Positions 1-64,000 of a stretch of DNA of 64,000 bases are shown one piece after another. Every line of letters begins with the position of its first letter. Position 1 is the first letter of the stretch. Origin of the DNA: Alphaproteobacteria bacterium (GTDB taxonomy: Bacteria > Pseudomonadota > Alphaproteobacteria > Bin95); assembly GCA_965205265.1 (NCBI GenBank), contig CBDBGH010000003.1, forward strand, positions 4,640,001-4,704,000. Reading direction: 5' to 3'. Under the pieces are notes generated by a model. It made no database searches. It saw nothing but the letters and a program-made list of their open reading frames with translations, and had not been told where the DNA came from. The position numbers and the translations under genes are program-made.

Positions 1-3000
1 AGCGGTGATCTGGCACCGCCCGACAGTTCGAGGCCGAGGCCCCGCACGCCGTCGCCGCCGCTGCGGCGCAGCGACAGTGACGTGTAGTAGGCGGCTTCTC
101 CTTCCTCCAGCGCAGCCTTGACGCCGAGACTCTGGCGGTCTGTAGAGGCAGAGAGGGAGCCGATAGCCGTCCGCGCATCGCCCTTGGCTTCGAGTCGTGC
201 AAATCCCGCGGCGCCGGCCGCTGATAGCTCCAGCCCACCGAATGCCGGCAGCGCGCTGCGGAAGCCGGCGGAGACGGTTGCCAGTTCGGCGTCTGCCGTC
301 TCGACGCCCCGGCCGGCGGCCGCATTCCGGATGGTTCCCTGCCCGCCGCCGAGGGTTATCCAGACCGTTCTTCCATCCTCGAAATGCCATTGCAGATAGG
401 GATGGACGCTGTCGAGGGCGGTCTCGACCGCGCCGGATGCAGCGCCGGTGCCGTATTCCAGGTCTCCCTCACTGCGGGCCAGCGCCGCTCCGAAAAGCCA
501 TCGCTTTCCCAGACGCATATCGAGCCCGAACCAGGTCGATGACAAACGGCCTCCGAAACGCGCCCCCGGCCCGGCCGAACCCTCGAACCGCCGCAACTCG
601 CCGCGGTGCCAAAGCGACCATTGCGGAAGCCCGTCGTCCGCCGGGTCTGTGAGCGGAATCTGGAAGGCGCTTTTCCGGAGCGTCTCGCGAGCGTCCATGC
701 CGACGGTTATCGCCTGCCGTCCAGCGGCTGCTGGCCTTTGCGCCGTTTCGTTGCGCGCAGGTGCGAACAGCGGAATTTCATGCCCGGCCAGAACGACCTG
801 CGCCGCCTCCGGATCGGCGGAGAACCGCTCGCCGACAACAATCTCCGCGCCCGCCGCCACATGGCCCGCAAGGCCCGCCATAAGGGCCTCGACCGTCGTC
901 CGCTCCGCCTGTGTCGCCGCCGCCTTGGGCGTTGCGTAAGCGACATTCGATCCGTCGCTGCACTTGTCACCCGCAACCGTTCGAACTTGAAACGCGTGGG
1001 CAACTCCGTTGACAAGGCCCGGTACCGTGTGCCGGGTAGTCGCTGCGCTGCTGCCTGAAACGTCGATCCAAGGCGGCCTGCGGCACGGATCCGATATGTT
1101 TTCCATCGGAGAATCGTCAATTCTGGGACTGCATATATCCTTGCCGTCGAGCCAACAGGCGTACTGCCAGCGGATGTTCGGATCGCGCGCGGCGTCCCAT
1201 GTCAGCAGGACCTGCCCGTAACCGGGGATCGCCTTGAGGCCGGTCGGCTTTTTCGGCTTTGCGGGCTCGGGCGTCGCCATCGCCGTTTCCGAGGGCGGCC
1301 CGGGACCGTGCGTGTTCGTTGCGCGAACCTGAAAGAAATAGGTGACTCCGTTGGTCAGGCGGGTGACGGTGTGGCCGGTAAATCCGTCGTCGCCGCCGGT
1401 TTGCGGCATATCGATCCAACCCCCGAACTCGCCGCCCTCGATCTTGTAGCGATGCTGCCAGCCGACAATCGGGTTCTCCGGGCTTTGCCACCGCAACGCT
1501 ACCTGTCCATCTCCGGCCGTAGCCGTAAAATTCGTCGGCTTTTCTGGTACTTCCTCCGGGCTGGCGACCGCAACGGCCGACTCCTCGCTCACGCCGCTGG
1601 TATTGACGGCGCGCAGCTTGAAGGCATAGGAAACGCCGTTTTCCAAACCGCCGACGGGGTAGCGCATTCTGCCGCTGCGGCTGACGGGCAGCGGTATGTG
1701 CGTCCAGTCTTCCTCGAAATCCCCGTCATCCTTCCTCCGGGTGTATTGGTAGCCGCTGATCGTATCGTCACCGGGGTCGTCCCATTCGAGTAGCACTTCC
1801 CCGTTTCCCGCCGTTGCCGTGAAGCCCGTTGGTTTGGCCGGAACGGCGAACGGGGTTGCCTCGGCCTCGTCCGACTCCAGGCCGGGTCCGCTGCTGTTGA
1901 CCGCCCTGATGCGGAAGGTATGCGGCGCGCCGTTTTCGAGTCCGACGATCCCGTGGCTTGTCGTTGTCGCCCCGCTGCCGTCGATATCGGTCCAGTCTCC
2001 GTAGCCGCTCGTCGTTCTGTAACGGTACTGCCAACCGGCGACCGTGGCGTCGCCCAGGGCCGTCCATTCCAGCAGGATCGTCCCGTCGCCCGCTGCCGCC
2101 GTGAGGCCTGCCGGCTTTACGGGAACCGGCGGCAGAGTTGCGGCAATCTCGTCCGACTCGGCCCCCGGCCCGCTGGCGTTGTCCGCGCGGAGCTTGAATC
2201 GGTAAGATGCGCCGGTTTCGAGACCGGTTACCGTATGGCGTACGGTCGTCGCGGTGCTGCCGAGGATGGCTGTCCAGTCCGCCTCGTATTCCCCATTCTC
2301 GGGCCGCTGGTTGTATTGCCAGCCGGTAATTGTCGCATCCGCCGGGTCGTTCCATTCCAGCACGACCTCTCCGCTGCCGGGCGTCGCCGTGAGGCCCGCC
2401 GGCTTGGCCGGGACGGCAAGTGGTGTTGCGGCAGTCTCTCCGGACGGCGCGCCGGGGCCGCTGCCGTTGACGGCCCGGACCTCGAAGCGGTGGACGACGC
2501 CGTTGGCGAGTTCCGTCACCATATGGCTCGTCGTCTCCGCTCCGCTGCCGTCGATATCGGTCCAGGTCCCATAGCTGTCGGTCGTCCTGTAGCGGTATTG
2601 CCAGCCGGTAATCGTTGCGTCGCCAGGATCGCTCCATTGCAACGATATCCGCCCGTTGCCCGGCGTGGCAGCGAAGCCTGTCGGCTTTGCGGGCACGGCG
2701 ACGGGAGTTACGGCGGCTTCATCAGACTCCGCCCCGCTGCCGCTTGCGTTCAGCGCGCGGAGCTTGAAGCGGTGGGCGGCGCCGTTGTCGAGGCCGGTGA
2801 CGGTATGGGCGGTCGTGGTTGCGCCGCTATCCGGAATATCGATCCAGGAGCCGTAGTCGCCCGTAGTCTTGAGGGCGTATTGCCAGCCGGTAATCGTCAC
2901 GTCGTCCGGGTCGTCCCAGGCGAGCGCGACCCGCCCGTCGCCCGGCGTGGCAGCGAAGCCCGTCGGCTTTGCGGGCACGGCGACGGGAGTTGCGGCGGCT

Positions 3001-5684
3001 TCATCGGACTCCGCCCCGCTGCCGCTGGCATTGACGGCGCGGAGCTTGAAGCGGTGGGCGGCGCCGTTGTCGAGGCCAGTGACGGTATGGGCGGTGGTGG
3101 TTGCGCCGCTGCCTGTAATGTCGGTCCAGCTTCCGTAGCCGCCCGTAGTCTTGAGGGCGTATTGCCATCCGGTAATCGTCGCGTCGTCCGGATCGTCCCA
3201 GGAGAGCGCAACCCGCCCGTCGCCCGGCGTTGCGGCGAAGCCCGTCGGCTTTGCGGGCACGGCGACGGGAGTTGCGGCAGCTTCATCGGACTCCGCGCCG
3301 CCGCCATGTTCGTTCACGGCGCGGAGCTTGAAGACATGTTCGACGCCGTTCTCAAGCCCGGTTGCCTTATAGGCGGTCGTCGCCGCATCGCTGCCGGGAA
3401 TATCGGTCCACTCGCCGAAAGCGCCCGTCGTCCTGACCGCGAATTGCCAGCCCGTGATCGCCGGATCGCCCGGGCTGTCCCATGCGAGCGTAATCTCGGC
3501 GTCGCCGGCCCGGGCGCTAAACCCTGCGGGCGCGGCCGGACGCGGCGACCGGGGCGCGGCGGACCGCTCCTCGGACTCGTAGCCGTTGGCGGCATTGAAC
3601 GCACGAATCTTGAAGATGTATGTCGCGCCGTTTTCGAGGCCTGTAACGGTGTGCCGGACGGTCTTTGCGCCGCTTCCGGGGACATCGTTCCACTGCGCCT
3701 TGTATTCGCCGTCCGATTTCCGGCTCTTGAATTGCCAGCCCTGGATGCTGGCATCGCCCGGGTCGTCCCAGGTCAGCGACACCTCGCTGTCCCCGGACTC
3801 GGCCCGGAACCCTGCGGGCTTTGCAGGCACTGCCTCTCGCGGCGTCGCAGCAGCCTCGTCGGACTCCGCGCCGGTGCCGCTCCCGTTGACCGCGCGAAGC
3901 CTGAAAGTATAGGCCGTGTTGTTGGAAAGGCCGGTCACCGTATGGCGGACCGTCGAGGGGCCGCTGCCGGGCATGTCTTTCCACGCGCCGTAGGGTCCTG
4001 TTGTCCTGAAGCTGTATTGCCAGCCGGAGATGGTGCTGTCGCCCGGGTCGGTCCAGAGCAGCCTTGCCTGCGTATTGCCCGCCTCCGCCCGAAGCCCGGA
4101 CGGCTTTTCAGGGACCGGCTGCGGCGTGGCGGAAACGGAATCGGACTCCTCGCCGCCGCCGCTGGCATTGACCGCACGGATTTTGAAAGCGTGCTCCACG
4201 CCGTTGGCAAGGTCGGTAACGGAATGGCCGGTGGTAGCCCTGTGACTGCCCTCGATGTCTTTCCAGGCGCCGTAATTTCCCGAGGTCCTGAACGAATACT
4301 GCCAGCCGGTAATCGTGGAATTCAGCGGGTCGTTCCAGGCCAGGGCGACCAGCGCATCTCCCGCCTTTGCGGTGAATCCCGAAGGTTTGGCCGGACGGGA
4401 CAGGGGCGTCGAAGAGGCTTCTTCGGATTCAGCGCCGGGGCCGACATCGTTTACGGCCCGGATCTTGAATGTATGTGCGGTCCCGTTCGCCAGTCCGGAT
4501 ACGACATGACGCGTTGTCGCGGCGCTGCTGCCCGAAATGTCGGTCCAGTTCCCGTAGCCGCCTGTCGTGCGGTAGGCGTATTGCCATTTCACGATCGAGG
4601 CATCCGATGGATCGGTCCACGAAAGCGCAACCTGCCGGTCGCCTGCAAGCGCGGTAAATCCGACCGGCTTCTCCGGCGCCCTCGCCATGGGCGTCGCCGA
4701 AACTTCGTCGGATTCGGCGCCCGCTCCGATGTCGTTCACGGCCCGGATTTTGAAAGTATGAGCCGTGTCGTTTGCGAGCATGGCAACGATGTGCCGCACG
4801 GTTGCCGCGCCGCTTCCTGCCATGTCGGTCCAATCGCCGTAGCCGCCGGTCGTCTTGTAAGCGAATTGCCATTTCGAGATCGTTTCGTTTTCCGGATCGG
4901 TCCAGGTCAATATTGCCTTTCGATTGCCGGACTCGACCGAGAAACCCGTCGGCTTTCCGGGCGCCGTCGGCATGGGCGTTGCGGACCTTTCGTCCGACCG
5001 CCGCCCGGTTCCGGCGCCGTTGAACGCCTGAATCTGAAACACATATCCGGTGCCGTTTTCGAGGCCGCGGACGGTATGGGTCGTCGTGTCGGCACCGGAA
5101 CCGGGAACGGCCGTCCAGCTCCCGTAGCGCCCGCCCGCCTCCTTCCGGCGGAATTCCCAGCCCTGTATGCTGATATCGTCCGCATGGTCCCACATGAGCA
5201 CGACTTTCCGGTCTCCCGGAAGCGCCTGAAATCCGGCCGGTTTCGCCGGAAAGGCCGGGTAAGGCTCCCCGGTCGCCTCATCGGATTCGCGGCCGGGACC
5301 GGTATCGTTGACGGCCCTGATCTTGAACCTGTAGGTCCGGTTGTTCGCAAGACCGGTGACCGTGTAGCGCCTTGTAGCGGATTCGCTTCCCGGCATGTCC
5401 GCCCAATCGGAATAGGAACCGGCGCTCAGCTTCCAGGCATATTGCCAATGCGTAATCGTCGGGTCGCTCGGGCCCGACCACCGCAGGCGCACCTGGGTGT
5501 TGCCGTCTTCGGCTGTGAGCCCGGTGGGCTCTGCGGGTGTGGACTGTGCGCAGCAGCGGTCCGCCGATACGGCCGCAGCGCCGACCAGCAGCACCGCGAC
5601 GGACAGCCAGCGGCGACATCGCGGTATTGCAGGCCGTTGCGCCTCCGCAAGCGGAGCCGTCGCGCGGGCCGGCTTGGAAAGCAA
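1..5684 (-). CDS. Large fibronectin type III repeat autotransporter-like surface protein (about 16 Fn3 repeats plus C-terminal beta-barrel); runs off the left edge
   Basis: Manual translation of the minus frame in register with the spurious + ORF 1920-5708. It gives a signal peptide (RRWLSVAVLLVGAAAV), repeated ~94-97 aa units (PAKPTGFAATPGDGRVALxWDDPDDxTITGWQYALK...GLDNGAAHRFKLRAVN) and a C-terminal barrel (WSLWHRGELRRFEG...GGDGVRGLGLELSGG). TTG start at 5684 follows AAGGGGGA. Frame checked at spot positions, not at every codon. Confidence 0.88.
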   Translation of the reverse strand, partial: MLSKPARATAPLAEAQRPAIPRCRRWLSVAVLLVGAAAVSADRCCAQSTPAEPTGLTAEDGNTQVRLRWSGPSDPTITHWQYAWKLSAGSYSDWADMPGSESATRRYTVTGLANNRTYRFKIRAVNDTGPGRESDEATGEPYPAFPAKPAGFQALPGDRKVVLMWDHADDISIQGWEFRRKEAGGRYGSWTAVPGSGADTTTHTVRGLENGTGYVFQIQAFNGAGTGRRSDERSATPMPTAPGKPTGFSVESGNRKAILTWTDPENETISKWQFAYKTTGGYGDWTDMAGSGAATVRHIVAMLANDTAHTFKIRAVNDIGAGAESDEVSATPMARAPEKPVGFTALAGDRQVALSWTDPSDASIVKWQYAYRTTGGYGNWTDISGSSAATTRHVVSGLANGTAHTFKIRAVNDVGPGAESEEASSTPLSRPAKPSGFTAKAGDALVALAWNDPLNSTITGWQYSFRTSGNYGAWKDIEGSHRATTGHSVTDLANGVEHAFKIRAVNASGGGEESDSVSATPQPVPEKPSGLRAEAGNTQARLLWTDPGDSTISGWQYSFRTTGPYGAWKDMPGSGPSTVRHTVTGLSNNTAYTFRLRAVNGSGTGAESDEAAATPREAVPAKPAGFRAESGDSEVSLTWDDPGDASIQGWQFKSRKSDGEYKAQWNDVPGSGAKTVRHTVTGLENGATYIFKIRAFNAANGYESEERSAAPRSPRPAAPAGFSARAGDAEITLAWDSPGDPAITGWQFAVRTTGAFGEWTDIPGSDAATTAYKATGLENGVEHVFKLRAVNEHGGGAESDEAAATPVAVPAKPTGFAATPGDGRVALSWDDPDDATITGWQYALKTTGGYGSWTDITGSGATTTAHTVTGLDNGAAHRFKLRAVNASGSGAESDEAAATPVAVPAKPTGFAATPGDGRVALAWDDPDDVTITGWQYALKTTGDYGSWIDIPDSGATTTAHTVTGLDNGAAHRFKLRALNASGSGAESDEAAVTPVAVPAKPTGFAATPGNGRISLQWSDPGDATITGWQYRYRTTDSYGTWTDIDGSGAETTSHMVTELANGVVHRFEVRAVNGSGPGAPSGETAATPLAVPAKPAGLTATPGSGEVVLEWNDPADATITGWQYNQRPENGEYEADWTAILGSTATTVRHTVTGLETGASYRFKLRADNASGPGAESDEIAATLPPVPVKPAGLTAAAGDGTILLEWTALGDATVAGWQYRYRTTSGYGDWTDIDGSGATTTSHGIVGLENGAPHTFRIRAVNSSGPGLESDEAEATPFAVPAKPTGFTATAGNGEVLLEWDDPGDDTISGYQYTRRKDDGDFEEDWTHIPLPVSRSGRMRYPVGGLENGVSYAFKLRAVNTSGVSEESAVAVASPEEVPEKPTNFTATAGDGQVALRWQSPENPIVGWQHRYKIEGGEFGGWIDMPQTGGDDGFTGHTVTRLTNGVTYFFQVRATNTHGPGPPSETAMATPEPAKPKKPTGLKAIPGYGQVLLTWDAARDPNIRWQYACWLDGKDICSPRIDDSPMENISDPCRRPPWIDVSGSSAATTRHTVPGLVNGVAHAFQVRTVAGDKCSDGSNVAYATPKAAATQAERTTVEALMAGLAGHVAAGAEIVVGERFSADPEAAQVVLAGHEIPLFAPARNETAQRPAAAGRQAITVGMDARETLRKSAFQIPLTDPADDGLPQWSLWHRGELRRFEGSAGPGARFGGRLSSTWFGLDMRLGKRWLFGAALARSEGDLEYGTGAASGAVETALDSVHPYLQWHFEDGRTVWITLGGGQGTIRNAAAGRGVETADAELATVSAGFRSALPAFGGLELSAAGAAGFARLEAKGDARTAIGSLSASTDRQSLGVKAALEEGEAAYYTSLSLRRSGGDGVRGLGLELSGGARSP
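2659..3300. repeat. Near-identical 282-bp tandem repeats inside the Fn3 gene
   Basis: CCCGGCGT...GCGAAGCC.GTCGGCTTTGCGGGCACGGCGACGGGAGTT recurs at 2659, 2941 and 3223 (period 282). Confidence 0.85.
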
Positions 5685-6115
5685 GCGCAGGTCCCCCTTG
5701 CATGCTGAAGCATGGCGGCCTCGTCAGCGAGGTCGCTCCCCCGCAAGGGATTCCATCGTCGAGCAAAGATGATGTAAATAAACCGCTGTTTATATCCAAG
5801 GAACCAATATTGCATATCTAGGATTATTTTCAGAGAAAGCAATGGCGCCGGAAAATTCTCGAGATACTGACGTTAAGGAAGGCGGCAGGCCGGGTATCCG
5901 GCACTGGCGGCGCTGTCTGTTTCATCGCGAAAGTACAGCAGGGCAGGAACGAAAGAACAGGCAAGGAAAATGACAAATAGCGCGATTTGACCGGGAGCGA
6001 CCTCGAAGCCGCGCCTGCAGACGGAAGCATGGGACGGCGCGGCAGCACGCGCGGCATGTGCGGGATGGTGCCGGCGGAGCGAAATGCAACCCGCGCCGCC
6101 GACAGCAAATAGGGG

Positions 6116-6871
6116 TCAGCCGCCGCAGGCGGGGCAGCCGGCGCGTCGTTTGAAGCGGACCATGCGCGTCGAAGCAGTGAGTGCATCGTAGAGCAGCAGA
6201 CGCCCGGAGAGGCCGTCGCCGATGCCGATCAGTTCCTTCAACGCCTCGACCGCCATGAGCGTGCCGACGACGCCAGCGACCGCGCCGAGGATGCCGGCTT
6301 CCGAGCAGGCCGGCACCGCGCCCGGCGGCGGCGGCTCCGGGAACAGGCAGCGGTAGCAGGGATGCTCCGGCCCGGCATGGGGCTTGAAGGTGGAGACCTG
6401 GCCGTCGAAGCGCAGCACCGCGCCCGAGACGAGCGTCCGCCCGGCGGCTATGGCGGCGTCGTTGACGAGGTAGCGGGTGGCGAAGTTGTCGCTGCCGTCG
6501 AGGATGAGGTCGTAGTCGCGGAAGAACCGGGCGGCATTGGCCCCGGTCAGCCGCTCATTGTGGGTCTCGACGCCGATGGCGGGGTCGAGCGCCCGGATGG
6601 CGGCGGCGGCGCTCTCGGCCTTGGGCCGGCCGATGCGGTCCGTGCTGTGGACCACCTGGCGCTGAAGGTTGGATACATCGACATCGTCGTCGTCGATGAT
6701 GCCGAGCGTGCCGACTCCGGCGGCGGCGAGATAGAGCAGGACCGGCGCGCCGAGGCCGCCTGCGCCAACCGCCAGCACGCGCGAGGCCAGCAGCTTCTGC
6801 TGTCCCGCGCCGCCCACCTCCGGCAGGATCAGGTGGCGGGCATAACGGTCGAGCTGTGCGTCGGTCAGCAT
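6116..6871 (-). CDS. moeB: Molybdopterin-synthase adenylyltransferase MoeB/ThiF family
   Basis: MLTDAQLDRYARHLILPEVGGAGQQKL, GAGGLG, SNLQRQ, CYRC and CPAC Zn motifs. Confidence 0.92.
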   Translation of the reverse strand: MLTDAQLDRYARHLILPEVGGAGQQKLLASRVLAVGAGGLGAPVLLYLAAAGVGTLGIIDDDDVDVSNLQRQVVHSTDRIGRPKAESAAAAIRALDPAIGVETHNERLTGANAARFFRDYDLILDGSDNFATRYLVNDAAIAAGRTLVSGAVLRFDGQVSTFKPHAGPEHPCYRCLFPEPPPPGAVPACSEAGILGAVAGVVGTLMAVEALKELIGIGDGLSGRLLLYDALTASTRMVRFKRRAGCPACGG

Positions 6872-6882
6872 GGCGGCGCGCT

Positions 6883-8127
6883 CTAGAACCGCCCGATGCT
6901 GTAGGGAGCAAGGTCGATCGCGGGCGGGCGGCCGGCGGCCAGGTCGGCGATATACCGGCCGCTGATCGGCCCGGCCGTCAGCCCCAGATGGCCGTGGCCG
7001 AAGCCGTACCAGACGTTCCGGTGCAGCCGGGAGGCGCCGAGCACCGGCAGCGAGTCCGGCGTGGCGGGCCGGTTGCCCATCCAGGGCGAGCCATCCGAGG
7101 CGTCGATGTCCCGGAATGCCTTCTGCGCATGCGCCCGGAGCGGCTCGATGCGTTTCCACTCGGGCGGTGCGTCGAGGCCGGCGAATTCGGCCGTGCCGGC
7201 GAGCCGGAGGCCCATTTCCATCGGCGTCGCCATGAATTTCCGGTCGTAGAAGGAGATCGGGCGGCGCGTCTCGACGCCGGGGTCCGGCAGGGTCAGGTGG
7301 TAGCCGCGCTCGGATTCGAGCACCGCCTTTTCGCCCAGCATGTCGGCCAGGCCCGCCGACCAGGCCCCGGCCGCGACGACGAAACCGTCCGCCGCCACCG
7401 GGCCCTTGTCGGTGCGGGCTGCAATCAGCCGGTTGTCGTCGAAATCGAAGCCGGTGACGCGCGCCGCCAGCACTCGGCCGCCCCTGCGCGCGAAGGCTTC
7501 CGCCAGGCCGGCGGTGAGCGCGCCCGGATTGATCGTATGCGCGCCCTTCGGAAAGAAGGTTGCGTGCGGGAAGATCGGCGCCAGCCCCGGTTCGAGCTGG
7601 CGGAGTTCGTCGCCGGAGAGCTCCTCGACCTCGAAGCCGCGCTTCCGCTGGCCCTCCCGGTCGCCCACAGCAGCCCTGAAGGACCGCTCGCTCTCATAGA
7701 CGGTGAGCGTCCCGTTCTGGCGGATGAGGCCGGTCGTGCCCGCCTCGGCGGCAAGGTCCTTGTGCGCGTCGAGGGCCAGGCGGTGGAGCGCGGCCATGGC
7801 GTCCATCTGCCGGCGCATCGGCTCGGGCCGGCCGGCGCGCACGAAGCGGATGAGCCAGGGCAGGAAGTCCGGCAGGTGGCGCCAGCGGATGAAGAGCGGC
7901 CCCATCGGGTCCAGCAGCCAGCGCGGCGCCTTGAACATGAGGCCGGGGCCGGTCTGCGGCAGGCAGGAGTGGGAGCTTATCGCGCCGGCATTGCCGAAGG
8001 AGGTCATCGTGCCCGGCGGCTCCGGGTCGATCAATGTCACCTCATGCCCGTCGCGGCGCAGATAGCAGGCCGTCGCCGTGCCGACGATCCCGGCCCCGAT
8101 CACTGCAATATGCCGCGCCCCGCTCAT
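6883..8127 (-). CDS. FAD-dependent D-amino acid dehydrogenase (DadA-like)
   Basis: IAVIGAGIVG, TSFGNAG, WMGNRPATPDSLP, FGHGHLGLT. Confidence 0.88.
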   Translation of the reverse strand: MSGARHIAVIGAGIVGTATACYLRRDGHEVTLIDPEPPGTMTSFGNAGAISSHSCLPQTGPGLMFKAPRWLLDPMGPLFIRWRHLPDFLPWLIRFVRAGRPEPMRRQMDAMAALHRLALDAHKDLAAEAGTTGLIRQNGTLTVYESERSFRAAVGDREGQRKRGFEVEELSGDELRQLEPGLAPIFPHATFFPKGAHTINPGALTAGLAEAFARRGGRVLAARVTGFDFDDNRLIAARTDKGPVAADGFVVAAGAWSAGLADMLGEKAVLESERGYHLTLPDPGVETRRPISFYDRKFMATPMEMGLRLAGTAEFAGLDAPPEWKRIEPLRAHAQKAFRDIDASDGSPWMGNRPATPDSLPVLGASRLHRNVWYGFGHGHLGLTAGPISGRYIADLAAGRPPAIDLAPYSIGRF

Positions 8128-8226
8128 GGCCCGGCATATAGCATGGACCCTGCCGGAGCGGCAGGCGGTTTGGTCCGGGGCGGAAACGCTCTAATGTCTG
8201 CGCCCAAGGCAAGGAGGCGGAGTGCC

Positions 8227-9414
8227 ATGAGCGGGCCGTTGTCGGGGTTTCGGGTGGTCGATCTCACCAATGTGATTTCGGGGCCGATGGCGACGCAGAT
8301 ACTCGGCGACCAGGGCGCCGACATCGTCAAGGTCGAAGCGCGGGGCGGGGACCTGACGCGCGGCGGCGGCAACCGGCAGGGCGGGCTCTCGGCGGCGTTC
8401 CTGAACAACAACCGCAACAAGCGCTCCATCGTGCTGGATCTGAAACGGCCCGAGGGCGTGGCGCTGCTGAAGCGCCTCGCCGCGACGGCGGACGTGTTCA
8501 TCCAGAACTTCCGCCCGGGCGTGGTGGAGCGGCTCGGCGTCGGCGAGGCGGATATCCGCGCCGTCAGGCCGGACATCGTCTATGTCTCGCTCAGCGGCTT
8601 CGGCGAAAAGGGGCCGTTCGCCTCCAAGCCCACCTACGACCCCATCGTGCAGGCGATCTCGGGACTCACCACCGTGCAGGCGGGCTCCGACGAGGAGCGG
8701 CCGAGGCTGGTGCGCACCATCCTGCCGGACAAGGTGACGGCGCTCACCGCCGCCCAGGCGGTGACGGCCGCGCTGCTGCACCGCGCGGCGACCGGCGAAG
8801 GCCAGCATGTCCGCGTCTCGATGCTCGATTCTGTCGTCGCCTTCCTCTGGAACTCGGACATGGGCTCGCAGACCTTTGTGGACGCGCCAACCTCGATCCA
8901 GCGGGCGGCAAGCTTCATCGACCTCATCTACGAGACGGCCGACGGCTTTATGAGCGTCTCGCTGATGACCGACCGGCAATGGCTGGGCTTCTGCGAGGTC
9001 TCCGGGCGCGAAGACCTGGCGAAGGACCCGCGCTTCGCCACCGGGGCGCTGCGCGACGAGAATATCGACGCGCGCCTGGAGCAGGTGCAGGAGGAGTTGC
9101 GCAAGCGAACCACAGCGGAGTGGACCGCCGCTTTCGACGCCGCGCATGTGCCGTCCGCGCCGGTGTTGACCCGCAGCCAGATGGTCCGGCACCCGCAGGT
9201 CGCCGCCAACGGCACGCTTACGGAATACGACCATCCGCTCGCCGGGCGTCTCCGGCAGGCGAGGCCCGCCATCCGCTTCGAGGGTTCGCCCTCGAGCATC
9301 AGACGCGGCGGTTCCGAACTCGGCGCCGACACCCGCGAGGTGCTGGCCGAAGCCGGCATTGCCGAGGACGAGATCGACGCAGCCATCGCCAGCGGCGCGG
9401 CGGGCGTATCGTGA
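8227..9414 (+). CDS. CaiB/BaiF family III CoA-transferase
   Basis: PLSGFRVVDLT, LGDQGADIVKVE, NRNKRSIVLDLK, QNFRPGV; GGAG RBS before ATG 8227. Confidence 0.92.
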   Translation: MSGPLSGFRVVDLTNVISGPMATQILGDQGADIVKVEARGGDLTRGGGNRQGGLSAAFLNNNRNKRSIVLDLKRPEGVALLKRLAATADVFIQNFRPGVVERLGVGEADIRAVRPDIVYVSLSGFGEKGPFASKPTYDPIVQAISGLTTVQAGSDEERPRLVRTILPDKVTALTAAQAVTAALLHRAATGEGQHVRVSMLDSVVAFLWNSDMGSQTFVDAPTSIQRAASFIDLIYETADGFMSVSLMTDRQWLGFCEVSGREDLAKDPRFATGALRDENIDARLEQVQEELRKRTTAEWTAAFDAAHVPSAPVLTRSQMVRHPQVAANGTLTEYDHPLAGRLRQARPAIRFEGSPSSIRRGGSELGADTREVLAEAGIAEDEIDAAIASGAAGVS

Positions 9415-9435
9415 TGCGGTGAGGGCAGAGCGTCG

Positions 9436-10416
9436 ATGTCGATTCCGGTTATCGATATCGCTCCCTTTCTTCGGGGCGGGGCCGGGGACAAACGGTGGGT
9501 CGCCCGCGACATCGCGGCGGCATGCAAGGACTCCGGTTTCTTCTGCATCACCGGCCACGGCGTGCCCGAGGACCTTGTCGTCCGCACGCGGCAGGCCGCG
9601 GTCGATTTCTTCGCGCGGCCGCTCGACGAAAAGCGCCTGATCCTGCGGCCGGAGAGCCGGGTCGGGCGCGGATATTACCCGTTCGCCGACCGCTCGCTCG
9701 CCTACACGCTGGGCGAGGAGACGCCGCCCGACCTCCAGGAAGCCTTCGCGATGGGGCCTCCCGATGTGCCGGATGACGACTACTACCGGGGCGAAATCGC
9801 AGAGTATTTCTTCGCGGAAAACCGCTATCCCGCTCGGCCCGAGGGCTTCCGGGAGACGGTGGACGACTATTTCCGCGCGCTGCTGGCGCTTTGCGACCGG
9901 CTCATGGGGGCCATGGCGCTGGCGCTCGGGCTTGAGGAGGACTTTTTCGCCGCCAGGATCGACCGGCCTGCCTGCGGCCTCAGGCTCATCCGCTATCCGG
10001 CGCAGGCCGCCGCTCCCGAGAGGCGGCAGCTCCGCGCCGGCGCGCACACCGATTACGGCACGCTGACGGTCCTGCGCGGCGACGACGTGCCGGGAACGCT
10101 GCAGGTGAAGCTGCCGCGCGGCGGCTGGACAGACCTGCGCCCGCCGGCTGACGCCTTCGTGTGCAATCTGGGCGACGCGATGGCGCGCTGGACCGGCGGG
10201 CGCTGGGCCTCGACCCTGCACCGGGTGGCGAACCCGCCCGCTGGAGTTCCGCAACGCGACCGCATCTCGCTGGTCTTCTTCCACCAGCCCAACTACGACG
10301 CGCTGCTCAACGGCATCTTCGAGGACGCCGCAGACGCGGTGACGCTCGCCGAGCACTTCATCGAGAAGATACATCTTGCCGCCGGTGCCGGTCGGCTGCA
10401 GACGCCGGGCGAATAG
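9436..10416 (+). CDS. 2-oxoglutarate/Fe(II) oxygenase (isopenicillin N synthase family)
   Basis: IPVIDIAP, GFFCITGHG, HTDYG, STLHRV, RISLVFF. Confidence 0.9.
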   Translation: MSIPVIDIAPFLRGGAGDKRWVARDIAAACKDSGFFCITGHGVPEDLVVRTRQAAVDFFARPLDEKRLILRPESRVGRGYYPFADRSLAYTLGEETPPDLQEAFAMGPPDVPDDDYYRGEIAEYFFAENRYPARPEGFRETVDDYFRALLALCDRLMGAMALALGLEEDFFAARIDRPACGLRLIRYPAQAAAPERRQLRAGAHTDYGTLTVLRGDDVPGTLQVKLPRGGWTDLRPPADAFVCNLGDAMARWTGGRWASTLHRVANPPAGVPQRDRISLVFFHQPNYDALLNGIFEDAADAVTLAEHFIEKIHLAAGAGRLQTPGE

Positions 10417-10453
10417 CGCCGAACGGCCCCGCCGGTGCGGCCTGCGCTCCGGC

Positions 10454-11083
10454 TCACTTGTTGCCGTAGAGCCTGTCGCCGGCGTCTCCGAGGCCCGGCA
10501 CGATATAGCCGTGGTCGTCGAGCCGCTCATCGATCGCGGCGGTGAAAACCGCCACTTCGGGGTGGGCGGCGTGGAACGCCTCGATGCCCTCCGGGGCCGC
10601 CAGCAGGCACAACATCTTGATGTCGCGCGCCTTCGCTTCCTTGAGCCTGGAGACGGCCGCCGCCGCCGAGTTCCCCGTCGCCAGCATGGGGTCGAGAACG
10701 ATCACGGGGCGGTCGCCCAGGTCCTCCGGCACCTTGAAGTAGTATTCCACGGCCACCAGCGTTTCCGGGTCCCGGTAGAGCCCCACATGCCCGACGCGCG
10801 CCGACGGGATGAGGTCGAGCAGCCCTTCCAGCAGCCCGTTTCCGGCTCTCAGTATGGAGATAAGGACGAGCTTCTTGCCGGTCAGGAACGGCGCGCCTGT
10901 CTCCGCGAGCGGCGTCCGGATGCTGCGCGTCTCGGTTGCGAGGTCGCGGGTGACCTCATAGCCGAGCAGCAGCGAGATCTCGCGCAGCAAAACCCGGAAC
11001 TTGGCGGTGTCGGTGTCCTTCCGCCGCATGAGGGACAGCTTGTGCTGCACCAGCGGATGATCGACGACCGTGACATTGTCCAT
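10454..11083 (-). CDS. upp: Uracil phosphoribosyltransferase
   Basis: [41 protein letters not shown]. Confidence 0.97.
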
Positions 11084-11176
11084 TCGGTGAAATCCTCTCG
11101 CGAATCCGAAGTCGGAAGACCGTGCTGTCCGGCGGCCCGACAAGGCTCTATCAAGCCCGGCTTCGTGACAAGACGC

Positions 11177-12682
11177 CTAGCGGGGGAGGGGAGTGGAATC
11201 GGCCTGCCACGGGCGGGCCGGGCCGGGCGGAATGCGTGCCCGGGCGGCCTGCTCGAACGCATGGGCGTAGCCGATGAGCGGGCCGTCCCGCCACGCGCCG
11301 CCGATGAAGGAAAGGCCGACCGGCAGGCCGGCGACATAGCCGGCGGGCACGGTGACGCTCGGATAGCCGGACACGGCCGCGAGACCGGAACTGCCGCCGA
11401 GGCGGTTGTCGCCGTTCACGAGGTCTATGGCCCAGGGCACAGGCGAAGTCGGCGCGACCAGGGCGTCGAGCCGGAATTCGCCGATGGTCCGGTCGATGCC
11501 GTTCTCCCGCGTGAGGCGGCGGCATGCGGCGAGCGCCTTCCGATAGGCCGGGTCATCCGTCCCGCCTGTCTCCTCGGCGGCGATCAGCTGTTCCTGCCCG
11601 AACCAGGGCATGACCCGGTCGGCATTGTCGAGATTGAACCGGATCAGGTCGGCGAGGGAATGGACCGGGCATTCGGGCCCGAGCGTCGAGAGCCAGGCGT
11701 TCAGCCCGACCTTGAATTCGGTCCGCATCACCAGGATTTCATGGGGCCGGATGGCCTCGCGCGAGGGCATGGCCACCTCATCGACGATGACGGCGCCGGC
11801 ATCCGCCAGCGCTTCGAGCGCACCTTCGAACACCCGGTCCACCGCTTCGTGGAAGCCGCAATAATTGCGGACGGCGCCGATCCTCGCCCCCTGCAGCGCG
11901 CCGGTGTCGAGGAAGCGGGTGAAGTCCTCCTCCGGTAGCGGCCGGGTAGCCGGGTCGTCCGGGTCGGGGCCGGCCAGCGCGCCGAGCAGGACCGCAGCGT
12001 CGGCGACCGTGCGCGCCATCGGGCCCGCCGTGTCCTGGCTCGCGGCTATGGGAATGATCCCGATACGGGAGACCAGGCCGAGGGTCGGCTTGATTCCGAC
12101 GATGGAATTCATCGCGGAAGGCCCGACGACGGACCCGTCGGTCTCCGTGCCGACAGCGGCCGGCGCAAAGTCGCGCGCGACCGCCACGCCCGAGCCCGAG
12201 CTTGAGCCGCCGGGCGTGCGGTCGGTCGCATAGGCGTTGCGGACCTGGCCGCCGCGGCTCGACCAGCCGCTCGACGAGCGCGTGGAGCGGAAGTTGGCCC
12301 ATTCGCTGAGATTGGTCTTGCCGAGCACCACGGCGCCGGACTCGCGCAGGCGCCGGGCGACATGGCTGTCCGCCTCCGCCCTCACACCGTCGAGCGCGAG
12401 CGATCCGGCCGTGGTCATCATCGCGTCGCCGGTCGCGATATTGTCCTTCAGCAGCACCGGCACGCCGTGCATGGGGCCGCGCACATGGCCGGCGGCGCGC
12501 TCGCGATCGCGCGCCTCAGCGATTTCGGGCGCGTCGGGATTGAGGAAGGCGATCGACCGGAAGGCGCCGTCCTCCGCTTCGACCCGCTCGCTGAAGGTCT
12601 CGACGAGATCGGCGGAGCCCAGCACGCCCTCGGCCATCAGGCGGGCGAGTTCGGCGATGGAAGCTTCTTTCGGGAGGGTCAT
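11177..12682 (-). CDS. Amidase signature family protein
   Basis: LKDNI, GKTNLSEWANF, GGSSSGS, GTETDGS. Confidence 0.92.
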   Translation of the reverse strand: MTLPKEASIAELARLMAEGVLGSADLVETFSERVEAEDGAFRSIAFLNPDAPEIAEARDRERAAGHVRGPMHGVPVLLKDNIATGDAMMTTAGSLALDGVRAEADSHVARRLRESGAVVLGKTNLSEWANFRSTRSSSGWSSRGGQVRNAYATDRTPGGSSSGSGVAVARDFAPAAVGTETDGSVVGPSAMNSIVGIKPTLGLVSRIGIIPIAASQDTAGPMARTVADAAVLLGALAGPDPDDPATRPLPEEDFTRFLDTGALQGARIGAVRNYCGFHEAVDRVFEGALEALADAGAVIVDEVAMPSREAIRPHEILVMRTEFKVGLNAWLSTLGPECPVHSLADLIRFNLDNADRVMPWFGQEQLIAAEETGGTDDPAYRKALAACRRLTRENGIDRTIGEFRLDALVAPTSPVPWAIDLVNGDNRLGGSSGLAAVSGYPSVTVPAGYVAGLPVGLSFIGGAWRDGPLIGYAHAFEQAARARIPPGPARPWQADSTPLPR

Positions 12683-12777
12683 AAGAAACTCGCTCGTCCT
12701 TGATCCGGTCAGGCGGGAAACTATCGGGCGCTTGTCGTCTCAGCACAAACTGCTAAGGGGTGGCAACGGAGGCCGGA

Positions 12778-13794
12778 ATGGACTTGAGATCGCATATCCG
12801 GGCGCTGCCCAAGGCCGAGCTTCACCTGCATCTGGAGGGGACGCTCGAGCCGGAACTGATGATGCGGATGGCCGCCCGCAACAAGGTGGAGATCCCGTTC
12901 CGCTCGGTCGAGGAGATAAGGGCCGCCTACCGCTTCACCCGGTTGCAGGACTTCCTCGACATCTACTACCGGGGCATGGACGTGCTGCGTGCCGAGGAGG
13001 ACTTCTACGAGCTCACCGCAGCCTATCTGGAGCGGGTAGCCGCCGATGGGGCGGTGCATGTCGAGGTGTTCTTCGATCCCCAGGGTCACACCGCGCGCGG
13101 CATTCCCTTCGCGGTCGCGGCGGACAGCATACTGGCCGCGCTTGCTGATGGGCGCGAGCGGCTCGGCATCACCTCGCTGCTCATCATGTGCGTCCTCAGG
13201 CATCTCGACGAGGAGGACGGGTTCGCCGCCTTTCGCGACGCCGAGCCCTATGTCGCCGACGGGCGGATCGCCGGCCTCGGCCTCGACTCGACCGAGAGGG
13301 ACAATCCGCCCGCGAAGTTCGAACGCCTCTTCGCCGCGGCGCGGAAAGCGGGCCTCAGGCTCGTCGCCCATGCCGGCGAGGAAGGGCCGGCGTCCTATGT
13401 CGCCGAGACGGTTGACCGGCTGGGGGTGGACCGGATCGACCACGGCAACCGCGCGATGGACGACCCGGCCCTGGTCCGCCGCCTCGCCGGGCTGGGCATG
13501 CCGCTCACCGTGTGCCCGCTCTCCAACCTCAGGCTCGGCGGGGTGGCCGATCTCAGGCAACACCCGCTGAAGCGCATGCTCGAGGCGGGCCTCAAGGCTA
13601 CGGTCAACTCGGACGACCCGGCCTATTTCGGCGGCTATCTGGCGGACAATTTCGTTGCGGTCGCCGAAGCGCTCGGTCTGGGGCCGGCGGACCTGACGAC
13701 GCTCGCCCGGAATTCGATCGAAGCCTCATTCCTCGACGAGGCGGCCAAGCAGGCGCATCTCGCTCGGATCGAACGGGTCGCGGCGGAGGGATGA
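12778..13794 (+). CDS. Adenine/adenosine deaminase
   Basis: LPKAELHLHLEG, FFDPQGH, AHAGEEG, RIDHG, CPLSN, NSDDPAYFGG. Confidence 0.93.
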   Translation: MDLRSHIRALPKAELHLHLEGTLEPELMMRMAARNKVEIPFRSVEEIRAAYRFTRLQDFLDIYYRGMDVLRAEEDFYELTAAYLERVAADGAVHVEVFFDPQGHTARGIPFAVAADSILAALADGRERLGITSLLIMCVLRHLDEEDGFAAFRDAEPYVADGRIAGLGLDSTERDNPPAKFERLFAAARKAGLRLVAHAGEEGPASYVAETVDRLGVDRIDHGNRAMDDPALVRRLAGLGMPLTVCPLSNLRLGGVADLRQHPLKRMLEAGLKATVNSDDPAYFGGYLADNFVAVAEALGLGPADLTTLARNSIEASFLDEAAKQAHLARIERVAAEG

Positions 13795-14507
13795 ACGGCA
13801 AGTTGCACGACCCGCGCGCGTTCCGGATTCGCTTCGAATGGGGACCGCAGGGAATCGCCTATCTCGCTCCCGGAAGCGACGCCGTCGTGATCGTGGATGT
13901 GCTTTCCTTTTCAACCGCGGTCGTTGTGGCGGCGGCAAGAGGCGCAACGGTATTCCCCTACCGATGGGCCGACGACACTGCCGCCGACTATGCCAGATCT
14001 CTGGACGCCCTGCTTGCGGGCCCGCGGCGCGAGGCCGGTTACTCGCTCTCGCCCGGATCGTTGACGGGCCTGCCGGAGGGCAGCCGCATCGTGCTGCCGT
14101 CTCCGAACGGCGCGACCCTTTCGCTCGCCACCGGCGGGACGCCCACCTTCGCCGGATGCCTTCGCAACGCATCTGCAGTGGCGCGGGCGGCGCAGTCCTG
14201 TGGCCCTTGTGTCACGGTAATTGCATGCGGGGAGCGCTGGCCGGACGGCGCCCTGCGCCCGTCCCTGGAAGACCATATCGGCGCCGGGGCCATTCTGGCC
14301 CATCTCGACGGCGTGAGGTCGCCCGAGGCGGCTGCCGCAGTCAGCGTCTTTGAGAGCGCGAGGGCGCATCTTCCCGAAACGCTCCGGAACAGCGTATCGG
14401 GCAAGGAGTTGGCCGGCAGGGGCTTCGAGGACGACGTTACGGTTGCCTCGGAACTGGACAGCGACGATGTGGCGCCGAGACTCCGCGACCTTGCCTATGC
14501 GGCGTAA
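13791..14507 (+). CDS. 2-phosphosulfolactate phosphatase (ComB-like)
   Basis: VIVDVLSFST, SLSP, PSPNG, GCLRNA, GERW, EDHIGAG; ATGA overlap with the upstream gene. Confidence 0.85.
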   Translation: MNGKLHDPRAFRIRFEWGPQGIAYLAPGSDAVVIVDVLSFSTAVVVAAARGATVFPYRWADDTAADYARSLDALLAGPRREAGYSLSPGSLTGLPEGSRIVLPSPNGATLSLATGGTPTFAGCLRNASAVARAAQSCGPCVTVIACGERWPDGALRPSLEDHIGAGAILAHLDGVRSPEAAAAVSVFESARAHLPETLRNSVSGKELAGRGFEDDVTVASELDSDDVAPRLRDLAYAA

Positions 14508-14518
14508 GGCAGTCCCGG

Positions 14519-15283
14519 TCAGCTGTTCCACCAGGGCATGTCGTTGAAGGAGCGCAGGTCGATTTCATTCGACCAGGTGGAACGGTGCTGGTGTGCGAGG
14601 TGGACATAGGTGTCGGCGATCTTCTCCGGCAGCATGAGGCCGTCATGCTCCATGCCGCGGCTCTCGCGCAGCGCCCGGTATTTTTCCGGCCCCAGCATCT
14701 TGCCGAGCGTGTCCGGGGTATCGACCGCGCCGTCGATCAGGATATGGACGATGTGGACGCCCTGGGGCCCGAACTCGGCGTTCAGCGTCTGGCACAGCAT
14801 GCGCCGCCCCGCCATGGAAGCCGCGTGCGAGTGCTGGCCCCTGTTGCCGCGCACCGCTGCCGTCGATGAGGTGACCAGGATGGCGCCGCCGCCGCGCTCG
14901 ACCATGCGGGGGCAGACGGCCGAGGCCGTGCGGAACAGCCCGAAGGTCGCCATGCGCCAGCCCAGTTCGAAGACCTTGCAGCTGGTCGCCTCCAGGCTCC
15001 GGTCGCCCACCTGCGAGCCGAGGTTGTAGAGGACCACCCGTATCGGCCCGATATCCGCCTCGACGGCGGCGATCCGGTCCTCGATGCTGTCCGGCTGGAC
15101 GGCGTTGAGCAGATAGCCCGTGGCGTCGCCGCCCTCGCTCCTGATGCCTTCCACCAGCCGGTTCAGGCCGTCCTCGTCGCTGCGGCGGCAAAGGACGGCG
15201 TGGTAGCCCTCGCGCGCGAAGCGGCTTCCGACGGTTCCGCCGATTCCGGCGCCGGCGCCGATGACGAGGCAAACGGGTTTCAT
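14519..15283 (-). CDS. Short-chain dehydrogenase/reductase
   Basis: MKPVCLVIGAGAGIGG Rossmann motif, HIVHILIDG. Confidence 0.88.
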   Translation of the reverse strand: MKPVCLVIGAGAGIGGTVGSRFAREGYHAVLCRRSDEDGLNRLVEGIRSEGGDATGYLLNAVQPDSIEDRIAAVEADIGPIRVVLYNLGSQVGDRSLEATSCKVFELGWRMATFGLFRTASAVCPRMVERGGGAILVTSSTAAVRGNRGQHSHAASMAGRRMLCQTLNAEFGPQGVHIVHILIDGAVDTPDTLGKMLGPEKYRALRESRGMEHDGLMLPEKIADTYVHLAHQHRSTWSNEIDLRSFNDMPWWNS

Positions 15284-15693
15284 GCAAGGTCGCTCCGCAA
15301 CGCCGTGTAAATTGTGCCTGGCGCGCCCAGTTTCTTCAGGCGCGCGGCGGGCAGGCGCTTCAACGTTCCGTTGCGCGGGTCGATGTCGATGCCGACGGAT
15401 TCCAGCGCCGTCACGCCGAGGATCGGCTCGGTCCCCCTGTCGCCGAAGATGATCGTGCCGCCCACAATCTCTCCCATGAACTCCAGCCGTCCGACCGCGA
15501 TATCCATGGCAACCGTGTTGCCGTCGGCGAGTTCGTAAAGGCGGCGCGCCTCGGGCTCCAGCCCGATGGCCTCCAGGCGGTCTCTGGGCACCAGCGAATC
15601 GGTCGCGCCGGTATCGACCAGGAACAATCCGTCCCACGCCCGCTCACGGTCCGCGGGATTGCTGACGGTAACCGTCACATGGATGGCGCCCAA
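15280..15693 (-). CDS. Clan AA (retropepsin-like) aspartic protease
   Basis: FLVDTGAT, YELADG, ILGVTALES; TTG start after GGAGG. Confidence 0.85.
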   Translation of the reverse strand: MGAIHVTVTVSNPADRERAWDGLFLVDTGATDSLVPRDRLEAIGLEPEARRLYELADGNTVAMDIAVGRLEFMGEIVGGTIIFGDRGTEPILGVTALESVGIDIDPRNGTLKRLPAARLKKLGAPGTIYTALRSDLA

Positions 15694-16203
15694 GACTGTC
15701 CTCCATCGCTTGCCGCACCCGGCCCGTGGTGCCCCCGGGGAGCCGCGTCCCCTCCGGTAAGCAGTTGTTATAAAAGGCAATTTCGTGTCTGCTTGCTTCA
15801 AGCCTACCCTTCAAACCACCTTTCCACCCGTGTTTGCATGTGACTGTATGTCACGGGAAGGGAAAGAGAAAGGCCAACGGACGAATCCGTTGGCCTTGGG
15901 GGGACAAGCTCGCTGAGCAGTGTGGGGTGCATGGTGTTCAGGCCATCAACAAGACAACAGCAGACCACGGAGGAGCATGACCCGGCTTGAGGGAATCCCT
16001 CTACCGACTCATCACCTTCGGCACACAAGGTGCCATGCTGCAACGAAACTGAGCCTCCCTTGTTGCCAGTATGCCACAGTGCAATTGCAAAAAGCAAGCA
16101 AGGCTTCCTCGTGAATTGGAATCGGGTCGGTGTGACGGTAAGATTGTCAATGTTCAGGCCATCAATCTGAACACGACATAATCGCAGGATATGGAGGACA
16201 GTA

Positions 16204-16515
16204 ATGTTCCGGTTAGCCCACGTATGCCCTGCGTGCAACACCATCAATGTCTGGTGGTACGGCGCGAAGCTCGGCGATACTATCAAGTGTCGGGGGTCGA
16301 CTTGTCGCAAAATCCTTCGCCTGGTCCGGGAAGGTGGCATTCGGGCGCAAAAGCTCCCCATGCCGGCAGATAATCATCAGGTTGACGAGACCTCGAAGGG
16401 TTGCATTGCTGTTACCCTGAGGATTGCCTGGCGCGGCACAGGGCTGATCACCGGAACAATCGGACGGCTGTTCCGGATTGCCATCGTCACCTTGGCATTC
16501 ATGCTCAAGGTTTGA
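16204..16515 (+). CDS. Small hypothetical protein with Zn-ribbon (CPAC...CRGSTC) and hydrophobic C-terminus
   Basis: GGAGG RBS 6 nt before ATG; paired Cys motifs; lies in a lower-GC patch. Confidence 0.5.
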   Translation: MFRLAHVCPACNTINVWWYGAKLGDTIKCRGSTCRKILRLVREGGIRAQKLPMPADNHQVDETSKGCIAVTLRIAWRGTGLITGTIGRLFRIAIVTLAFMLKV

Positions 16516-16716
16516 ACCACACCATCAGCACTGCCGTCTTGATTGCGCCTCGGGACGGTAGTGCCTCCCTTGAAACTCCATGCGCCACCTTCTAATCCAC
16601 CCTTTTGGGTGGTGTCGGCATGAATTAGTATGGTTCTCTTTAGACGAATATACATAGAAAGATAACGCTTTTTCAAGTGGTTAGGATGATATATGGTCCG
16701 ACATGCTCCGCCGAAG

Positions 16717-16804
16717 TGGTGCCCAGGAGAAGACTCGAACTTCCACGGCCTTGCGGCCACAGGTACCTGAAACCTGCGCGTCTACCAAATTCCGCCACCT
16801 GGGC
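16717..16804 (-). tRNA. tRNA-Leu(CAG)
   Basis: Reverse complement GCCCAGGTGGCGGAATTTGGTAGACGCGCAGGTTTCAGGTACCTG...GTTCGAGTCTTCTCCTGGGCACCA; long variable arm; CCA end. Confidence 0.97.
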
Positions 16805-16877
16805 ATGGGGCCGGCGGGAGACGGCGTGATAAGAGGAAGGCGCACATCTGTCAACGACCGGACAGGACAGCTATCCC

Positions 16878-18362
16878 GTGACCGATCGATCCCTCCGCGA
16901 CTTTATCGCCCGACTGGAAGGGGCAGGCCGGCTCAGACGGATATCCGCGCCCGTGTCGCCCGAGCTGGAGGTGACCGAGATCCACCGCCGCGTGCTGCAG
17001 GCGGGCGGGCCGGCGCTCCTGTTCGAAAACCTGCGCCGTGCGGACGGCAGCCCCTGGAGCATGCCCGCGCTCGCCAACCTGTTCGGCACCGTGGAGCGCG
17101 TCGCCTGGGGCATGGGGCGCGAGCCGGAGGGGCTGCGCGAAGTCGGCGAAACGCTGGCCTTTCTCCGCCAGCCGGAGCCGCCGGGCGGCTGGCGCGAAGC
17201 GGTGGGCATGCTGCCGCTGCTCAGGACCATGCTCTCCATGGCGCCGCGCACCGTCCGGCGCGGGGCCGTGCAGGAGGTCGTGCTGGAGGGAGACGACATC
17301 GACCTCGGGCGCTTCCCGGTCCAGACCTGCTGGCCGGACGAGCCTGCCCCGCTCATCACATGGCCGCTGGTGGTGACGCGGGGGCCGGGGCGGACGGCCG
17401 AGGACGACTTCAACCTCGGTATTTACAGGATGCAGGTCACCGGGCGGAACACGACCCTGATGCGCTGGCTGAAGCATCGCGGCGGCGCCGGCCATCATGC
17501 GCGCTGGGCGGCGGAGAAGCGCGAACCGCTGCCCGCTGCCGCCGTGATCGGCGCGGACCCGGCAACCATCCTTGCCGCCGTCACGCCGCTGCCCGAGACG
17601 CTGTCGGAATACCGCTTTTCCGGCCTCCTGGCGAGCCGGTGCCTCGACCTCGTCGATTGCCGCACCGTGCCGCTCAAGGTGCCGGCCGAGGCCGAGATCG
17701 TGCTGGAGGGCCATGTCTCGCTGGACGATTACGGCGAGGAAGGCCCCTATGGCGACCATACCGGCTATTACAACGCGGTCGAGCGCTTCCCCGTGTTCAC
17801 GGTCTCGGCGATCACCATGCGCCGCGAGCCGATCTACCTCACCACCTATACCGGCCGCCCGCCCGACGAGCCGTCCGTGCTGGGCGAGGCGCTGAACGAG
17901 GTCTTCATCCCGCTGCTGCAGGCGCAGTTCCCGGAAATCCGCGATTTCTGGCTGCCGCCGGAGGGCTGCTCCTACCGCATTGCCGTGGTCTCGATCCGCA
18001 AGGCCTATCCGGGCCACGCCAAGCGCGTCATGTTCGGCGTCTGGTCCTATCTGCGCCAGTTCATGTACACCAAGTGGGTGATCGTCGTGGACGACGACAT
18101 CGACGCGCGCGACTGGAAGGATGTCATGTGGGCCATTTCCACCCGCATGGACCCCGCCCGCGACATCACGCTCGTCGAGAACACGCCCATCGACTATCTC
18201 GACTTCGCCAGCCCCGAGAGCGGCCTCGGCTCCAAGATCGGCCTCGACGCCACCGACAAGTGGCCGCCCGAGACCCGGCGCGAATGGGGCCGGAAGCTTG
18301 ACATGAGCGAGGAGGTCCGGGCGCGGATCGCCGCGAGGTGGGAGGAGTTCGGGCTGGATTGA
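16878..18362 (+). CDS. ubiD: UbiD family decarboxylase (4-hydroxy-3-polyprenylbenzoate decarboxylase)
   Basis: [48 protein letters not shown]. Confidence 0.95.
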
Positions 18363-18407
18363 GCGGCCCGGCGGCGCTAAATAGCCGTCACCGGGCCCAA
18401 GCCCTGT

Positions 18408-18494
18408 GCCTCTGTGGCGGAATCGGTAGACGCGGCAGACTCAAAATCTGTTGCCCGCAAGGGCGTGGGAGTTCGAGTCTCCCCGGGGGCACCA
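18408..18494 (+). tRNA. tRNA-Leu(CAA)
   Basis: GCCTCTGTGGCGGAATCGGTAGACGCGGCAGACTCAAAATCTG...GTTCGAGTCTCCCCGGGGGCACCA. Confidence 0.97.
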
Positions 18495-18633
18495 CCTACT
18501 CACCACATAGCGACACATACCGGCACATATATCGTTGATTTTACAAAGAAATACCGCAGAGCACCTTGCCATCGCTCACCACTGATATATACCCGTATCC
18601 ACCTATCAGGGTAGATAGAAAGGTGGATAGCAT

Positions 18634-19788
18634 ATGACCAAAAGTAACGTCCTCACACACCTCAAGGCCCAGAACCTCGGCGAGGGGAAATACGCGGACG
18701 GTCAGGGACTGTGGTTGGTAAAGACCAAGAAGGAAGCCGGCAGGTGGGTGCTTCGTCTGGTGGTCAACGGTAGACGGCGGGAAATGGGGCTGGGGCGATT
18801 TCCGGACGTTTCCATCGCCGAAGCTCGGGAGACCGCCGCCGAGGCACGACGCACCCTGCGACACGGGCTTGATCCGGTCGCGGAGCGCCAGAAGTGCCGG
18901 CAGCGTGACGAACGCCGGCTGACGGTCGCGGACGCCGTGGAGGGCTGTTTCCGTGCACGGCAAGCCGAGCTCAAGGGAGACGGGAAAGCCGGTCGCTGGC
19001 TCTCCCCGCTCACGACCCATGTGTTGCCGATGATCGGCACTGAACCCATAGAATCCGTAGACCAGCATGTCCTGAAACGCATTCTCGCCCCGCTATGGCA
19101 CGAGAAGCCGGAAGCCGCCAAGAAGGCACTGAATCGGATGAACCTGACCTTGCAGTATGCCGCCGCCCTGGGTCTCTCGGTTGACTTGCAGGCGACCATG
19201 AAGACACGAGCATTGCTCGGCAAACAGCGGCATACCGTGGTGCATATCCCGTCGCTTCCCTACGAGGAGGCGCCCGCCTTCTACCGGTGGCTCTGCACCA
19301 AAGACGTGACCGCCGCCGTGGCGCTCCGCTTCCTCATCCTCACGGTCACCCGGACAAGCGAAGTGCGGTTCGCCACCTTCGCCGAGATTGACGGGGCTGT
19401 CTGGCACATCCCGACCGGAAAAACCAAAAGCGGCACCGAACACCGCGTGCCGCTCTCTCAGGAAGCCCTGGCCGTTCTTCGGGATGTTCATCGCTCCTCA
19501 GATCAGGAACTCCTGTTTTCCTCACGACAGGGCAATCCGCTCTCGGACGCGGCTCTGTCCCGCTTCATGCAACGGGAAGGGTTCAGCGCCCGGCCTCACG
19601 GCTTTCGGGCAACCTTCCGGACGTGGGTAGAGGAGACCACGGACACGCCGTTTGAAGTCAAGGAGAGTGCCCTGGGCCATCAGGTGGACGGCGGTGTTGT
19701 CCGTGCCTACCAGCGATCCGACCGGCTGGAGAAGCGCCGAGCCCTCATGGACGCATGGGCTCTGTTTCTGACCTCCGGAAGGGCGTAG
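18634..19788 (+). CDS. P4-like tyrosine integrase adjacent to tRNA-Leu(CAA)
   Basis: Arm-binding N-terminus (GKYADGQGLWL...RREMGLG); RTSEVR, HGFRATF, LGH, AYQR; 140 nt downstream of the tRNA. Confidence 0.93.
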   Translation: MTKSNVLTHLKAQNLGEGKYADGQGLWLVKTKKEAGRWVLRLVVNGRRREMGLGRFPDVSIAEARETAAEARRTLRHGLDPVAERQKCRQRDERRLTVADAVEGCFRARQAELKGDGKAGRWLSPLTTHVLPMIGTEPIESVDQHVLKRILAPLWHEKPEAAKKALNRMNLTLQYAAALGLSVDLQATMKTRALLGKQRHTVVHIPSLPYEEAPAFYRWLCTKDVTAAVALRFLILTVTRTSEVRFATFAEIDGAVWHIPTGKTKSGTEHRVPLSQEALAVLRDVHRSSDQELLFSSRQGNPLSDAALSRFMQREGFSARPHGFRATFRTWVEETTDTPFEVKESALGHQVDGGVVRAYQRSDRLEKRRALMDAWALFLTSGRA

Positions 19789-20013
19789 CGGACGTTCAGG
19801 GGAGCGAAGGGGCTGACGCCCCTTCGCCCTCCCGTATCTCTTCCATCGTTTGTCCTTGGGGACATTCTTGCCCGCTTTTTCCGTCCCCGCCAGTACCGGC
19901 GACTCTTGCTCAATCGTTTCTCCGGTATCGTTCTACCCACCGGCTACCGCTCTTTGTTCGGGTAAAACGTCTCTGTACTGAATGGTAAGCGATGCGGGCG
20001 GGTCACCCGGATT

Positions 20014-21657
20014 TCAGCTTGACGACGGCTTGAAGTTCCACGGGAGCAGGTCGTCGATGCGGTCGTTGGGATGGCCGACCGCGATGGCTTCGAGGGTGGC
20101 CTTGAGCCAGGCGTAGGGCTCGACCCCGTTCAACCTGGCGGTCTGGGTGAGTGAAGCGATCCGGCCCCAGGCGACTGCGCCTTCGTCGTGACCCGCGAAG
20201 AGCGCGTTTTTCCTTGTAAGGGCAATCGGCCGGGCGAGGTTCTCGACGGCATTGCTGTCCATCTCGACGCGGCCGTCGGCGAGGAACAGCCGGAGGCCGT
20301 CCCAGTGACGGGCGATATAGGCGAGCTTCTCGCCGAGGCGGGACTTGGGCGAGATGCGGGCGCGCTGCTGCTTCAGCCAGTCGCCGAAGGCCTCGACCAG
20401 GGGCGCGGAGCGCGCGTGTCGTTCTGCGAGACGTTGCTCGGGCGGGCTGCCGCGGATGTCGGCCTCGATGGCGTAGAGCTCGGCGATCCGGCGCAGGCCC
20501 TCTGCCGCGATCTCGGAGCCGCTGCTGTCGTAGATCTCGCGGAGCCGGCGCCTCGCGTGGGACCAGCAGTAAGCCAGCCGTATCGGCGCGCCGCCCTTGC
20601 GGCTCGGTCCAGTCAGCCGGTTGTAGCCGGCATAGCCATCCACCTGGAGGATACCATCGAAGCCGTCGAGGAAGCGCTCGGCATATTCACCGCCGCGCCC
20701 GGGCGCATAGAAGTACACAACGCCCGGCGGGTCGGGTCCGCTCCAGGCACGGTCGTCGCGGGCCAGCGCCCACAGCCAGCCGGTCTTGGTCCTGCCGCGG
20801 CCCGGATCGAGCACCGGCGCCCGCGTCTCGTCCATGAACAGCTTCGAAGAGCGCTTGAGATGCTCCGCCAGCCGGTCGGCCACCGGTTTCAGATGGAATG
20901 ACGCCCTGCCGACCCAGCCGGCCAGCGTCGAGCGGTCCAGATCGAGGCCGGAACGGGCATAGACCTGCGCCTGCCGGTGCAACGGGCAATGGTCCAGGTA
21001 TTTGGAGACGAGCACATGGGCGATCGCGCCTTCGGTCGGCAACCCGCCCTCGATCAGCCGGGCCGGCGCCGGCGCCTGGGTGACGCCCTGTTCGCAGGCC
21101 CGGCAGGCGTATTTCGGCCGCACCGTGACGATCACCCGAAGCTGCGCCGGCACGATGTCCAGGCGCTCCGTGCGATCCTCGCCAATCTTCACCATCTCCC
21201 CGCAGCCGCAGGGGCAGAGCGTGCTCTCCGGCTCGACCACCTGCTCGATCCGCTCCAGATGCTCCGGCAAGTGGCCGATATTGCGCGCCGGGCGAGGACG
21301 CTTCGGCGATTGGGCCGGCGTCGGATCTTCCGGCGCGGCCGCTGCTTCGATCTCCGCCGCCGCGCCCTCAAGGTCCTCGAACGCCAGCTGGCGCTCGTCC
21401 GCCGACAGCTTCTCCGACCTCTTGCCATACAGAAGGCGGATCAGTTCGAGGTTCAGATGTTCGAGACGGCGGATGCGCTCCGCCTGAGCCCCGTTGCGGT
21501 CCGTCAGAACTTCGTTCTCGCCCGCGAGACAGGCCTTCTCTTCCGCCAGCGTCTCGTTCTCGGCGCGAAGCACCTCCAGCGCCGCGATTGCCTGCACCGC
21601 CGCTTCCCGCTGTTCGGGCGTCAGCGTTCCGAGGTCGATCTCCGCAAGGGCCGGCAT
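20014..21657 (-). CDS. tnpC: IS66 transposase TnpC
   Basis: CPCGC, FMDET, LQVDGYAGY, CWSHARR, DSNAVEN, IDDLLPW. Confidence 0.95.
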   Translation of the reverse strand: MPALAEIDLGTLTPEQREAAVQAIAALEVLRAENETLAEEKACLAGENEVLTDRNGAQAERIRRLEHLNLELIRLLYGKRSEKLSADERQLAFEDLEGAAAEIEAAAAPEDPTPAQSPKRPRPARNIGHLPEHLERIEQVVEPESTLCPCGCGEMVKIGEDRTERLDIVPAQLRVIVTVRPKYACRACEQGVTQAPAPARLIEGGLPTEGAIAHVLVSKYLDHCPLHRQAQVYARSGLDLDRSTLAGWVGRASFHLKPVADRLAEHLKRSSKLFMDETRAPVLDPGRGRTKTGWLWALARDDRAWSGPDPPGVVYFYAPGRGGEYAERFLDGFDGILQVDGYAGYNRLTGPSRKGGAPIRLAYCWSHARRRLREIYDSSGSEIAAEGLRRIAELYAIEADIRGSPPEQRLAERHARSAPLVEAFGDWLKQQRARISPKSRLGEKLAYIARHWDGLRLFLADGRVEMDSNAVENLARPIALTRKNALFAGHDEGAVAWGRIASLTQTARLNGVEPYAWLKATLEAIAVGHPNDRIDDLLPWNFKPSSS

Positions 21658-21712
21658 GGCCAGTCTGGTAGCACAGTGTCGGGACGCGGCACGCCCCGAT
21701 CCGCCCAGTGAG

Positions 21713-22066
21713 TCATTCGGCCTCAGCCGGGCGCCGTGCCGACAGCGCTCGCACACGGCGCCAGTCCAGCCCGGAGAACAGCGCCTCGAACTGCGCATGG
21801 CTCAGCGACATCACCCCGTCGCGGATCGCCGGCCAGACAAAGCCCTGGTCCTCCAGACGCTTGTAGACCATCACCAGGCCGGTCCCGTCCCAGTAGATCA
21901 GCTTCAGCCTGTCAGCTCGTTTCGTACGGAACGCGAAGACCGTTCCCGTGAACGGGTCCTTGCGCAATACGCTCTTCACATGCGCAACAAGGCCGTCGTG
22001 CTGCTTCCTGAAGTCCACGGGCTTCGTCGCAACCACGATCCGGACCCGGTTCGATGGGAAGATCAT
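21713..22066 (-). CDS. IS66 accessory protein TnpB (Orf2)
   Basis: PVDFRKQHDGL, DRLKLIYWDGTG, KRLE. Confidence 0.92.
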   Translation of the reverse strand: MIFPSNRVRIVVATKPVDFRKQHDGLVAHVKSVLRKDPFTGTVFAFRTKRADRLKLIYWDGTGLVMVYKRLEDQGFVWPAIRDGVMSLSHAQFEALFSGLDWRRVRALSARRPAEAE

Positions 22067-22461
22067 ACCGATGCGTTCAACGCCGACACGATCTCGGCGA
22101 TCCGGCAAGCCGGTGTCGCGGCGTCCAGACGGAGCGTCACCCGGTCCTGGATCACTTCCAGGCGGTCGCTGCCCGCAGCGGGAACCCGGCGCTCATCCTG
22201 ACGCAAGACCACCGGAGCAAAACCCATCTCGCCCTCCGCAGGCAACACCAGAAGGCCCTTCCGTGCCTGGCGGCGCCATTCCGACAGCTGGTTCGAGTTG
22301 ATCTCGTAGCGACGCGCTACCCCGGCGACCGTCGCGCCTTCCTCCAGTGTCTCGGCAACAATCCGCGCTTTCACCGAAGCCGGCCAGCGACGGCGAAAGC
22401 CGCCACGCGCCGGCAACACTTCAACCCTGGCGTTGGTGAGAAGCTCTGCTGAGGGCTCCAA
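22063..22461 (-). CDS. IS66 accessory HTH protein TnpA
   Basis: RRRWPASVKARIVAET...VARRYEINSNQLSEWR. Confidence 0.88.
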   Translation of the reverse strand: MEPSAELLTNARVEVLPARGGFRRRWPASVKARIVAETLEEGATVAGVARRYEINSNQLSEWRRQARKGLLVLPAEGEMGFAPVVLRQDERRVPAAGSDRLEVIQDRVTLRLDAATPACRIAEIVSALNASV

Positions 22462-22847
22462 TGAGAAATTCCCTTCGTCTCATTCCGAACCCTAACTCCC
22501 ACATCACCAGGCCTGTATGAAGGTGGGGCGCTCGCACCGCATACAATGTAGCCGGCCAATGTCATCCAAAGTAGCCACCCAGTGTCACCAAAGTAGCCAC
22601 TCCGGAGCGCAGCGACGCGATCACGTTGCTGTCGGCAGGATTCCCTCCGCAGTTTCTCCGTCGTCGATACCACCGCCGAAGGCTTGTCGGCAAGGCGATG
22701 GGGCATGGTGCGCGCGCGACGCGTGACCCCTCACGAGTCGGAGCGGCGCGCGCGCACCATGCTGTGGCACGCCGTCTCGTCTCGCACGGACGCCCCGGAG
22801 CGGAGCGACGCAGACGCCGCGCTCCGCGCGACGCTCCCTCACCGCTC

Positions 22848-23612
22848 TCATGCCTTCGTTCCGGCGCCGGCGTCGTCGGTGCGCATGGACGTGCCGTGCA
22901 GCTCGAAGCGGATAGCGCCGTGAACGAGACGGTCGAGGATAGCGTCCGCCAGCGTCGGATCATTGAGTTGCCGGTGCCAGTCGGCCACCGGCAGTTGCGA
23001 GGTTACGATTACCGAGCGGCGGCCGAAGCGGTCGTCGAGTATTTCGAGGAGATCGCGGCCGCGGGCGGCGTCGATCGGTGCCAGGCCCCAGTCGTCGAGG
23101 ATCAGGACCTCGATCCGGGCGAGGTCGCGGTAGAGCTTCGGCACGGTGCCTTCGCCGTGCGCGATCCGCAGCTCGGTGAGCAGGCGGGGGACGCGCTGGT
23201 ACTGGGCCTGGTGGCCTTCGAGGCAGGCCTTGTGGGCGAGCGCGCAGGAGACCCAGCTCTTGCCCGTGCCGCACGGGCCGGTGATGAGGATGTTGGCGCC
23301 GTTGCGGACCCAGGCGCAGTCTCCGAGGCCGAGAACGACGCTGCGGTCGAGGCCGCGGGGCCGGCTGAGGTTGATGTCCTCGAAGCAGGCGTCCGAGTGG
23401 CGGAGCTGGGCCTTCTTGAGGCGCCGTTGCAGGGCGCGCGAGCGCCGCTCGGCGATCTCGCGGTCGATCAGCAGCCCGAGGCGCTCCTCGAACGGCATGT
23501 CGTCGAGATCGTGGCGCGCCATCTGTTCGAGGAAGGCGGCGTGCATGCCGGGCAGGCGCAATGAAGCGATGCGCTGGGCCAGCGGGTAGGATATGCCATT
23601 GTTGTCGGTCAT
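22848..23612 (-). CDS. istB: IS21-A helper ATPase IstB
   Basis: LRLPGM, GPCGTGKS, LILDDWG, TSQLP, DAILDRLVH. Confidence 0.93.
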   Translation of the reverse strand: MTDNNGISYPLAQRIASLRLPGMHAAFLEQMARHDLDDMPFEERLGLLIDREIAERRSRALQRRLKKAQLRHSDACFEDINLSRPRGLDRSVVLGLGDCAWVRNGANILITGPCGTGKSWVSCALAHKACLEGHQAQYQRVPRLLTELRIAHGEGTVPKLYRDLARIEVLILDDWGLAPIDAARGRDLLEILDDRFGRRSVIVTSQLPVADWHRQLNDPTLADAILDRLVHGAIRFELHGTSMRTDDAGAGTKA

Positions 23613-24736
23613 CTATAGTACTCCGGTCCTCTGATGTTCGAGTGGTCGATGGGTGCGGTCTCGGGCCCCTGCGCGTCGGCGAGATCGGCGCCGGTGCGCA
23701 GGATGTTGTCGAGCCCGCGCCAGGTTGCCGATCCGAGCTCCAGGGCGTATCGGCAGGCGCCGTCGAAGCGGTCCGGCTCGTGGCCGTTGGCCAGCCGGAG
23801 GACGCCGTAGCAGGAGCGGAAGCCGAACTCGGGATTGGGGTTGCGATCCATGATCGCAATCACCAGGGCGAGGGCATGGGGGCCGATATTGCGCGCGTCC
23901 CGTTCCAGCCGGGCGCGGGTGTCCTCGACGCCGGCGCGCTGGTGCTTCGGAGGCTGATGTTCCTTGAGGGTGGTCGCGCGGCCCCTCCTGCTGCTCCGCA
24001 GATGGCTGGCGATCTGCTTCCCGCGGTGGAACACGTCGATCACCTGGCCGCGCAGGCGGACATCGACCTCCTTGCCGACATACTGGTAGGGCACCGAGTA
24101 GAACCGGTAGTCGATCGCGATGTGGTAATCGGGGTGGACCGTGTTCTTGCGCCAGACCGTTCGCTGCCAGCGCCGGTCCGGCAGCGGGTTCATGTTCGGG
24201 AGATCGATGGCCTCGAAGCGCTCGTCGCGGCTCTCTCCGGTGCCGTCGGCGTAGGGTCTGGCGTTGATCTTCCGGACCTGGGCGGCGATCGCCCGGTTGA
24301 GCGACGCCAGGTCGTGGAAGACATGCTTGCGCAGCGGCGCGAGGATCCAGCGTTCGGCATGAAGCACGCCGTTCTCGACGAGGCCCTTGTCGCGGGGCTT
24401 CCTCACGCGCGCCGGGAAGCCCTGGGCGCCGTAATGCTCAAGCAGATCGGCGTAGGTCTCGTTCAGGACCGGCGCTATAGCGCGACAATCTGGGTGAGAG
24501 CCGCGCGTCAATCAGGATGAGATTCCCCGGCGGCATCGGCGAGTTGATGATTGTCGCGCGGGGCGCGGATTGCAAGCGGTTTCGGATTTTGATTGTCGCG
24601 GCGCGACAAACAAGGTTTTCGGAGAGCGTTTTGATTGTCGCGGGGGGGCCGTCGGGTCGGAGAAGAGACGGCCCGCGGAGGCGATTCCCGCGGGCCGTGA
24701 GTGTTGTGGCCGCTGGGCCGATCTGGCGGCAGCGGT

Positions 24737-27084
<2,348 letters not shown>

Positions 27085-29688
27085 CTACTCGGAAAAACGT
27101 CACCGTTCGCCCAGCCGACCGACCCCGCCAGAAGGTCCAGGAAAAATTTTTTGAGGCGGCGGCCCGGAACTCCGGTCGGGCTACGCCCTCCCTCCGTTCC
27201 GGGCCGCCGCCTTCCCCCGTCTCATCCTGATTGTCGCCAGCGTCTCAAGCTGATTGTCGCGCCGCACGGCTCGTAGCGCGACGGCTTTATCACCGCCGGC
27301 TTGATGTTGTCGGGCACCACGACCGGTGGCGCCCAGCCCATGTCCTCGAAGCAGCGCACGTGCGAGGCGCACCAGTCGTCGATCTTCTGGCTCAGCGTCG
27401 CCTCGGCGTAGAGCCGGCCCGAGACACCCATCGAGGCGATGAACACCTGCGCCTCGTGCTCCACGCGGTCGATCAGGACCGGCACCGTCATGCCGGCGTA
27501 ATCGACGAACAGCCGCTCGCCGGGACGGCGGTTCTGGCGCATCGTCACGCCCCGCCGCGGCCGCCAGTCGCGGAACCGGCGGCACCAGGTGACGTAGCTC
27601 ATGCCGTCGGGATGCGTCTCGCGCCATTCCTCCCACAGCAGCTTCAGCGTCATGCCGCGCCCGGACAGGTCCTTCTCGACCTTCGCCCAGTCCACATCCT
27701 CTGCCGGCACGTCCTGCCGAGCGGGCGGATAGAGCGCCGCCTCCAGGGCCTCCTCGCCCAGCTCGCGGGCCTCCGGCCAGCTCAGGTCCGAGGCGTCGAA
27801 CCGCTCCACCAGGAGCGCCACCGAGCGCCGCGCGATGCCGCAGTGCGCCGCGATAGCCCGCGCGCTGCGTCCCTCGTCGAAATGATACGCAAGTACCTTC
27901 TTCACCTTCCTCATCGGCAGCCTTCCCCGTGCCATCCCATACCTCTCGGATCGATCGCGAAAATCCGAGGCGTAGGACGGCTCCCTGAGTCGTTCCAAAA
28001 ATCGCCGCCCCCGAGGGGTGGCTACTTTGGTGACACCGGGTGGCTACTTTGAGTGATATTGGATGGCTACTTTGCGTGAAACTCGGTGGCTACTTTGCTG
28101 ATACTCCGCACCCCTCGTCCCGGTGCGCGACGGAAGCACTCTACAGGCGCTCGCGCACAGCGTTGGCGACCGCCTCGGCCGTGATGCCGAAGTGGCCGTA
28201 GAGCGCTTTGTGAGGCGCGGACGCGCCGAAGCCCGTCATGCCGATCACGCCGCCGTTGTCACCTACCATGGCGGACCAGCCGAAGGTCGAGGCTGCCTCG
28301 ACGGCGACGACGGCCGTGGTGCGGTCGATCACCGATGCGTGGTAGGCGTCGCCCTGGGCCGAGAAGAGCTCCCACGACGGCATCGACACGACCCGGGTTC
28401 CAACCCCCTCCGCCTGGAGGATGTCGCGGGCGGCGATCGCGACCTCGACCTCCGAGCCGCTGGCCAGCACGGTCGCCCGGCAGTCGCCGCAGGCCTCGCG
28501 CAGGACGTAGGCGCCCCGCGCGCAGAGGTTGTCGTCGGCCGCCTCGGTCCGCGCTTGGGACACGGCCTGGCGGGTCAGCGCGATCACCGACGGAGTCCGT
28601 CGTGCGGCCAGCGCCAGCTCCCAGCACTCGGCGGTTTCCACCGCGTCCGCCGGGCGGAACACGTTCAGGTTGGGAATCGCCCGCAGGCTCGCGAGATGCT
28701 CGACCGGCTGGTGCGTCGGGCCGTCTTCGCCCAGCCCGATCGAATCGTGGGTCATGACGAAGATGACGCGCAGCCCCATGAGCGCGGCCAGGCGGATGGA
28801 CGGGCGACAGTAGTCGGTGAAGACCAGGAAGGTGCCACCGTAGGGAATCACGCCGCCGTGGAGCGCCATGCCGTTCATGATCGCGGCCATGGCGTGCTCG
28901 CGCACGCCGTAACGGACGTAGGAGCCGCCGTAGTCGTCCGCAGCGATGTCCTTCATGGGCTTCGTGCGCGTATTGTTCGAGCCGGTCAGATCCGCCGAGC
29001 CGCCGACCATGGCGGGCAGGGCCGCGGTCAGCACGTCGAGCGTCAGTTCGCTCGCCTTGCGCGTGGCGACCGCTCGCGGCTCGTCGATCAGCGAGGCGAT
29101 ATGGCGGGCGACGGCCTCGCGCACTGGCCCCGACACGTCTCCGGTGATCCTGCCCAGAAACGCCTCGCGCAGGTCGTCATCGCACGCTGCCAGCCTCTCC
29201 TCCCACGTCCTCCTGGCTGCGGCGCCGCGCGCGCCGGCCGCGCGCCAGGCCGCAACGATGTCGTCGGGCAGGACAAACGGCGCGTGCGTCCAGTCCAGTT
29301 CGATGCGTGCGGCGGCGACCTCATCGGTCCCCAGGGCCGCGCCGTGGGCGGCAGCGGTGCCCTGCTTGTTGGGCGCACCGAAGCCGATGGTCGTCCGACA
29401 GGCGATGAAACTGGGCCGGTCACTTCCTTGGGCGCGTTCGAGCGCCGCCGCGACGGCCGCGCTGTTGTGTCCGTCGACTCGTTCGATGGCCCAGCCGTAG
29501 GCTTCGAACCGCTTGAGCGTGTCGTCGGATTCGGCAAGCGACGTGAGGCCGTCGATCGAGACGCTGTTGTCGTCGAAGAGCACGATCAGGCGGTTGTTAG
29601 CGACGGTTAGGAAGGGCGTTTATTTGCTGGCGCGGAACGGCCGGTTTGTGCGGCTTGCGAGCAGCGTCGCATGGGTTAGGTGTTGCGT

Positions 29689-30582
29689 TCATCTGATTGG
29701 GCGGTCATCGGTTTCGAGCGGCTCGCCGTCGCGGTCACGGATGAGCATGTCGTTCCAGTCCTGGTTTTCGAGGGCCGGTCGCATTCGGACGATTCTTGTG
29801 TCGTTGTCTTGCATGCGGCGGGCGGCGTGATCGCCGTATCGTGTAGCGTCCCAGGCACAGAAGATACGGCGCGGGTTCCAGGCCTCGACCCATTTGGGGA
29901 TTCTGGCCGTGATGGCGCCGGTGGAGACGACGGCGCATTTGCTGCGTTTTTCCGGGACGAGGTGGAGGGAGAGGATCGACAGGGCGTCGAGGGCGCTGCC
30001 GGTGAGGATGACGGTGCCGGGCCAGTCGGGCTCCCATGACATCCAGAAGCCGCCGTCTGCGGCCGGCTCCTGCGCTGCGGGGAGGGTCTCTATGCCGACC
30101 ACCTTGCTGGCGGCGTTTCGGCGGAGGAACACGGGATTGCCGCGCCGGTCGGCACGGATCAGGCCGAGGCCTCGGCATAGCTCGACGAGCGCGTCGGCGA
30201 GGCCGCGCTGCTCGATGAGGTATTGCCGCAGCGCCGGCCAGCGAGGGTCCTGGCACGAGGGCTCCGCCTCACAGCGACTGTTCGGGAGCCGTGAGTGGCG
30301 CGGCAGTTGGGCGAGGAAGTCGAGGGCTTCGGTCGTTGGGCATCCGAGCGCATGAACCGCCAGCTGGATGGCCCCGGCGCCTCCCTCTCCGCGCAGATGG
30401 TCGTAGAACATGAAGCGGTTGATGGAGAGGACCGAACCGGCTCGTCTCCAGCGCGCGGCATCGGCGGGATCGCGGCGATAGCCGAGGGCGTGGACCACGT
30501 CTTCGAGGGGGCAGCTTCGCAGCCCCTCGGCCCGCAGGCGGCGATCCCATGGATGCAGATGCTGCACGGCTGGCTCAGGCAT
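29689..30582 (-). CDS. DUF3991/Toprim-domain (primase-like) protein, passenger in IS21-C
   Basis: [54 protein letters not shown]; 8-bp overlap with the istB stop. Confidence 0.75.
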
Positions 30583-31360
30583 CCCCCGTGTCTTGCGCCG
30601 TGCTCTTGCCCGCTCCTTTTGCCGATCGCCGCCGGCGGCGATCGGCGCTGCGCTGCTTCTGGCGTTCCTCGGCCTCCTTGCGGCGGTATGAGTCGCCGTC
30701 GATGGCGAGGATCTCGGCATTGTGGACGAGCCGGTCGACAAGGGCCACGAGGCAGGCGGCGTTGGGGAAGGCCTCGCTCCACTCGGCGAAGGGGCGGTTT
30801 GTGGTGATGATGGTGGAGCGCTGCTGGCTGCGGCTTGAGACGATATTGAACAGCAGGTCGGCATGACGGTTGGAGTAGGAGAGATATCCGACTTCGTCGA
30901 TGACCAGGAGGTGCTGGCGGGCGTAGAAGCGCAGCCTGCGCTGGAGCATTGTGTCGGAGTCGATGGCGGCGAGCTCGCCGAGCAGGCTGGCGGCGGTTGC
31001 GAAGCGCACGGTGTGGCCTTCGAGGACGGCGCGGTGTGCGATATTGGCGGCGATTGTGGACTTGCCGACGCCGTTGGGGCCGATGAGGACGACATTGGCG
31101 CCCTCGCGGAGGAAGTTGAGGGTCATGAGGTCCTCGACGGCCATGCGGTCGCATCGCCTTGGCCAGTCCCAGTCGAAGTCGGCGAGCGGCTTGAACTGTC
31201 CGAGGCGGGCGGCGGTGAGGCGTCGCCTGAGGCTTCGGCTTCGCCTCTCTTCCTCTTCCCATGCGATCAGGGGCGGGAGCCAGTCGCGCTCCGCAACCTC
31301 GCTCCAGTGGGCGAGGAGGCCGTGCAGTCCGAGCGCCGTGGCGCGGTCCTTGAGGGTCAT
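30575..31360 (-). CDS. istB: IS21-C IstB ATPase
   Basis: [23 protein letters not shown]. Confidence 0.93.
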
Positions 31361-32862
31361 TCTTCGCTGTCCTCCTCGTGGTGGCTTGCGAGCCCGTCGT
31401 ATCCGCCGAGGTCGTGATCGCGGACCGCGATATCGCGCAGTCTTGGATCGCCGGGCAGGTCGATGGGGATGGGTGGTGGCTCGTTGCGCTGTTCGCGCCG
31501 CCGGTTCAGGCTGAAGCGCACCGCATTGGGATGGGGGACGCCGCGCTCAAGGGCTTCATCGATGGCGGCTTCGAGTTCGACGGCTCCGTAGTCGTCGAGC
31601 AGGCGCAGCAGGGAGGCGACGGTTGTGCCGATATTGCCGCCGCGCCTGGCGGTCTCGGCAAGCAGGCGCTCGCTGTCGGGGGCGGCCTGGAGAAGGCGGC
31701 TCTGCCCGCGCAGGCGGTGGGCGTGACGTTTGAGCCTGACCAGCTCCTCGATGTGCTCGGGGGTCTCGATGCGGGCCGCCTTGTCGAAGCTGCGCGGATG
31801 ACGGGCGACGGTGTCGGCGCCGTCGAGGATGCGTACCTCCTCCAGTGTCGCGACCACGGTGAGGGTGCGCCGCGTATGGGTATGCGGGACGCTATAGTCA
31901 TTGAGGTCGAACCTGGCGTAGGGGGTCTTGCCGATCCTGACCTCGACCCTCTCGTCGACGGGGGGCCGGTCGTCGGGCAGCGCCATCAGGGAGCCGCGCT
32001 CGCGCTCGAAGGCCTCGCGCACGGTGAGGGAGCGGTCGTCCGGCCAGCGACGGTCGGCGGCGACGCCGTCGCACCAGGCGCGGGCCCGGGCGTTCAGGTC
32101 GTCGAGGTCGCGCCAGGCGCGGGCGGCGAAGAAGTTGTCGCGCACATAGCGTATGGCGCGCTCCACGCGCCCCTTCTCGTTGCCGCGCGCGACCGCGACC
32201 GGCTTGGGCAGGAAGCGGTAGCGGGCGGCGAAGTCGAGGAGCCGGGGGTTGAACCGGATGGCGTCGCCCTGGCGCTCCAGCACGACGCTCTTCAGGTTGT
32301 CGTACCATAGCTCGCGGGGCACGCCCTGCCAGGCCTCGAAGGCCTCGACATGGCCGCGCAGGAAGTTGTCCATCGCGGCATTGAGGTAGAAGTGCAGGAA
32401 GATGCGGCGCGAGTAGCTCAGCACCATCACGAAGCCCATCAGCGGGCGCTCCGCGCGCCCGATCCTCACCTTGCCGAAGTGGGCCCAGTCCACCTGGGCC
32501 AGCTCGCCGGGCAGGGTCTTGAGGCGCAGATAGGCCTCGGCCACAGGCCGCGGGCGCTCCGGCGCGATCATGCGCCGGAAGTGGCTCTGGCTGCCCCGGT
32601 AGCCGCGCTCGACCGCCATCTGGTAGAGCCGGCTGGCTGGCAGCCTGGGCCAGACCGCCAGGGTCTGGCGGATGAAGGGCCGGAACGGATCGATCATCGA
32701 AGCCCTGCGCCGCCTCTCACGCGCGGGCGCCCCGGCGGCCGCTACCGCGCGCTCGACCGTGCCGTGGTGGACGCCGAGCTGGCGCGCGATCGTGCCGATC
32801 CTCCACTTCTCGGCAAAATACAGCCGCTGGATCTCGGCACGGGTCTGCTTGTCGATCGCCAT
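31357..32862 (-). CDS. istA: IS21-C transposase IstA
   Basis: AQVDWAHFG, YDNLKS, EKGRVERAIRY, NDYSVP. Confidence 0.94.
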   Translation of the reverse strand: MAIDKQTRAEIQRLYFAEKWRIGTIARQLGVHHGTVERAVAAAGAPARERRRRASMIDPFRPFIRQTLAVWPRLPASRLYQMAVERGYRGSQSHFRRMIAPERPRPVAEAYLRLKTLPGELAQVDWAHFGKVRIGRAERPLMGFVMVLSYSRRIFLHFYLNAAMDNFLRGHVEAFEAWQGVPRELWYDNLKSVVLERQGDAIRFNPRLLDFAARYRFLPKPVAVARGNEKGRVERAIRYVRDNFFAARAWRDLDDLNARARAWCDGVAADRRWPDDRSLTVREAFERERGSLMALPDDRPPVDERVEVRIGKTPYARFDLNDYSVPHTHTRRTLTVVATLEEVRILDGADTVARHPRSFDKAARIETPEHIEELVRLKRHAHRLRGQSRLLQAAPDSERLLAETARRGGNIGTTVASLLRLLDDYGAVELEAAIDEALERGVPHPNAVRFSLNRRREQRNEPPPIPIDLPGDPRLRDIAVRDHDLGGYDGLASHHEEDSEE

Positions 32863-32863
32863 C

Positions 32864-33298
32864 TCACTCCCTTCGCGCCTGGCGCAGGCCCGGATAGACC
32901 GCCAGGCCGCAGAACCGACCGCAGCGCTCGCAGCGGAACACCCGGGCGGGACGGTCGGGCCCGAAGGGCCGGGTTCCGGACCGCCCCGCCGGTATGCGCG
33001 CCACATCAGGACGCCGGCGCGCGACGGTCAAAGGGTGATGCGTCACTTTCTGCGCGATGGCCCGAACTGCCGGCTGCCGCACACGGCGCCGTTCGCGGTA
33101 GCGCCGCTGGCGCTCGGCATGCTTGTGACGGCCCCGGCGGCTGTTCTGGTAGCGCTGCCCCGCAAGGCGCACCGACCGACGCCGCGCCCGCCCGCTGCAA
33201 CGCGGCGAACAGTAGATATGGCCAGAGTCGCAGCGCCGGCAGAGAACCACCTGGCGGCGGCACAGGGCGCAGGTGAACAGGCGGGCGGCGTTCCTCAT
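32864..33298 (-). CDS. Cys-rich basic (Zn-finger) hypothetical protein upstream of istA
   Basis: CALC, CRRC, YCSPRC, CERC; Arg-rich; stop lies 1 nt before the istA ATG. Confidence 0.75.
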   Translation of the reverse strand: MRNAARLFTCALCRRQVVLCRRCDSGHIYCSPRCSGRARRRSVRLAGQRYQNSRRGRHKHAERQRRYRERRRVRQPAVRAIAQKVTHHPLTVARRRPDVARIPAGRSGTRPFGPDRPARVFRCERCGRFCGLAVYPGLRQARRE

Positions 33299-34726
33299 CG
33301 CGACCGATGAGAACGGGGTGGACCCACGCCCGGACGCGCACGATACTGCGCTTCCGGGCCGCGCCTTGCATGGCTCGGGGGGTGCGGCGCCGGTCGTTGC
33401 CACCAAGCCAACGGGGCCGGCGCCGCATCGTTCTCAGAAGCCCCAGTCTACCCCCTGCCGCAGCCCGGGAACGGCCAACCCGGTCGCCAGGACGTCGCCG
33501 CCCTCCGGGAGGCGAAAATCTCAACGCGACGGGGGCCGAGGACTCCGGTCGGGCTACGCCCTCCTTCCGTCCTCGGCCCCCGTCATAAACCCGGCCGCGC
33601 CTGTCTCACGCTGTTTGTCGTGCGCACCACAAAAGCGCGCTACGCCAGCAAATATGCGCCCTTTATGATAATCACCGACAGGCGGTTGAGCCACAGATGT
33701 CCGGCGAGCGAAGCGGCCTCGTGACTGATGCCCTCCATGAGGCAGCCGTCGCTGGCGACGACATAGGTCCGATGGTCGACAAGATTGCCGAAACGCGCAT
33801 TCAGGATGCGCTCGGCAAGCGCCATGCCGACGGCGTTCGCGAGTCCCTGGCCGAGCGGGCCGGTCGTGGTCTCGATACCGGTGGCATGACCGTGCTCCGG
33901 GTGGCCCGCTGCGCGGCTGCCGAGCTGACGGAAGCTCCTGATCTCGTCCATCGTCATGTCAGCATGGCCGGTGAGATGGAGGAGCGCGTAGAGCAGCATG
34001 GAGCCGTGACCAGCCGAGAGCACGAAGCGGTCGCGGTCGGGCCAGTCCGGCGCAGTCGGATCGAACTTCAGACAGCGGGTGAACAGCACCGTCGCCACGT
34101 CGGCCATGCCCATGGGCATGCCGGGGTGGCCGGACCCGGCGGCCTCCACGGCGTCCATCGCCAGGGCGCGAATGGCGTTCGCCATTGCGCGTTCCGAAAC
34201 CTGGCTCGTCGCCCTGTCGCTCACGTCTCGACTCTCCGGCATGGAGGGCCCGGACGGGCCCGATTCGATCCGCGGCACCTTGGCTTTGGTCTCCGGGAGC
34301 GTCAACCGGCGCGTGATCCTCAGCCGCGGCCTTCTGCTCTTCGGCCGGCCTCGACCGCCCGTCATGGGCGTGGCTTGGGTTTGTGAGCGGGAGGAGGAAT
34401 GGAGGGCAAGCAGGCTTCTCGGAGCTTGTTGTGAACAAACAGGTTCTGGCATCCTCTGCATATCGCTGATCTGAATTCGGGCGAGCATCATTAGATGCGG
34501 TGTGTGTCCAGGCTCCCGCCCTCCGTGCGGTCGAACAGGGCATGCACCGCCGCGATGCCCATTTGCCGCAACCCCGGCAACGGCAAGGAGTTCCAGCCGT
34601 CGGGCGCTTGAGCGAGACGACCGCCAACGATTCCTGGACCGCCAACGATTCGTGAGCGCGTCCGCGTCGCCTTCCCTTCGGCAAAATTGCGCATGGCGAG
34701 CGGTCAGGCGCGGGTTCTGGACAGCG

Positions 34727-36473
34727 CTACGCCGCTATATCTGCCGTCGGACGAAGAGGCACGCGGAAGAAGAGGGCGGCGGCAAATGACAGGACCGTCA
34801 TGGCGGCGATGATGGAGAAAACGTCGTTCAGCGCCCCGGCCAGTGCCGAGACCAAGGAATCGTTCAGCATGCCCGCAAGAGCGGCCCCGGCCGGCTCAGC
34901 TCCCGTGGTCTGCGCCATCAAGGACTCCGCAAGGAACCGATCAGCCAACGCTTCGGGGCGGCTCTTGAGAGCATCGAGTTCACTCGGTGAAAACGCCTCC
35001 CTCACGCGGTTGGGGACGGTCTCGTCGAATGCCAAGCGGAAGCGCTGCTCCATCACCGCGCCCAGCACGGCGATACCCAGCATGCCGCCGAGCGACCGGA
35101 AGAATTGCAGGCCCGCGGTCGCTGCGCCCACGAGAGCGAACGGGACCGTATTCTGCACAGCAAGCGAGAGCGTAGCCACGGTCGCGCCGAAGCCGAGCCC
35201 GACGACCGAGACATAGAATGCGCATGCGAGCAGGCTCGTCGTCTCGTTCATGGTGGAAAGCGGATACATGCCAAACACCATGAGGCCGGTGCCGGCCAGC
35301 GCCTGGAGCCGGTAGTGTCCGCCGGCTCTCGAAAGCAACTGTCCCGAGACGATTCCGCCGCCGACCATGCCGAGGAGTATGGGAATCAGGAGATAGCCGC
35401 TGATGGTCGCCGATATCCCCAACACGACCTGGAAGAACAGCGGCAGGAACAGCACGCTTCCGTAAAGCCCCAAACTGGTCAGCAGCGTGACGACGACGGC
35501 CACGCCAACCACCCGATCGGCATAGATTCCCAACGGCATGACGGGCACGGACGCCTTGGTCTCAAGGACCACGAAAAGCCCGCTCATCGCCAGCCCGAAA
35601 GCGAGCAGGCCGAGTGACGACGACGGCCACGCCAACCACCCGATCGGCATAGATTCCCAACGGCATGACGGGCACGGACGCCTTGGTCTCAAGGACCACG
35701 AAAAGCCCGCTCATCGCCAGCCCGAAAGCGAGCAGGCCGATGATCTGCGGCGTGTCCCAGCCGTACCGCACGCCGCCCAGAGAGAGCGCAAGAAGAAGGG
35801 GGACAACGGCGAGGGCCAGCGCCACCATGCCGGGAAGGTCGAGCCGCGGAGTCTTCGCGGCCCGACCGCGGGCGGGATAGTTCTTCGCGATCAAAGCTAG
35901 AATCGGGATGCCGGCCAAGGCGATCAGGATGAACGCCCACTGCCAGGAAAGCCGCTCGGCGACCAATCCGCCCAAGACCGGCCCTGCGACGGAGGCCACG
36001 CCGAAGGCAGCACCGAGCAGGCCGTGATACTTGCCCCGGTCTTCGGGTCGGAACAGGTCGGCGATGGAGACGTAGCAGCAGGTCATGACGACCCCGCCGC
36101 CGATCCCCTGCAGGATCCGGAACGCGACAACCTGGGTCATCGAAGTACTGACGCCGACGAGCCAGGAGCCGGCGATGAACACCGCCATGCCGACGATCAG
36201 GAAGCGCTTGCGTCCGTGGATATCGCTCAGCCTGCCCGCAATGGGAGCGATGACGGTCGCCGCGACGATGTAGGAGGTCACGGCCCACGTGTAGCGCTCG
36301 AATCCGCCGAGATCGACGACCATCAACGGCAGGGTCGTGGCAACCACGGTCTGGCTCAGCGCTGCCAGGAACATGGCCAACATCACGCAGATCATGGCCG
36401 GCATCACCAGGCGCGGAGGGGGCGCCACGAAATCCTGGTCAGCCGACGCTCCGCAAGCGGAGTCAGCCATCAT
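34727..36473 (-). pseudogene. DHA2 (14-TMS) MFS efflux transporter, frameshifted by a 127-bp tandem duplication
   Basis: MFLAALSQTVVAT, GRLSDIHGRKR, RILQGIGGG, AGLQFFRSLGG; split over two frames. Confidence 0.85.
35487..35740. repeat. Perfect 127-bp direct tandem duplication
   Basis: 35487-35613 equals 35614-35740 (GTGACGACGACGGCC...GAGCAGGCCGA). Confidence 0.92.
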
Positions 36474-36509
36474 CAGCCCCGCCGGCGCGGCCGGTGATAG
36501 AGTGGCCGC

Positions 36510-37727
36510 TCAAGGAGCCTTCTTCCGGCCCGGTCGACGTACCAGACCGTAGGCGCTGTAGCCCCAGCGGGACAGGGTCGAGAAGGCATATCCAGGTGTC
36601 AGGAACCGTTCGCGGACTGGCAGGAATTCGTTGGCATCGAGATCCTCGATCGCCGACAGCACGCGGTCCAACAGAGCGGTCGCCAGGTCGCAGCGTCGAC
36701 GGTCGGTCACATCGAAACCGCCGCATCCCAGAATGCAGGCCACAAAGGCACCGAGGATGTTTTGTCGGTAGCTGCGCCAGCAATCCTCGAATGTCCAGTT
36801 CCTGGCCCCCATGCGGCAGACGATGTCGTGGTATTCCTCCAAGGCTTCCCGCTCGATCCGGCGGCGGGTGTCGACAGGAACGCTTGTCGCCAGGAAATAT
36901 GCCACGTCGTAGAGGCCGCAGCCCGATCCGCAGCCCTGCCAGTCGATCGCGGCAAAGCCGTCCTTGGCCCCCGATGCCGAAGAACAGACGAAGAACATGT
37001 TCTCCGCCCGGTAGTCGCCATGGACCAGCGTCATCGGGGTGGTCGCGATGTTGGCGAAGTGGGCGGCGACCCGCGGCCCTAGCGCTTCGGCAAACCTGCG
37101 CAACTCGGGCGAGAACCGGCTGCTGAAGTGTTCGAGTACGGAGGGTAGGCATATCAGATAGACCGTCTGAAGGATTCGCGCGCATCGGGTGTTGAGGGTG
37201 TCGTAGAGGCTTGATAAGGGTGGCCGGTCGGCTGCGTTCCAATACTGCCCGTGCATCCGGGCAGCCTCCTGCAGGGCAAGGCGCGCCCGCGCGTCTTCGA
37301 CGCCGACCGACTGGGGGATGGTCTCCATCGGGTGCATATCTTCGAGCACCAGAACGAAGCGGTGGTCGCGTGCCTCGAACGCGCCATAGTATAGGGAAGG
37401 CGACCGCATCGGCGCATTCGCTGCCGCGCACCGGTAGTAATCGTACTCCCGCTTGTGCAGCGACAGCCATCTGGCGAACCGCAACGCCTTTCCGTCGGTT
37501 CCCGGCAGTTTGACAATGACTGTCCCGGGTATCGGGGACGAGTCGTCGCGGGCGATCAGGCGGCAGCGCAAAACGGTACCGAACACATTGGTTGCCGTCC
37601 CCAGATTGTCAACTTCGACCGAATCGACCCGCGGTGCGCCAAATAACCCGCTGGCGGTCAGCGCCTCCTGCATCCATGCGACGGTGATGTCTTGCGGGCT
37701 GTCGCAAAGCAGCGATCGAACCGTCAC
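36510..37727 (-). CDS. APH/EcKinase-like small-molecule phosphotransferase
   Basis: VIVKLP, FVLVLEDM, TLVHGDYRAENMF, IDWQ, DVAYFL; GTG start overlaps the in-frame P450 stop (GTGA) after GGAGG. Confidence 0.85.
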   Translation of the reverse strand: MTVRSLLCDSPQDITVAWMQEALTASGLFGAPRVDSVEVDNLGTATNVFGTVLRCRLIARDDSSPIPGTVIVKLPGTDGKALRFARWLSLHKREYDYYRCAAANAPMRSPSLYYGAFEARDHRFVLVLEDMHPMETIPQSVGVEDARARLALQEAARMHGQYWNAADRPPLSSLYDTLNTRCARILQTVYLICLPSVLEHFSSRFSPELRRFAEALGPRVAAHFANIATTPMTLVHGDYRAENMFFVCSSASGAKDGFAAIDWQGCGSGCGLYDVAYFLATSVPVDTRRRIEREALEEYHDIVCRMGARNWTFEDCWRSYRQNILGAFVACILGCGGFDVTDRRRCDLATALLDRVLSAIEDLDANEFLPVRERFLTPGYAFSTLSRWGYSAYGLVRRPGRKKAP

Positions 37728-39791
37728 GCCCCACGCCTCCGCTCGCCGGTCACCCGAAATCGGAACGAGGCGTCGGGATGGGACGCCGGCATGTGCCTGA
37801 TCCGGAGGGGGCGGTCGGGCCGCTCTAACGCGATATCGACCTCGCGGACGATGGTTGCCAGGGTGAACATGACCTGCACCTCGGCGAAGCCGCTTCCGAG
37901 GCAGCGGTGTCTGCCCAGGCCGAACGGAACGAACGCCGGGGGGGGGGGGCTGTCGGAAACGTTCGATGTCGAAACGCTCCGGTTCCGGAAAGCACTCCGG
38001 CAGGCGGTGGCCGACCGACGTGCCGATGAGGATCTGCGCACCGGCTGGAATCCGAAAGCCGCGGAAATCGAATGCGTTGGACACGATACGCATGACCACC
38101 GGAACCACCGGATACATGCGCAGCGTCTCAAGCACGACGCGGTGCGTGACGTCAAGTACGCGCAGGTCCTCCACAGCAGGCGTTCCCCGGTCGAACACGG
38201 CATCGACCTCCGCTCTCACCTGCGCGAGCAGGTCCGGATGCTTCAGCAGGGCGTAGAGCATATACGAGCAGGTACTCGAGGCAGTGTCGAGACCGACGAA
38301 GTAGGGTCCGAGAAAGGCCATCATGTAGTCGGTCTCGGAAAGGAATTGCGGATCCTGCCGGTTCATCTCCAGCAATTCGTCGATAAAATCCGGGGGCTTG
38401 CCGTCGCGGATCTCCGGTCGGTGCACGTCGAGGATCTTGGCGTACAACTTGTCCACGCCCCGGCGGGCACGCCGGAAGCGGGGCCGGAGCGCCGCCAGCT
38501 TCGGCCATCGGCGCAGGATGTGAACATTGAGCAGCGTCTCGAGAAAGACAACCAGATCGTCCACATGCTCCCGCGAAGAGATGCCGGTCAGCGAGAGGCC
38601 TGTCTGTTCGGCGACGATCCGTTGCATGGCCTGCTGGGTCGCTACCGGTCGGTCGCGCGGCCATGCGGCGATGCTGCGGCGGGTGACGTCGAGGAAGTCG
38701 CCCAGCCTGGCCTCGATGACCTTGGGAGAATAGGCCTTGGCCAGCAACTTGCGCATACGAAGATGCTCGCTGCCGTCCATGCCCACCACCAGATGTCTGG
38801 TTCCGGTGGCGAAGCTGAAGTCGCGCCAGAGCTCGTGGGTGCGAAGGTGGGTACTCCCGATCTTCGTCAGAAACTTGATCGCGTCAGGACCGGCAAAGGC
38901 GATGAAGCGCCGGTTGAACGCCCGAACGCGAAAGATCGGGCCGTGCTTGCGATACTCTCTGGCGAGAAACGCAGTGAGGTCGCCGGCCATGTCGAAGGCG
39001 TTGCCGGCAAGCGGCCATCCCGCCGCCGCCGGAATCTCTTCATGGGAACGGGCAGCCACCTCCGTTGTCGCCTTGGGGTCGATCCGTCTGGCGGCCGCCG
39101 CGACCTCCCGACCAACCAGATCCAGCCCCGCGATCCAGTCGATCCGGTCGCGCACGCCAGCCAGTTCCTCGCGGGAAAGAATGCTCTCGAAGACACCGCA
39201 GGCCGCGGCCAGGCTAACGATGAGGAGATCGCGTGGGTCGGGAACATCCTCGCTGAAGATCAGCCGCATGATCCGGAACTGGACGTCCTCGGAGGTCGTC
39301 TTGTCCGCGACCGGATAGCGGCGCGTGCGTGCTACCGGGCGCGAGAGAAAGACGAGGCCGTTGGCCTCGGCTTCCAGAATCCCGCGCGCTACCAGCCGGT
39401 CTCTCGCCCGACTGTTGATCCTGTCGCCGCGCCCGGCGACCCGCTCGAGCCAGAAGGCGCTGTCGCGAACCTCCACGTGTGCCGCGATGTCAGACAGGAT
39501 CGGGTCAAGCAGATCATCGCCCGTCGGCGCAGGGTCGACCACGAACAGGTGATCGGGATCGGTGTCGATGCGGTTCTCCAGCGCCAAGTCCATCAGCACG
39601 GCCCCGGCCATCACGAGGTCCCGGCCGCGCGCCGGAAGCGAGAATTGAAGATCACCCTTCTCGGTATCTAGGACGAGAAGGAATATCTCTTCCGTTATCG
39701 TCAGCGCGTCCGTCCGTCCCGCTTGACGTTCACAACCAGCCGGCTGGGACGTGTCGCTGGAACGGCACGCATCGTTACTCGCGTCACTCAT
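37724..39791 (-). pseudogene. GPP34(GOLPH3/Vps74)-cytochrome P450 fusion, frameshifted at a G12/C12 tract
   Basis: N-terminal LTITEEIFLL...AGAVLMDLALENRI; P450 motifs VGLDTAS, ETLRMYP, PERFDIERF; the heme motif FGLGRHRCLG is in another frame after 37938-37949. Confidence 0.85.
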
Positions 39792-39906
39792 CTTCGTTGC
39801 GACTCTTTCTGGGAGCTACCGTCGGGCTAGGCAGAATCATATGGATGCGGCCTTCAACCAGATGTCGTCGTTCGAAAAACACAGCTCACATCCCTCAGAT
39901 CGACAA

Positions 39907-39934
39907 TTGACAGTAGAACACACGGAAGTATATT
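39907..39934 (+). promoter_or_regulatory. Putative sigma70 promoter of the outer-membrane protein gene
   Basis: TTGACA-N16-TATATT, then TAAGGA RBS before ATG 39955. Confidence 0.5.
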
Positions 39935-39954
39935 GATACATCTAAGGAATAGAT

Positions 39955-40776
39955 ATGACCAGCATACCATTTTCCGGAGCCACTGCAATTCTTGTTGCCG
40001 CGGCCCTAGCGCCGCTCGCCGCACCGGCCAGCGCGCTGGCGGCCGATTCGCCGTGGTATCTGGGCTTCCAGGTGCCAGTCATGTTCATTGACGATACCAA
40101 ATCCAAAGTGACCGGCAGCAATATGCTCGCCGTACCACCAAGTCCAACTCCGGTTGCGGTCCCCTACAGCGGAACGGCCACCTCCGAATACGATGCGGGG
40201 TTCAAGATCGCCGGCATGGTGGGCCACAGGCTCGGCGGCGGCCTGCGCGTCGAGGGCGAAGTGTTCTTCTCGCGCGCTAGGGTGGACAAGCAGACCTATG
40301 GCAATATCGTCTCGGCGGGGATGTCAATTCCCATAGAGGTGGCTACCCCGGTCTCGGGCAACGCCGAACAGATTGGCGCGTTTGCGAATGTCTGGTTCGA
40401 CATCCCGACGGGCTCCGACTGGGTGCCCTATATCGGCGGCGGTGCCGGCTTCATCCGCACAGACCTAGGCAGCTTGGAATATGACGACAACAAGCTGACG
40501 CAGGACCTCTTGGACCTTAACTTAGGATCCAACGCGCCGCAATTGCCTCCCGGCTTCGTCCCGTCGATTTCGTCGAGCGATACGCAGTTCGCTTGGCACT
40601 TGGGCGCCGGGGTGGGCTACCGGCTCGACGACAGCACCACGCTCCAGTTCGGCTACCGCCTGCAGACCACGCGGAACTTCGAGTTCGACGGCAGGAATGC
40701 CCTCGGCAACAGCATCGAGGTGAGGACTGAATTTCGGGCGCATCTGTTCGAGGTCGGAGTGCGGACGACCTTCTGA
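39955..40776 (+). CDS. Outer-membrane beta-barrel protein (OmpA/opacity-like)
   Basis: Signal peptide, LRVEGE, WVPYIGGGAG, FAWHLGAGVGY, C-terminal F. Confidence 0.85.
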   Translation: MTSIPFSGATAILVAAALAPLAAPASALAADSPWYLGFQVPVMFIDDTKSKVTGSNMLAVPPSPTPVAVPYSGTATSEYDAGFKIAGMVGHRLGGGLRVEGEVFFSRARVDKQTYGNIVSAGMSIPIEVATPVSGNAEQIGAFANVWFDIPTGSDWVPYIGGGAGFIRTDLGSLEYDDNKLTQDLLDLNLGSNAPQLPPGFVPSISSSDTQFAWHLGAGVGYRLDDSTTLQFGYRLQTTRNFEFDGRNALGNSIEVRTEFRAHLFEVGVRTTF

Positions 40777-40916
40777 CGAATCCGCCCAGTCACCAGCGCC
40801 ATTCCGGCCACCAGCACCGCCATCGCCGCCGTGCAGAGGCCGGCCAGCACCAGCGGTATCAGCCATCTGTCATGATCAACCATGACCGCCATCCCCGTGC
40901 CCGGGGACGCCCGGCC

Positions 40917-41600
40917 TCACGGCGATATCCTGCGTTCGGCAGCCCACGCCTCCAGATGGTCGCCCCGGTAGCGCACGCAGCCCCCGAAGCGGTGGAACCA
41001 CGGCCCCTCCCCGGTGATGCGCCAGCGCGCCAGCGTCGCCAGGGAAAGCCCGAGCCGGGCCGCCGCCTCGCGGGTGTCCACATACCCCCGCTCCCCGCCA
41101 CGGGCCGGCCGGGCGGTTCCTCCGCGGGCAACGCCGGCCGCGGCCACGGGGCGCCGGTCAGCAGCGCCGGCATCGCGCCGGCGCGGGCACGGACCTCATG
41201 CCGTTCGGCCGGGCTCGCAAGCGACCGCATCGCCGCGCGCACCGCCTCCACCGTCGCCAGCGTCGGCGACACGCCGCCCAGCAGATGCGCGACGAAGGAG
41301 GGGTTGCCCGTCGCCTCCTGTCCGAACAGCGAGCGCTTGATCCCCGTCACCGCGAGAAACGCCTCGACCTCCCGGCGGAAGGCGGGGCCGGCCGGCGGCG
41401 CGCCCATGACGGCGAGCGCCCGGTCCACTGTCCCGAGGCGCAGGTTCCGGCCGTTGCGCACCGAGGCGACGAAGCCGCGGTCGCCCACCGCGGCCGCGCC
41501 GAACGCCCCGGCGCTCATCCCGCTCCGGGCGCACCAGGCCTCGACCGCCCGCAGGAACCGGGCCGCCAGGGATCGGGCGGGACTGTCTCCGATGCCTTCA
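40917..41600 (-). pseudogene. Phage/ICE-type DNA-binding gene(s): two repressor-like HTH repeats plus an excisionase-like HTH, frame-broken
   Basis: VEAWCARSGMSAGAFGAAAVGDRGFV and VEAFLAVTGIKRSLFGQEATGNPSFV; YVDTREAAARLGLSLATLARWR...GP...VRY in a second frame. Confidence 0.55.
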
Positions 41601-41971
41601 TGCCAGGACAGATAGGAAACGCGGACCGGCGGGGAAACCGCCTTCGATATGGCAAATCCCGCGCTTCATGCCCCTGGCGGCGCATGCCGCGCATGCCCGG
41701 CGCTGCAGGATGACAAGAATCTCTCGGGGTTATCCGTCGTGCGACCGGGCCACGCCATTTGCGGGGCTTCAATGAGGCTGCCACACATCCGCAACCGCTC
41801 CAGGCCCTCGGAAACACCGATGCCCCGGGGAGCTTTCAGTGTCGGGGCGGAGGGCCGGTCCGGCGCAGGCAATCCCATGGGAAGCGGGGGAACTTCACAT
41901 TGCGGCAATCATTGGCGGCGACCGGCGCCATTCGGCGGCGCCCGTCGGGGGTCGGACGGCGCGAACTCCGC

Positions 41972-43537
41972 TCATGCGGGTTCGGCGCGGATGTCGAGAA
42001 GGTTGCGCGCGTCGCGCCCGCAGGCCACGCCGACCAGGTGGACCGGGCCGTCGTGATCGGCGTATTTCTCCGCATAGCCCCGTTCGCGCATCTGCGCCAG
42101 CGCCGCATCCAGCGCGGCCGCGCCGCCGTCCTCGGTCTCCGCCATCTTGAACTCGATCACGAAGACCTGCCCGCCGAGCCGCAGCACCATGTCCGCCCGG
42201 CCGCGGGAGGAGGCCTCCTCCACCCGCAGGTCGGCGCCGACCGCACGCAGGCACATGTAGAGCAGGCTCGCATACCACGCCTCGTAGCGCGCGAGGTCCC
42301 CCGTCGCGTGCCACTGGTAGGGGATGCCCGACAGCCACGCACGCAGCGTCGCGCCGAAGCCCGCGAAGTCGTGCGCTTCCAGAAGCGCACAGAACTCCCG
42401 CCCCTGCTCCAGGGGCTCGGCGCCCTTCTTGCCCAGCCAGGCCAGCAGCCCGTCGTTCAGGCTGAGCCGGACCTCGAGGTTGGGATAGTCCAGCCGGTAG
42501 AGGATCCGGTGCCCCCGCCGCTCCTCGCCCGCGATGGTGAGGTAGCCGGTCTGGAAGAGCAGGGCCTCGATGCCGATGTCCCCGACATCGAACTTCGAGA
42601 CCAGCGCCGTGTCCGCCAGCCGCCCCTCCAGCTCCATCGGGCTCACCGACTGCTCCATCAGCATCCGGAACAGGAAGTCCGGAGACCCGGTCTCGAACCA
42701 CCAGGGGCGGAACTCGCGGCTGTCCAGCAGCAGCAGAACGTCGTAGGGGTTGTAGACCGGCTCCCCGCCGCGCCAGCGGTAGCCGTCGTACCAGGCGCGG
42801 ATCTCCTCCCGATCCAGCCCGTCGAGTTCCGGGCCGAACACTTGGTCAAGGTCCTCGTCCCGGTAGCCGCAGATCGCGGCGTAGCGCGGGTCGAGGCTGA
42901 TGTCCTTGAGGTTGTTGAGGCCCGAGAACAAGCTGACCTTGGAGAACATGCTCACCCCGGTGACGAAGACGAAGCGGACATGTTCGGCACTGTCCTTGAC
43001 GATGCCGTAGAAGCCCCGCAGCCAGTCCCGGTTGGCCCGCGCAAGCTCCGGGTCGTGAAGCACGTCCAGGATCGGCTTGTCGTACTCGTCCACCAGCACC
43101 GCCACCGGACGGCCGGCGGCGCCGTGAAGACGGCGGAGAAGGTTCCGGAGACGCCGCGGGCCGGTATCCGAGGTCCGGGCCGGCGCAAGATCGTGCTCGC
43201 TCTCGATGCCCTCCAGCTGCTCGATGATGTCTCCTTCGATCTCGCCCGGTTCGTTGTACTTTCCGCCGAAGCTCAGCCGCACCACCGGGTGCGGCGCGGA
43301 CCAGTCCCAGTGCGGATGGATGTTCAGCCCCCGGAACAGCGGCTCGTGGCAGGCGAACAGCGACCGCAGCGTGTCGAGCAGAAGGCTCTTGCCGAAGCGG
43401 CGCGGACGCGACAGGAAGTAGTGGCGCCCCTCGTCCACCAGCCGCCGGATCAGCGGCGTCTTGTCGACATAGTAGAAGCCCTCGCTCCGGATCGTCCGGA
43501 AGTCCTGGATCCCGATCGGAAGACGCTGCCGGGTCAT
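41972..43537 (-). CDS. AAA-ATPase-like plus PD-(D/E)xK nuclease protein
   Basis: LPIGIQDF, YYVDKT, SRPRRFGKS, LVDEYDKP, GRADM...IEFK. Confidence 0.92.
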   Translation of the reverse strand: MTRQRLPIGIQDFRTIRSEGFYYVDKTPLIRRLVDEGRHYFLSRPRRFGKSLLLDTLRSLFACHEPLFRGLNIHPHWDWSAPHPVVRLSFGGKYNEPGEIEGDIIEQLEGIESEHDLAPARTSDTGPRRLRNLLRRLHGAAGRPVAVLVDEYDKPILDVLHDPELARANRDWLRGFYGIVKDSAEHVRFVFVTGVSMFSKVSLFSGLNNLKDISLDPRYAAICGYRDEDLDQVFGPELDGLDREEIRAWYDGYRWRGGEPVYNPYDVLLLLDSREFRPWWFETGSPDFLFRMLMEQSVSPMELEGRLADTALVSKFDVGDIGIEALLFQTGYLTIAGEERRGHRILYRLDYPNLEVRLSLNDGLLAWLGKKGAEPLEQGREFCALLEAHDFAGFGATLRAWLSGIPYQWHATGDLARYEAWYASLLYMCLRAVGADLRVEEASSRGRADMVLRLGGQVFVIEFKMAETEDGGAAALDAALAQMRERGYAEKYADHDGPVHLVGVACGRDARNLLDIRAEPA

Positions 43538-44133
43538 TGCCCTCTCCCTGCGCAGCGCCGGGCCATGTGGCGCGCGCGGGAGTTTTTCCTGCCGCCGTCC
43601 CGGCACCCTGCATTCCCGGCGACGCTACTCCTTCGCAGGACCCCGGGCAAGCGCCGTTGCCGCGCGGATTCGCATGGCGTGGAGGCGTGGCAACGAATTC
43701 CTGTTTGCAACGGGCCGCTGTTTTTCCTAAACACAAGGAGGTTGAAAGGCTCGCTGCCGCTGTTCTGCGGTCGCCATCAAGTCCGGCAAGGAAGGTCGAG
43801 GTCATGACGGCCACCGTGCTGACACGGATTTCGTATTCTGTGCAATCGCGGGGGTACGGGGGGCTGAGTTCGGTGGTCTGTTCGCCGTTCGCCGCCATCA
43901 CTTCCTGAACGAACGAATACGGAAATCGCGCTCGAATGCCCGTCAGGTTTGAACCAAAGAGACCAGACGGGTCGTTGCCGATCCCTTCTGCTCGGCCCTT
44001 CCCGCTCATACTCATGCGGATTCGACGCGGTTGTCGAGAAGGGTCCGCGCCTCGCGCGCCCTGGCCAGCTGCGGGCATCGCTCCGGCTCACGCCCAGCGC
44101 ATCTTGTGCCTTGCTGGCGCCGACTTTACGTAA

Positions 44134-44318
44134 GAGCCTGACCCGAAAAGAGTTGAGCGGTTTCAATGGTTTGTGATTCTGTTCGGTTACGAAGCAGAAC
44201 GGAGCCACGCATGCCCTGGACCGAAACCGCTCGCCGGGAGTATCGGCGGGACTGCCCGCGCTATGCAAGCGATATGACCGACGGTGAATGGGCGCCGATC
44301 GAGCCCTTCATGCCGTCG
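44134..44318 (+). mobile_element. Truncated IS5-family (IS1031-like) left end and transposase start
   Basis: TAA|GAGCCTGACCCGAA end; ATG 44211 gives MPWTETARREYRR...YASDMTDGEW. Confidence 0.75.
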
Positions 44319-45095
44319 CCCTGCCGAGAGAGTTCTGCCGGCGCATCGGCTGGCTCAAGCCCGACGGCGACCTCAAGGACATGATGGCCAAGGTGACCAT
44401 GCTCGTCATGCACCGCGACGGCGTGATCGAACTGCCGCCGCCAAGGGGCAAGCAGGGCCGACCCAGGCCCATCGTCTTCGGACCCGATACCGAGCCGCCG
44501 CTGTTCCCTGCCCCGAAGACCCTCGACGAGGTGCGCCCGCTCGACATGCGCATCGTCGTGCGCAACACCCGCGAAGGAAAACTCTGGAACGAGTTCGTCG
44601 CCCGCGACCACGATCTCGGCTACAAGCCCCTGGTCGGCGCCCAGATGCGCTACGCCGTCCATGACCGAAACGGCTCGCCGCTCGCCATGCTCGGCTTCTC
44701 CACCGCCGCATGGAAACTCGCCCCGCGCGACAACTTCATCGGATGGACGCCCGAGACGCGCGAGAAGAACCTGCCGATGGTGGTCGACAACCCGCGCTTC
44801 CTGATATTGCCATGGATCGCGGTCCCCAACCTCGGCTCGCACATCCTCGCCATCGTGCGACGACGCCTGCCCATCCGACTGGACCGAGCGCTACAACATC
44901 ACCCCCGTGCTCATCGAGACCTTCGTCGAAACCCCGCGCAACACCGGCGCCGTCTACAACGCGTCGGGCTGGACCCGCGTCGGCGCCACACAGGGAAGAG
45001 GACGCTACGACCGCAACAAGCTCTGCGACAAACCCAGAAAAGACATCTGGCTCCGGCCCCTCCGGCGCAATTGGCAGCGAACCCTCAATCGCTGA
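44319..45095 (+). pseudogene. DUF4338 (DruA-related) protein, 5'-truncated and frameshifted near 44873
   Basis: WNEFVARDHDLGYKPLVGAQMRY, AAWKLAPRDNFIGW, RFLILPW...NLGSH; continues in another frame as DWTERY...LIETFVE...GWTRVGATQGRGR. Confidence 0.8.
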
Positions 45096-45255
45096 TCAGT
45101 GTCGCGTTCCACGGCTCGCCCGAAGGCTTACGGCCAGCCGGGCGAAGCAAGAAGACTGTAGCCTTTCTCCGTGATCTGGCGAACGATGTCCTTCGCCTTG
45201 CAGCGACAGCCCCCAGACGGTAAGCATCCGGTGTGGACCGCAGACGATGAATTGC

Positions 45256-46180
45256 GTGGACTTCCGCCACCGGGACGATTTGCGGGCGGAGCCGCAGGTC
45301 GGCGCCGCGCCCCTGCTCTACGCCGCCCATTTCCGGGGCGGAACGCTGGTCTGGCCGAAGGCGATGCGCAAGCCGAACGCGATTCGCGTCTCGGAACGCA
45401 GCCGGAAATGGCTGTGGCCGAACCGCGGCAGCTACGTGGTGACCCGGCGGTTCACGGCCAAGGAAGAGCGGCGGCGCGTGGTGGCGTCGGTGTATGATTC
45501 GGACCTGCCGGGCGGGCTGGTCGGCTTCGAGAACCACCTCAATGTATTTCATGCCGGCCGCGAGGGCATGGAACGCGACCTGGCGCACGGTCTTGCGCTG
45601 TATCTGAACAGCAGTCTCGTCGACCGGTACTTCCGGCAGTTCAACGGCCACACCCAGGTCAACGCGGCAGATCTGCGGTCGCTGCGGTATCCGGATCGTG
45701 CGACGCTGGAGCGTCTGGGGCGTGCGCATGGGGACGGTGCGCCGCCGCAACGGGACATCGACGCAGCGATTGAACAGGAGGTCGCCGACATGGCGGAAGA
45801 CGGGAACCCGCTCGAAGCGCAGCAGAAGATCGAGGATGCGCTGGCGATCCTCACGGCGCTCGGCATGCCGCGCGGCCAGCGGAACGACCGCTCCGCGCTG
45901 ACCCTGCTCGCGCTCCTCGACCTCCGGCCGTCGGGTGCCTGGCAGGACCTGCGGCGGCCGCTGATGGGCATCGCGCCGATCATGGACTACACGCGCGAAC
46001 ACTATGGGCGGGAGTACGCGCCGAACACGCGCGAGACATTCCGCCGGCAGACCATGCACCAGTTCGTGGAAGCTGGGATTGCGGTCTACAACCCCGACGA
46101 TCCCGGGCGGCCGGTGAACAGCCCGAACGCCTGTTATCAGATCAGCGAAGAGGCGGTGCGCGTCATCGCCACCTGGGGCG
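45256..46180 (+). pseudogene. BsuBI/PstI-type type II R-M remnant: methyltransferase C-terminus fused in frame to restriction endonuclease N-terminus
   Basis: VDFR, RRFTAKEERRR, FENHLN, FRQFNGHTQVNA, then RSALTLLALL, YAPNTRETFRRQTMHQF, RPVNSP; truncated at both ends. Confidence 0.8.
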
Positions 46181-46261
46181 CCGATGGCCGCCAGCCGCGC
46201 GGAGGGCGCGTCGCCCCGCGCGCGGGCCCCTCCCGTGGACTACGGGGACAAGCTACCGCCG

Positions 46262-46319
46262 AGGCCCGTGGTGCATTTTTACTCCGCCGCTCTGGCGCAT
46301 AATCCCGCCGCCGTTGACA
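46262..46319. mobile_element. Isolated IS21-like terminal sequence
   Basis: GTGGTGCATTTTTACTCCGCCG...CATAATCCCGCCGCCGTTGACA (reverse complement TGTCAACGGCGG). Confidence 0.55.
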
Positions 46320-46683
46320 CGGGCGCCTTCCCGCCGCCGTCATCATGTGCACGAACCGCTTGTCCGCGCTCGATCCCGTCGTGCGGCGAAGGGCAGCAGA
46401 CATCCTGCCGTTTGGGCGACCGGACGATCATCAGCGCGGTGCCGTCCTCGGCCCGCCCCTAAAGGAACTCGGGCTTACCGAACAGCATGTGGACGCGCTC
46501 GTGGCGGCAACGGGTTCGCGCGATGGGCAAGCCTATGGTTTTACCTTTTCCGATCTGACGCAGCGGCTCCTGCCCGCGATCGTGCTGGATGCCTATCCGG
46601 GGCAGCCGGTCGGCGCAGCGCGGACGCTGGACCTTGCGAAGCAGATGACGCCTACGCCGCCGTTCAAGGATGGCAACTCATGA
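46320..46683 (+). pseudogene. C-terminal remnant of an AAA+ ATPase resembling type III CBASS Cap6/Trip13
   Basis: AVIMCTNRLSALDPVVRRRAADIL...YGFTFSDLTQRLLPAIVLDAYP...PTPPF; resemblance recalled from memory. Confidence 0.65.
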
Positions 46684-47859
46684 GCGCGACGGGTGGTACG
46701 GGAACCGGGATCGTCCGAGACGTCAGGTCGCTTCGAAAGCGGCCATTGACCGGCACGATACCCTGAAGGTAACCAGATTCGCCGCAGAAGACGCCGAATC
46801 GACCCGTGCTTCGGCGATCAGTGTTCGGAGTTCGAACGGAACACTGCATCGAGAGTTGGCGCATCAAGCACGGCATCGAGCCACCGGTCGAGCTGTTTGA
46901 GGTCGGCACTGGCAATGCGCGCCCGGGTAACATCGGGCAGGCGGCCGAAGCGGCGATCAAGCAGCCGAGCAAGCGTTTCGGACTTGCCTTCTGCCAGACC
47001 TGCGGTCTTTCCCTCGGCGATCCCTGCGGCCTTGCCCCGTGCTTCGCCCTGTTCGAGCCAGACCTGGGCTGCGGTTCCCATCAGTGCCTCCACTTCTTCG
47101 GGGTCAGTGCCGGCGCGCTTGAGCGCGGCCTCGATGCGCTCGGGCGACAGGCTGACCTGTTCAGCGATGTAAAGTAGCATGTAGCGTCCGAACTCGCTAT
47201 CGGAAATCGCCACCACCAGCGCGTCGGCCTCCGCCTCGGTGACATCGTCGGCGAAGGCCCGGGCCAGCGCGAGCAGGGCGCTGCGCACGGCCGCGTCTGT
47301 CGAGAGATCGTCCGGGTCCATGCGGGAGAGATCGTGCAGCGCGTAGGTTCCGAAGGCGCGGGCGAGATGGTCGAGACCCTCGGGGGCGTCGATCATCTCC
47401 GCGATCGAGAGCGGCACGGTCCACGGTTCGCGGCCGTTGAAGAAGACCATGGGGATGACCAGCGGCAGCCGCCCGGCGGGCAGGTTTCCACTCTCGATGT
47501 CCGCCATCCAGAGCCGCAGGACGTAGCGCATCAACTGAAGCGGCGTGCGGGCATCGGCTCGTGCCTTATGTTCTAATGCCGCAAAAATTTTAATGCCGCG
47601 TTTCCGGTATCAGCCCCTTGCTGCACTTGGGTTTCGGGTCCGGAAAACGCGGCATTAATCGGTGGCTTCACAGGGTACCCGTTCCGCTTGATTGCGGCGC
47701 GTCAATCAAGCTGAGACGTTTGCGTCAATCAGGATGAGACGGGGGAAGGCGGCGGCCTGGAACGCAGGGAGGGCGTAGCCCGACCGGAGTTCCGGGCCGC
47801 CGGCTCGAAAAATTTCCCCCGGGCCTTCTGGCGGCCAGGGCCGGCCGGGCGAACGGTGA

Positions 47860-50228
<2,369 letters not shown>

Positions 50229-50552
50229 GCCGCCGCCTGCTCAGGTAGAGCGGCCACGACAATCAGGGCCCGCGGGGATCGTCTCCGCGCGCCGTCTCTT
50301 CTCCGACCCGACGGCCTGCCGCGACAATCAAAACCATTCCCGAAAACACTGTTTGTCGCGCCGCGACAATCAAAACCGGAAACCGCTTGCAATCCACCCC
50401 CCGCGCGGCAATCATCAACTCGCCGCTGCCGCCGGGAATCTCATCCTGATTGACGCGCAGCTCTCACCCAGATTGTCGCGCCATACGCTTGATCGCACCC
50501 GGCTGGCTGCGACTGTGCTCTCCATGGGTCAACAGGCACATGGAGAGTTATC

Positions 50553-51809
50553 ATGCCATCAAAGACCAATCACGATGCTGCCGCCCGCCTTGGCGTGAGT
50601 TGGCTGACGCCGTTGCGGGCGTCGTTTCTGGCCGACCTGAAACGGCAGGGCTATGCGCCGGCGACCGTTCGGGATTACGCGACGTCGCTCAAACGGTTTC
50701 AGGAGGAGATCGAGGCCCGCTGGCTGGGTGCCAACGACCTGGACGCCGGAACCCTGAGGGATGTGGAGGACGCCATTCTGGCCTGTTCTTCTGCGGCTCC
50801 CCGGCGCCATCGACGTTTCCATCTCCGCCGATTCGTCACCCACTTGGCGGCCGAGGGGGTGATCGCCGCACCGCCGGTTCCGGAACCGCCTCCCGGTTGG
50901 CTTGAGGAACTGGGCCGGACCTACGGTGACTGGCTGTGCCGGCACCGGGGCCTGGTACCGTCCACGATCCGGTATCGCCGGTGGTTCCTGAAGCGGTTCC
51001 TGACGTTCTGCTTCGGGGGAAAATCCGGTGATCTCAATGGTATCGGCGCTGCCGACATCCGGGCGTTTCTTGACCTGCCGCCGGGTCGGCCCTCGACCGG
51101 ACCGGGCCTTGCCAGTCGGGCAGACAGCCTGCGCTGTCTGTTCCGGTTCCTGTTCGCCACCGGCCGGACTCACGCCGACCTGAACCTGTGCGTACCGAAG
51201 GTCGCAGCGCCGAGCATGCATGGAGCCGCCGTCGGCCATCTCTCGGCAGAAGACATTGCGGCCCTGGCCGAAGCCGTCCGTGGCGACACCGTGCGCGCAC
51301 GCCGCGACCTCGCGGTGCTGCTGCTGCTGGCCCGGCTCGGGCTGCGGTCGCAGGAGGTCACGGCGATCCGGCTGGCCGACATCAACTGGCCATCCGGAAC
51401 CCTTCTGGTGCGCGGCAAGGGCGACCAGCATGCCGTCATGCCGTTGCCCGTCGATGTCGGCGAGGCAGTTGTGGACTACCTCCTGAACGGCCGGGCCGGA
51501 TCGGAACAGCGTCTGTTTGTTTCGGTACGGGCGCCGTACCGGCCGTTCCGAGGTTCGAGCTTCATTCGCAGGATGCTCCAAGAGGCGTTCGCCAAGGCCG
51601 GCCTGGCGGTGCCGGAGGGCGGGGTTCGCTGCCATCTGCTGCGCCACAGTCTCGCCGCCCAGCTGCTGGACCGCGGTGCGTCGCTGGAGGAGACCGGCGA
51701 CGTGCTGCGCCACCGACTGGCGCGGACCACGACAATCTATGCCCGCTACGGCATCGGAGCCCTGCGGCCGTTGGCCCGGCCCTGGCCGGCACCGGGGGAG
51801 GACGACTGA
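50553..51809 (+). CDS. RIT tyrosine recombinase A
   Basis: LGLRSQEV, RGKG, HLLRHSLA, LRH, TTIYA. Confidence 0.92.
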   Translation: MPSKTNHDAAARLGVSWLTPLRASFLADLKRQGYAPATVRDYATSLKRFQEEIEARWLGANDLDAGTLRDVEDAILACSSAAPRRHRRFHLRRFVTHLAAEGVIAAPPVPEPPPGWLEELGRTYGDWLCRHRGLVPSTIRYRRWFLKRFLTFCFGGKSGDLNGIGAADIRAFLDLPPGRPSTGPGLASRADSLRCLFRFLFATGRTHADLNLCVPKVAAPSMHGAAVGHLSAEDIAALAEAVRGDTVRARRDLAVLLLLARLGLRSQEVTAIRLADINWPSGTLLVRGKGDQHAVMPLPVDVGEAVVDYLLNGRAGSEQRLFVSVRAPYRPFRGSSFIRRMLQEAFAKAGLAVPEGGVRCHLLRHSLAAQLLDRGASLEETGDVLRHRLARTTTIYARYGIGALRPLARPWPAPGEDD

Positions 51810-52759
51810 TGACCAGCTTCACGGATCGTCTCGACCAGTGCCTGGCGGAACGCCGCCGCTACGGTGGTAACTGGCTGTCCCAGGCCCGATCGGTCCGACC
51901 GTTCGCCGCCTTCGCCGACCGCCAGCGCGCGGACCGGATCACGACCGAGCTGTTCCTGCGCTGGAAGGAGGGGTACGGATCCGCCGGCCGGTCGACCTGG
52001 ACGGTGCGGCTGGCGGCCGTGCGCGTCTTCGCCACCTGGCTGAAGGGCATCGACCCGCGCACGGAAGTTCCGCCCCTGGGACTGGTCCCGGGCAGCTCCC
52101 GCCGGGCGCGGCCCTACATCTTCTCCGACACCGAGATCCGCAGCATCGTGGCCGAGGCGGATCGGCTGCCTTCCTGTACGGGACTGCGCGGACTGACGTA
52201 TTCCACGCTGTTCGGGTTGCTGGCCGTCACCGGCATGCGTATCGGCGAGGCCGTCGCGCTGGACGGGCGGGACATCGGTCTCGATGCGGGCCTGATCCGG
52301 GTTCGCCATGCCAAGGGCGGCCGCAGCCGCACGGTACCGATCACCGGATGTACGGCCGAGCGCCTGCGGGAGTACCGCGTCAGGATGACGGCCGTCCTCG
52401 GCCGCACCCCGGACGCCTGGTTCTGCGGCAGCATGGCCGGGAACCGGATGCTCCGGGGTACCGCGCAGCAGAACTTCGCCAAGGTCGGCCGCAGGCTCGG
52501 ACTGCGGCCGCCGCAGGTGAAGGGCCGCACCGTGCGCGGTCCGCACCTGCATGACCTGAGACACACCTATGCCACGAGGACGCTGCTCGACTGGTTTCGG
52601 CGGGGCCAGGACGTCGACGCCGAGATGTACAAGCTCAGCACCGTACTCGGCCACACGTGTCCCGGCGGCACCTACTGGTACATCGAGGCCGTACCGGAAC
52701 TGCTGGCCCTGGCCAGCGAACGCTCGGGAACCGCACCCGACCGGAGGGCCGGATCATGA
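51809..52759 (+). CDS. RIT tyrosine recombinase B
   Basis: TGMRIGEA, HDLRHTYA, LGH, TYWY. Confidence 0.92.
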   Translation: MTSFTDRLDQCLAERRRYGGNWLSQARSVRPFAAFADRQRADRITTELFLRWKEGYGSAGRSTWTVRLAAVRVFATWLKGIDPRTEVPPLGLVPGSSRRARPYIFSDTEIRSIVAEADRLPSCTGLRGLTYSTLFGLLAVTGMRIGEAVALDGRDIGLDAGLIRVRHAKGGRSRTVPITGCTAERLREYRVRMTAVLGRTPDAWFCGSMAGNRMLRGTAQQNFAKVGRRLGLRPPQVKGRTVRGPHLHDLRHTYATRTLLDWFRRGQDVDAEMYKLSTVLGHTCPGGTYWYIEAVPELLALASERSGTAPDRRAGS

Positions 52760-53751
52760 GCGGGCACCCATTGGCCCCGCATCTGGCAGACTTCTTCCAT
52801 CATCGCCTGAACGGGCAACTCAACGCCAGCGAACATACGGTGAAGAGCTACCGGGACGCCATGAAGCTACTGCTGACCTTCGCTCAGAAGCAGCTGGGCC
52901 GCGAGCCGATGCGGCTGGAAGTCGAGGACATCGATGCCGATCTCGTCTGCCGGTTTCTGGACCATCTCGAGACGGACCGGAAGAACAGCATCGCCAGCCG
53001 AAACATCCGGTTGGCCGCCATCCGCTCCTTTTTCACGCATGTCTCCCGCTGCGAGCCAGCCCTGCTCGATCACTGTCGGAAGGTGGGCTTGCTGCCCGGC
53101 AAGCGGCAGCGCAAGCCGACGGTCCAGCATCTCGACGAGGCCGAGATCCAGGCCCTGCTCGATGCCCCGAACCTCGATACCCGCACGGGCCGGCGGGACC
53201 GGGCGATCCTGCTGCTGCTGGTACAGACCGGACTGCGGGTCGGTGAGCTGATCAATCTTGACCTCGGCAACATCAGCCTCCAGGGTCAGGCCAGTGTCTT
53301 CTGCCTCGGCAAGGGACGCAGGGAACGCTCGACCCCGCTCCGGCAGGATACCGTGCAGGTGCTCAGCGAGTGGATGGAGGAACGGGCCGCCGGCGCCGGC
53401 GACCCGCTGTTCGTGAGCAACCGGAATCGGCGACTCAGCCCCGACAGTGTCCAGCAACTGGTGCGCCGGCATGTCGAACGGGCGGCCCGACAGTGCCCGT
53501 CACTATCGGCCAGGCGGATCACTCCGCACAGCTTGCGACACACCGCAGCCATGCAGCTTCTGCGTCATGGCCGGTCAATCACCGTTATCGCCTTGTGGTT
53601 GGGACACGAATCGACCATGACGACGATGAAATACCTGCATGCGGATCAGAGGATCAAGCAGGAGGCCATGGAACTGACGCGGCCAGCGGACGTCCCACCG
53701 GGGTGCTACCAGCCAACTGACGAGGTGATGGCCATGCTTAACGCCCTGTGA
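52756..53751 (+). CDS. RIT tyrosine recombinase C
   Basis: TGLRVGEL, GKGRRER, HSLRHTAAM, LWLGHES, KYLHAD. Confidence 0.92.
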   Translation: MSGHPLAPHLADFFHHRLNGQLNASEHTVKSYRDAMKLLLTFAQKQLGREPMRLEVEDIDADLVCRFLDHLETDRKNSIASRNIRLAAIRSFFTHVSRCEPALLDHCRKVGLLPGKRQRKPTVQHLDEAEIQALLDAPNLDTRTGRRDRAILLLLVQTGLRVGELINLDLGNISLQGQASVFCLGKGRRERSTPLRQDTVQVLSEWMEERAAGAGDPLFVSNRNRRLSPDSVQQLVRRHVERAARQCPSLSARRITPHSLRHTAAMQLLRHGRSITVIALWLGHESTMTTMKYLHADQRIKQEAMELTRPADVPPGCYQPTDEVMAMLNAL

Positions 53752-54164
53752 AGCCACCGATTAATGCCGCGTTTTCCGGACCCGAAACCCAAGTGCAGCA
53801 AGGGGCTGACACCGGAAACGCGGCATTAAAATTTTTGCGGCATTGGAACATTTATGCCGAATTCGGCATAAATGTTCCAATAATGCGTACACCGTGGCCG
53901 AGGCGCCGTCCTTCATCCGCACCCGGAAGATGGCGTCCGCCTGCGTGGCCCGGCCGTCGCCGTCGATGGCGGTGCCCTCGATGTGTTCGGGCGCATGGTC
54001 GGGGTCGAGCCGTTCGCGGACCTCGGGCGGCAGGTCGTCGCGAAGCAGGGCCGCGGCGCGTCCGGGATCGGAGACGAGCTGGCGGAACAGGGCGTCGTGC
54101 CGGGCCGGGGGCAGGGGCATGCGGGGTCTCCAGACGGTCTCAGGTTGCGGCGGCGACCTGTGCA

Positions 54165-55460
54165 CTACGGCAGAGAGTGCCCGTGACATGGCTCCCGGGC
54201 AACACGGGAATCGCCTGCGGTCGGTGCCGCCGGGGCCATCAGGGCCTCGATCCGGTCGGCGATCCGTTGGGCCGGCTCGCGCAACTGGGCGAGGGTCCAG
54301 TCGGCGGCATAGCCCTCGGTCACGTCGTTGGGCCGGGCATGGTTGACCAGTCGCTTGGTCAGCGAGGGCGGCAGCATCAGCTCGCGCTCGGCGACGGTGA
54401 TGAAGCAGTTGCGCAGCCCGTGAAACCAGAACTTCGCCCCGCCGGCCTTGCCGATGCGGGTGTAGAGATGGTGCGGATCCTGCACATGGCCGGTCGCGCT
54501 TGTGGGCGACGGGAACACCCACTCCCGAACCCAGTCGGGCAGGTCTGCGGACGCCGCCCGGCGCCGTTCGAGAATAGCCGCGAGCTGCCGGGTGACGGGA
54601 AGCTCCAGCGGAACGCCGGTCTTGGTCTCCTCGACCCGGAAGGCGAGGGCCTCGCTGTCGATCCGCTCCCAGCGCAGGGTCAACACCTCCTCGCGGCGCA
54701 TGCCGGTGTAGAGCCCGAACCAGAGCGCGTCGCGGATCGCCGGGTTGTGGACCTCGACCTCGATGCCCCGGCGCCAGCACGGCAGCACTTCCGAAGGCGC
54801 CGAGATCTTGCGCCGCGCCTTGCGGTGGAACTTGCCGCCGCCGGCAAGCCAGAGATCGACCGGATTGCGCAGTCCCTCCTGGTCGACGCAGGGCCGGCGA
54901 TAGATCGAGCGCAACAGCGACATCGCCCGGTTGGCCGGCGACCAGCCGTGGTCTGCGGTGATGCGGTTGAAGCGGGCCTCGACGTCCCGGCGGGCGATCA
55001 GGTCGAGGGGACGGGCGAGCCAGTCGCCGAGATAGCGGTTTGCCTCGTAGCGGTAGAGTTCGTCGGTGCGCTTCGACCGCTCGGGATTGGCCTTCATGTA
55101 GTCCTCGAAGGCCTCGCCGAGCGTGGGCATGCGGCGGGCCTCGGCGCGCTCCTCGGCCGGATCGTTGCCGCCGGCAACCTTGCCGAGGATCTCCTGCGCC
55201 TTCCTGCGCGCCTGGTCGACGGTGACCGCGCCGAAGCGGCCGAGCGAGACGCGCTTGTTGGGCGCCTTCCGGCCGCCGTCGCCGACGCGGTAGTTGACGA
55301 TGAAGGTCCGGGTGCCCGCCGGGTGGATGCGGACGCCGAAGCCGGTCAGCCGGTCGTCCCAGGCGATCCACGAGCGCTCGGCAGGCTGGAGCGTCTCCAC
55401 GGAGCGCTTGGTGAGTGTCGTGCGCACCCTGGCGGTGCGTTTTCCGGAAGTCGGTTGCAT
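54165..55460 (-). CDS. Tyrosine integrase with arm-binding (DUF4102-like) N-terminus, next to the tRNA-fMet att site
   Basis: WDDRLTGFGVRI, TGMRREE, TKTG, HGLRNCF, LVNH, TEGY. Confidence 0.9.
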   Translation of the reverse strand: MQPTSGKRTARVRTTLTKRSVETLQPAERSWIAWDDRLTGFGVRIHPAGTRTFIVNYRVGDGGRKAPNKRVSLGRFGAVTVDQARRKAQEILGKVAGGNDPAEERAEARRMPTLGEAFEDYMKANPERSKRTDELYRYEANRYLGDWLARPLDLIARRDVEARFNRITADHGWSPANRAMSLLRSIYRRPCVDQEGLRNPVDLWLAGGGKFHRKARRKISAPSEVLPCWRRGIEVEVHNPAIRDALWFGLYTGMRREEVLTLRWERIDSEALAFRVEETKTGVPLELPVTRQLAAILERRRAASADLPDWVREWVFPSPTSATGHVQDPHHLYTRIGKAGGAKFWFHGLRNCFITVAERELMLPPSLTKRLVNHARPNDVTEGYAADWTLAQLREPAQRIADRIEALMAPAAPTAGDSRVAREPCHGHSLP

Positions 55461-55640
55461 GGGGGGCATCGTGCCACCGCGCAAGCGAAACGTCAACACT
55501 TGCGTCAACACGCGGAATCAACTTCCAGCTGTCGCCATCTGTCAGGGGTCGCGGTTGACAAACCGCCAAAGGCATGCAATACCTTGGTTTATCATACTCC
55601 AGCGCACGTCAGGCGGCGTGATGCGCAAATCTCCGCGAGA

Positions 55641-55685
<45 letters not shown>

Positions 55686-57102
55686 CCGAGACCGACATTC
55701 CCGGCCTGGGCGTGTCGGTTTCTCCTTTCCCGGCCCATTCGAGGATGGTTCCGAGGTCGCCATGGAGTGCGGCGTGCATCTCGCCGCGCTTCGCGCCGGG
55801 GGTGAGCACGATGCGCTCGATCAGCCCCCGGATGGCGGTCGCCGCCGCGCCGCGGTCCTCGGGATGGTCCAGCGCCTCGGCGAGGCGCTCGACCTTGCGG
55901 CGGTAGACGAGGGCGATGTTGGGGTGGATGTCCGGGAGGTCGGCCGGAACGGCGGCGAGGCGTTCGTTCAACGCGTCCTGGCGCGCTTCCAGCTCGCGCA
56001 GCCGGTCCACCATGCCCCGGACATAGCCACCGTCCTCGATGACCGAGATCATGGCGGCGATCTTCCTCTCGATCTCGGCGAGTTCCTTGCGGTCGCTCGC
56101 GCCCGAGGCGCGGCGCTCGCGGTTGAGCCGGTTGGTCTCTTCGGCATATGCCTTCATCGCCTCGGCGGCGGCCTTCGGCGCCATCAGCCGGTCCTTCAGC
56201 CCGGCGAGGACGCGTTCCTCGATCTCTGCGCGGCGGATGCCCCGGCCGTTGGCGCAGGACCCCGTCATGACGTGGCTGGAGCAGCCGTAGCGGTCCTGGC
56301 CGCGCATGGAACAGGGGCCGCCGCAGACGCCGCATTCGAGCAGGCCCGAGAGCAGGTGCCGGGGCCGGTGGGCGCCGTTCAGCCGGTTGGAGCGCGCGCT
56401 TTGCGTGGCCGCGATGACGGTGGCGTATTGCACCGTGATTTCGCCCTGGCGGTCCTTCACCGCCTGCCACAGTTCGTCGTCGACGATGCGGAGCTCGGGA
56501 ACCTCGGCGACGATCCACTCCTCCGGCGGGTTGATGCGCGAGACCCGCCTGCCGGTCTCCGGGTTCTTCATGAAGCGCAGCCGGTTCCACACCAGCCGGC
56601 CGATATAGAGTTCGTTGTTGATGAGGCCGGTGCCGCGCTTCGCATGGCCCCGGACGGTGGAATCGGTCCACAGCCTGCCGGACGGGCCGGGGACGGCCTC
56701 GTCGTTCAGCCGCCGCGCGATCGCGCGCGGGCTCGCGCCGGAGGCGAACTCCCGGAAGATGCGCCGGACGATCTCCGCTTCCGCCTCGTTGATCCGCCGC
56801 TCGCCCCGGATCGGCTCGCCGGCGGCGTCGACCGCCTTCACCACATCGTAGCCGTAGCAGAGCCCGCCGCCCGACTTGCCGGCCTCCACGCGGCCCCGCA
56901 GGCCCCGATGCGTCTTCGCCGCGAGATCCTTCAGGAACAGCGCGTTCATCGTGCCCTTGAACCCGACATGGAGTTCGTCGATCTCGCCCTCCGCCAGCGT
57001 CACCACCGTCACCCCGGCGAAGCGCAGGTGCTTGTAGAGCGTCGCCACGTCCGCCTGGTCGCGGCTCACCCGGTCCAGCGCCTCCGCGACCACGACCTCG
57101 AA

Positions 57103-58439
57103 GGGCCTTACAAAGATGAGTTGACGGCGTCATGCCGCCAGCATCCCTGCGTTTTCACGGATCGCAGGGGTCCGCAAGCCGGAACGCCCCTCCCCGTGCA
57201 GCAGCGCCAGTCCCCGACGCCGGATGTTGCTGCCGGCATTCGCGTCGGCATGGTCCGCATGGCCGCAGGCCGTGCACTGGAATTCGGCCCGCGAACGCCG
57301 CGAGCCGGCATCGACATGGCCGCAGGCGGCGCAGGTCCGGCTGGTATGGGCCGGGTCGACCGCGAGCAGCCGTCCCGCCTTGTAGCCGAACATGAAGCGC
57401 AGTTCCGCCCATCCCGTGGCCAGGATGACGCGGTTGAGCCCGGCCTTCTGCCGGACCCGGGCGCCCGGCTCCTCTGTCGTGCCCCGGGCGCTGCGCGTCA
57501 TGTTCCGGACCCGGAGGTCCTCGACGGCGACGGTATGGGCGGCGTCGGCGACTGTCCGCGAGACATGGTGGCGCCAGTCGCACCGCATCCCGGAAAGGCG
57601 CCGCCTCGTCTTCGCCAGACGGGCGCGGGTGCGCTCCCGGCGCCCGGAGCCGCGCTTCTGGCGCGCCAGACGCCGGGCAAGGCGCTTCGCCCTCGCCTCC
57701 AGCCGCCGCGTATCCGGGGCATGGAACAGGCGGGCTTCCGGCCCCGGACCGCTCGCCGCCACCTGGCCAGCGTTCATGTCCACCCCGATGACGCTGTCGT
57801 CATCCTCGTGGACCGCCGGCGCCGGGACCCGGTAGCAGACCACGGCGTACCACTTGCCGGCCTCGCGCTTCAGCACCGCCGAGACCGGCTCGCCATCCCC
57901 ATGCGGGTTGCCGCCCCGCCGGCGGACCGCAAGCGGGCCGAAACCCGGAAGGCGCAGGCAGGCCGCGCCGGACCCGCAGTCCGCGCCGGGCCGGGCCCGG
58001 TCCTCCAGCCTCACCCCCGAGACGAAGGAGAGGCTGTCGAACCGCCGGCGGGACCGGAACCGGGGAAAACCCGGCTTCTGGCCCGCCTTCACCCGCCGGA
58101 AGAAGCCCTTCATCGCCTCGTCCAGGCGCTTCAGCGTCCCGCGCTGCACGGCGACCGGAACGGCCGCCATCTCGGGGTCCTCCCGGCGGCACACCGTCAG
58201 GCTCTTCGCCTGGTCGATATAGGAGAGCGACCGCCCGGCCAGACGCCAGGCGTCGCAGCGTTCCTGAAGGGCGGCGTTGTACAACTGCCGCTGCGCCTCC
58301 AGAACCCGCTCCAGACGCCGCCAAACGGACCGGCGGCCCGGCAGAAGCCGGAATACCACCTGACGGTGCGTGAAGACCTCGCTCATGCGGCCGAACTGGA
58401 TACGATACACGGCAATGTCAACTTACCTTTGTAAGCCCC
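57103..58439 (-). mobile_element. Non-autonomous TIR/TSD element carrying only tnpB
   Basis: 23-bp TIRs (20/23) at 57103-57125 and 58417-58439; 8-bp TSD ACCTCGAA at 57095-57102 and 58440-58447. Confidence 0.9.
57130..58386 (-). CDS. tnpB: RNA-guided endonuclease TnpB
   Basis: RQLYNAAL, GFPRFR, RuvC-I IGVDMN, RuvC-II VAVEDL, TSRTCAACG...CTACG, RuvC-III ADANAGSNI. Confidence 0.93.
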   Translation of the reverse strand: MSEVFTHRQVVFRLLPGRRSVWRRLERVLEAQRQLYNAALQERCDAWRLAGRSLSYIDQAKSLTVCRREDPEMAAVPVAVQRGTLKRLDEAMKGFFRRVKAGQKPGFPRFRSRRRFDSLSFVSGVRLEDRARPGADCGSGAACLRLPGFGPLAVRRRGGNPHGDGEPVSAVLKREAGKWYAVVCYRVPAPAVHEDDDSVIGVDMNAGQVAASGPGPEARLFHAPDTRRLEARAKRLARRLARQKRGSGRRERTRARLAKTRRRLSGMRCDWRHHVSRTVADAAHTVAVEDLRVRNMTRSARGTTEEPGARVRQKAGLNRVILATGWAELRFMFGYKAGRLLAVDPAHTSRTCAACGHVDAGSRRSRAEFQCTACGHADHADANAGSNIRRRGLALLHGEGRSGLRTPAIRENAGMLAA

Positions 58440-58670
58440 ACCTCGAACATCCCCCGCCGCGCGTCCTCCAGCAGCGCCTGGACGCCGGGGCGCAGGATCA
58501 CGCTGTCGCCCGAGATGGCGGAGTCCCTGTAGGCGCCCGCCACCTTCCAGCCCTCGCGCGCGGCGCGCTCGCGGCAGATGCGGAACTGGTCCTCTATGGA
58601 AGCCGCCCGCTGCTGGTCGGACGAGTAGCGGGCATACAGCGCGCAGCGAAGGGGCATGATGAAGGGTCTC

Positions 58671-58889
58671 CTATCTCTCGCCGGCCTCCCCGGTCGGTGC
58701 ATTGTCGTTGGCCGCGGCGCGCCTGTCGAATTGCTCGCGCGCGATGCGCCGCCCGAGCAGCCAGGCCAGCCTCGCCACGGCGGCATCGACCCGCGCTTCC
58801 GGATCGTCTGTCCTGGCTCCCGGGCCGGGATTGTCGTTCGCCGCCGCGCCGCCCGTGGCGGCAATCCCGCGTTCCCCGCTCTCCGGCAT
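58671..58889 (-). CDS. Small hypothetical protein upstream of the serine recombinase
   Basis: AVARLAWLLGRRIAREQF helix with two AANDN motifs; GAGGGG RBS; co-oriented with the recombinase. Confidence 0.55.
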   Translation of the reverse strand: MPESGERGIAATGGAAANDNPGPGARTDDPEARVDAAVARLAWLLGRRIAREQFDRRAAANDNAPTGEAGER

Positions 58890-59072
58890 CCCCTCGCGCC
58901 TCCCGTAGCACCATGCTTCCGGGAACAGGTCTGGGTCCGCGGTCCGGCCCTGTCAAACCGGTCATGTATGGGAGTTCCCGCATCGAATCATCCCCTTGCG
59001 TGCCCTTGGCCGCCCCTGGCGCGGCATGCCGCGCCAGGGGGATGATCGACAAAAAATCGCCGGCCGCGCGAC

Positions 59073-59480
59073 TCATGATCCTTCCCGATCGAAGAGCGGA
59101 ATACCCATGGCGCGGGCGACGGCGGTCATGCGCTGGTCGTGGCTCGCGAGCGTCACCTCCTGACCGTTCTCGGCCAGATACGCGCACGACGCCAGATGCA
59201 GGGCGTCGAGGGTCCGCAATGTTAGCGGACCGGGGCCGGGAAACGCCTCCAGCGCCCGCGCCAGAACCCGCCGGCTCAGCTCCAGCAGCGCGACCCGCCC
59301 GAGCAGACCGCGGGCCGCCTCGCCATGCGACCCGGCAAGCCCGCGCCGGTGCAGCGCAGTCCATATCTCGTATTCCAGCAGCCGGCTGGAGACCAGGGTC
59401 TCGTCCCACAGCGAGACCGGCGGCTGTTGATCCTCGGTGAGGAGATGCGCAAGCGCGACCGACGTGTCGAGATAGATCAC
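59073..59480 (-). CDS. vapC: PIN-domain (VapC) toxin
   Basis: IYLDTS, LRTLDALHLA, SHDQR; GTGA overlap with the antitoxin. Confidence 0.88.
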   Translation of the reverse strand: MIYLDTSVALAHLLTEDQQPPVSLWDETLVSSRLLEYEIWTALHRRGLAGSHGEAARGLLGRVALLELSRRVLARALEAFPGPGPLTLRTLDALHLASCAYLAENGQEVTLASHDQRMTAVARAMGIPLFDREGS

Positions 59481-59770
59481 CGGTCGCGCCGGCTTTCGTC
59501 CAGCTCCGCCAGAACATCGTCCAACATGGCGACCGGCGGCGGCTTCGGCGGCATCCCCGAGCCGGACAGCGCCGGCGGCGCGAGAACGCCGGAGCGCACC
59601 GCGTCGGCCAGGAAGGCGTCGGCGAGGATCGGGCTCCGGGATTCCCTCAGCGGGCCGAGTTCCGCCACGACCTGATCGCGGTCGGTCACGAGAATCGTTT
59701 CGCCGGACGCCGCAAGCCGGACATATTCGCTCAGCTTGCTGTTCAGAACCTTGATCCCGACCGATCTCAT
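59477..59770 (-). CDS. Phd/YefM-family antitoxin
   Basis: MRSVGIKVLNSKLSEYVRLAASGETILVTDRDQVVAEL. Confidence 0.85.
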   Translation of the reverse strand: MRSVGIKVLNSKLSEYVRLAASGETILVTDRDQVVAELGPLRESRSPILADAFLADAVRSGVLAPPALSGSGMPPKPPPVAMLDDVLAELDESRRDR

Positions 59771-59778
59771 GCGCTCAA

Positions 59779-59798
59779 GGTAGCGACCGATCGCTACC
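59779..59798. promoter_or_regulatory. Putative TA autoregulatory operator
   Basis: Inverted repeat GGTAGCGA-CCGA-TCGCTACC 8 nt upstream of the antitoxin ATG. Confidence 0.6.
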
Positions 59799-59874
59799 GC
59801 GTCAACCGCCAGCGCCACCGCCAGCGCCAGCGGCCCTGCCCGTCAGGTGTCCCCGGACCTCCTGCGCCGGCCGT

Positions 59875-60630
59875 CTACCGGTAGATGTCGAACGGAAAAT
59901 ACCGGGCGCTGATCCTGCGGTAGGCGCCGTCGGCGAGGATCGACCGAAGCGCCCGGTTCAGCCGGTTGCGAAGCGCGTCGTCTTCCTTGCGCACCGCGAT
60001 GCCGATGCCCTCGTCGAGACGGTAGCCGTCGCCTACGAAAGCGAAGCCGGCGCCCTCGGGGGTCCCGAGCCAGCTCCAGAAGCCGAGGCTGTCGCCGAAC
60101 ACCGCATCCAGCCGGCCCTCGACAAGACCCCGCATGAGCGCGTCCTGACCGGCGTAGAGCCGGATGGCGGCAACTTTCGACAGGTTGGCGTCCAGCCAGT
60201 CCGAAGCGACGGTGGCGCGCGCCGCGCCGACGGTCCGGCCCGCCGGCGCGGCGGGATCGAAACCGGAGCCCTTGCGGGCCACGAAGCGGACGACGTTGCT
60301 GTAGTAGCGGTCGGTGAAAGCCACCAGACGCCGGCGCCTGTCGGTGATCGACATGCTGGAGACGATGGCGTCGAAACGGCCGGCGCGCAGGGCCGGGATC
60401 AGCTCTTCCCAGTCCCGGCGGACGAAGGCGCATTGGGTTTCCAGACGCGCGCAGAGCGCACGGGCGATGTCGATGTCGAAGCCGACGAGCCGGCCCGCAT
60501 CGTCGACCTCGCTGAACGGCGGGTAGGTGGGGTCGACGCCGATGCGCAGCCTCTCCGGCGCCGCGTCACCGCCGAACGCGGGTGCACAGGACAGCAGGGC
60601 AAGGAGGAATGCTGCGACCAGCCTCTTCAT
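59875..60630 (-). CDS. Polar amino-acid ABC transporter substrate-binding protein (HisJ/ArgT-like), orphan
   Basis: Signal peptide, YPPF, GFDIDIA, SMSITDRR, FTDRYY. Confidence 0.88.
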   Translation of the reverse strand: MKRLVAAFLLALLSCAPAFGGDAAPERLRIGVDPTYPPFSEVDDAGRLVGFDIDIARALCARLETQCAFVRRDWEELIPALRAGRFDAIVSSMSITDRRRRLVAFTDRYYSNVVRFVARKGSGFDPAAPAGRTVGAARATVASDWLDANLSKVAAIRLYAGQDALMRGLVEGRLDAVFGDSLGFWSWLGTPEGAGFAFVGDGYRLDEGIGIAVRKEDDALRNRLNRALRSILADGAYRRISARYFPFDIYR

Positions 60631-60855
60631 GGAACCCCGAACCTCCGACATCGCCATGGCGGAACCCTATGCCGCCGACCCCGCCCGCGCCAGCGGAGAT
60701 TGAAGTCCGCCGCGAAAGACGACGCCGACAGCCTTGAAGGGTGCAACACCGGCATTGCCCGTTTCGAGACCTGCCCGACCTTCACGCGCGTTGTGGTCCG
60801 CATGGCGGTCAGGTTGTCGTGGCGGCGAACGGCGGTTCCCGGATATGCTTCGCCG

Positions 60856-61725
60856 ATGCTCGTTCCTGTGCCCGACCCCTCGCCCGTGGACCGCCCAGAG
60901 GCGGATCGCCAGCCGGATCTGTTCGACGGCCGCGGCCGGGCCGATGTCCGCAGCCGGCGGGAACATCCGGTCCGGCCGGTGCTACCCGCGCCGGCCTCGC
61001 TCGGCGACGACGAACTGGCCGGACGGTTTGCGGAGGCGGGGCCGTCGGAGATCGACGCGCTGTGCGCAAAGGTCGTCGCGCGGCCGCTGCCGGCGGCGGT
61101 TCCGGCGCTGGAGGCGCTTTGGCGCCGATTTCACGGTTTCGGCATCGATCGGCCGCTGCGGGAACAGTGCGCCGTGCTGGAGACGCTGGCGCGGCTGGAT
61201 GGTTCCGGGACGCGGGCCGCGCTGAGGCGGATCGTTCTTTCAGCGGGCCTGCCTACCTCGCTGCTGCCAATTGCGCTGCGGTCCGCCGCCGATGCCGGGG
61301 TGGTCCTTCCTGCCGCCTTCGTCGCGGATTTTCTCGAACATGACGACCCGGCGTTGCGCCGGGCGGCCTTCGACCTTGCGCCCGGAGCGAAGATACCGGC
61401 GCCCCGGCTCCGGGAGGGGCTGTCCGACCGGGATCTTCCGATCCGCCTAGCGGCGGCGGCCGCGCTGGCGCATCGGGGCGATGCCTCGGGCCGGGACGTG
61501 CTGATCGCCGAATTGACGGTCGCGCCCTCGACCGCGCTCGTCGAGGCGCTGGGCGCGCTCGGCGACGACGCGGCGATCGTGTCTCTCGGGCGCTGCGCGA
61601 TGCGCCGCCCGGAATTCGCGCCAGTCGCGGTCGCCGTCCTGCGCGACATGGGCAATCCGCGTGCCGACAGGCTTGCCGCCCGCCTGGAGGCGGGGCCTGC
61701 TGGACCGGGAGAAGGGGCGGGATGA
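60856..61725 (+). CDS. HEAT/PBS-lyase-like repeat protein
   Basis: LEHDDPALRRAA, LSDRDLPIRLAAAAALA, ALGALGDDAAIVSL; start uncertain. Confidence 0.6.
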   Translation: MLVPVPDPSPVDRPEADRQPDLFDGRGRADVRSRREHPVRPVLPAPASLGDDELAGRFAEAGPSEIDALCAKVVARPLPAAVPALEALWRRFHGFGIDRPLREQCAVLETLARLDGSGTRAALRRIVLSAGLPTSLLPIALRSAADAGVVLPAAFVADFLEHDDPALRRAAFDLAPGAKIPAPRLREGLSDRDLPIRLAAAAALAHRGDASGRDVLIAELTVAPSTALVEALGALGDDAAIVSLGRCAMRRPEFAPVAVAVLRDMGNPRADRLAARLEAGPAGPGEGAG

Positions 61726-64000
61726 CGGCCGGCCGGCCGGCTCCGGATTCGTCCGCGCAGCACGACCTGCCTGGCATGGCGGGCGGCGGCGGGAGTGTCC
61801 CGACCGGCCGCGACGAGGCCGATGAGGCCGCACGGATTCGCGTCCGGCTTGCCGGCCTTGCCAAGGAGCGGGCGTCCCTTGAGACCCGGCTGGCGGAACT
61901 GGAACGGGCCCGCCCGGCCGTGCCGTACCGCGATCCGGCCGGGATGCCGGTGACGGACCGCTCGCCTCCGGATATGAAGATCGCGCTGTTCCGCGCGCTG
62001 TTTGCCGGCCGGGAGGACGTGTTCCCGCGGCGCTGGGAGAATGCCCGGACGGGCAAGGCCGGCTACGCGCCGGCCTGCGCCAACGAGTGGAAGCCGGGCT
62101 TGTGCGCCAAGCCGCGCGTGCGTTGCGGCGCCTGCCCCAACCGGGCCTTCCTGCCGGTGACCGACGCGGAAATCGCCGCCCACCTGCGCGGCCGCCATAC
62201 CGTCGGCGTCTATCCCCTGCTTCCGGACGGGACCTGCCGGTTCCTCGCGGCCGACTTCGACAAGGCGGCGTGGCGCCGCGACGCCGGGGCCTTCCTGGAC
62301 GCCTGCCGGTCAAAGGGGGTGCCGGCGGCGCTGGAGCGTTCGCGTTCGGGCCATGGCGGCCATGTCTGGCTCTTCTTCGCCGAACCGGTGTCCGCGGCGC
62401 TGGCGCGGCGGCTGGGCTCGCATCTGCTGACCGAGGCGATGGCACGCCATCCGGACATCGGGTTCGGTTCCTACGACCGGTTCTTCCCGAGCCAGGACAC
62501 GGTGCCCGAGGGCGGGTTCGGCAACCTGATCGCGCTGCCCCTCCAGGGCCGGCCGCGCGCGGACGGCAACAGCGTGTTCCTCGACGGGAACCTCGAACCC
62601 CATGCCGACCAGTGGGCGTATCTGTCGTCGCTGCGGCGCCTGCCGGAGGCAGAAGCGGAAGCGATCGTCGGCGAGGCCGCCCTTCGGGGCCGGATCGTCG
62701 GCCTGCGCCTCCCGCTGGAAGACCCCGAAACGGACGGTGGCGAAGAGCCTTGGGCCGCGCCGCCGTCGCGACGCCGAGCCCTGCCGCCCCTCTCCGGACC
62801 GCTGCCGGAGCGGATCGGGGCCGTGCTGGCGGACCGGCTTTACGTTCCGCGCGCCGGCCTGCCGCCGGGCCTGGTCGACCGCCTGGTGCGTCTGGCTGCG
62901 TTCCGGAACCCGGCCTTCCATGCCGCCCAGGCGATGCGGCGGTCGACTTGGGGCATTCCGCGCATCGTCGCCTGCGCCGAACTGCTCCCGAACCACGTGG
63001 CCCTGCCGCGCGGCTGCCGCGACGAGATGGGGTCGATGCTGGCGGAACACGGTATTGCGCTCGATGTCCGCGACGAGCGCAATCCGGGCCGACCGGTCGA
63101 GCCCGCCTTTCTGGGCGCGTTGACCCCCGAGCAGAAATCCGCCGCCGACGCGCTGCTGGCGCACGAGACCGGCGTGCTCGCGGCGGCGACCGGCTTCGGC
63201 AAGACGGTGGTCGCGGCCTCGGTCATCGCCGCGCGCGGGACGAACACGCTTGTCCTCGTTCACCGCCGCCAGCTGATGGACCAGTGGCTCGCCCGGCTCG
63301 GGGCGTTCCTTGACCTGCCCGCCTCCGCCCTCGGGCGGATCGGCGGCGGGACGCGCCGGCCGAGCGGCATGGTCGACGTCGCGGTGATCCAGAGCCTGGT
63401 GCGCAGGGGCGAGGTCGACGACATCGTGGCCGGCTACGGGCATCTCGTGATCGACGAGTGCCACCATCTGCCGGCAGTCAGCTTCGAGACGGTGGCGAGC
63501 CGCGCGAAGGCGAAATACGTGCTCGGGCTGTCGGCCACCGTGACCCGCCGGGACGGGCACCATCCGATCGTGTTCATGCAGTGCGGTTCGGTCCGGTATC
63601 GCACGCAGGCGAAGGCGGAGGCCCGGCGGCGCCCGTTCCGGCATCGCGCGGTGCTGCACGGCACGGCCTTCCGGCTGCCGGAGGACATGGGCGGGAAGCG
63701 CCCGGCGATCCAGCGGCTCTACGGGCTGCTGGCGGCGGACGGGGCACGCAACGACCTGATATTCGATGGCGTGCTGGCGGCGTTGGAGGCCGGGCGCTCG
63801 CCCATGGTGCTGACCGAGCGCCGCGACCACGCGGAACATCTCGCCGGCCGGCTGGAGGGCTTCGCCCGCAACGTCGTGCTGCTCAGGGGCGGGCTCGGCG
63901 TGCGCCGGCGGCGCGAGACCGCGGAGCGGCTCGACGCCATTGCCGACGGCGAGGAACGGGTGCTGGTCGCCGTCGGACGCTATGTCGGGGAGGGGTTCGA
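61722..64000 (+). CDS. AEP-primase-domain (TOTE-like) plus SF2 DEAD/ResIII helicase fusion; runs off the right edge
   Basis: Manual translation from the ATGA overlap: FRALFAGREDV, CANEW...C..C, FLAADFD, ERSRSGHGGHVW, YDRFFPSQD, GNLIALPLQ, AATGFGKT, IDECHH, LSAT. Confidence 0.88.
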   Translation, partial: MTAGRPAPDSSAQHDLPGMAGGGGSVPTGRDEADEAARIRVRLAGLAKERASLETRLAELERARPAVPYRDPAGMPVTDRSPPDMKIALFRALFAGREDVFPRRWENARTGKAGYAPACANEWKPGLCAKPRVRCGACPNRAFLPVTDAEIAAHLRGRHTVGVYPLLPDGTCRFLAADFDKAAWRRDAGAFLDACRSKGVPAALERSRSGHGGHVWLFFAEPVSAALARRLGSHLLTEAMARHPDIGFGSYDRFFPSQDTVPEGGFGNLIALPLQGRPRADGNSVFLDGNLEPHADQWAYLSSLRRLPEAEAEAIVGEAALRGRIVGLRLPLEDPETDGGEEPWAAPPSRRRALPPLSGPLPERIGAVLADRLYVPRAGLPPGLVDRLVRLAAFRNPAFHAAQAMRRSTWGIPRIVACAELLPNHVALPRGCRDEMGSMLAEHGIALDVRDERNPGRPVEPAFLGALTPEQKSAADALLAHETGVLAAATGFGKTVVAASVIAARGTNTLVLVHRRQLMDQWLARLGAFLDLPASALGRIGGGTRRPSGMVDVAVIQSLVRRGEVDDIVAGYGHLVIDECHHLPAVSFETVASRAKAKYVLGLSATVTRRDGHHPIVFMQCGSVRYRTQAKAEARRRPFRHRAVLHGTAFRLPEDMGGKRPAIQRLYGLLAADGARNDLIFDGVLAALEAGRSPMVLTERRDHAEHLAGRLEGFARNVVLLRGGLGVRRRRETAERLDAIADGEERVLVAVGRYVGEGF

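Follow-up and report, generated by a model that had tools for sequence, protein, structure and literature searches.

We describe a TnpB-encoding unit that, with a probability we put at roughly 85%, belongs to the transposable units of the IS1595 (DDE) type and is non-autonomous, with tnpB and a guide-RNA scaffold as its only cargo. The unit covers positions 57103 to 58439 (1337 bp; minus strand, following the orientation of tnpB) of the window, the 64,000-nucleotide stretch of alphaproteobacterial DNA that was analyzed, and consists, in order, of a left terminal inverted repeat (TIR), tnpB, an omegaRNA-like region and a right TIR. Six of the seven copies of the unit in the genome are flanked by perfect 8-bp duplications, the uninterrupted target was found in a relative, and the same genome carries an autonomous element with matching ends that encodes an IS1595-family DDE transposase.

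The unit and its insertion site

The TIRs of the unit are 23 nt long and 87% complementary (20/23). The left-end TIR, 5' of tnpB, lies at positions 58417 to 58439 (minus strand; GGGGCTTACAAAGGTAAGTTGAC reading inward), and the right-end TIR, 3' of tnpB, at positions 57103 to 57125 (minus strand; GGGCCTTACAAAGATGAGTTGAC reading inward). The flanking target-site duplication is exact, and its right-end copy (57095 to 57102) and left-end copy (58440 to 58447) both read ACCTCGAA on the plus strand. The sole gene inside the unit is tnpB (57130 to 58386, minus strand), whose ATG at 58386 is separated from the left TIR by 30 nt and whose stop codon (57130-57132) is separated from the right TIR by 4 nt. 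An earlier note on this DNA had reported a 1337-bp insert with these TIRs, this perfect duplication, this single gene and these two spacings; all of its coordinates and sequences are present in the window, and each of these observations held. The insert with its TIRs and duplication is confirmed as real and not a product of chance.

No sigma-70-like promoter was found within the unit. The one terminator-like hairpin found there, against 0.5 expected, coincides with the stop-codon hairpin. A tRNA scan of window positions 53000-60000 found none, and a protein-level search of a plasmid collection at E ≤ 1e-40 returned no match.

The insertion target is a gene for a large, phage-type serine recombinase, which is not part of the unit. 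Its N-terminal part (58440 to 58657, minus strand) matched positions 2-63 of the Pfam Resolvase profile (PF00239), and its C-terminal part (55642 to 57093, minus strand) matched positions 68-144 of the same profile together with Recombinase and Zn_ribbon_recom. As the earlier note had claimed, the recombinase is split by the insert: when the insert and one duplicate are taken out, the frame is restored (...MFEV|VVAEALDRVSRD). The uninterrupted allele was found in a relative, in which a contig of run X5 (~93% identical) joins 57094 to 58440 and so represents the empty site; at the joint 1345 bases (1337 + 8) are skipped and 8 letters fit both sides. A shorter joint in run X9 skips the same 1345 bases. 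Further contigs of run X5 stop at 57103 and 58439, with different flanks beyond.

The TnpB protein and the structured right end

The TnpB protein has 418 amino acids from the ATG, or 426 if translation starts at the alternative GTG at 58410. It matched the Pfam profiles OrfB_IS605 (PF01385; E 6.7e-14) and Cas12f1-like_TNB, a zinc ribbon (PF07282; E 9.6e-14), and it was aligned over its full length (E 2.9e-25) with the TnpB of ISDra2 (8h1j), the nearest solved relative, with the RuvC residues D, E and D and both CxxC pairs in register. The three RuvC acidic residues and the zinc ribbon that the earlier note had read from the translation are therefore borne out by both the Pfam matches and the ISDra2 alignment. 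Among 20 TnpB relatives of 49-75% identity, D211, E297 and the zinc ribbon show no variation, and conservation of D389 is at least 90%. The TnpB of the unit keeps an intact RuvC D-E-D site and may cleave DNA in a guide- and TAM-dependent manner.

A conserved structured RNA, the putative omegaRNA scaffold, occupies positions 57103 to 57232 (minus strand), an interval that takes in the 3' end of tnpB and extends as far as the final base of the unit. In an RNAalifold analysis of 18 diverged right ends, 22 pairs were found, 12 of them with compensatory changes, and 94.9% of the pairing cells were paired, compared to 81.8% in shuffles; on four of five measures none of the 500 shuffles reached the observed value, while slid controls gave 29-45%. 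The structure comprises several covarying helices over about 110 nt, its G-U pairs make it specific to the sense strand, and the inner half of the right TIR pairs with an upstream RNA segment. A pseudoknot between the loop of the first hairpin and the last 6 nt found no support from covariation, given that its positions were 87% paired with one compensatory change, that 51 of 500 shuffles matched this and that a slide of -1 gave 86%. By E-value, an Rfam scan of positions 56900-58650 yielded sub-threshold chance matches only. Among the public runs listed as containing the sequence, none is of RNA. We read the covarying 3' structure as an omegaRNA scaffold that reaches the right end of the unit and is predicted to be expressed.

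In the mechanism that we propose, the last ~110 nt, comprising the 3' end of tnpB and the right TIR, fold with a final helix that uses the inner half of the TIR. The scaffold would then seem to end at the unit boundary, and the guide would consequently come from the flank, that is, from the duplication and the DNA downstream of it, as it also does in IS605 elements. The RNA would be expressed from the unit, and TnpB, guided by the flank, would cut the unoccupied allele and so favor retention or homing. It should be noted that cut-and-paste movement by a DDE transposase already leaves a double-strand break, so that the gain from a homing nuclease is unclear, a doubt also voiced in a 2026 review (PMC13565253).

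That TnpB is instead passive or exapted, with no flank-guided nuclease role, and that the 3' structure serves transposase binding, termination or the mRNA, is unlikely but by no means negligible. DDE elements move without obvious need for a homing nuclease, as the review points out (PMC13565253), and the final hairpin looks like an intrinsic terminator. Against this stand the conservation of the catalytic residues and zinc ribbon among the 20 relatives, the multi-helix covarying structure with its sense-strand G-U pairs, which is as expected of an omegaRNA, and the position of the tnpB stop codon, which abuts the right repeat across the whole clade of related TnpBs.

Copies, MITEs and the candidate transposase

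The genome contains seven full-length, near-identical copies of the unit, all with exact boundaries (1-1337), and these hold its only TnpB-type genes. The 8-bp duplications of six copies are perfect and each is different, while one copy has none; the variety of duplications that the earlier note had expected of other copies was thus found. A genome-wide approximate-match search for the ends of the unit identified 26 paired units, 20 with 8-bp duplications. Seven of them are the TnpB units and 17 are small and MITE-like, of which 12 have duplications; the other two are a 2840-bp element and a MITE with an IS66-like insert. The last of these, an end pair 2780 bp long, was considered as a second autonomous element and rejected because of that insert.

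The only autonomous element among these matches is the 2840-bp element at C3:1919671-1922510, which encodes an IS1595-family transposase (DDE_Tnp_IS1595, E 1.3e-41, with Zn_ribbon_IS1595). Its own arms match at 23/23 positions, it is flanked by an 8-bp duplication, and its ends match the left-end and right-end TIRs of the unit at 19/23 and 20/23 positions, respectively; it is the kind of autonomous partner with like ends that the earlier note had proposed to look for. Since its similarity to the unit is confined to the 23-bp repeats, the pairing of this transposase with the unit rests on 19-20/23 identity and on equal duplication length. For the same reason neither a MITE nor the 2840-bp element was accepted as the parent of the unit, as only the inverted repeats are similar. 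Other IS1595-family transposases in the genome are about 54-57% identical and have different ends, the repeat search on transposase flanks being noisy and usable for three elements only; any of these transposases may also have moved the unit.

We propose that an IS1595-family DDE transposase encoded elsewhere in the genome, for which the single 2840-bp element is the best candidate source, would bind both 23-bp TIRs and insert the unit, probably by cut-and-paste, through an 8-bp staggered cut at A/T-rich G|WWWNNWWW sites; such a cut would produce the 8-bp duplication. Given that the unit holds tnpB only, with no DDE_Tnp_IS1595 transposase of its own, and that the transposase is encoded elsewhere, we class it as IS1595-dependent and do not count it among the true IS1595 insertion sequences. 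It differs from IS607 elements in having no second gene and in having TIRs and duplications, and from IS200/IS605 elements in having TIRs and variable 8-bp duplications in a genome (98.98% complete) without a match to Y1_Tnp (PF01797), a profile that was found in 6 of 14 reference genomes searched as a control.

Related loci in other genomes

Related loci were collected by an alignment-based search, a single-protein query having given only seven. A solo architecture with inverted ends is common to TnpBs down to 36% identity, in Alphaproteobacteria and Rhodothermales. A strict scan was applied to the 73 related TnpB loci that had sufficient flanking sequence; it detected TIR pairs at 38, delimiting units of 994-1537 bp, of which 17 have perfect 8-bp duplications and five have duplications with one mismatch; most of the 35 loci that failed the strict scan have like ends by eye. 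The homologues thus show inverted ends and duplications and not Y1-type ends, the observation by which the earlier note had proposed that its reading be judged. A tblastn search with the transposase as query gave only one weak match (29% identity, outside the unit) within ±4 kb of any of the related loci. PF12762 was detected in all five other unit-holding genomes and in 1 of 14 controls, and a GGGRATTATA-type start is also present beside IS1595 transposases in four other unit-holding genomes. An IS1595 element without TnpB in one genome (G016) has 8-bp duplications as well.

The association with such ends characterizes an entire TnpB clade. The earlier note had inferred that a TnpB was captured by DDE-type ends and moved in trans: the ends and the movement in trans are supported, whereas a one-off capture is not.

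Neither an 8-bp duplication nor ends beginning with GG are peculiar to IS1595. The ends might accordingly belong to another DDE family, with their likeness to the 2840-bp element, limited to 23 bp, saying nothing about the mover. We consider this improbable, however, because the genome-wide search for the ends yielded, besides TnpB units and MITEs, just one autonomous element, which has an IS1595 transposase, because the GGGRATTATA start is common to the IS1595 elements of other genomes that hold such units, and because the TnpB-less IS1595 in G016 also generates 8-bp duplications.

IS200/IS605 elements use a Y1 HUH transposase and a fixed target of 4-5 nt that adjoins the insertion. That the unit is a tnpB-only element of this family (IS1341 group) which a Y1 TnpA mobilizes in trans in single-stranded form, with incidental ends and duplication, is very improbable: TnpB is the hallmark gene of the family, the ISDra2 protein is the nearest solved relative and a distant homologue (L040; 30% identity) adjoins a Y1_Tnp gene, but the 23-bp inverted repeats, the varied perfect 8-bp duplications of six of seven copies and of 17 related units elsewhere, and the lack of Y1_Tnp matches in a genome searched alongside positive controls all stand against it, as IS200/IS605 transposition makes no duplication according to the review (PMC13565253).

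Comparison with known systems

The IS1595-dependent unit shares with the IS1341 group a single tnpB, non-autonomy and an omegaRNA-like structure from the tnpB 3' end to the element end; members of that group, in contrast, have neither inverted repeats nor duplications and depend on a Y1 TnpA. In IS607, a serine-recombinase TnpA stands beside tnpB, and there are neither inverted repeats nor duplications. The earlier note had taken prokaryotic tnpB to sit normally in IS605 or IS607, a view that has been superseded. Altae-Tran et al. (2023, PNAS; PMC10691335) described six DDE-associated TnpB branches (DDE-1 to DDE-6) with inverted terminal repeats, in which solo TnpBs share ends with transposase-bearing elements and were inferred to move in trans. 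The novelty of the present unit is consequently smaller than the earlier note had claimed. As in those branches, it is a TIR-bounded prokaryotic TnpB whose 3' end lies near the transposon end. It appears to differ from those branches, where at least some members have a DDE transposase gene beside tnpB, in that the transposase never adjoins tnpB in the loci examined here, so that a survey of gene neighborhoods would not flag the clade. The DDE partner families named are IS630 in the main text of that paper (PMC10691335), in which "IS1595" does not occur, and ISL2, IS630 and IS1031 in the review (PMC13565253). We found no description in the literature of a TnpB paired with IS1595; on a comparison that for DDE-1 to DDE-5 covers the main text only, IS1595 appears to be new as a partner family, the principle being known.

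With the IS1595 family, as characterized in the source consulted (PMC8101967), the unit shares GG-starting inverted ends, 8-bp duplications and, through its dependence, a DDE_Tnp_IS1595/Zn-finger transposase, as well as co-resident MITEs. It differs from IS1595 insertion sequences in that a gene for an RNA-guided nuclease takes the place of the transposase gene, and in that its right end also forms part of a structured RNA.

The unit also resembles the Fanzor-bearing cut-and-paste transposons of eukaryotes, which Bao and Jurka reportedly described in 2013, in that a nuclease of the TnpB family lies within inverted repeats that are flanked by duplications. Bases of the inverted repeat are taken into the guide-RNA scaffold of Fanzor, according to Yoon et al. 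(2023; PMC10711439), as they are into the putative scaffold of the unit. Fanzor elements are, however, eukaryotic or viral, encode larger proteins and build short fixed duplications into the scaffold (PMC10711439), whereas the unit has a variable 8-bp duplication and a compact canonical TnpB.

Target-site asymmetry and implications

The accepted role of TnpB is to restore IS605 and IS607 elements after scarless excision. Given that DDE elements leave a break and make duplications, this role is not obviously transferable to the IS1595-dependent unit. Prokaryotic pairings of TnpB with DDE transposases are considered rare (PMC13565253), and the unit is a recently active example, with seven near-identical copies and an empty site. 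A single genome contains the unit together with its MITE relatives and the candidate partner transposase, and the putative guide-RNA scaffold overlaps the predicted transposase-binding site.

At the target sites, a G stands right before the duplication, on the left-end side, in 30 of 32 cases, while the mirror C is found in only 14 of 32. A tentative extension, which we regard as possible but doubtful, would take this one-sided G as the TAM. A large, catalytically intact and always solo TnpB clade of Alphaproteobacteria and Rhodothermales would have come to depend entirely on IS1595-family DDE transposases for its movement, and its omegaRNA would have merged with the transposase-binding TIR, so that one sequence serves both enzymes. 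The unoccupied allele would be cut, while the unit's own right-end junction, with a C at that position, would be spared. If this were true, a cut-and-paste element would gain an RNA-guided homing drive.

The unit makes testable how an omegaRNA deals with a variable 8-bp duplication, what the TAM is and whether a cut-and-paste element benefits from TnpB at all. It also demonstrates that transposase partners acting only in trans can escape gene-neighborhood surveys, and it provides a bacterial counterpart for the entry of Fanzor nucleases into inverted-repeat transposons.

The TnpB Unit and Its Split Target Gene

The insert described in the earlier note is 1337 bp long and occupies positions 57103–58439 of the window, where it lies between two exact copies of the 8-bp target-site duplication ACCTCGAA (57095–57102 and 58440–58447). 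A repeat-pair search found a 23-nt inverted repeat at its termini, with 20 of the 23 positions complementary. The single long ORF with a family match in the insert is tnpB (57130–58386 from the ATG, minus strand), whose start codon is 30 nt from the left inverted repeat (i.e., the end 5' of tnpB) and whose stop codon is 4 nt from the right one. Pfam searches identified OrfB_IS605 and Cas12f1-like TNB zinc ribbon domains in TnpB, and full-length alignment with the structurally solved ISDra2 TnpB brought all three acidic residues of RuvC, as well as both CxxC pairs, into register. The claim that tnpB is the sole gene and that its acidic triad and zinc ribbon are intact is thus borne out. Both flanks were identified by Pfam as halves of one large serine recombinase; once the insert and one of the two 8-mers are removed, the reading frame continues as ...MFEVVVAEALDRVSRD. 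Insert, duplication, inverted ends and split recombinase are all present as had been claimed.

The neighborhood of the unit (54165–55511, 59073–59818 and 61722–63998) resembles a mobile or defence island. Its content includes a tyrosine integrase (Arm-DNA-bind_3 and Phage_integrase), a PIN toxin with a weak match to a Phd-type antitoxin, and a single protein in which an AEP-TOTE conflict-system primase domain is fused to a ResIII/DEAD helicase.

Genomic Copies and the Empty Site

The source assembly (5.70 Mb; 98.98% complete), in which the window corresponds to C3:4640001–4704000, contains seven full-length copies of the unit that are ~100% identical over bases 1–1337, plus one truncated copy. 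Perfect 8-bp duplications, each of different sequence, flank six of the seven full copies, while the copy at C3:4855744–4857080 is without one. The truncated copy (left-end 518 bp; 4849555–4850072) is 5.7 kb from this duplication-less copy, which suggests rearrangement between copies. Six of the seven full copies and the truncated one are clustered within C3:4.69–5.31 Mb.

In the public sequencing run X5, a 960-nt contig that is ~93% identical to the recombinase fuses position 57094 to position 58440. The joint omits 1345 bases (i.e., 1337 + 8), the 8 letters being compatible with either side, and the contig represents a relative in which the site is empty. A shorter joint in run X9 likewise omits 1345 bases. 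Contigs of the unit in X5 break exactly at 57103 and 58439 and then run into other DNA. Thus, the copies with differing duplications and the uninterrupted recombinase for which the earlier note had proposed to search were both found, and the unit is recently active.

IS1595-Type Ends and a Candidate Transposase

According to the literature, inverted repeats and duplications are both lacking from IS200/IS605 and IS607 elements (PMC13565253, PMC6188088). In contrast, the TnpB unit has both, which places it outside either group. No Y1 (IS200-type) transposase was detected in the source genome (98.98% complete), while the same search was positive in six of 14 control genomes. The IS1595 family is characterized, in the part of PMC8101967 cited here, by 8-bp duplications and a transposase with a zinc finger and DDE_Tnp_IS1595, and the ends of its Merlin relatives begin with GG. 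These defining traits match what was found here.

A genome-wide, mismatch-tolerant search with the terminal repeat of the unit revealed 26 paired units with related ends, 20 of them with 8-bp duplications. They comprise the seven TnpB units, which carry the only TnpB-type genes in the genome, 17 small MITE-like units of 192–586 bp (12 with duplications; e.g., C3:42319–42552, 1205672–1205919 and 5413311–5413544, all outside the window), a 2780-bp pair and a 2840-bp element. The 2780-bp pair (C3:2143223–2146002) is a MITE of this family broken by a three-ORF element, which looks IS66-like from its ORF sequences. Several MITEs share one target (TCATGTTT / AAACATGA) and may therefore mark either a repeat that has been duplicated or a hot spot.

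The 2840-bp element (C3:1919671–1922510) has perfect ends (23/23; GGGGATTACAAAGATGACTTGAC) and the duplication TCATGTTT, and it codes for a protein of 332 aa in which DDE_Tnp_IS1595 (E 1.3e-41) and Zn_ribbon_IS1595 were identified. Its ends agree with those of the TnpB unit at 19 of 23 positions on the left and 20 of 23 on the right, so that the autonomous element anticipated by the earlier note has a candidate with near-identical ends and an IS1595-family DDE transposase. No similarity was found outside the repeats between the TnpB unit and the 2840-bp element or the MITEs; the repeats are therefore their sole common part, which fits recognition by a shared transposase. The other IS1595-family transposases of the genome are ~54–57% identical and have different ends. 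One such type, with four copies and a transposase ~57% identical, is likewise ~2840 bp long. Beside its transposase gene the candidate element has extra ORFs; one encodes a putative lipoprotein of 277 aa, whose match to TbpB_B_D is sub-threshold (E 2.6e-4).

Distribution among Relatives

In G016, a genome of the same genus, TnpBs that are 76–78% identical and a decayed one of ~60% identity are found in units of 1317–1351 bp with related ends, and the duplications are perfect in two of three. G016 also has a 1724-bp IS1595 element, the end of which departs from the pattern derived from the units by a single mismatch. A protein database search scored 8000 proteins, 3154 of which were at E <= 1e-30, and the best 120 were 47–100% identical to the query. 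With an alignment of 20 of these as the query, we retrieved 80 loci of 36–75% identity, which come from genome records of Thalassobaculaceae, Paracoccaceae, other Alphaproteobacteria and Rhodothermales. After 10 loci at contig edges were left out of the 83 considered, inverted-repeat pairs of the GGGRMTTAYA type, spanning 994–1537 bp, were found by a strict scan in 38 of 73 loci, with 17 perfect duplications and five with one mismatch. By eye only, the same ends, with small indels, can be recognized in most of the 35 loci that did not pass.

Units of 994–1537 bp are too small to hold a transposase as well. Consistently, tblastn with the IS1595 transposase against all loci with ±4 kb of flank gave a single weak match (29% identity), outside the unit. 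PF12762 transposases were found in all five other unit-bearing genomes vs. one of 14 controls, and the ends visible beside those of the unit-bearing genomes begin with GGGRATTATA. Judged from these sequences, the association between TnpB and IS1595-type ends is old and clade-wide.

In some subfamilies (L105, L106, L120, L044 and similar loci), a stretch of 40–60 nt from the right end, with the final tnpB codons, recurs in inverted form within the left end; the inverted repeats therefore far exceed 23 bp and contain the coding sequence for the TnpB C-terminus. Units in Rhodothermales MAGs (L072–L089) are nested among alphaproteobacterial ones in a quick tree, which suggests transfer between phyla.

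The terminal motif was absent from distant TnpBs (30–39% identity), one of which adjoins a Y1 gene. A distant Streptomyces homologue (34% identity; L029, 2319–3668) is directly downstream of a DDE_5 transposase gene and may be another DDE–TnpB pairing. In the quick, midpoint-rooted tree of 66 rows, which left out rows <340 aa (including L035, L037, L039 and L040), a single branch (SH-aLRT 90) split the only four outgroups, all motif-less, from the 62 others, the label of inverted-repeat clade being script-verified in part of these 62.

A Predicted Structured RNA at the Right End

The last 130 nt of the sense strand were aligned for 18 units that are <90% identical to one another. RNAalifold predicted 22 pairs in five helices, and 12 pairs have two-sided compensatory changes in at least one sequence. 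Standard pairs occupy 94.9% of cells vs. 81.8% in shuffles, the observed value was matched by none of 500 shuffles on four of five measures, and pairing falls to 29–45% when partners are slid by 1–3 columns. The last helix is formed between a segment ~35 nt upstream and the right inverted repeat, of which the inner half takes part; two-sided changes occur at two pairs of this helix, in 10 and seven sequences. Given the frequent G-U pairs, the structure is specific to the tnpB-sense strand. A small hairpin, the 3' arm of which extends into the repeat, has the stop codon in its loop. The terminal 6 nt may form a pseudoknot with the loop of the first hairpin (87% paired), but covariation does not support it, and no Rfam family matched this RNA. 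The predicted structure looks like an omegaRNA scaffold that overlaps the 3' end of tnpB. This implies a scaffold that reaches the last base of the unit, so that the guide would come from the flank, which for the copy in the window begins with the duplicated TTCGAGGT.

Target Sites

With a perfect 8-bp duplication beside GG.../...CC ends as the sole criterion, 32 distinct sites were collected (six from the source genome and 26 from relatives). When the sites are oriented by tnpB, 30 of 32 have G immediately ahead of the duplication at the left end (background G 0.30; binomial p 4e-14), whereas just 14 of 32 have C at the mirror position behind it (p 0.18; Fisher p 2.5e-5 for the asymmetry). 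G never occurs among the first three duplicated bases, which are mostly A or T. As a control, we used a TnpB-less 1026-bp IS1595-family element of G016 (L161–L176; ~17 copies, 15 usable), which makes 8-bp duplications and has ends (CCTGCTTATCC...) unlike those of the unit. Its target is strongly palindromic, CA|WWNNNNWW|TG (A in 15/15, T in 13/15). Thus, IS1595 transposases read bases outside the duplication symmetrically, and the one-sided G of the TnpB units needs a cause tied to orientation.

The G may be a target-adjacent motif (TAM) of TnpB; the unit would then escape cleavage at its own right junction, where this position is C, and the empty site would be cleaved. Alternatively, it may follow a consistent difference between the ends, as the left end starts with GGGG and the right with GGGA or GGGC. 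The MITEs of the source genome show, by eye, a hint of G beside their GGGG end, but several of these sites share one target and may not be independent.

Implications

The interpretation of the unit as a TnpB with IS1595-type DDE ends, moved in trans, is supported. The earlier note was right to place TnpB within DDE-type ends, but the principle is not new, as prokaryotic TnpBs able to live in DDE transposons were already described by Altae-Tran et al. (2023; PMC10691335), who named IS630 in the part cited here. ISL2, IS630 and IS1031 are named in the corresponding part of a 2026 review (PMC13565253). IS1595 is absent from the main text of Altae-Tran et al. (2023), whose supplementary tables may already hold the clade under a DDE label, and a full-text literature search found no paper linking TnpB to IS1595. 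The proposed parallel with eukaryotic Fanzors is real; Fanzor guide RNAs were shown in the cited part of Yoon et al. (2023; PMC10711439) to incorporate inverted-repeat bases and the duplication.

We infer which transposase moves the unit, the production of the RNA, and the use of TnpB to an element that makes duplications. The unit is a non-autonomous IS1595-type element whose cargo is a TnpB with an intact catalytic site; it carries an omegaRNA-like scaffold fused to its right inverted repeat, and it belongs to a broad clade of the same design.
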